32,000 bases of DNA from Nostoc punctiforme PCC 73102 (lineage in GTDB: Bacteria > Cyanobacteriota > Cyanobacteriia > Cyanobacteriales > Nostocaceae): the NCBI RefSeq assembly GCF_000020025.1, contig NC_010628.1:6750001-6782000 (forward strand), read 5' to 3'. This document shows, piece after piece, positions 1 to 32,000 of the stretch (the stretch's first letter is position 1; each line of letters starts with the position of its first letter). Made by a program: the position numbers and the translations under genes. The notes under the pieces were generated by a model. That model saw nothing but the letters and a program-made list of their open reading frames with translations. It had not been told where the DNA came from and did not search any database.

Positions 1-150
1 AGTTTTGCTGAACGCAAAGCAAAAAGAGATGCGGCTACAATTCAGAAAAGAGCAAACGAAGATGCATCTCGGACTAAAGAAGCAGTAGACAACACAAAGA
101 ATGTTGTTGAGCGTACCGTTGATAACATCAAGGATGCTTTTGGTAAATAG
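1..150 (+). CDS. 3' end of a hypothetical charged/helical protein (partial, continues upstream of the window)
   Basis: Frame 1 is open from nt 1 to TAG at 148-150. It translates to SFAERKAKRDAATIQKRANEDASRTKEAVDNTKNVVERTVDNIKDAFGK*, which is Lys/Glu/Ala-rich and stress-protein-like. A strong hairpin terminator follows. Confidence 0.45.
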   Translation, partial: SFAERKAKRDAATIQKRANEDASRTKEAVDNTKNVVERTVDNIKDAFGK

Positions 151-186
151 CAATCTAATTTGATTTCGTTCAAATCAAAAGGCTTA

Positions 187-225
187 GATCCCCGATTTCT
201 CAAATAAATCGGGGATCTTGTTGTT
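187..225 (+). terminator. Rho-independent terminator of the partial upstream gene
   Basis: Perfect 11-bp stem gatccccgatt (187-197) / aatcggggatc (207-217), followed by ttgttgtt. Confidence 0.65.
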
Positions 226-395
226 GAGGAAGATTATTAAGTAAATAAATACTGAATGTATTTAAAATAGTTAAGTATTTTTAAATACATATTTGTTGCA
301 CCTAGATTAACTAGCGATCGCAGATAAAATTAGCTGCTATAGAACTCATATTTTGATTTTTAAAAAACTCAGTACAACTTAAAAAGCCTTCTTTA

Positions 396-420
396 CCTCT
401 TGCCTCTTGCCTCTTGCCTG
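396..420. repeat. Tandem heptamer repeat (CCTCTTG) x3.5, STRR-type
   Basis: cctcttg cctcttg cctcttg cctg read directly from the sequence. It is followed by a dispersed-repeat-like segment (421-459) related to 11355-11425 (inverted) and 25130-25155. Confidence 0.85.
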
Positions 421-652
421 CCCACGCTAGTAAGTATGGCTACGGCACGCGAATAAGAGAAAAAATAATTGTTAAATTGTTTGCTAGCAATTAGGCTGCT
501 CGTCGTATAGCTGGAAACAGAATATTTAACTTTCTTTTTTAATCGTTTAAAAAGCCAAAAGCGAGCGAGCTAGTTAAGGAATTTCCGCAAAACAATTTTG
601 AAAAGTTGATTTTATATACAAATCATGTAATCTATTTAAGTGACATTACTTA

Positions 653-681
653 TTGACAAATGTGCTGTGGCTTTATGTAAT
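653..681 (+). promoter_or_regulatory. Candidate sigma70-type promoter upstream of dxs
   Basis: TTGACA (653-658), 17-nt spacer, TGTAAT (676-681), about 180 nt upstream of the dxs ATG. Motif match only. Confidence 0.25.
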
Positions 682-858
682 TACAACCTGATTTTGACAA
701 TTTGTTAATGGTTAACAAATTTTCCACCATTATTAATTACGAAGTTATACTTTCCACTACAACTTAGTAACAATGTAAGAGTGTGATTATATGGACAACC
801 CGACCGTGGGAAAATCAAAATACTGAAAAAGTGAAATTAGAGAGGAAAACACTATAAT

Positions 859-2766
859 ATGCACTTGAGCGAAATCACCCATCCTAATCAGTTGCACGGT
901 TTATCTGTTCGCCAACTGCAACAGATTGCCCGTCAGATTCGAGATAAGCATCTCCAAACCGTAGCAGTTAATGGTGGACACTTGGGGCCAGGGTTGGGTG
1001 TTGTAGAATTAACACTAGGACTTTACCAGACACTGGATTTAGATCGGGATAAAGTGATTTGGGATGTAGGACACCAAGCTTATCCCCACAAACTGCTTAC
1101 AGGACGCTACGATCGCTTCCACACCCTTAGACAAAAGGACGGAGTTGCAGGTTATCTCAAACTCTGTGAAAACAAATTTGATCACTTTGGGGCTGGACAT
1201 GCTTCTACAAGTATTTCAGCAGCATTAGGCATGGCTTTAGCGCGAGACTTGAAAGGCGAAAAATTTAAAGCCGTCGCTGTTATTGGGGATGGGGCGCTGA
1301 CTGGAGGTATGGCATTAGAAGCCATCAACCATGCGGGACACATGCCAAAAACTAACCTGTTGGTTGTTCTCAACGACAACGACATGTCCATATCTCGCAA
1401 CGTCGGCGCAATTCCCCGCTATCTGAACAAAATGCGCCTCAGCCAGCCGGTGCAATTTATTAAAGATAATCTTGAGGAACAATTTAAGCAGATTCCCTTC
1501 GTGGGTGAATCTCTGTCTCCCGAACTCGGACGCATCAAAGAAGGTATGAAACGTTTGGCTGTTCCCAAGGTAGGGGCAGTGTTTGAAGAACTCGGCTTTA
1601 CCTACATTGGACCAGTAGATGGGCATAATCTCGAAGAATTGATTACCACCTTTCAACAGGCACATCAGATACAAGGCCCTGTTTTAGTACATGTGGCAAC
1701 AGTGAAAGGCAAAGGCTATGAAATTGCTGAACTAGATCAAGTTGGCTACCACGCCCAAAGTCCCTTTAACGTTGCAACTGGCAAAGCTATTCCTTCTAAT
1801 AAACCCAAACCTCCAGCTTATGCCAAAGTCTTTTCTCACACTCTGGTAAAACTTGCCGAACAAAACCCCAAAATCGTTGGGATTACTGCGGCTATGGCAA
1901 CGGGAACAGGTTTAGATAAACTTCAAGCCAAACTGCCCAATCAATATGTTGATGTCGGCATTGCTGAACAACACGCAATCACCCTAGCAGCAGGACTGGC
2001 AACTCAAGGAATGCGCCCCGTAGCTGCCATTTATTCTACCTTCCTGCAACGTGCTTATGACCAGATAATTCATGATGTCTGCATCCAAAATCTGCCAGTG
2101 TTTTTCTGCCTAGATAGGGCAGGAATTGTCGGATCTGATGGTCCCACTCACCAAGGTATGTATGACATCGCTTATCTGCGTTGCATTCCCAATATCGTCA
2201 TCATGGCACCCAAAGACGAAGCAGAACTGCAACGTATGGTAGTAACTGGTGTTAACCATACCAGTGGCCCGATCGCTATGCGCTACCCTCGCGGCAACGG
2301 CCACGGCGTTCCCCTGATGGAGGAAGGTTGGGAACCTTTGGAAATCGGTAAAAGCGAAATTCTCCGCACCGGCGATGACGTGTTAATCGTCGCTTATGGC
2401 ACAATGGTTTATCCAGGGATGCAAGCTGCTGAAATTCTCAGCGAACATGGCATTGAAGCAACTGTAATCAATGCGCGTTTTGTTAAGCCTTTGGATACCG
2501 AGTTGATTTTGCCTTTGGCTAAGAAAATCGGCCGCGTCATTACCTTAGAGGAAGGTTGTATTATGGGTGGCTTTGGTTCTGCGATCGCTGAAGCCTTAAT
2601 GGATGCAGATATTCTAGTTCCAGTCAAGCGATTCGGTGTACCAGATGTGTTAGTAGATCATGCTGAACCCAATGAATCTAAGACAGAACTAGGTTTAACT
2701 AGTCATCAAATAGCAGAAAGAGTTTTGCAAGCTTTCTTTAAGCAGCAAGTATCTGCTGTGGTTTAG
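859..2766 (+). CDS. dxs: 1-deoxy-D-xylulose-5-phosphate synthase
   Basis: 635 aa. Typical DXS N-terminus ([18 protein letters not shown]...[14 protein letters not shown]) and TPP-binding motif [13 protein letters not shown]. Transketolase-like pyrimidine-binding and C-terminal domains run along the full length. Confidence 0.97.
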
Positions 2767-2785
2767 TTAATTCTTAGTAGAATGA

Positions 2786-2818
2786 ATCGCCCACACTTGT
2801 GACTCAGGTGTGGGCGAT
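2786..2818 (+). terminator. Hairpin 20 nt downstream of the dxs stop (possible terminator; contains HIP1)
   Basis: 11-bp stem atcgcccacac (2786-2796) / gtgtgggcgat (2808-2818). There is no clear T-tract after it. Confidence 0.4.
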
Positions 2819-2865
2819 CGCTAGATTGAATTTAGGAAAACTTTCCTACTTAACTAAGTAATAAC

Positions 2866-2915
2866 TAAGTAAGTGGGCGTAAATAATTGTCGTTGGGATA
2901 AGGCAATAGGCATCA
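2866..2915 (+). repeat. Copy A of a dispersed repeat (left-end module of a MITE-like family)
   Basis: taagtaagtgggcgtaaataattgtcgttgggataaggcaataggca is near-identical over ~50 nt to 11476-11525. A right-end partner is not clearly recognisable here. Confidence 0.7.
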
Positions 2916-3196
2916 GTAGCAAATTAACTCAGAAAAAAATTTGTTAATTAGCTCAAAATCTCTGTTTATGAGGTTAGGCTGTAGCCAATGTTGAGTAACT
3001 TGCTTGCACAGTTGGTTGTACCCGTAATTAAAAAAGCACTTGGACATTGACAAGTATTAAATAGTACCAAGCATCTAAATCAATATTTTTGTTTTTATTA
3101 CACTTAGAATTAAATAATATTGTAAGAATTTCGGACAATAAATTAAGTATACTTGGCAACTATACAATTTAGAAAATTTGTGTTTGAGACAATTTG

Positions 3197-6100
3197 ATGC
3201 TGGAATTCTGGAAAAGCCTTTTTGCTTACAAACAGTTTATTCCCCACGGTCATTGCTATCTTTGGAAACCAGAATTAGTGGGGTTGCATATTGTATCCGA
3301 CAGTTTAATTGCGCTTGCTTATTATTCCATTCCGATCGCGCTAGTTTATTTTGTCCGCAAACGCCAAGACTTTCCTTTCAACTGGATATTTCTGCTATTT
3401 GCAACATTCATTATTACTTGTGGTACTACCCACCTGATGGACATTTGGACGCTATGGTATCCAACTTATTGGTTGAGTGGGTGCATTAAAGCTATTACAG
3501 CCATAATTTCCCTGTACACAGCTTCTGAACTTATACCTTTAATACCAAAAGCACTTGCTCTCCCAAGTCATGCACAACTGGAGATAGCCAATCAAGAACT
3601 AGAGCGGGAAATCAGCATACGCAAACAGGCAGAACTTGCACTACAAGAGCGTGAAGCTATGTTGCGGCGAATTAGCGATAATCTGCCCAATGGGGCAATT
3701 TATAAGGTAATCCGCGAATTGGATGGTAGCGATCGCTTTGACTATATAAGCGCGGGGATTGAAAGACTGATGGAAGTCAGAGTAGAAGACGTACTGAAAG
3801 ATTCAAGTTTGCTCTATCGCCAGTTTATCCCAGAAGATGTACCACTCCTCCAGGCAGCAGTCGATGAATCTCGGCGGAATTTCTCGGTGTTTGATATACA
3901 ACTGCGAATTCAAACGCCCAGCGCTCGCCTGAAATGGCTCCATTTTCGTTCCACGCCACGCCAGTTGCAGGATGGTCGTGTAGTTTGGGATGGGCTGGTG
4001 GTGGATGTCACCGACCTCAAACGTGTTGAAGAAACACTACGCAAGAGTGAAGCCTTATTAGAAGAATCTCAGCAAGTTGCTCGTCTTGGTAATTGGGAGT
4101 TTGAACTTGCCACTGGCAAAATTACTTGGTCAAAGCAGCTGTTCGACCTTTTTAATCGAGATCCCGAACTTCTTGAGCCGAACTACCAAGAAAATCTGCA
4201 ACTGTACTGCCCAGAAGATGCAGGAAAATTAGCCCAAGCTACCGAGCGGGCAATGTCAACTGGCGAATCTTACCAACTCATTCTGCGCGCATCTCCAATT
4301 TACGGGTCTACTATTTATATTGAGGGGATTGGACATGCAGAATTCAACGCGGATGGAAAAGTAATTCGCCTCTATGGAACTGCCCAAGATGTTACAGAAC
4401 GGCAAGCCGCACTCAACAAACGCAAACAAGCCGAGGAAGAACTCCGACGCAGTGAAACGCTGCTAGCTACTGCTCAAAAGATTGCCCATCTGGGCAGTTG
4501 GGAATGGCACTTAGGGTCTGAGAAACAAATTTGGTCAGCCGAAACCTTCCGCATTTTCGGTCTAAATCCTGCTGAATCAGTACCGACGCAGGCTACATTT
4601 CTCCAGATGCTTTACCCAGAAGACCGACCAGTGTTGCAGAGGCATCTACTACAGGCGATCGCTAATGGCAACCCTTTCAATCTTGAATATCGCATTGTCC
4701 AGCCTGATGGCTCATTGCGCTACCTGGAGTCGAGAGCAGAGGTAGCTTATGATACTCAAGGTAAGACTGTTAGACTGTATGGAGCTATTCTAGATATTAC
4801 AGAACGCAAACAAGCAGAAATTGCTCTCAAACAAAGCGAGATTCGCTACCGTGCCATTGTCGAAGATCAGACTGAATTCATTGCCCGATATTTACCAGAC
4901 GGCACAATCACCTTTGTTAACCAAGCTTTTACACGTTATTTTGGGCGATCGCCAGAGCAACTGATTGACAGCTGCTATCAACCGATTATCTTTGAGGCCG
5001 ATCGAGAGCGAGTTGCTCAATTAATAGCTGCAATGAATGCTGATAATCCTGTTGCCATCATTGAGAATCGCGTGATTCTGGAAGATAGTGTGCGTTGGAC
5101 TCAGTGGCATAATCGGATGCTGTTTGACGAGCAAGGATGCTTTATAGAATTTCAAACGGTGGGACGGGATATCACAGCCCTCAAGCAAATTGAAGAAACG
5201 CTTTTTCAAGAAAAAGAATTAGCTCAGGTGACGTTGCAATCGATCAGAGATGCAGTTATTACTACAGATGCCTTTGGTAGGATTCAATACTTGAATCCGG
5301 TTGCAGAATCTCTGATCGGATGTAGTGAAGCATCCGCAAAAGGGGTGCTGTTAGAAGAAGTCTTTAGAATTGTGCATGAAACGACACGGGAGAAGGTTAA
5401 GAACCCAATTGAGCAAGCGTTACAGGAAAATCGAATTGTGAGTTTAGCAAACCATACCGTCTTAATTACCGGGAGGGATCAAGAGATTGCGATTCAAGAT
5501 TCAGCTGCGCCCATTCGTAATCGTGAAGGACAGGTTATTGGCGCGGTTATGGTGTTTCATGACGTGACTCAGAACCGCTTGCTTTCACGTCAGCTATCCT
5601 GGCAGGCAACCCATGATGCCTTAACCGGATTGGTGAATCGCCAGGAATTTGAGCGGCGCGTTGAACAAGCACTGCACGTTGCCAAGTTAGACTACCAGGT
5701 TTATACGTTGTGCTATTTGGATCTCGATCACTTCAAAATCGTAAATGATACCTGTGGTCATGTGGCTGGAGACGAATTACTGCGTCAAATTACTGTCCTC
5801 TTACAGGAGAAGGTTCGGAAAACTGATACATTGGCACGGTTCGGGGGCGATGAATTTGGCCTATTACTCACTCAATGTACGCTGGAGGAAGCTTTACGAG
5901 TTGCCAATAATCTGCTTTCCTGTGTTCAAGAGTTCCGATTTGTTTGGCAAGAGCAGGTATTCTCAATTGGAGTAAGTATCGGCTTGGTCGTTATCGACAC
6001 GAATAGCGAGAGCCTTGCAGAGATTATCAGCACGGCTGACGCAGCTTGCTATACCGCCAAGAACCGGGGACGGAATCGCGTGTACGTTGCTCAGACTGAC

Positions 6101-6871
6101 GACCAGGAGCGGCTGCAACAGCGCGGTCAGATGCAGTGGGTCGGCCGCATTTCTCAGGCTTTGGAAAGTGATTGGTTTTGTCTTTATGTTCAAAGGATTG
6201 CCGCTATTATCCCGACAGATCAAAACGGCGACCATTATGAAGTCCTTCTGCGGCTGCGGGATGAGCAGGGAAAATTAGTGCTGCCGATGGCGTTTATTCC
6301 AGCAGCAGAACGCTACAACTTGATGCACCTGATCGATCGGTGGGTGATTCGGACTCTGTTCAAGAATTGGTCAAGGGTTGTTGACAATAAACAAAGCATC
6401 TATGCAATTAACCTTTCTGGCTCTAGCATCAATGACGATCGATTCATTGACTTTCTGCATGAGCAGTTTACCCTACACCCCATCTCACCCCAGCATATTT
6501 GTTTTGAGATTACCGAGACTGTAGCGATCGCCAATCTGCTCAAAGCCAGGCAGTTCATTCAAAAGCTTCAACGGATGGGCTGTCGCTTCGCATTAGACGA
6601 TTTTGGGGCAGGGATGTCGTCCTTTGCCTATCTAAAGTCTCTGCCTATAGATTACCTCAAAATTGACGGGAGTTTTATTCGTAACATTGTCGAAAATCCT
6701 GTGGATAATGCGATCGTGACAGCAATCACGCGTATTAGCAGTGTCATGGGTATTCAGACGATTGCTGAGTTTGTGGAGAATGACGCTATTTTAGAGCGAA
6801 TTACGGCACTAGGAATTGATTACGCACAGGGATATGGCATTGCAGTACCTCACCCATTGGGGAAAATATAG
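3197..6871 (+). CDS. Membrane sensor: ethylene-binding-type domain, 5 PAS domains, GGDEF diguanylate cyclase, EAL phosphodiesterase
   Basis: The ORF opens at TTG 3194, and ATG 3197 is the likely start. Residues ~20-125 align with the plant ETR1 ethylene-binding domain (VSDSLIALAYYSIPIALVYF...FIITCGTTHLMDIW), with the Cu-ligand Cys (3419-3421) and His (3431-3433) conserved. Repeated PAS/PAC modules follow. GGDEF is intact (5843-5857), with RxxD (RKTD, 5816-5827) at I-site spacing. EAL domain motifs are EVLLR, DDFGAGMSS and KIDGSF. Confidence 0.9.
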   Translation: MLEFWKSLFAYKQFIPHGHCYLWKPELVGLHIVSDSLIALAYYSIPIALVYFVRKRQDFPFNWIFLLFATFIITCGTTHLMDIWTLWYPTYWLSGCIKAITAIISLYTASELIPLIPKALALPSHAQLEIANQELEREISIRKQAELALQEREAMLRRISDNLPNGAIYKVIRELDGSDRFDYISAGIERLMEVRVEDVLKDSSLLYRQFIPEDVPLLQAAVDESRRNFSVFDIQLRIQTPSARLKWLHFRSTPRQLQDGRVVWDGLVVDVTDLKRVEETLRKSEALLEESQQVARLGNWEFELATGKITWSKQLFDLFNRDPELLEPNYQENLQLYCPEDAGKLAQATERAMSTGESYQLILRASPIYGSTIYIEGIGHAEFNADGKVIRLYGTAQDVTERQAALNKRKQAEEELRRSETLLATAQKIAHLGSWEWHLGSEKQIWSAETFRIFGLNPAESVPTQATFLQMLYPEDRPVLQRHLLQAIANGNPFNLEYRIVQPDGSLRYLESRAEVAYDTQGKTVRLYGAILDITERKQAEIALKQSEIRYRAIVEDQTEFIARYLPDGTITFVNQAFTRYFGRSPEQLIDSCYQPIIFEADRERVAQLIAAMNADNPVAIIENRVILEDSVRWTQWHNRMLFDEQGCFIEFQTVGRDITALKQIEETLFQEKELAQVTLQSIRDAVITTDAFGRIQYLNPVAESLIGCSEASAKGVLLEEVFRIVHETTREKVKNPIEQALQENRIVSLANHTVLITGRDQEIAIQDSAAPIRNREGQVIGAVMVFHDVTQNRLLSRQLSWQATHDALTGLVNRQEFERRVEQALHVAKLDYQVYTLCYLDLDHFKIVNDTCGHVAGDELLRQITVLLQEKVRKTDTLARFGGDEFGLLLTQCTLEEALRVANNLLSCVQEFRFVWQEQVFSIGVSIGLVVIDTNSESLAEIISTADAACYTAKNRGRNRVYVAQTDDQERLQQRGQMQWVGRISQALESDWFCLYVQRIAAIIPTDQNGDHYEVLLRLRDEQGKLVLPMAFIPAAERYNLMHLIDRWVIRTLFKNWSRVVDNKQSIYAINLSGSSINDDRFIDFLHEQFTLHPISPQHICFEITETVAIANLLKARQFIQKLQRMGCRFALDDFGAGMSSFAYLKSLPIDYLKIDGSFIRNIVENPVDNAIVTAITRISSVMGIQTIAEFVENDAILERITALGIDYAQGYGIAVPHPLGKI

Positions 6872-6903
6872 CCTGTTCCCGTAGCTGCTTCTCTTCCTTA
6901 GAT

Positions 6904-7027
6904 TAAGTAAGTTGGTAGAAATAAACCAAATTATGTTATGAAACATAAATAGTTTTAAAGTTCTTACTAATGACCACTGACAAAGGACAGCCTTTGCCAG
7001 TTAGCTTTAATTGCGCCAACCTACTTA
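6904..7027 (+). repeat. Copy C of the MITE-like inverted-repeat element (~124 bp)
   Basis: Left end taagtaagttggta (6904-6917). Right end ccaacctactta (7016-7027) is its imperfect reverse complement (about 11/14). The right-end context attgcgccaacctacttagctatag matches attgtgccagcctacttaagtcctatag at 11593-11620. Confidence 0.65.
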
Positions 7028-7110
7028 GCTATAGTTTTAAAACACGCCCTAGTTAAAGTCACTTGTAAGTCAAGCCTCGAAATTACAGCATTTTGTCATT
7101 GCTTGAAAAA

Positions 7111-8292
7111 TCAAACAGTTGGTTCCTGGTATTTGACTCCTCGTTTTTGATGACGGTCATTAGCAACGATAGGATAAACAATGCTGCGTAACCGATTGAT
7201 TGCACCGACAGGACGATGCACTGCTAGACCATTCCCAGGAGAAAAACTGAGATTTTCTCCAAAGTCATTTGCTTGGGGATAATTAACCTTTTGATGCTTA
7301 ATTGTTAGGCGACCAACTGTAAAGAAGGGTGATTCCTCTTCATTCCAAACAATGGTGGTATCATCAATAGACATTTCTGGGCTGGTTTGAAATTGGATTT
7401 GAAAATCCCAATAGTACTCAGCATCAGGCTTTGCTAAAGCTTGAATGATATCCTCTCGGTAGTAGTTGTCCTCTGAACCTGATGCTTTGGCAAGCTTAAG
7501 CTCACTTTCTGATCTCGACTCAAGAGGAAATTGTTGATGAGGTGGTTGACTGGAAACCGGAGTAAATCCATATTTAATCACAGCCGGATATTCCACAGGA
7601 ACTCGACCTGGTTGGGATGGGTCAAAACCAGATTTGAGTCCCACAGAAAATGCTGAAGCACTCCAATAACGTTCTTTAAGTAAACTCTTGGGAAAACGTT
7701 TGAAACTAGTTTGTAAAAGAGTGGATTCGTAGGGATGCAACTTTAGCCAAAAAAGTACCAACAGCTTAAAAAGCGGAAACAGCCCTGCTCGATAAACCGT
7801 CAAAAAGAAGCTGTGGAAGTCTTTGATGGTTCTAACAAAAAAGAATTCGGTATTGTGGGTAATAATATCTTGAGTTTTTAACTCGTGACTTTGCGATAGT
7901 CGTTCTCCTTCTACGCCGATCGCTTTTACGGCCATGGAGCGCGTATCTCCTTCATAGTCATTCTTGACTGAAAACGCGCCATTGGCAAATCGTAACCAAA
8001 CTGGATATTGTTTTGGTGTGGCAAATAAACCTTGTTTGAGGGAAATGGCAGAAAGTTCCGCTTCAGATAATGAGGTGCGTTTGCTCAATTCTTGCTTAAT
8101 TGCTGCTTCATCAAAGTCAAAGATTTCTAGAGTTCCTTGAACAGCGGCGTGGGTTTTAGAATGGGTATCTCTCTTTGCAGTTTTTTTCTTCTTACCTCCG
8201 TAAAGGTTTTCCATATTCTTTTTGACTAACTCACTCATGAGATCGCAATATTTGAGTTCGTCTTTTTCGGGATATTCGGTAAAAAGCTTCAT
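7111..8292 (-). CDS. Catalase-related haem protein (allene-oxide-synthase / fatty-acid hydroperoxide lyase type)
   Basis: KRDTHSKTHAAVQGTLEIF aligns with the catalase distal-His region (RVVHAKGAGAFGYFEV), but with Thr-His instead of Val-His. The C-terminal region RLRSIVYPIVANDRH resembles the proximal Tyr region. The ORF track starts at GTG 8349; ATG 8292 (MKLFTEYPEKDE...) is preferred. It lies directly downstream of the peroxidase-family gene on the same strand. Confidence 0.8.
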   Translation of the reverse strand: MKLFTEYPEKDELKYCDLMSELVKKNMENLYGGKKKKTAKRDTHSKTHAAVQGTLEIFDFDEAAIKQELSKRTSLSEAELSAISLKQGLFATPKQYPVWLRFANGAFSVKNDYEGDTRSMAVKAIGVEGERLSQSHELKTQDIITHNTEFFFVRTIKDFHSFFLTVYRAGLFPLFKLLVLFWLKLHPYESTLLQTSFKRFPKSLLKERYWSASAFSVGLKSGFDPSQPGRVPVEYPAVIKYGFTPVSSQPPHQQFPLESRSESELKLAKASGSEDNYYREDIIQALAKPDAEYYWDFQIQFQTSPEMSIDDTTIVWNEEESPFFTVGRLTIKHQKVNYPQANDFGENLSFSPGNGLAVHRPVGAINRLRSIVYPIVANDRHQKRGVKYQEPTV

Positions 8293-8382
8293 TTTTTTAC
8301 AAGTAGATTTAATAATATGGCGATCGCTTTCGCAAACCAGCGATCGCACTCAAAGCTGATGTGGAATCAATCTTACAATTTC

Positions 8383-10011
8383 TTAAAGGTCAAAAGTAAC
8401 TTTGTACTTCTTGCCTGATGGAGGAACGTTGCGATTCACTAAATCTGATACAGTCTTGGTATTTTGAAGAATTTCCCAACCTACAGGAGAAAAAGTTTCT
8501 TTATTGAAGATATTGGGTGATAGTAAAGGATTGGTTAGCGCCTGAGAAAAGGCATCGATCCCAATTAAGCGTGCTACTAAAGCAGGGATAGTTGAATTTT
8601 CCCGCCCATCCTCGGCGTAAAGCCCCACAAAGAACTCAATCTTATCAACATGACCATATAATTCTTTGAGTTTCTCTTGAGCAAATTCATTACCAGTAAC
8701 TTGCTCAAATCTCGTCACTCTGGGGAAACCGCACAATTCTCGATAATCGTTGTAGCTTGCCAATTGTAGTTGCCTTCCTAATCTGATTGAAGGTAACTCG
8801 GTTAACTCCACCAATATATCAGGGGTGTTAAACAAACCAATTTTTGTACCTGGTTGAGAGCAAGTTTCTTCCATCAATGCCCCTAAACCTTGGTCAATAA
8901 ACATCTTATTGTTCCAAAGAGATGTAACAATATGGGTTGGTTTACCGTTATAGTTAAACGTTTCTGGAATCGCACTATGCCAGCGATAAACAAAGTCAAA
9001 CTCAATTGCCATATAGTTGGGACGATGCCAACTTTCCTTGGTAAAAGCTTCTGGATCGGCAAACAACTTAAAGTGATAAGGAGTGATGTGGTTAATGTAC
9101 TCTTCCATGATGATTTTTAAAATAATCGCCATGAGAATATTTCTCGATGTTTGGAAGAGGCGTTCATCATCCCAATCTGGATAATTGCGTGCTAATTCAT
9201 CACAAAGACGATTATGTTCCCGGAAACATAGAGTATTGAGCATTACATAGCCAATTTGTACGTTTGCTCGTTCTACTCCCATCGCAAACATATATTGTTT
9301 TTTGTCTATGGGCTGTCTTTTTTCATCATTAATGGGTTCATAAAGTCCCTCAAATTCAGGTTTAACCTTATCCTGTGCTGGATCGGCATAATAGAACAAA
9401 GGATATTCTTCTTCTACACCATCTTGGCGTTTGAGTTTCTGAGTCTTTAATTTACCTCCTTGAAAACTTCTTAAAAGATGTGTTTGTTTTCTGGTTAAAC
9501 CATAAACATTACACAAATCAATTTCGTGGTTGGAAGTATTTTTTAGTTTATTGTAGTGATTAAGGCGAAGAAAGCTATCTGTAAACCACTGCACCCAATA
9601 GGGAAACAGCATGGTTGATTTGCCAGAATAAATAGTTTTACCGTCTCTTTTACGGAATAAAATAGCTAGGTCTTCAACTTTGGGTAGATTACCCTCAGCG
9701 TTTAACTTGGGATCGGGTGGTAGATGCCTTCCTGTATAAGTGCGATCGTTGAGCGATTCCCAGGAAGTATAAGTATCAGTTTTCTTAGGAATATTAGTAT
9801 CAGGAATATGCTCATCCAGAGTCATCATACTGTAGGCATTAGGACGAGTCGGAATTTTGTAGATGAGACTATTGAGTAGAGTTTTGTTAACTTTACGTTT
9901 TATAAATTCGTTACTTTGGAGAAGTTGCCAAAGTCCTTTAAAGTTAGTTAAAACTAATGTTTGAATTTTGTTACCTAACCCGTCTTTGGATGTATCTCTT
10001 TTCCCAGCCAT
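8383..10011 (-). CDS. Animal-haem-peroxidase/cyclooxygenase-related fatty acid dioxygenase (linoleate 10S-dioxygenase-like)
   Basis: 542 aa. FREHNRLCDELARNYPDWDDERLFQTSRNI...EEYINHITPY is typical of the PF03098-type fold. VYRWH (Tyr 8986-8988, His 8977-8979) matches the COX catalytic Tyr / proximal His motif LYHWH. Confidence 0.85.
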   Translation of the reverse strand: MAGKRDTSKDGLGNKIQTLVLTNFKGLWQLLQSNEFIKRKVNKTLLNSLIYKIPTRPNAYSMMTLDEHIPDTNIPKKTDTYTSWESLNDRTYTGRHLPPDPKLNAEGNLPKVEDLAILFRKRDGKTIYSGKSTMLFPYWVQWFTDSFLRLNHYNKLKNTSNHEIDLCNVYGLTRKQTHLLRSFQGGKLKTQKLKRQDGVEEEYPLFYYADPAQDKVKPEFEGLYEPINDEKRQPIDKKQYMFAMGVERANVQIGYVMLNTLCFREHNRLCDELARNYPDWDDERLFQTSRNILMAIILKIIMEEYINHITPYHFKLFADPEAFTKESWHRPNYMAIEFDFVYRWHSAIPETFNYNGKPTHIVTSLWNNKMFIDQGLGALMEETCSQPGTKIGLFNTPDILVELTELPSIRLGRQLQLASYNDYRELCGFPRVTRFEQVTGNEFAQEKLKELYGHVDKIEFFVGLYAEDGRENSTIPALVARLIGIDAFSQALTNPLLSPNIFNKETFSPVGWEILQNTKTVSDLVNRNVPPSGKKYKVTFDL

Positions 10012-10089
10012 AATTATTTTTACCTTTTTTCACTTTTGGATTCAATGCACCCGAAATTTCTCTAATCCGATTACCTAAATTCATTCAAC

Positions 10090-11097
10090 TTATTTCAGTT
10101 TGGAAATAATCTTTTGTAGATTTTTGGGTCGATAGTCTTTGCGACTTCTCAAACGGTTGATCGTGCTTTCATGAAGGTCTTCAATGGCATCGCTAACCTC
10201 ACGAAACTTGATTCCTGCCAATTTAAAGAATCCAGCATCGTTCTTAAAGTCGCATTCATAATTGGGGTTAATACCTGTGGGAATCACACTTGTATCGAAG
10301 TCGAGTCCCAATTTCATCTCACCGATGGAATCAATCATCCACTGTAAGGCGGCATCTGATAACCCGCTATGTTCTTTAGTTCCACCACCAACGCAGCCAT
10401 GTGCGCCTGGAAACCACTTTTGAATCACTCGCTGGTTTTCAGCATCCGGATGCTTTGTCATGGGAGTGACATCAAAGACTTCACGAATTTCGTCAATGGC
10501 CACCGCGTGCAAGGCATTCTGAACACATTTGTTTAAAGTAGTGTCATGGAATCTGTAACGCTTATTCAGTTGCTCGTTCAACTTGCTGAAGGCAGGTATC
10601 CCAGGAATACCAAGGGCTCCAACAGTATCAAAACAACCTAGCAAGGTGATAGGGACGCGATCGCCGTAAGCTTGACGGTATTCCACAGCTTCCCGATCTT
10701 TTGGTTTAACACCTCGTTTACGGTAAAGCTCATAAGCTTCATGGGCTTTGGTGACATGGGGACGGTCTAGAAGACCGGAGCAATAGATCATCCCCGCTAA
10801 ACTTCTAACTGTGTAAGCACCACGACTGAAACCGAACAGATAGATTTCGTCACCAGGAACATAGTTTAGGCTCAGAAATCGGTAGCCATCTTCTATATTT
10901 CTATCGATTCCTAGTCCGGTAGCTCCCCCTAAAACCTTTTGACCCTCGGCTCCAACCCCCTCGTCATAAAATACGATTTGTGTAACTCCGTCACTAGCCA
11001 TCGGTTTTACCGATTGAGCTAACTTAACCACATTGCTAGGGTAAGCACTTGTTAATTGTTGCCAGGTTCCATCACAGCAGATAACGAGACGTTTCAT
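10090..11097 (-). CDS. DUF2235 (Tle1-like) alpha/beta hydrolase, putative (phospho)lipase
   Basis: 335 aa. N-terminal LVICCDGTW...SNVVKL, nucleophile-elbow GFSRGA, then CFDTVGALG and HAVAIDEIREVF. These are the characteristic DUF2235 motifs. Confidence 0.85.
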   Translation of the reverse strand: MKRLVICCDGTWQQLTSAYPSNVVKLAQSVKPMASDGVTQIVFYDEGVGAEGQKVLGGATGLGIDRNIEDGYRFLSLNYVPGDEIYLFGFSRGAYTVRSLAGMIYCSGLLDRPHVTKAHEAYELYRKRGVKPKDREAVEYRQAYGDRVPITLLGCFDTVGALGIPGIPAFSKLNEQLNKRYRFHDTTLNKCVQNALHAVAIDEIREVFDVTPMTKHPDAENQRVIQKWFPGAHGCVGGGTKEHSGLSDAALQWMIDSIGEMKLGLDFDTSVIPTGINPNYECDFKNDAGFFKLAGIKFREVSDAIEDLHESTINRLRSRKDYRPKNLQKIISKLK

Positions 11098-11475
11098 ATT
11101 GTTATTTCAAAGTTTTTGATTAATTAGATCAACTTTTTATTAAAATGCGAATTTGGCATAGATTTAGGGCAAACGCATTTAATTTATCAACTATATGTCT
11201 AGTTTTATAAATGCTTTAGCGAAATATCCTCCCACCTTTTTAATGAGAATGCAAGGACAGTTAAGACAGTTAAACAAAAAATTAATTAAATAAATGTTAA
11301 GTAATATCTGCCCAGCAAAATCATCCCAAGCCATAACAGTCTTCTTTGATTTTTGTTCGTGCAGCGTGGCATAACCATATTTATTTGGGTGAGCGCAAGC
11401 GCGATAGGCAAGCAAGAGGCAACAGGAAAAAAGGATATTTTAGTTGGATCTAAGTTTGCAAAAATTTATTAAATA

Positions 11476-11610
11476 TAAGTAAGTGGGCGTAAATAATTGT
11501 TGTTGGCAATAGGGAATAGGCAATAAATAGGAAATAGGCAATAGATATAAGGATTTTAGTCTAGTTAATTTTTATTTACATAGCTTAATCTTATTGTGCC
11601 AGCCTACTTA
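11476..11610 (+). repeat. Copy B of the MITE-like inverted-repeat element (~135 bp)
   Basis: Left end taagtaagtgggcg (11476-11489). Right end gccagcctactta (11598-11610) is its imperfect reverse complement (about 10/14). The left ~50 nt is near-identical to copy A, and the right end is homologous to copy C. Confidence 0.7.
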
Positions 11611-11710
11611 AGTCCTATAGAAATAGTCAATTGAATTTTGGTTTTTAAAATGAAATCATCAAGGTGCATTAAAGTAAAAAATATTGTCTATCCATTAACT
11701 ACGTTTTTCT

Positions 11711-12772
11711 ATGACACTTTCTACAAACCATGTTTATCCCGTTATTTGGCACAATGGCGCGGTGTCACTAATCGATCAAACTCGCTTACCCAACGAATAT
11801 ACATTTGTGGAAATCCACCGCAGTGAAGATATGGCACGGGCGATTAAGACTATGATTGTCCGAGGTGCGCCTGCAATTGGTGTGGCTGCAGCTTATGGAA
11901 TGTATCTTGGCGCAAGGGAAATTGAAACTAGCGATCGCCACGAATTTTTGCAAAACTTAGATAAAGTAGCCCAGTTGCTAGGTTCTACTCGTCCGACGGC
12001 GGTAAATTTATTTTGGGCAATTAGTCGGATGATGAAAGTTGCTAAGGAAACGTTGGGAACTGTTGAAGACATTAAGCAAACCCTTTTCCAAACAGCCCAA
12101 GCAATCAACGTTGAAGATTTGCAAACCTGTCAAGCGATCGGCGACAATGGTTTGACAGTTTTGCCCGCTAGCCCTGAAAAGCTGACACTACTTACTCACT
12201 GCAACGCTGGGGCGCTAGCTACGGCTGGTTATGGCACAGCTTTAGGTGTTGTGCGTTCTGCTTGGAGGGAAGGACGTTTAGAACGTTTATTTGCCGACGA
12301 AACCCGTCCTCGGTTACAAGGTGCAAAACTCACCGCTTGGGAATGTGTGCAAGAAGGTATTCCTGTGACATTAATTACTGATAATATGGCAGCCCATTGC
12401 ATGAAGCAGGGTTTGATTCATGCTGTAGTTGTGGGTGCCGATCGCATTGCTGCTAACGGTGACACTGCCAATAAAATTGGTACATACAGTGTAGCGATCG
12501 CAGCTAAGGCACATAATATCCCTTTCTTTGTGGCTGCACCCCTTTCTACCGTTGATTTTGAATTAGCCGATGGCAGTAAAATTCCCATTGAGGAACGCGA
12601 TCCAACAGAAATATATCAAGTTGGGGATACTATTCTCACACCTGAAGGTGTGGATTTTTACAACCCAGCTTTTGATGTGACTCCGGCTGAGTTGATTACA
12701 GCCATCATTACAGAAAATGGAGCGATCGCACCTGGGGAATTGGTGAAATTACAGTTAAAGCAATTAGTGTAA
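11711..12772 (+). CDS. mtnA: S-methyl-5-thioribose-1-phosphate isomerase (methionine salvage)
   Basis: 353 aa, eIF-2B alpha/beta/delta-like. Motifs: [41 protein letters not shown]. Confidence 0.93.
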
Positions 12773-12791
12773 TTGATGGGTAAATAACTTC

Positions 12792-12841
12792 GTAGTAAGG
12801 ACTTTAGTCCTTGATTTTCTAAGCACTAAAGTCCTTACTAC
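12792..12841. terminator. Long perfect hairpin between convergent genes (probable bidirectional terminator)
   Basis: 17-bp perfect stem gtagtaaggactttagt (12792-12808) / actaaagtccttactac (12825-12841), with a 16-nt loop. It lies between the mtnA stop and the stop of the 12902-13369 ORF. Confidence 0.55.
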
Positions 12842-12901
12842 AAACATTCAATTAAAACTAGCTTGACGAACTACTAGAAGTTCACTTCTCCCTGTCTTAA
12901 A

Positions 12902-13369
12902 CTAATCCAGAACTTTTCTTCTCAGCCTTTCTAGTTCCTCATCTATATCTTCCTCATCCATCTGAGAAAGTTCCTGTGCTAGGTGAGCCTGACGCTCTAA
13001 AGCCTCAGATTTCGCTGTTGTCTCACTTGCTGCAAATGCCTTTTCCCAAACCTCCCATTTATCATTGCGTTCTTCAAGTTTCTGTATTAGTGTTTTTGCA
13101 TCAGGTAGAGTCGAAGATTTTATAGGACTACATAAAACTTTAGTAGTCTGATTTTGAAAATCATAGACAATATCAAACACCTTAAACTTGCGCCAAGAGC
13201 TAGGCTTACGTGTCTCATCTATTGGTAAAATTAAAGTTTCACCAATTCGAGGAAGCCACTTACAATTTGAAAGTTCAGCCACCATTTTGCTGACTGTATC
13301 AACACTCCAAACAATACGCAGCTTGAAATCTTGAGGGTTGGATGTCGAAAAAGGCGCATTATTTTTCAT
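12902..13369 (-). CDS. Hypothetical protein with an acidic coiled C-terminus
   Basis: 155-aa ORF. The ATG overlaps the stop of the upstream small ORF (ATGA at 13366-13369). No recognisable domain. C-terminus: QELSQMDEEDIDEELERLRRKVLD. Confidence 0.6.
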   Translation of the reverse strand: MKNNAPFSTSNPQDFKLRIVWSVDTVSKMVAELSNCKWLPRIGETLILPIDETRKPSSWRKFKVFDIVYDFQNQTTKVLCSPIKSSTLPDAKTLIQKLEERNDKWEVWEKAFAASETTAKSEALERQAHLAQELSQMDEEDIDEELERLRRKVLD

Positions 13370-13584
13370 TGGTCAATGCCTTTCTCCTTGTAACAGTCCT
13401 CTAGTGATTTCCTGTCACCAAAAGCGTGTTTAGATTCGCAGGCATTGATTTTAGATCGTGTAGCGGCATCATCAAACGACCTTACTAAGGGCGTTTTAGC
13501 CACAAACTCATTGAGTAAAACACCAAAAAAGATGAATATAGCTGGAACCAGTACAAATAGAAACAGAAGACCTTGGACAATCAT
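13366..13584 (-). CDS. Small single-pass membrane protein, hypothetical
   Basis: ATG at 13584 gives 72 aa (MIVQGLLFLFVLVPAIFIFFGVLL...), with one hydrophobic helix and a Cys-containing tail. The ORF track extends it to TTG 13680 (104 aa). It is translationally coupled to the next ORF. Confidence 0.45.
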   Translation of the reverse strand: MIVQGLLFLFVLVPAIFIFFGVLLNEFVAKTPLVRSFDDAATRSKINACESKHAFGDRKSLEDCYKEKGIDQ

Positions 13585-13756
13585 TTGCTTCTCGGAAGAC
13601 TTGTCTGGTTCTGGGGATTTTTCTTGACCACTCACGATTACACCACGACTAACTGCTATATCTAGCAAGCCCAAAACCAATTAGTATCTAACCACTTGTT
13701 AAAAAATTTTCACGTTCCAAGCTCGAATATACTTTTATCCCTAAAGTTCAAGTCTT

Positions 13757-13779
13757 TCCCTCTCCGATTCGGAGAGGGA
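13757..13779. other. GC-rich hairpin downstream of icd
   Basis: tccctctcc (13757-13765) / ggagaggga (13771-13779). The T-run (tagttttt) is on the plus strand, while icd is on the minus strand, so a terminator role is uncertain. Confidence 0.35.
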
Positions 13780-13841
13780 TAGTTTTTGCGTAGTAAAACC
13801 AGGGAGAGGTCTTTTGATTCGACTAATTACCCCTAGTAAAC

Positions 13842-15263
13842 TTAACCAAAATGCTGAATAATTGCGTCGGCAAATTCAGAACATTTTAAGGGTTCAACAG
13901 GTGGTTCTAGCAACCGAGCTAAATCGTAGGTGACTTGACTATTTGCGATCGCATCGCTTAAACCCTTCTTAATTAGGTCTGCGGCTTCTTGCCAACCCAA
14001 AAATTCCAGCATCATCACACCAGACAAAATCACTGAACCTGGATTAATCCGATCTAAGCCGGCGTGTTTGGGTGCAGTGCCGTGGGTAGCTTCAAATATG
14101 GCACTAGAATCACCAATATTCGCCCCTGGTCCCATTCCCAATCCACCAACAATGGCTGCGGCGGCATCAGACAAATAATCACCGTTCAAGTTCATCGTCG
14201 CCAAAATCGAATACTCATCCGGTCTGGTTTGGATTTGTTGAAAAATACTGTCAGCAATCCGGTCATTCACCAAAACTTTCTCTTTCCATTTGCCATCGCC
14301 GTGGGTTGCCCAAATTGTGTTAAGAACAGTTTCAACTTCCTTGACAACTTGCGCTTTCTTGTCTGGAGTTAGATTATCAAACCCAGGTTCAATCTGGCGG
14401 GCATTTTCTTCCAAGGAAATATTCGGATTTTTTTCCTTGTTACTCAAAATCCAAGATTCCTGTTCAGTAACAGTTTCTTGGCGAAATTCGCTGGTTGCTA
14501 GTTCATAACCCCAATCGCGGAAAGCGCCTTCGGTGTATTTCATGATGTTGCCTTTATGCACCAAAGTCACTTGTTGCTTGTTTTTGGGCAATAGCAAAGC
14601 GTGTTTGATGGCACGTCTAACTAGACGCTGGGAACCAGTTTTGCTGATGGGTTTAATGCCAATACCAGAATCAAGAGGAATACGTTTTTTTCCATGTTCT
14701 GGGGTGGCGGGGATTAGTTCTTCATTGAGAATTTTAATTAAGCGATCGCCAATTTCGCTACCTTGTCGCCACTCAATGCCTAAATAAATATCTTCCGTAT
14801 TTTCTCGATAAACAATTACATCCAGCTTTTCGGGATTTTTGTGGGGAGAGGGCGTACCTGCATAGTAACGGCAAGGACGCACGCAGGCATACAAGTCAAA
14901 AATTTGTCGTAGTGCCACATTTAAAGAACGAATTCCTCCCCCAACGGGAGTAGTCAAAGGCCCTTTAATAGCGACACCGTATTCTTCAATTGCTGTTAGA
15001 GTATCTTGAGGTAAATACTGATAAGTACCATATAAATCGCAAGCTTCGTCACCAGCATAAACCTTGAACCAGCTAATTTGACGCTGACCCTTATATGCTT
15101 TGGCTACCGCAGCATCGAGAACTTTTTGGGTAGCAGGCCAGATGTCTATGCCTGTGCCGTCGCCGCGAATAAAAGGGATAATTGGATTGTCCGGTACGAT
15201 TGGTTCACCATTTTTGAAGGCGATCTTTGCTCCGGCTGCGGGGGGGGTAATCTTTTCGTACAT
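13842..15263 (-). CDS. icd: NADP-dependent isocitrate dehydrogenase
   Basis: 473 aa. Motifs: [42 protein letters not shown]. This is the cyanobacterial-type long IDH. Confidence 0.97.
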
Positions 15264-15535
15264 CGTTCACACACTCCTAATCGATACGCTGCTATTCAAA
15301 AAACCTTATGTGGCAGGCTTGTATATTTTGCTATGTCTTTTGTTCCCAAGCCATAAGGCAAAGATTTTCCCCCTATTCTCCTTGTACATTATTTGGGGAT
15401 TAAGTGTGGGATTCAGTGAAGCGATCGCAATTTTGTACGATTAAAAATAGTAAACTACTTTTCGCTATCAGTGCTTCACTTTAAAGAAGCCTAATAGCTT
15501 ACCGCTCTTTCACTGACCGCTAAAACAAGAATGGC

Positions 15536-16264
15536 ATGACAGACCCAATGATTTTATCAGGCCCTGCAAATGACATCGACTCCCTCCGACGACCGTTAAT
15601 GGCTGGGTCTGAAAAAGTCCAACAGCAGATAATCCCACAATTAGCTGAGTTGGGTAATGAGGGATTAGACGTGTTGATGGAATTTTTACTGAAACGACGT
15701 GAGAACCCAGCTACTTGGGTTGATGGCAAAGCTTACCAAGTCCTCTATAACTCCGATGCACCTCAAGCCAAAGAATTTTTACGCTCTTCTTTTCCTGAGG
15801 GAATTGTACCTCTAAAATCGGAGTGCGGGATTAACTACAATTCTTTGCAACAGCTACTTGCTGCTCAAGACTTCCAAGCAGCCGATCGCGTCACCATCGA
15901 AAAAATGTGTGAACTATCAGGGACAACGGCTGTACAACGAAAATGGTTGTACTTTACTGAGGTAGAAAATACCTCGGCTGTTGACTTGCAAACCATTAAC
16001 AATCTCTGGTTAGTCCACTCTGAAGGTAAATTTGGCTTTTCAGTGCAGCGAGAAATCTGGTTAAGTTTGGGTAAAAATTGGGAGAATTTCTGGCCGAAAA
16101 TTGGCTGGAAAGCAGGTAATAACTGGACGCGATACCCTAACGGGTTTACCTGGGATTTGAGTGCGCCTAGAGGTCATTTACCCCTCTCTAATCAGCTGCG
16201 GGGAGTACGAGTCTTTGCTTCTTTACTCTCTCACCCAGCTTGGTCGAAGAATCCAGAAAAATGA
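15536..16264 (+). CDS. gun4: GUN4 domain protein (Mg-chelatase activator, Ycf53-like)
   Basis: 242 aa. N-terminal helical domain plus C-terminal GUN4 core (RKWLYFTEVE...INNLWLVHSEGKFGFSVQREIW...GHLPLSNQLRG). Confidence 0.88.
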   Translation: MTDPMILSGPANDIDSLRRPLMAGSEKVQQQIIPQLAELGNEGLDVLMEFLLKRRENPATWVDGKAYQVLYNSDAPQAKEFLRSSFPEGIVPLKSECGINYNSLQQLLAAQDFQAADRVTIEKMCELSGTTAVQRKWLYFTEVENTSAVDLQTINNLWLVHSEGKFGFSVQREIWLSLGKNWENFWPKIGWKAGNNWTRYPNGFTWDLSAPRGHLPLSNQLRGVRVFASLLSHPAWSKNPEK

Positions 16265-16274
16265 TTATAATTTC

Positions 16275-16547
16275 ATGAAGTTCGAGTGGGACGAAAACAA
16301 AGCGGCAATAAATCTTTTAAAACATCAGGTTTCGTTTGAAGAAGCCAAAACTGTTTTCGACGATCCGCTCTATGTTGACTTCTACGATCCAGACCACTCT
16401 GATAATGAGGAGCGTTACCTTATTATTGGAGAATCAAGTCGGGGACGCTTACTAATCATGTCGTATACGGAAAGAGGAAATTCGATTCGTCTTATTAGTG
16501 CAAGAGAAGTAACACGATCCGAGCGAGAAGCATACAAAGAAGGGTAA
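16275..16547 (+). CDS. brnT: BrnT-family (DUF497) type II toxin
   Basis: MKFEWDENKAAINLLKHQVSFEEAKTVFDDP...IRLISAREVTRSEREAYKE matches the DUF497/BrnT pattern. Start chosen at ATG 16275 rather than the 16161 ORF-track start, which overlaps gun4. Confidence 0.85.
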   Translation: MKFEWDENKAAINLLKHQVSFEEAKTVFDDPLYVDFYDPDHSDNEERYLIIGESSRGRLLIMSYTERGNSIRLISAREVTRSEREAYKEG

Positions 16548-16554
16548 GCCAGAA

Positions 16555-16800
16555 ATGGAAGACGATCTGCGATCGGAGTATGACTTAAAGAGTCTAAGGG
16601 TCAGAAAGTTCGGCCCGGAACGAAAAAGCTTTGGGAAGACAACAATTCGTTTAGAACCTGATGTTGCAGAGGTTTTTCCCAATGCCGATGCTGTGAATGA
16701 GGCTCTAAGATTTCTGATTAGAGTTGTGCAGGGCAATCAAGTTTCTGCACTTGCAAAGCAGCCTCACGATTCCTCGGAGGGGGCGGATAAAACCTCCTAG
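16555..16800 (+). CDS. Putative cognate antitoxin (BrnA-position partner)
   Basis: 81 aa, 7 nt after brnT. EYDLKSL...IRLEPDVAEVFPNADAVNEALRFLI is the pattern commonly seen next to cyanobacterial DUF497 genes. Confidence 0.65.
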   Translation: MEDDLRSEYDLKSLRVRKFGPERKSFGKTTIRLEPDVAEVFPNADAVNEALRFLIRVVQGNQVSALAKQPHDSSEGADKTS

Positions 16801-16851
16801 TAGTGAGTTGGAAGTGTCGCAGATCCCAAACTGAAAATATCAAATCAGATA

Positions 16852-17985
16852 ATGGCAAATGTTCGTCTAGAAGATATTAAACGTAGATTTAATAATGTCA
16901 CCGCGATCGAGGATATTACCTTTGAAATTCCTGATGGCGAGTTTTGGGTTTTAGTTGGCCCATCGGGTTGTGGTAAGTCTACAATTTTGCGAACGATCGC
17001 AGGTTTAGAAACCGCTACATCAGGCAAACTCTTTATTGGCGATCGCTTGGTGAATAATATCCCAGCCAGACAGCGAGATGTGGCGATGGTATTCCAAAAC
17101 TACGCCCTCTATCCTCACATGAGCGTGGCCCAAAACATCGGCTTTGGCTTGCAGATGCGGAAGGTTGACCGAAAAATCATTCAAGAACGAGTGATGAATG
17201 TGGCGCGATCGCTTTCTCTGGATCACTTGCTGGATCGTAAACCCAAACAACTTTCTGGGGGACAGCAACAACGGGTAGCATTAGGGAGAGCGATCGCTCG
17301 TGAACCCCAAGTTTTTTTACTTGATGAACCTTTATCTAATTTAGATGCCCAATTGCGCGACGATACAAGGGCAGAATTGAAACAGTTACATCAAGAATTA
17401 GGCATTACCACAATTTACGTCACCCACGATCAAGTTGAAGCGATGACTTTGGCTGATAAAATAGTCGTGCTAAATCGCGGACGGATTCAACAAATCGGCG
17501 ATCCCCAAACTATTTATGCAAGTCCTGCTAATCAAATGGTGGCAACTTTTTTAGGCAGCCCACCAATGAATATCTTGCCTGCAATCTATCACAATAACGG
17601 TTTTGATGTTAGTGGGCAGTTATTAACGATTCCAGCAGTTGTAAAAGAAAAATTACAGTTGCGTCAGGAACACAGTTATGATTTGGGGATTCGTCCAGAG
17701 CATATTTTTATTAACGAACGGCCCTCCGGGTTCACAGTCGCCTACAACGCTGGTTCACCAAATCGCCAAGAAGAAAATGAGAGTCAACTGATTGTAGAAG
17801 TTAAAGTAGTGGAACCTTTGGGAAGAGAAACTTTGATTCGTGCTGGTTTACCTGGTTCGGCGGTGGTGTTGAATATTCAGGTGGGAGCGGATGTGCGTCC
17901 GCGTCCAGGCGATCGCCTTTCTCTACAACTTGATTTAAATCACTTGTTTGTATTTGATCCCAAAACTGGCGACAGAATTTTATAA
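16852..17985 (+). CDS. ABC transporter ATP-binding protein, MalK/UgpC sugar-importer type
   Basis: 377 aa. Walker A GPSGCGKST, signature LSGGQQQRVALGRA, Walker B FLLDEPLSNLD, H-loop YVTHD, and a C-terminal MalK-like regulatory domain. No permease gene is adjacent. Confidence 0.9.
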   Translation: MANVRLEDIKRRFNNVTAIEDITFEIPDGEFWVLVGPSGCGKSTILRTIAGLETATSGKLFIGDRLVNNIPARQRDVAMVFQNYALYPHMSVAQNIGFGLQMRKVDRKIIQERVMNVARSLSLDHLLDRKPKQLSGGQQQRVALGRAIAREPQVFLLDEPLSNLDAQLRDDTRAELKQLHQELGITTIYVTHDQVEAMTLADKIVVLNRGRIQQIGDPQTIYASPANQMVATFLGSPPMNILPAIYHNNGFDVSGQLLTIPAVVKEKLQLRQEHSYDLGIRPEHIFINERPSGFTVAYNAGSPNRQEENESQLIVEVKVVEPLGRETLIRAGLPGSAVVLNIQVGADVRPRPGDRLSLQLDLNHLFVFDPKTGDRIL

Positions 17986-18095
17986 ATAGTTTCTTAAACT
18001 GCCAGAAATAATCACAATTATCAATTTTTTGTAGCCAAAATCTAAGAAAATAAAAACTGCAATAGAGACTTAATTGATTAGCTGCAAAAAGTTAT

Positions 18096-18875
18096 ATGGC
18101 TATTAATCGACGCAATTTCTTGTTTTTACTTACAGCAGGTGCGGGTGCTTTTGCATTAGATGCTTGTGCATCGGCAGAGAAATCTCCAAATGGAAATACT
18201 GCAACTCCTGAAACAACACCAAATACAAGACTAAATAAAACATCAGATAAACCAGGTGCTATCCAACTACCGCCTTTAGCTTACGCTTACGAAGCACTTG
18301 AACCACACATCGATGCTAAAACGATGCAGTTTCACCATGATAAACACCACGCAACTTATGTTAAAAACTTGAATGCAGCGTTAGATAAACACCCAGAACT
18401 TAAAGGCAAAACTATTGAAGAACTGTTGCAGAAACTTGACAGTGTACCACAAGATATTCGCAGAACAGTACGCAATAATGGTGGTGGCCATGTGAACCAC
18501 TCAATGTTCTGGGAAATTATGAAGCCAAAAGGTGGGGGAGAACCAACAGGAAATATAGCTTCCGCAATTAATCAAAGTTTTGGCAGTTTTGCAGCTTTCA
18601 AAAAACAGTTTAATGAAGCTGGTGCTAGTCGTTTTGGTAGTGGTTGGGTTTGGCTAGTGCGTAATAAAGGTGGCAAGTTAGAAGTGACAACTACAGCTAA
18701 CCAAGATAGTCCCTTAAGTACAGGTAAATATCCCATTTTAGGTAATGACGTATGGGAACATGCATACTATCTAAATTACCAGAATCGTCGCGCCGATTAT
18801 TTAGATGCTTGGTGGAACGTGGTTAATTGGGATGAGATTAACAAGCGGTTTGCAGCAGCAAATAAATTTGCCTGA
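18096..18875 (+). CDS. sodA: Mn-superoxide dismutase with an N-terminal targeting/anchor sequence
   Basis: 259 aa. N-terminus [21 protein letters not shown] is Tat-like RR followed by a hydrophobic stretch and Cys. Mn-type signatures [13 protein letters not shown] and DVWEHAYY. Confidence 0.92.
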
Positions 18876-18912
18876 GGCGAGACAACAATTTAGAGTTATA
18901 GGCACTTATAAA

Positions 18913-18945
18913 ATGGCAACAGAATATGTTTCTGTTGCCATTTTT
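18913..18945 (+). terminator. Rho-independent terminator of sodA
   Basis: 12-bp perfect stem atggcaacagaa (18913-18924) / ttctgttgccat (18930-18941), followed by a T-run. Confidence 0.75.
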
Positions 18946-19143
18946 GTGATGTGAGTCTTGTTACCCAAAAGCAGATATAACGATTCGAAATTAAACTTCT
19001 CCTGATTCTCCGAACTTCTAACTCCCCAATAAGCAGGCGTATTGCACCTAACTGAGGATCGCTTTAATTATCAAGGTTAATTTGGGAATCTTATAAATAA
19101 CTAATGATAATCGTCAGGATGTAAGGGGAGCCAATCTGAGGTG

Positions 19144-21954
19144 ATGCCATCAAATAACAAGAATTCTCCTAACAAGGGGAATCTACCGCTACGCTTAGTG
19201 CTTGTGCTTCCTTTCGTTTTGCAAATCTTCGCCGCAGTAGGACTGACAGGCTATTTATCTCTTCGCAACGGACAACAAGCAGTGAATGATTTAGCCAGTC
19301 GATTGCAACGTGAAGTAAGCGATCGCATTGACCAGCATTTAGATAGTTACCTGAATACAGCTCGTCAGCTAGCTGAAATTAACGGAGATGCTATTGATTT
19401 AAAATTATTAGATACCCAAGATTTAGAGCAGCTAGGGCACTTTTTCTGGAAACAGATGCAGCTTTACAACGTCGGCTACATCAGCTTTGGCTCCAAAATT
19501 AGTGAATTTGCTTCTTCTGGAAAGTTTTTTGATGATGGTCGCATCACGGTTAGCGAAGTTTCGCAACGACGCAACGGCGATCGCGATGAACATCTCTACA
19601 ATGCTGATGCTCAAGGTAATCGCGTCAGTTTAGCGATCGTCAACAAGAACTATAATTTTGCCAAAGAGTCTTGGTACGCTGATACAGTCAAAGCAGGCAA
19701 ACCGATTTGGAGCAAAATTTATCAATGGGAAACTTCTCCTGAAACTTTGTCTGTTTCTGCCAATCGTCCGGTCTACGATCGAGACAAAAACCTGATTGGC
19801 GTGATTGGGATCGATCAGCGTCTTTCCCAGATCAGTAATTTTTTACGCTCTCTAAAAGCCAGTCCATCTGCCAAAACTTTTATTTTAGAAAGAAACGGGT
19901 TAATTGTAGCGAGTTCCAGCACTGAGCAACCCTACAAACTCATTAATGGTAAACCCAAGCGCTTACAAGCCTCAGACAGTTCTGATTTGCTAATTAGAGC
20001 CGCAACAACCCATTTAATTGAACATTTGGGTAACTTTAGTAACATCAAAGAAAATCAGCAACTAGACTTCATACTCAATCATGAGCGTCAGTTTGTCCAA
20101 GTGACACCTTGGCGGGATGAATGGGGTTTAGATTTACTGGTAGTTGTGGCGGTTCCAGAATCTGACTTTATGGGACAAATTAATGCCAACACGCACACGA
20201 CAATTTTGTTGTGTTTGGGTGCATTAACATTAGCAACTATTTTAGGCGTCTACACCTCTCGCTGGATTGCTCGTCCGATTTTGCACTTGAGTCAAGCATC
20301 AGAATCCATTGCAGCAGGTGAGTTAAACCAACAGGTAGAAATACCGTCAGTAAATGAATTGGGTAGATTGGCGCAGTCCTTCAATCGCATGGCGCAGCAG
20401 TTACGGGACTCTTTCACCACTATTGAGCAAACCAATCAACAATTAGCCAAAACTAACGAAGAATTAGAAAGTCGGGTAGAAGAACGCACCCACGAGTTAA
20501 AGGAAGCGAAACTTACTGCCGATGCTGCCAATCATGCCAAGAGCGATTTTCTTGCAAACATGAGCCACGAACTGCGGACACCGCTCAACGGAATTTTAGG
20601 CTATGCCCAAATTCTTGCCCGGACTGCATCTGACGAAAAACAACAGCGTGGCATCGATATTATCTATCAATGTGGTTCGCATTTACTGACTTTAATTAAC
20701 GATATTCTCGACTTATCTAAAATCGAAGCTGGCAAACTAGAATTACAGCTGGTTCCATTTTATCTACCTGCGTTTCTACAAAGTGTTGTGGAAATCTGCC
20801 GCATTAAAGCCGAACAAAAGAGTATTGAATTTATTTATCAGCCGCCGGAGAATTCAGCAATGGGTATTGTCGCTGATGAGAAGCGTCTGCGACAAGTTCT
20901 GATTAACTTGCTGGGAAATGCCATTAAGTTTACCGACAAAGGCAGTGTCACATTTAGGGTGGAAGTGCTTTTAGGAGATATAACTAATCTTCGCTTCTAT
21001 ATTCAGGATACAGGCATCGGCATGAGTCCCCAGCAATTAGAGAAAATCTTCCTCCCCTTTGAGCAAGTCGGGGATAGCAAACGCCAAAGTGAAGGAACGG
21101 GATTAGGACTTGCTATCAGCCAGCGATTTGTTGAGTTGATGGCTAGTAAAATCCAGGTTGAAAGCCAATTAGGGGTTGGTAGTAAGTTTTTCTTTAATAT
21201 TGACTGTGCGATCGCAACTGATTGGGTACAAGCAAATTCCCTAACATCATCTGGCAGAATTATCGGATACGCTGGTGTTGGCAAAACCTCTGTGAAAGAG
21301 AATCGCAAAAAAATCCTGATTGTCGATGACCGTTGGGAAAATCGGTCAGTGATTGTCAATCTTTTGGAACCTCTTGGTTTTGAGGTTATCGAAGCCAGCA
21401 ACGGACAAGAGGGTTTAGAAAAAATTACACGCGATCGCCCCGATACGATCATTTGTGATTTAGCCATGCCCGTAATGGATGGCTGGGAAATGCTCAAACA
21501 ATTGCGTCAATCCGAAACTTTACGTGATGCCATTGTGATTGTCTCTTCTGCCAGCGTCTTTGAGAATGACCGCCAAAAGAGTTTGGATGCTGGTGGTAAC
21601 GATTTCTTGGCAAAACCCGTGCAAGCAGATGAACTTTATGCTGTATTAGCCAAGCAATTACAACTAGATTGGATATATAAAGACACTAATATAAAATATC
21701 CAATCGATACAGCCGCGAGCACCAAAACCATTGTAATTCCAAGTAGTTCTGATTTAAAAGGTTTATTAGAACATGTCGAAACTGGGTACTTTAGAGGTAT
21801 CCGAGAAGAATTGGATCGATTAGCTCAATTAGATGAGCAGTATCAACCCTTTATTAGAGAACTCAGGGAATTGGTTAAAGGCTTCAATATTCAGACAGTT
21901 CGTCATTTTCTTCAAGAGTCGATAAACCAATCTCAAGAATCAACAAAGATTTAG
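19144..21954 (+). CDS. Hybrid sensor histidine kinase (Cache-like periplasmic domain, HAMP, HisKA, HATPase, receiver, conserved C-terminal extension)
   Basis: GTG 19141 / ATG 19144. Two TM segments flank a ~310-aa extracytoplasmic domain. HAMP (RWIARPILHL...FNRMAQQL). H-box SHELRTPLNGILGY. N/G boxes [25 protein letters not shown]. Receiver ILIVDD...DLAMPVMDG...LAKP. An ~90-aa tail follows. Confidence 0.9.
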   Translation: MPSNNKNSPNKGNLPLRLVLVLPFVLQIFAAVGLTGYLSLRNGQQAVNDLASRLQREVSDRIDQHLDSYLNTARQLAEINGDAIDLKLLDTQDLEQLGHFFWKQMQLYNVGYISFGSKISEFASSGKFFDDGRITVSEVSQRRNGDRDEHLYNADAQGNRVSLAIVNKNYNFAKESWYADTVKAGKPIWSKIYQWETSPETLSVSANRPVYDRDKNLIGVIGIDQRLSQISNFLRSLKASPSAKTFILERNGLIVASSSTEQPYKLINGKPKRLQASDSSDLLIRAATTHLIEHLGNFSNIKENQQLDFILNHERQFVQVTPWRDEWGLDLLVVVAVPESDFMGQINANTHTTILLCLGALTLATILGVYTSRWIARPILHLSQASESIAAGELNQQVEIPSVNELGRLAQSFNRMAQQLRDSFTTIEQTNQQLAKTNEELESRVEERTHELKEAKLTADAANHAKSDFLANMSHELRTPLNGILGYAQILARTASDEKQQRGIDIIYQCGSHLLTLINDILDLSKIEAGKLELQLVPFYLPAFLQSVVEICRIKAEQKSIEFIYQPPENSAMGIVADEKRLRQVLINLLGNAIKFTDKGSVTFRVEVLLGDITNLRFYIQDTGIGMSPQQLEKIFLPFEQVGDSKRQSEGTGLGLAISQRFVELMASKIQVESQLGVGSKFFFNIDCAIATDWVQANSLTSSGRIIGYAGVGKTSVKENRKKILIVDDRWENRSVIVNLLEPLGFEVIEASNGQEGLEKITRDRPDTIICDLAMPVMDGWEMLKQLRQSETLRDAIVIVSSASVFENDRQKSLDAGGNDFLAKPVQADELYAVLAKQLQLDWIYKDTNIKYPIDTAASTKTIVIPSSSDLKGLLEHVETGYFRGIREELDRLAQLDEQYQPFIRELRELVKGFNIQTVRHFLQESINQSQESTKI

Positions 21955-21972
21955 GTAGGAGATTGAAAACTG

Positions 21973-23292
21973 ATGGCAAATGATGGAAAAGGTCAAACAA
22001 TTCTGATTATTGACGATCATCCAACTAATATCGAAGTGCTATATGATGCACTTGACCAAGCAGGTTATAAAGTTCTAGTAGAAATGGATGGTTGGCATGG
22101 CATCGAGACGGTAAAAAGCTATCCCCCAGATTTAATTTTACTAGATGTAATGATGCCAGGAATTGATGGCTTTGAAACCTGCCGTCAATTAAAATCTCAA
22201 CAGACTACCTGTGAGATTCCGATTATTTTTATGACTGCTCTTAATGATACAACCGATAAAGTCAAAGGTTTAGGGTTAGGAGCTGTTGATTATATTACAA
22301 AGCCATTTCAACAAGAAGAAGTACTTGCACGCATTGGGATTCACCTGAAACTGCGACGAGCAAATTTAGAATTAGCGCAACAAAAGGATATCTTGGAGCA
22401 ACGGGTACAAGAACGCACCACAGAGCTTTCGCAAGCGCTAGATAATTTTAAAAATGCACAATTGCAATTAGTGCAAAGTGAAAAAATGGCAACCTTGGGT
22501 AACTTAGTTGCAGGAGTAGCACACGAAATTAACAACCCTCTTGGATTTCTCAAAGGCAGTATGAATAACACCGAAGAATATATCCAAGATTTATTCAACT
22601 ATGTGCAATGCGTGCAGCAACATCATCCTCTGCTTGCACCTGATGTCACCAACCTTGCCGAGAAAATTGACTTAGAGTTTTTGTGCGAGGACTTACCAAA
22701 GCTACTAGATTCGATGAGGGTAGCGACAGAACGTATTACGGACATTAGCACTAGTCTTCGCACCTTTTCCAGAGCCGATACATGTGAAAAAGTTGCTTGC
22801 AACCTGCATGAAGGGATTGAAAGTACACTATTAATTTTGAAGTATCGCCTCAAAGCGTCCCAGAAACGCCCGACGATTGAGGTGATTACAGATTATGGGA
22901 AATTACCACCTGTTAAGTGCTTTTTAGGACAGTTAAATCAAGTATTTATGAACATCCTTGCCAATGCAATTGATGTATTAGATACAGAAAGCGTTGGGCG
23001 AACATTTGCTGAATTAGAAGCTAATTCTCAGCAAATTATAATTCGCACTGAAGTATCTAGCGACCAAAATACGGTAGTAATTCGGATCAAAGATAACGGG
23101 TCGGGAATGCCAGAGGATATTAAATTACGTATCTTTGACCACTTGTTTACCACTAAAGAGGTTGGCAAGGGAACAGGATTGGGATTAGCGATCGCTCGTC
23201 AAATTGTCGAAGAAACGCACAATGGTAAGTTAATCTGCAACTCCATTCTGGGTGAGGGCACAGAATTTATTATTAAGATTCCAGTGTCTTAA
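21973..23292 (+). CDS. Response-regulator receiver fused to a histidine kinase
   Basis: 439 aa. Receiver [10 protein letters not shown]...[11 protein letters not shown]...ITKP. Coiled linker. H-box [11 protein letters not shown]. ATPase boxes [26 protein letters not shown]. It starts 18 nt after the hybrid kinase. Confidence 0.9.
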
Positions 23293-23361
23293 TTGCTACT
23301 ATTTCAATGACAGATACGAGGAAAAAGAAATTATTTTTCCCCACTATTCCCATCTTTCCTC

Positions 23362-24096
23362 TCAAAGAGGCTTTTGAGTAGGTACACCAATAGGACGGGG
23401 AAACTGAACTGGTGTGGTGGCTACCTTACGCAAATACACACAGTGCCGGATGCTGTGACTCAAGGGTGTTGTAAATTGTTCGATTGATTCAATAACGCCA
23501 CCCAACAGCTTCACAGCATTCTGCAAAGCTGTTGTTTCATCCTTTGTCCAATTACCACGATAAATTATGGCTAAACCTCCCTGTTTGAGCAGTGGTAGAG
23601 TATATTCTGCACAAACAGAAACTGCCCCTACAGCACGGATCAGTGCAATATCATAAGCCATTCGATGCTGAGGATGCTGACCGATTTTCTCAGCTCTACC
23701 AACAATAGTTTTGGTATTAGTAAGGGCAAGTTCAGTTAATATATTGTCGAGAAAAGTAATTTTTTTCTGAGTGGAATCGAGAAGAGTAATTGTGCAATTA
23801 GGTACTGTCATTGCCACTGGAACACCTGGAAAACCTGCACCTGTACCAATATCGATGATAGTGGGAGAAGCCGGGGGTAAATTTCCTGATAATAGGGGTA
23901 GAATTCCTCGTAGAGAATCCCAGAGATGTTTTTCCCAAAACTCTTGGGGGTCAGTAATGCGAGTTAAATTTAGTTGACGATTACCTTCTAGGATTAACTC
24001 ATAAAGCCTTTGGAATTGTTCTTGCTGTTGGACAGTTGGTTGCCAATTCAGAGTTTGCTGCCAGATTTCTGCCATCTCAGGCAATAAGTTTGTCAT
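23362..24096 (-). CDS. rsmG: 16S rRNA (guanine527-N7)-methyltransferase
   Basis: 244 aa. GidB pattern NLTRITDPQEFWEKHLWDSL and SAM motif IDIGTGAGFPGVP. Confidence 0.92.
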   Translation of the reverse strand: MTNLLPEMAEIWQQTLNWQPTVQQQEQFQRLYELILEGNRQLNLTRITDPQEFWEKHLWDSLRGILPLLSGNLPPASPTIIDIGTGAGFPGVPVAMTVPNCTITLLDSTQKKITFLDNILTELALTNTKTIVGRAEKIGQHPQHRMAYDIALIRAVGAVSVCAEYTLPLLKQGGLAIIYRGNWTKDETTALQNAVKLLGGVIESIEQFTTPLSHSIRHCVYLRKVATTPVQFPRPIGVPTQKPL

Positions 24097-24127
24097 TTGT
24101 CATTTGTCATTTGTCATTTGTCATTTG
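24090..24127. repeat. Tandem heptamer STRR (TTGTCAT x5.4; ATGACAA on the gene strand) overlapping the rsmG start codon
   Basis: Read directly. 'cat' triplets at 24094, 24101, 24108, 24115 and 24122. The first of these is the rsmG ATG. Confidence 0.9.
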
Positions 24128-24173
24128 GGATAGGGCATTGGGTATTCTTTTTTCTCCAGTCCCCAGTCCCCTT

Positions 24174-24848
24174 TCATACCGATGGTAGAGGTTCTTTGAC
24201 TTTGGCTTCTAATGTCTTTGGGTCTACTGATTGTAGTTCGCCGTGGTTGAGTGTCCAGCAACGATCTGCGATCGCTAACAAATCCCCAGCATCGTGTGTT
24301 ACTACCAATAGCGTCCAATCTTGTTTCAGCTTGGCTAATAAATTTACCAGTTGCCGACGCATTGACCAATCTAACCCAGCAGTGGGTTCATCCAATAACA
24401 GTAAATTTGGCTGGCGAATCAATTGCACTGCTAAAGCTAAACGCCTCTGTTGACCGCCACTCAAAGCATGGGGAGCAGCAGAAAGCGATAAATGCTCTAA
24501 TCCCACCTCAGTTAGGGCCTGTCTAACTCGTTCTGACCCTAACTCAGGATGTCCTAAGCGCAATTCTTCTAAAATTGAACCACCGCAAAAGTGCCGTTCT
24601 GGAAACTGAAATACCAACCCAGCTAATTGTTGTAGCTGTTCGGCTATAAGTTCTTGTTCCCGCCAGAAGAGTGCGCCAGTAGTAGGTTCGGCTAGTCCTG
24701 ACAAAATTTCTAGTAAAGTACTTTTTCCCGAACCACTGGGGCCAATAATCAGACCTAGCTGCTGGGGTGCTAATTCCAAGTTGATCGATTTAAGAATCGC
24801 TGTTGGACACGCTGTGGGGTGATAATTTACATTTCGGAGATAGAGCAT
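24174..24848 (-). CDS. ABC transporter ATP-binding protein (CbiO/EcfA-like)
   Basis: 224 aa. Walker A GPSGSGKST, signature LSGGQQRRLALA, Walker B LLLLDEPTAGLD, VVTHD. No permease gene is adjacent. Confidence 0.85.
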   Translation of the reverse strand: MLYLRNVNYHPTACPTAILKSINLELAPQQLGLIIGPSGSGKSTLLEILSGLAEPTTGALFWREQELIAEQLQQLAGLVFQFPERHFCGGSILEELRLGHPELGSERVRQALTEVGLEHLSLSAAPHALSGGQQRRLALAVQLIRQPNLLLLDEPTAGLDWSMRRQLVNLLAKLKQDWTLLVVTHDAGDLLAIADRCWTLNHGELQSVDPKTLEAKVKEPLPSV

Positions 24849-25105
24849 TTGTTAAGATTACCAAAAAGTCAGCAAATTACTGATTAGCTACACTGAGAGT
24901 ACCTGGAAAATTCTGGAAAAATTTATCATGCATTACCTGGATTAACAGCTTAATCTAGCAGCAAGAATCATCCAATTTTTCTCCATTGTGGCAGACTCAC
25001 CCTGGAACAATAACTATGACGAGCCTGGAAACATGGAAAAATTACCAAAGTCAACCTTTATATAAAAAAATTTTGGTTGAGGCAGAGGCAAGTTAACACT
25101 CCGAC

Positions 25106-25202
25106 TCCTTTCTCTACGAGAGGCTGCGCCCTAAGCGTAGCTATGCCGCAGGCTTTATGACTGCGCTACCTCGGCTCCTCCCTTCTCTACGAGAGGCTGC
25201 GC
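25106..25202. repeat. Small dispersed repeat pair (direct ~24-nt repeat, SDR-like)
   Basis: ctcctttctctacgagaggctgcgc (25106-25129) and ctcccttctctacgagaggctgcgc (25177-25202). The intervening gcgtagctatgccgcaggc resembles segments at 421-459 and 11355-11400. Confidence 0.75.
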
Positions 25203-25315
25203 TCAGGACAGGCTCGGCACAAGTCAAGGCAAGTCGCTCAGTGTAAAAATTAATTATTTTTGCATTTTAAGTAACACATACAACTATTTCAACCGCAATT
25301 ATTCTGAGGGTTAAA

Positions 25316-26248
25316 ATGACTAAAAGGTTTTCTTCGCCTCAATTATTAGTGCCTACCAGACTCACTATCCTTGCTCAGACTGCTTTTGGTGCTGCAATCG
25401 CACTTAATTTGTGGGTAAATCCCTCCCTGGCTGGCGATCCGTTTCGCAATAGCGAACCTCATCAAATTGGCGACCAAACAGAAGCAGCTTTTAAAGCGAT
25501 TTTCCAGCAGGGTAACTATCCAGCAGCAGAGCGTTATTTGGAACAAGCAATATCTAAAGAACCAAATGAACCTCTAGCTTATGCGATGAAGGCATCTTTG
25601 GCATACGGAAATAAGGATTGGGCTAAACTAGACACCTACAGTCAGAAAACTCTAGAAACCGGGCAAAAACTGATTCCTAACGATCCGTTGCGTGGTAATT
25701 TATACACTGCTGTTGGTCATTTTTTAGAGGGAGCAGTAATTCTCACCCGTGAGGGTACAGTCAACGGTGTACCGCAGGCTTTTAGTCGGCTGCGGCAAGT
25801 TTATGAATATTTAGATAAAGCCGAAGCAATTTCTGCCAACGATCCAGAACTGAATTTAATCAAGGGTTATATGGATTTATTGTTGGCGGTTAATTTGCCT
25901 TTTGCTAGTCCCGATCAGTCAATTGGACGCTTAGAAAAAAATGCTGCTCCTGGGTATCTCGTCGATCGGGGTATTGCTCTTGCTTACCGTGATTTAAAAC
26001 GGTATCCACAAGCACTAGAGTATGTCAACCGGGCGCTCAAAACCACATCCGATAATCCAGAAATTTATTATCTTAAAGCCCAAATATTGAAAGAATTGGG
26101 GCAAAAAGAAAAAAGCCAGCAGATGATTCAGGAAGCGATCGCTAATTTTGACAAAGCATTAACTAAAAAATCCCAACTCCCAAGCGATTTAGTCAAACAA
26201 ATTGAGAGTGAACGCAAGAATGCTGTTAGCCTTAAGAATCCTGGGTGA
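25316..26248 (+). CDS. TPR-like repeat protein with an N-terminal signal peptide
   Basis: 310 aa. Hydrophobic N-terminus ending LAGDP. Repeated helical Ala/Tyr/Leu TPR-like units (GNYPAAERYLEQAISKEPNEP, YPQALEYVNRALKTTSDNPE). Confidence 0.7.
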   Translation: MTKRFSSPQLLVPTRLTILAQTAFGAAIALNLWVNPSLAGDPFRNSEPHQIGDQTEAAFKAIFQQGNYPAAERYLEQAISKEPNEPLAYAMKASLAYGNKDWAKLDTYSQKTLETGQKLIPNDPLRGNLYTAVGHFLEGAVILTREGTVNGVPQAFSRLRQVYEYLDKAEAISANDPELNLIKGYMDLLLAVNLPFASPDQSIGRLEKNAAPGYLVDRGIALAYRDLKRYPQALEYVNRALKTTSDNPEIYYLKAQILKELGQKEKSQQMIQEAIANFDKALTKKSQLPSDLVKQIESERKNAVSLKNPG

Positions 26249-26339
26249 TTGGGCATTGGAGATTAAGTTTTTTCCCAATTCCCTATGCTCCACTTTGATA
26301 TGCTTATTTGCAGAACAGTAATTGAGATATTAGACCAAA

Positions 26340-26792
26340 ATGGAGATTCAGTTCCGCGAGATTAATCCTTTTGATATGTGGATTTGGCTGAAATTCAGTA
26401 CAAATCCTTCTGCACGTGAAAAACAGTATGTAGAAGAAGTTTTCAATTCCTGGTTTTATCTGGGTAAATTGGGCGCATTTAACGCAGAGAATCTTCAGGT
26501 GCAGGACACTGGACTCGATATCAGCTACATGAATTATGATGAGCAAGGGTATGATAAAAGCTTGCTAGCACTGATGCACAACATCGGTGAGTTTGAATAT
26601 GAGGGTCAATGGGGGCGTTGTTGGTTTGATCTAGGAACCAGTGATGCGATCGCTCTGGATATTTTAATCAATGCCCTCACACAGCTAAGTCAGGAATATG
26701 TGACCATTGAACAATTGTACATCGGTGGCGAAAATCCAGATTGGCCTATTGAGGATAGTGAAAGTCGTCCTCAGTCTATTTACGATAATTAG
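26340..26792 (+). CDS. Conserved cyanobacterial/plastid-lineage hypothetical protein (DUF3531-like, from memory)
   Basis: 150 aa, with a clean ORF and no overlap. FDMWIWLKFSTNPSAREKQYVEEVFNSWFYLGKLGAFNAENLQ resembles the DUF3531 pattern as I recall it. Not verifiable here. Confidence 0.55.
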   Translation: MEIQFREINPFDMWIWLKFSTNPSAREKQYVEEVFNSWFYLGKLGAFNAENLQVQDTGLDISYMNYDEQGYDKSLLALMHNIGEFEYEGQWGRCWFDLGTSDAIALDILINALTQLSQEYVTIEQLYIGGENPDWPIEDSESRPQSIYDN

Positions 26793-26800
26793 TTACAAAA

Positions 26801-27232
26801 ATGGGTAAAGCAGGCGAAATTCGGGTAATAGCATTGGGGCTAATTCGGGATGGCGAACGCATATTTGTTTCTGAAGGCTATGATCCCGTAAAGCAAGAAA
26901 CATTTTATCGTGCTTTAGGCGGTGGTGTTGATTTTGGCGAAACTAGCCACGCCGCCTTAAAACGGGAGTTTCAAGAGGAAATTCAGGCGGAATTAACGAA
27001 TATTAAATATCTAGGTTGTATAGAAAGCTTGTTTACATTTAATGGTAAGCAAGGTCATGAAATTGTTCAACTTTATCAATGTGACTTTGTTGATTCAAAA
27101 TTTTATCAACTGGAAAGTCTAATTTTTTCAGAATCACAACATCATAAACATAAAGCGTTATGGATGGATATCTCTCGCTTCAAATCTGGTGAATTACGAT
27201 TAGTACCTGAAGTGTTTTTTGAATATTTATAA
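26801..27232 (+). CDS. NUDIX hydrolase
   Basis: 143 aa. Nudix box GGGVDFGETSHAALKREFQEEIQAE (GX5EX7REUXEEXGU). Confidence 0.87.
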   Translation: MGKAGEIRVIALGLIRDGERIFVSEGYDPVKQETFYRALGGGVDFGETSHAALKREFQEEIQAELTNIKYLGCIESLFTFNGKQGHEIVQLYQCDFVDSKFYQLESLIFSESQHHKHKALWMDISRFKSGELRLVPEVFFEYL

Positions 27233-27269
27233 AGAATATGGAAGTTTACTAAGATTGCTTTGCTGTTAA

Positions 27270-27653
27270 TTAGGTCACTGCACTCAGCAAAGACACAATA
27301 TATTGGTTAAGGCTAACGCCTTCTCGTTCAGAAGTCTCAGCTAAACGTCGATGTAAAGATTTCGGCATCCGTAGTAGCAGTTTACCGCTATAGCTATCAT
27401 TACTACTTGGTAAAGGAATATCATCGCCAGCTTCATAAGCTGTTTCAATCCATAATTCTCGCGCTTCATTGAGATTTGCCACTGTCTCTTCAAGGGTTTC
27501 ACCTTGAGTAAGACATCCAGGTAAATCTTTAATTTGAGCTACATATCCCCCCTCTGGGTCGGGGTAAAGTATTATGGAGTACTGAAGATTTAAATAATAT
27601 TCTAAGGACGGCTTCTCAATCTGCTGGTTCTTCTGGTTCAGTGTCTTCATCAA
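27270..27653 (-). CDS. hicB: HicB-family antitoxin with a C-terminal RHH DNA-binding domain
   Basis: 127 aa. YSIILYPDPEGGYVAQIKDLPGCLTQGETLEETVANLNEA, plus C-terminal RMPKSLHRRLAETSEREGVSLNQYIVSLL. Confidence 0.88.
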   Translation of the reverse strand: MMKTLNQKNQQIEKPSLEYYLNLQYSIILYPDPEGGYVAQIKDLPGCLTQGETLEETVANLNEARELWIETAYEAGDDIPLPSSNDSYSGKLLLRMPKSLHRRLAETSEREGVSLNQYIVSLLSAVT

Positions 27654-27891
27654 TCCACTCTTCTAAATTTAAAAGTTCAACTATTTGCTGTACATAGACT
27701 CCTTTAACTTTTTGTCCTCCTGTTTTGGGTACAGTGATGGTTTTACCTTGAGAGTCTCGGAAGCTATGATGGCTACCTTTAGACTTTTTCTCTTCAAAGC
27801 CAAAAGCTTCCAATAGATAGTAAACTTCCTGAGACCGCACTTCTGGAGGTTGTTTTAGGAACTGATCTACTAATTTTCTTAATTTGCTCAT
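27616..27891 (-). CDS. hicA: HicA-family mRNA-interferase toxin
   Basis: 91 aa. EAFGFEEKKSKGSHHSFRDSQGKTITVPKTGGQKVKGVYVQQIVELL, with an acidic tail that overlaps hicB by 38 nt. Confidence 0.85.
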   Translation of the reverse strand: MSKLRKLVDQFLKQPPEVRSQEVYYLLEAFGFEEKKSKGSHHSFRDSQGKTITVPKTGGQKVKGVYVQQIVELLNLEEWIDEDTEPEEPAD

Positions 27892-27899
27892 TGAGAGAT

Positions 27900-27917
27900 G
27901 ATACTATATATAGTATC
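27900..27917. promoter_or_regulatory. 18-bp perfect palindrome directly upstream of hicA (candidate operator overlapping a -10-like box)
   Basis: GATACTATATATAGTATC, ending 9 nt from the hicA ATG (27891). It contains TATAGT/TATATA. Confidence 0.45.
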
Positions 27918-28082
27918 AAAATTTTGAGATATAAAAAAGCGATCGCTTGTTGTATTAAAAAAAAGGGCGATCGCACCAATTAACTCCAATCTAGGTTAAT
28001 TCTGCTTCAGATTTCGCTACCGTTCCCGCACAGTAAGCGCTCATCTTTGAATCAAAATGGGGTATGCGATCGCACTGTGTCG

Positions 28083-28356
28083 CTACATCTGAGAGAGCAA
28101 CTTGTTATACTCTGCGTGTGAACCAAGCCAAAACCAAATAACAGTATCTCCATCTAACTGTCCAACCGCTCGATAATTTTTGCTAATCCGTGCTGAATAA
28201 ATCGGTAGTTCTGGATGTACTTTTTTGAAGCGCAAACTTGGATAGCTCGGATCTTGTTTGAAGAGGCGGTATGCCTCACGCGTTTGCTCTTGAACTTGCT
28301 CAGGTAGATCAATCAGCAAACCCTTGACGAAACTGAGCGGTTATACGTGACTTCAC
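28083..28356 (-). pseudogene. ParE/RelE-superfamily toxin gene disrupted by a 4-nt tandem duplication
   Basis: GTG at 28356 overlaps the antitoxin stop (GTGA) and encodes VKSRITAQFRQGFAD before a TGA. The remaining 78 codons (from TTG 28319: ...LPEQVQEQTREAYRLFKQDPSYPSLRFKKV...VIWFWLGSHAEYNKLL) are in the +1 frame. The plus strand shows atca|atca at 28308-28315, and deleting one copy fuses both parts into an 89-aa protein. Confidence 0.6.
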
Positions 28357-28571
28357 AATTTATCTGGATCTAACTCTTGGGTTTTACCTGCACGGTATTC
28401 AGCCATTGCCTCGGCTGCAAGTTTGGCAAGCATATCTGGAGAACGGGCGAAAGCTTCATCCCAACGGCGTTCATCTTCTAGTTCTGCCAAAATCATCGCC
28501 GCGATCGCATCTTGTTCATTGGCAGGTAAATTTTTTAGTTTAGCGATCGCTTGTTCAAGTAGCTCAGTCAT
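28353..28571 (-). CDS. Antitoxin partner of the ParE-like toxin
   Basis: 72 aa. MTELLEQAIAKLKNLPANEQDAIAAMILAELEDERRWDEAF... is the small helical antitoxin pattern. It sits immediately upstream of, and overlaps, the toxin start. Confidence 0.75.
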   Translation of the reverse strand: MTELLEQAIAKLKNLPANEQDAIAAMILAELEDERRWDEAFARSPDMLAKLAAEAMAEYRAGKTQELDPDKL

Positions 28572-28764
28572 AGCTGTTAATCGTTACGAAAGTCATACTA
28601 TAAATTATCTCTGCTTGCACTCTGTTGGGGTTGTTAAGGTGCGCGAGTAAAGACTGTCCCCAGTAAGTACGTACAGATTACCAATATGTTCATCTATATC
28701 TGACGAGTTCAACGGCTTTATATTGTCAGCCTGCGTAGATCACGTTGGTTAGTCGATAACAGAG

Positions 28765-29914
28765 CTATTTGTTGCGCCAATATCCTTCAACATGGGTTCC
28801 ATCCTTACGACGATAACCTTGAACATAAACTTTTCCACTTGAGTTACTTGATGAATTACTGCCCCAGAAGTTAGTCGTAGTCCGTTGCTGGTTGGATGTA
28901 CTGTTATCCCGATAATTATTAGTAGTTCGGTTTTGATTTACTTGTTTGGGTTTTTCCTCTTGCTGCCGCTGTTCTTGTCTTAGTTTCTCTGCTTGTAGTT
29001 GCTGCTCTCTGTTGAGACGTTCTTCTTTCTGTTTCTCTAATCTCAAACGTTGCTCTCGCAGGCGAAGTCTCTCTTTTGCACGTTGCTCTTTCTTGCGCTC
29101 TTCTTCTTGGCGTTTCCAGTCTCTCAATAATCGCTCCCAATCCTCCAAACCTAACTGAGGATTCTTGACTGGAGGCTGAGATGTTTCCCAACAAAAGCTA
29201 TAAGCCTCAGTTTCAAAGTTAGCACCAACGGAACTAAACATAGACTCGTTTAGCTTTTCACTATTTCCTTGAACTTGTTGAAGAATAAAATTTGGCAAAG
29301 ATGGAATAAGCTCAGGTTCAGACTGCTTTTTCCCAAAAAGTCCTTTAAAAAAACCGATTTTTGAAGGTTTAGGAATTGCGGTTTCGAGAACCCAAACTTT
29401 GACTGTCTTATCCCAGCTACTACTTACAAGTACCTGATTATTAAAACAAAAAGCGACTGAGCTAACTCCTGCTGAGTGAGCACAAAAAGAGGAATCTAGA
29501 GTACCTGTCGTCAGATTCCAAATCTTGACGTAGCCATCATCACCACCGCTTACGAGAAGCTGACCATTAGTACTGAAACCTAGACTACGCACACTACTTG
29601 AATGCCCCTGAATAGTGCATTTAGATAATCCAGTTTGCATATCCCACAGAATGATGTCCCCATCATCATCACTGCTTGCAAGAATTTTTCCATCAGGGCT
29701 AAATACAACTACACGTACATCTTTTGAATGGGTTGAAAATGAGAAAACCTCATCGTGTATGTTGGTTCTCCAAATCTTAACTTTCCGATCGCAACCACCA
29801 CTCGCAATCAATGAGCCATCAGGACTCACAGAAACAGACTGCACGTAATTTGAATGTCCTCGAAGGGTTTGAATCTCCTTCCTTTCTTTCAAACTAAAAA
29901 TTTTAACTGTATAG
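28765..29914 (-). pseudogene. WD40-repeat protein, C-terminal fragment (blades 3b-7 plus charged tail), separated from its 5' part by the IS
   Basis: The native reading frame resumes at YTVKIFSLKERKEIQTLRGH right after the IS left end. Four and a half WD repeats follow, then a KE/RQ-rich coiled segment and the terminal KVYVQGYRRKDGTHVEGYWRNK. Confidence 0.85.
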
Positions 29915-31303
29915 CCCTCTTGTGTCACTATCGCGGTAGTATAATAATGTACAAAGCCTAGAACCAAGACATAAAGCATGGTAGAGCCTCGTTCACCCAT
30001 AAAAACCGTCAAGTTTGTGGATGAATATTGCTTATGGTATAAAAACCTGTTTTCAGATGTTAGGAATTTTGAAGCTTTCAAATATCTACATATAGGATGT
30101 ATTTCCGATTTAAAACGGAAAAGTCTACCTGAAATAGCGAAAATTGTCGGGCTAGATAACTATCAAGGACTACATCATTTCTTAACTACACCATCATGGT
30201 CAGTAGAACAGTTAAGAGCTTTGCGATTACAACTAATTTTAGAGGTACTAAAAGGAAGACCAATCATTTTAATTATTGATGAAACAGGAGATAAAAAGAA
30301 AGGTAATACCACAGATTATGTGAAACGTCAGTACATAGGCAATTTAGGAAAAGTAGAGAATGGCGTTGTGGCAGTCACAGCTTACGGTATGTTCTGTGGA
30401 ATGACATTTCCACTGCTGTTTGAAGTATACAAGCCACGAGAAAAATTAAAGCCAGGAGACAAATATCTTACTAAGCCTCAAATCGGGGCAATGCTAATAC
30501 GCAAGCTACAGTTAATGGGATTCAAATTCAACTTGGTACTAGCAGATAGCTTATATGGTGAGAGTAGCACAAATTTTATACCCGTATTAGATGAATTAGA
30601 TTTAAATTATCTAGTAGCAATTCGCTCAAACCATTCTGTAGCATTGCTTAAAGGTCAGTATACTCAATATTTAAACTGGCATAAGTTTAAAAGAGTATTC
30701 TCTGACTTAAGTAGTGAGAATCGGTTTATTAGAGAAATAATACATGGCAAACGTAGCAATCATAGGTATTGGCAAATTACTACAGACACTCTTAACTTAC
30801 CTGGAAACTCTACCTGGTATGTAATGAGTAAATACCCAGACATTACACCAAGAGAAGTTGGGAATTTCTATGGCTTTAGGACATGGGTTGAGTATGGTTT
30901 AAAACAAAGTAAGAATCAGTTAGGTTGGGCAGATTATCGTTTTACTTGCTATGAAGATATTGAACGGTGGTGGGAGATTATTTGTAGCGCCTACTTAATG
31001 GTTAGTCTTCATTCAGAATCTCTGCGCCCTTATCCCCTAGATTCTCAATCAACATTTGCTTCACATCAGAGGTGGGATAATGGTAAAGGTTGGAAGAATA
31101 TTCTCAATAATCTCCGTCTCATCCTTCAACCTTTTACCCTATTTAATTTAATTCAGCCTTGGCTTTCAGTTTTTCCTATTCCTCATTTATCTTTGGGATT
31201 TGCTAAACTCCAATCTGTTGTTTATTACCTTACCTATCCTACTTTTATATCCCTGACTGACCCTGATTTCTATTTTTCCTCTGCCTAAAGTGACACAACA
31301 GGG
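29915..31303 (+). mobile_element. IS701-family insertion sequence (1389 bp) with a 4-bp target-site duplication
   Basis: IRL is ccctcttgtgtcact (29915-29929). IRR reverse-complemented is ccctgttgtgtcact (31289-31303), matching 14/15. It is flanked by atag at 29911-29914 and 31304-31307. It contains a single transposase ORF. Confidence 0.9.
29978..31288 (+). CDS. IS701-family DDE transposase
   Basis: 436 aa. Motifs: LIIDETGDKKKG, YIGNLGKVENGVVAVTAYG, LVLADSLYGES, W..EYGLKQSKNQLGWADY. The stop codon lies inside IRR. Confidence 0.9.
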   Translation: MVEPRSPIKTVKFVDEYCLWYKNLFSDVRNFEAFKYLHIGCISDLKRKSLPEIAKIVGLDNYQGLHHFLTTPSWSVEQLRALRLQLILEVLKGRPIILIIDETGDKKKGNTTDYVKRQYIGNLGKVENGVVAVTAYGMFCGMTFPLLFEVYKPREKLKPGDKYLTKPQIGAMLIRKLQLMGFKFNLVLADSLYGESSTNFIPVLDELDLNYLVAIRSNHSVALLKGQYTQYLNWHKFKRVFSDLSSENRFIREIIHGKRSNHRYWQITTDTLNLPGNSTWYVMSKYPDITPREVGNFYGFRTWVEYGLKQSKNQLGWADYRFTCYEDIERWWEIICSAYLMVSLHSESLRPYPLDSQSTFASHQRWDNGKGWKNILNNLRLILQPFTLFNLIQPWLSVFPIPHLSLGFAKLQSVVYYLTYPTFISLTDPDFYFSSA

Positions 31304-31675
31304 ATAGTCATCACTTCCACTTACAACAAAATCATAAATTGGAACCACAGCAACTGCCGTTACTGGTTGAGAATGAGCATTAAAAGTTAATAATTCCTGA
31401 GATGTTCTTAAATCCCAAACTCTAATGGTGGCATCATCGCCACCGCTAATCAAACCATTTCCTTTGGGAGTAAAGCTAATAGAGCGAACAGATTTTGTAT
31501 GTTCAAATGGATAGCTCAAAAGTTGACCATTATTGAGATCCCATAATCTAATTGTATTGTCATCGCTGCCACAACCAATAATTTGGCGGCTTGGATTTAT
31601 GGATAGGGAGCGCACACCACCGAACCAACTAGAGTCACCATTGAATGTGTGTGCTGGATACCATGATTGATTCAT
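31304..31675 (-). pseudogene. WD40-repeat protein, N-terminal fragment (blades 1-3a)
   Basis: ATG 31675 (MNQSWYPAHTF...); the ORF track uses TTG 31687. WD units: GCGSDDNTIRLWDL, SGGDDATIRVWDL, VSGSDDY. Reading then runs into IS sequence (PCCVTLGRG...). Confidence 0.85.
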
Positions 31676-31768
31676 CAGTTTCTCCAAGCTTTCTGCGATT
31701 TAGACAATTGAGTTCTTTGATCAGTATTCCCAAAATTCTCAAGCTATCTAAATTTAGGAAAAATAATC

Positions 31769-32000
31769 TCAACCTGAAATGCCATACTTTTGCTGCATTT
31801 CTTGGACGAAATTTTCAATGGGGCGAGTGTTACCAGCGTTGAGTTCCTCGAAACCTTGTCCAATCCCAGCAATTGTCTCTAACTGATCGATCGGTTGGCA
31901 TAATTTCGTGGGGACAATTTTGCCAGGATCTAGAAAGGTGACGAGAACTTGGGAGCGATCGCTAATATCTTGCGGTAGCTGGGTAAGGTGAATTTGTCCA
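31769..32000 (-). CDS. 3' part of a hypothetical protein with an antitoxin-like C-terminus (partial, continues beyond the window)
   Basis: The minus frame is open from the window edge to TGA (31769-31771). Translation: ...GQIHLTQLPQDISDRSQVLVTFLDPGKIVPTKLCQPIDQLETIAGIGQGFEELNAGNTRPIENFVQEMQQKYGISG*. Confidence 0.5.
   Translation of the reverse strand, partial: GQIHLTQLPQDISDRSQVLVTFLDPGKIVPTKLCQPIDQLETIAGIGQGFEELNAGNTRPIENFVQEMQQKYGISG

Follow-up and report, generated by a model that had tools for sequence, protein, structure and literature searches.

In Nostoc punctiforme PCC 73102, a DUF2235 gene is a conserved third member beside a known pair of enzymes, a linoleate 10S-dioxygenase (DOX) and a catalase-related 10S-hydroperoxide lyase (CAT). 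The trio probably constitutes an oxylipin cassette that releases, oxygenates and cleaves a fatty acid, the lipase step being the inferred one. Genes 2 and 3 are already known to convert linoleic acid to mushroom-alcohol volatiles, and what is new is gene 1 as a conserved member. Four lines of evidence tie gene 1 to the pathway: synteny, replacement by class-3 lipases, relatives linked to lipoxygenases (LOX) and swapped cluster parts.

The window analysed here is a stretch of 32,000 nt, and an ORF map placed on its minus strand, at 7111-11097, the three genes that an earlier note had described. The features are as follows.

10090..11097, minus strand: gene 1, DUF2235/Tle1-like alpha/beta-hydrolase, 335 aa, stand-alone; ACC83777.1 / WP_012411723
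10012..10089, minus strand: spacer between the DUF2235 and dioxygenase genes, 78 nt
8383..10011, minus strand: gene 2, COX-related haem dioxygenase Npun_R5469, 542 aa; ACC83776.1
8293..8382, minus strand: spacer between the dioxygenase and catalase-related genes, 90 nt, from the ATG at 8292
7111..8292, minus strand: gene 3, catalase-related haem protein Npun_R5468, 393 aa; ACC83775.1
7111-8349, minus strand: gene 3, longer alternative with a GTG start
11098..11710, no strand: intergenic region separating the divergent DUF2235 and mtnA genes, 613 nt, from the ORF map

The sequences of all three proteins are identical to ACC83777.1, ACC83776.1 and ACC83775.1, from an 8,234,322-bp N. punctiforme contig, and the locus tag of gene 1 is presumably Npun_R5470. 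The earlier note had given the gaps as 78 and 33-90 nt; the first value stands, and the second settles at 90 nt because the ATG form of gene 3 is the deposited protein. Numbered from the GTG start, homology to gene 3 in other loci begins at residues 12-21. The trio has features of an operon, namely a shared strand, these two short gaps and a lack of terminator-like sites (0 found in 6800-11800 against 4.0 expected from shuffles, and none within or between the three genes). A single transcript, starting in the 613-nt region that precedes gene 1, probably covers all three; from its position, that region is presumed to be the promoter region of the cassette. Promoter-like matches in 6800-11800 were not above chance. 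The 613-nt region contains short GGCAATA-type repeats at 11505-11547, detected in a tandem-repeat search, and no Rfam family was found in it.

Gene 2 matches the animal haem peroxidase profile PF03098 (E 6e-51), in agreement with the cyclooxygenase relationship assigned to it earlier, and is the characterised linoleate 10S-dioxygenase Npun_R5469. Its catalytic Tyr (Y342), proximal His (H345) and distal His (H266) are invariant in 13 sequences. Npun_R5469 and Npun_R5468 are named Np-diox and Np-cat (PMC6307994), and their activities are summarised in PMC13049297 and put to use in PMC9579011. PMC13049297 gives Tyr342 as the catalytic residue of 10S-DOX and describes assays on free oleic and linoleic acids; the residue numbers it uses (Tyr342, F143tdsF, Ile483, Ala487 and D486) agree with the gene 2 sequence.

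Gene 3 is the characterised 10S-hydroperoxide lyase Npun_R5468, its 393-aa ATG form being the one identical to ACC83775.1. The earlier note pointed correctly to the dioxygenase/lyase work of Brash and co-workers, and genes 2 and 3 are the very proteins studied there, a closer match than the note supposed. A match of gene 3 to the catalase profile PF00199 covers the C-terminal part only (E 3.5e-8; score 33.4 bits, cut-off 25 bits), and the protein weakly matches catalases and the coral allene oxide synthase 1u5u. Residues R41, D42, T43, H44, R369 and Y373 are invariant in 79/79 aligned catalase-related sequences, comprising the window protein and homologues from the fetched loci. By motif comparison with catalases, we take T43-H44 (within R-D-T-H) to be the distal pair and Tyr373 to be a candidate proximal ligand; catalases carry Val-His at the position of Thr-His. 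The description of gene 3 as a catalase-fold protein with a Thr-His distal pair is borne out by the profile match and by this conservation.

Gene 1 matches PF09994 (T6SS_Tle1-like_cat) over profile positions 1-286 of 287, with E 9e-81 and 271.8 bits against a gathering score of 27 bits. The four motifs on which its DUF2235/Tle1-type assignment had been based (CDGTW, GFSRGA, FDTVGALG and HAVAIDEIR) are all in the sequence and are invariant or nearly so in clade alignments, and that assignment is correct. Ser91 (GFSRG), Asp157 (FDTVG) and His233 (PGxHGCVGGG) form a candidate catalytic triad; the clade alignments show no variation at S91 or H233 and very little at D157 (Glu in P0230). The GFSRG, FDTV and PGxH..VGGG motifs align with those of Tle1 (4o5p) and TleB (9j3f), although the overall similarity to these solved proteins is remote (profile E about 0.2, Foldseek TM 0.36-0.47 and 15-18% identity in structural alignments). 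An AF2 model of gene 1 (pLDDT 70.6, pTM 0.78, with the loops around Asp157 and His233 below 50) matches alpha/beta-hydrolases weakly, the top Foldseek matches being thioesterases and esterases such as TesA (6fvj). At 335 aa, gene 1 has no extra domain, as opposed to the 884 aa of 4o5p and 779 aa of 9j3f, and no signal peptide is visible, since the hydrolase core begins at residue 2. Neither Npun_R5470 nor its accessions turned up in the literature searched; the Brash 2014 paper itself could mention the neighbour.

Conservation of the gene order was examined in 80 loci from GTDB species representatives with DOX 69-99% identical to gene 2, out of 267 DOX loci in all. In 63 of the 80, DOX has a co-oriented DUF2235 gene (60 intact and 3 truncated) directly upstream, with a median gap of about 84 nt across the 60. 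Loss of synteny with the pair in related genomes had been named beforehand as a refuting outcome, and the association survives that test. Loci bearing DUF2235 range over Nostocales, Microcoleus, Coleofasciculaceae and Phormidium, while the flanks of the trio vary: mtnA was found exclusively in loci titled Nostoc, and just 2 loci have the GGDEF-EAL gene. The 80 loci represent distinct species but come mostly from Nostoc and Microcoleus and are not independent observations. DOX-CAT occurs without an adjacent lipase in 6 loci (L030, L047, L050, L075, L078 and L080), and the DUF2235 copies are decayed in 3 (L035, L039 and L048). The lipase gene is therefore dispensable for retention of the DOX-CAT pair.

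Five loci lacking DUF2235 have a class-3 lipase next to DOX instead (PF01764, E 1e-27 to 4e-33), directly upstream in L017, L027 and L036 and directly downstream in L043 and L073. Identity between the two types of class-3 lipase is just 36-40%, suggesting that recruitment occurred independently at least twice, and their presence in these loci would represent non-orthologous displacement. A reverse look-up of 7 further members of the DUF2235 clade (74-82% identity) revealed that 6 adjoin a fatty-acid oxygenase. Five of these are upstream of a lipoxygenase (4 directly and 1 about 1.3 kb away) and one is upstream of DOX-CAT; the seventh, P0231 from Nostoc sp. CCCryo 231-06 (76% identity), stands alone. 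No secretion genes were found among the neighbours of the 7. The LOX-linked loci variously contain a P450, a catalase-related protein or a conserved unknown protein of 422 aa, and an Okeania locus (L082) combines DUF2235 with a mini-LOX and a catalase-related protein. In a metagenome scan, every DUF2235 relative at 63-87% identity was followed by DOX-CAT, including cases in which DOX identity fell to 57%, and those at 60% identity or below had no DOX/LOX neighbour, many of their contigs being too short to reveal one. In an NJ tree, a single clade unites the oxygenase-linked DUF2235 proteins, the LOX-linked ones being nested within it. Sequence identities further indicate that cluster parts are swapped in place. 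Among Microcoleus loci whose DOX and CAT are 95-99% identical, identity of the DUF2235 alleles is only 73-76%, and L088 and L052 share 86% identity in DUF2235 and 89% in CAT but only 61% in DOX.

It could be argued that the DUF2235 gene has nothing to do with the pair and that its adjacency is inherited synteny without functional meaning. The close relatedness of many of the 80 loci, which are Nostoc or Microcoleus species, would agree with this, as would the 6 loci that keep the pair without a lipase and the 3 with decayed copies. However, simple inheritance does not readily account for a trio that persists while its flanks turn over, for a slot taken in 5 loci by class-3 lipases of two types, for lipoxygenase clusters accompanied by the same DUF2235 clade or for single-part alleles swapped in place; moreover, no oxygenase neighbour was seen for DUF2235 relatives outside the clade, many of them on short contigs. 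We consider an unrelated neighbour quite improbable. A role for gene 1 within the pathway other than substrate release is somewhat easier to entertain, although still unlikely. Acting after oxygenation, gene 1 might hydrolyse oxidised acyl esters or clear damaged lipid, or it might be an acyl-ACP/acyl-CoA thioesterase that does not work on membrane lipid, and thioesterases and esterases do head its Foldseek list, with weak scores on a par with those of Tle1. Some cyanobacterial lipoxygenases can oxygenate esterified lipid, so that a role after oxygenation is possible for gene 1 in the LOX-linked clusters. Against such roles, cyanobacterial 18:2 arises on glycerolipids and not on ACP, and the displacing enzymes are class-3 lipases, to which the plant DAD1-type lipases that start jasmonate synthesis also belong. 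In addition, 10S-DOX is of the COX type and, according to PMC13049297, was assayed on free acids.

Gene 1 might also be a Tle1-type phospholipase toxin or antibacterial effector that is delivered by some route other than a T6SS and lies beside oxylipin genes by chance. Its membership in PF09994 is in keeping with this idea, the experimentally studied members of that family being, to our knowledge, T6SS effectors. However, the absence of a T6SS context claimed in the earlier note was confirmed, in that no T6SS, VgrG/Hcp or immunity genes were found among the Pfam-scanned ORFs of the window, which have housekeeping or signalling functions and include dxs, an ETR1_N-PAS-GGDEF-EAL sensor, mtnA, icd, GUN4, ABC ATPases, SOD, histidine kinases and gidB-type genes. 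The short single-domain architecture, the lack of a visible signal peptide and the linkage of clade members to oxygenases (6/7) instead of secretion genes also speak against a toxin, and we regard this reading as highly improbable.

Release of a fatty acid from membrane lipid is thus the most likely role of gene 1, as judged from sequence and gene context. COX-type dioxygenases use free fatty acids, and cyanobacterial 18:2 is found only in esterified form because it is made by acyl-lipid desaturases, which act on glycerolipids and not on ACP; a releasing step would therefore be required. In the proposed pathway, the DUF2235 serine hydrolase would first cleave oleate or linoleate (C18) from membrane glycerolipid. 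The 10S-dioxygenase would then convert linoleate to 10S-hydroperoxy-octadecadienoate via a tyrosyl radical at Tyr342. Finally, gene 3, with Thr43-His44 on the distal and Tyr373 on the proximal side, would cleave the 10S-hydroperoxide to 10-oxo-8E-decenoic acid and the C8 alcohols 1-octen-3-ol and 2Z-octen-1-ol. According to the summary in PMC13049297, the second and third steps were demonstrated in vitro for these exact proteins (Brash et al. 2014). We would guess that the lipase is switched on by damage or lysis. More broadly, the cassette would be one case of a modular design that recurs in filamentous cyanobacteria, in which an acyl hydrolase (DUF2235 or class-3 lipase) is combined with a dioxygenase (COX-like or LOX) and a haem protein that transforms the hydroperoxide (catalase-related or P450).

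There is perhaps an even chance that the small stand-alone DUF2235 clade is a dedicated membrane-lipid acyl hydrolase gating oxylipin production in filamentous cyanobacteria. If so, a family whose experimentally known members are all T6SS toxins would have a housekeeping or signalling role, and bacteria would encode complete modular lipase/dioxygenase/haem-enzyme cassettes with interchangeable parts. These would be prokaryotic counterparts of the animal PLA2-COX and plant lipase-LOX-CYP74 cascades, and activation of the lipase, for example on cell damage, would trigger the release of volatiles such as 1-octen-3-ol.

Among known systems, the closest is the Npun_R5469/Npun_R5468 tandem itself (Brash et al. 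2014, J Biol Chem 289:13101), to which genes 2 and 3 are identical; citing papers describe it as a two-gene tandem, to which the window adds a conserved third gene upstream. Tle1 (P. aeruginosa PA3290, 4o5p) and TleB (9j3f) have the PF09994 catalytic domain and three motifs in common with gene 1. Unlike these effectors of 779-884 aa, the 335-aa gene 1 product is only remotely similar, is partnered by fatty-acid oxygenases and has neither T6SS/immunity linkage nor a large multi-domain architecture. Plants employ a class-3 lipase (DAD1/DGL), a lipoxygenase and CYP74 (AOS/HPL), and animals employ cPLA2, COX and a downstream synthase. Both cascades follow the same logic as that proposed for the trio, in which a fatty acid is released and dioxygenated and its hydroperoxide is transformed, and the first enzyme in plants is a class-3 lipase, as in the 5 cyanobacterial loci. 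The trio differs in being one compact bacterial gene block, in its usual lipase being DUF2235 and in its third enzyme being catalase-related instead of a P450. Catalase-related allene oxide synthases occur fused to or paired with lipoxygenases in the coral Plexaura (1u5u/3dy5), Anabaena PCC 7120 and Acaryochloris marina. There, as with gene 3, a Thr-His catalase-fold protein acts on the hydroperoxide of a neighbouring oxygenase; in the trio, however, the oxygenase is COX-like and not a LOX, the reaction is that of a lyase and not of an allene oxide synthase, and the block includes a lipase gene as well.

Three minus-strand genes lie between positions 7111 and 11097, described in the earlier note as a block of a DUF2235 lipase-like hydrolase, a cyclooxygenase-related dioxygenase and a catalase-related protein; the ORF map, Pfam assignments and gaps bear this description out in every particular.

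10090-11097, minus strand: gene 1, 335 aa, PF09994 (T6SS_Tle1-like_cat, formerly DUF2235), matched over the whole profile at E 9e-81
8383-10011, minus strand: gene 2, 542 aa, PF03098 (animal haem peroxidase; E 6e-51)
7111-8349 (GTG start, 412 aa) or 7111-8292 (ATG start, 393 aa), minus strand: gene 3, PF00199 (catalase), with a match limited to the C-terminal part at E 3.5e-8

The intergenic gaps are 78 nt and, with the ATG start of gene 3, 90 nt. None of the three proteins matched an NCBIfam model, and no Rfam family was found across the window. Terminator-like hairpins were absent from 6800-11800 (0 found vs 4.0 expected from shuffles), and promoter predictions were at chance level. Short tandem repeats with units GGCAATA and AATAGGAAATAGGCAATA occur at 11505-11547, within the 613 nt that separate the DUF2235 gene from the divergently oriented mtnA.

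An exact-sequence look-up identified the three proteins as ACC83777.1, ACC83776.1 and ACC83775.1 of Nostoc punctiforme PCC 73102. PMC6307994 gives the name Np-diox to the haem dioxygenase Npun_R5469 and the name Np-cat to Npun_R5468. Thus, genes 2 and 3 (hereafter DOX and CAT) encode not homologues but the same enzymes that were characterised in 2014 by Brash, Niraula, Boeglin and Mashhadi, and the tandem action of the two is already known. According to a 2026 review, 10S-DOX converts oleic and linoleic acid to 10S-hydroperoxides, and a specific, catalase-related hydroperoxide lyase, which has a gene of its own, cuts the product (PMC13049297). The 10S-DOX residue numbers in that review (Tyr342, F143tdsF, Ile483, D486 and Ala487) fit the gene 2 protein (PMC13049297). 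Among solved structures, the gene 3 protein matched just catalases and the coral allene oxide synthase 1u5u, weakly. In CAT, R41-D42-T43-H44 and R369/Y373 are invariant in 79/79 aligned sequences (the window protein and its homologues); this stretch includes the Thr-His pair pointed out in the earlier note, a hallmark of such proteins.

An alignment scan for DOX, with one genome per GTDB species, yielded 267 loci; the best 80 among them (DOX 69-99% identical) were analysed by tblastn with the window proteins.

Arrangement at the best 80 of 267 DOX loci
Intact DUF2235, DOX and catalase-related gene in that order, all co-oriented: 60 (median DUF2235-DOX gap about 84 nt)
Shortened (incomplete) DUF2235 at the same place: 3 (L035, L039, L048)
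Class-3 lipase adjoining DOX: 5
DOX-CAT without a nearby lipase: 6
DUF2235 downstream of DOX: 1 (Lyngbya PCC 8106)
DOX by itself: 1
Locus interrupted by contig ends: 4

The retention of DUF2235 with the pair, which the earlier note had wished to see checked, is thus the prevailing state in this set. The trio was found in loci titled Nostoc, Anabaena, Cylindrospermum, Scytonema, Calothrix, Tolypothrix, Microcoleus and Allocoleopsis, and also in Phormidium. Its flanking genes vary: among the best 80 of 267 loci, mtnA occurs solely in Nostoc-titled ones, and the GGDEF-EAL gene is syntenic in just two (L001 and L026). In the window, this neighbour encodes a 1225-aa sensor (3194-6871, plus strand) and is convergent with the CAT gene; the N-terminal membrane domain of the sensor resembles that of ethylene receptors (PF25487 ETR1_N, E 8e-44), and it also has five PAS domains, GGDEF and EAL. 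Since its synteny is limited to those two loci, a link with the cassette is improbable. Elsewhere in the window, the SOD domains of a Fe/Mn superoxide dismutase (18096-18875, plus strand) are preceded by some 55 extra N-terminal residues, which may be a membrane anchor.

Several loci depart from the usual pattern. In Lyngbya sp. PCC 8106 (L079:10001-12082) the order is reversed, DUF2235 (69% identical) lying directly 3' of DOX in the usual place of CAT, and the contig stops inside DUF2235. A contig labelled 'MAG: Actinomycetota bacterium' (L046, JBLNEP010000003.1) holds a typical cyanobacterial trio, 75-79% identical to the window, and is probably a mis-binned cyanobacterial contig. A Coleofasciculaceae MAG (L050:7515-9521) has no lipase, and a 668-aa lipoxygenase-like gene lies directly 5' of the DOX/CAT pair, placing both oxygenase types in one cluster.

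In the five loci of this set in which a class-3 lipase (PF01764, E 1e-27 to 4e-33) is the DOX neighbour, DUF2235 is missing. The lipase gene is directly upstream of DOX in L017 (Nostoc minutum), L027 and L036, and directly downstream in L043 and L073. In the first three, DOX and CAT are as near to those of the window as in DUF2235-bearing relatives. The class-3 lipases are of two types, with a mutual identity of only 36-40%. Occupation of the DUF2235 slot by another lipase family is the classic mark of a required function.

The nearest DUF2235 relatives that are not beside DOX mostly adjoin another fatty-acid oxygenase. In Nostoc sp. UHCC 0702 (L081:6001-11241), DUF2235, a divergent 575-aa P450, DUF1304 and a 669-aa lipoxygenase (LOX) are all co-oriented, and in a JGI contig DUF2235 is followed by a lipoxygenase. 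In Okeania sp. SIO3I5 (L082:6001-10909), small ORFs fill the roughly 1.3 kb between DUF2235 and a 460-aa mini-lipoxygenase, which is followed by a catalase-related protein of 340 aa (PF00199, E 4e-5, slightly below the cut-off). In Heteroscytonema and Stigonema, DUF2235 and lipoxygenase are followed by a conserved 422-423-aa protein of unknown function. The clade member of Phormidium ambiguum has the DOX-CAT arrangement. The sole exception among seven clade members looked up is P0231 of Nostoc sp. CCCryo 231-06 (L167:6001-7023; 76% identical), which has no oxygenase neighbour and lies next to genes for a ricin-lectin/NAD-binding protein, APH and MFS.

In Heteroscytonema crispum and in Stigonema ocellatum, the conserved protein encoded directly 3' of DUF2235 and lipoxygenase measures 422-442 aa (L083:9314-10585; L084:4218-5546; L166:4437-5705), and Pfam gives it no family. 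BLASTP and Pfam ruled out a catalase-related identity for the 423-aa protein 3' of the L083 lipoxygenase. Its position makes the conserved protein a candidate for a new partner that handles hydroperoxides.

Seeded with the DUF2235 alignment, a metagenome scan recovered relatives from 87% to 37% identity. The four that are at least 63% identical have DOX-CAT downstream in 4/4 cases, even where DOX is only 57% identical. Retention of an oxygenase neighbour by more distant relatives (60% identity or less) was not borne out by the contigs examined, many of them short and the 60% one (L089, 2 kb) almost flankless: neither DOX nor LOX was seen, and the neighbours checked encode S51-like peptidase, alpha/beta-hydrolase, GH25 and M23 proteins. 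Neighbour joining grouped the oxygenase-linked DUF2235 proteins into a single clade, within which the LOX-linked ones are nested. Within the cluster, identities are uneven. The Microcoleus loci L051-L071 carry two DUF2235 allele classes, mutually 73-76% identical, with DOX and CAT at 95-99%; metagenomic L088 and Microcoleus L052 share 86% identity in DUF2235 and 89% in CAT, and only 61% in DOX. Such a mosaic indicates recombinational swapping of single genes in place, with the three-part arrangement kept.

Members of the clade align very tightly, with a mean column identity of 78%. Two residues, S91 (in GFSRG) and H233 (in PGxHGCVGGG), never vary, and D157 in FDTVG is nearly invariant, being Glu in one LOX-linked member. 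These motifs of gene 1 align with the T6SS phospholipases Tle1 (4o5p) and TleB (9j3f) in a PDB profile search, at a profile E of about 0.2 only. The gene 1 protein has 335 aa, against about 780-880 aa for these effectors; its hydrolase core begins at residue 2, and both a signal peptide and additional domains are absent. Among the window ORFs checked there was no gene for T6SS, VgrG/Hcp or immunity; these ORFs encode dxs, the sensor, mtnA, icd, GUN4, SOD, kinases, ABC ATPases and gidB-type proteins. On context and architecture the T6SS-effector reading is rejected, and a toxin is extremely improbable. Gene 1 is a bona fide PF09994 member and in no other respect a T6SS effector. An AlphaFold2 model (24 sequences) of moderate quality (pLDDT 70.6, pTM 0.78) has an alpha/beta-hydrolase strand-helix pattern, and Foldseek returned thioesterases, esterases and Tle1/TleB, every match weak. 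The thioesterase matches would suit a thioesterase role; this, or a post-oxygenation role, is considered unlikely. The pairs lacking a lipase and those with a shortened DUF2235 would suit an accidental neighbour, which is very unlikely. Lipase displacement, same-clade linkage to other oxygenases and the sharp clade boundary together make chance synteny unlikely. On this comparative evidence, an acyl-hydrolase role for gene 1 is far better supported than its rivals.

Cyanobacterial 18:2 is made on glycerolipids, free fatty acids are held low by acyl-ACP synthetase recycling, and a COX-type dioxygenase requires a substrate with a free carboxylate. A dedicated acyl hydrolase would therefore be the logical gate to free substrate, and gene 1 is proposed to fill that place, perhaps activated by membrane damage, Ca2+ or a developmental cue. 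DOX would then dioxygenate linoleate to the 10S-hydroperoxide, as shown in the literature for this exact protein. The lyase would in turn cut the hydroperoxide, a cleavage also shown for the exact protein; in the 2014 work of Brash the products are reportedly 10-oxo-8E-decenoic acid with 1-octen-3-ol and 2Z-octen-1-ol.

The dioxygenase/lyase biochemistry was established with added free fatty acid, and cellular substrate supply and flux control for the pair are unaddressed in the literature searched. That literature does not mention Npun_R5470, ACC83777 or WP_012411723, does not link DUF2235 to cyanobacteria, lipoxygenase or oxylipins, and holds nothing relevant on a lipase with 1-octen-3-ol in Nostoc. 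Within it, three points appear to be new: the conserved first member of oxylipin clusters in cyanobacteria comes from a defined DUF2235 clade, this clade and class-3 lipases can stand in for one another, and lipoxygenase-based clusters are served by it as well. A conserved, evolutionarily interchangeable lipase gene heading the cluster offers a concrete, testable answer on substrate supply, and gives this clade its first, putative, physiological non-toxin role; both matters, including the function of non-T6SS DUF2235 proteins, are now open to direct experiment. The order lipase, oxygenase, haem partner may serve as a search rule for bacterial oxylipin clusters, and the conserved 422-aa protein is flagged as a possible new hydroperoxide-handling enzyme. 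The suggested self-contained, three-gene path would start with membrane lipid and yield 1-octen-3-ol and 10-oxo-decenoic acid; its logic of release, oxygenation and transformation is shared with the DAD1/LOX/CYP74 pathway of plants and the PLA2/COX cascade of animals.
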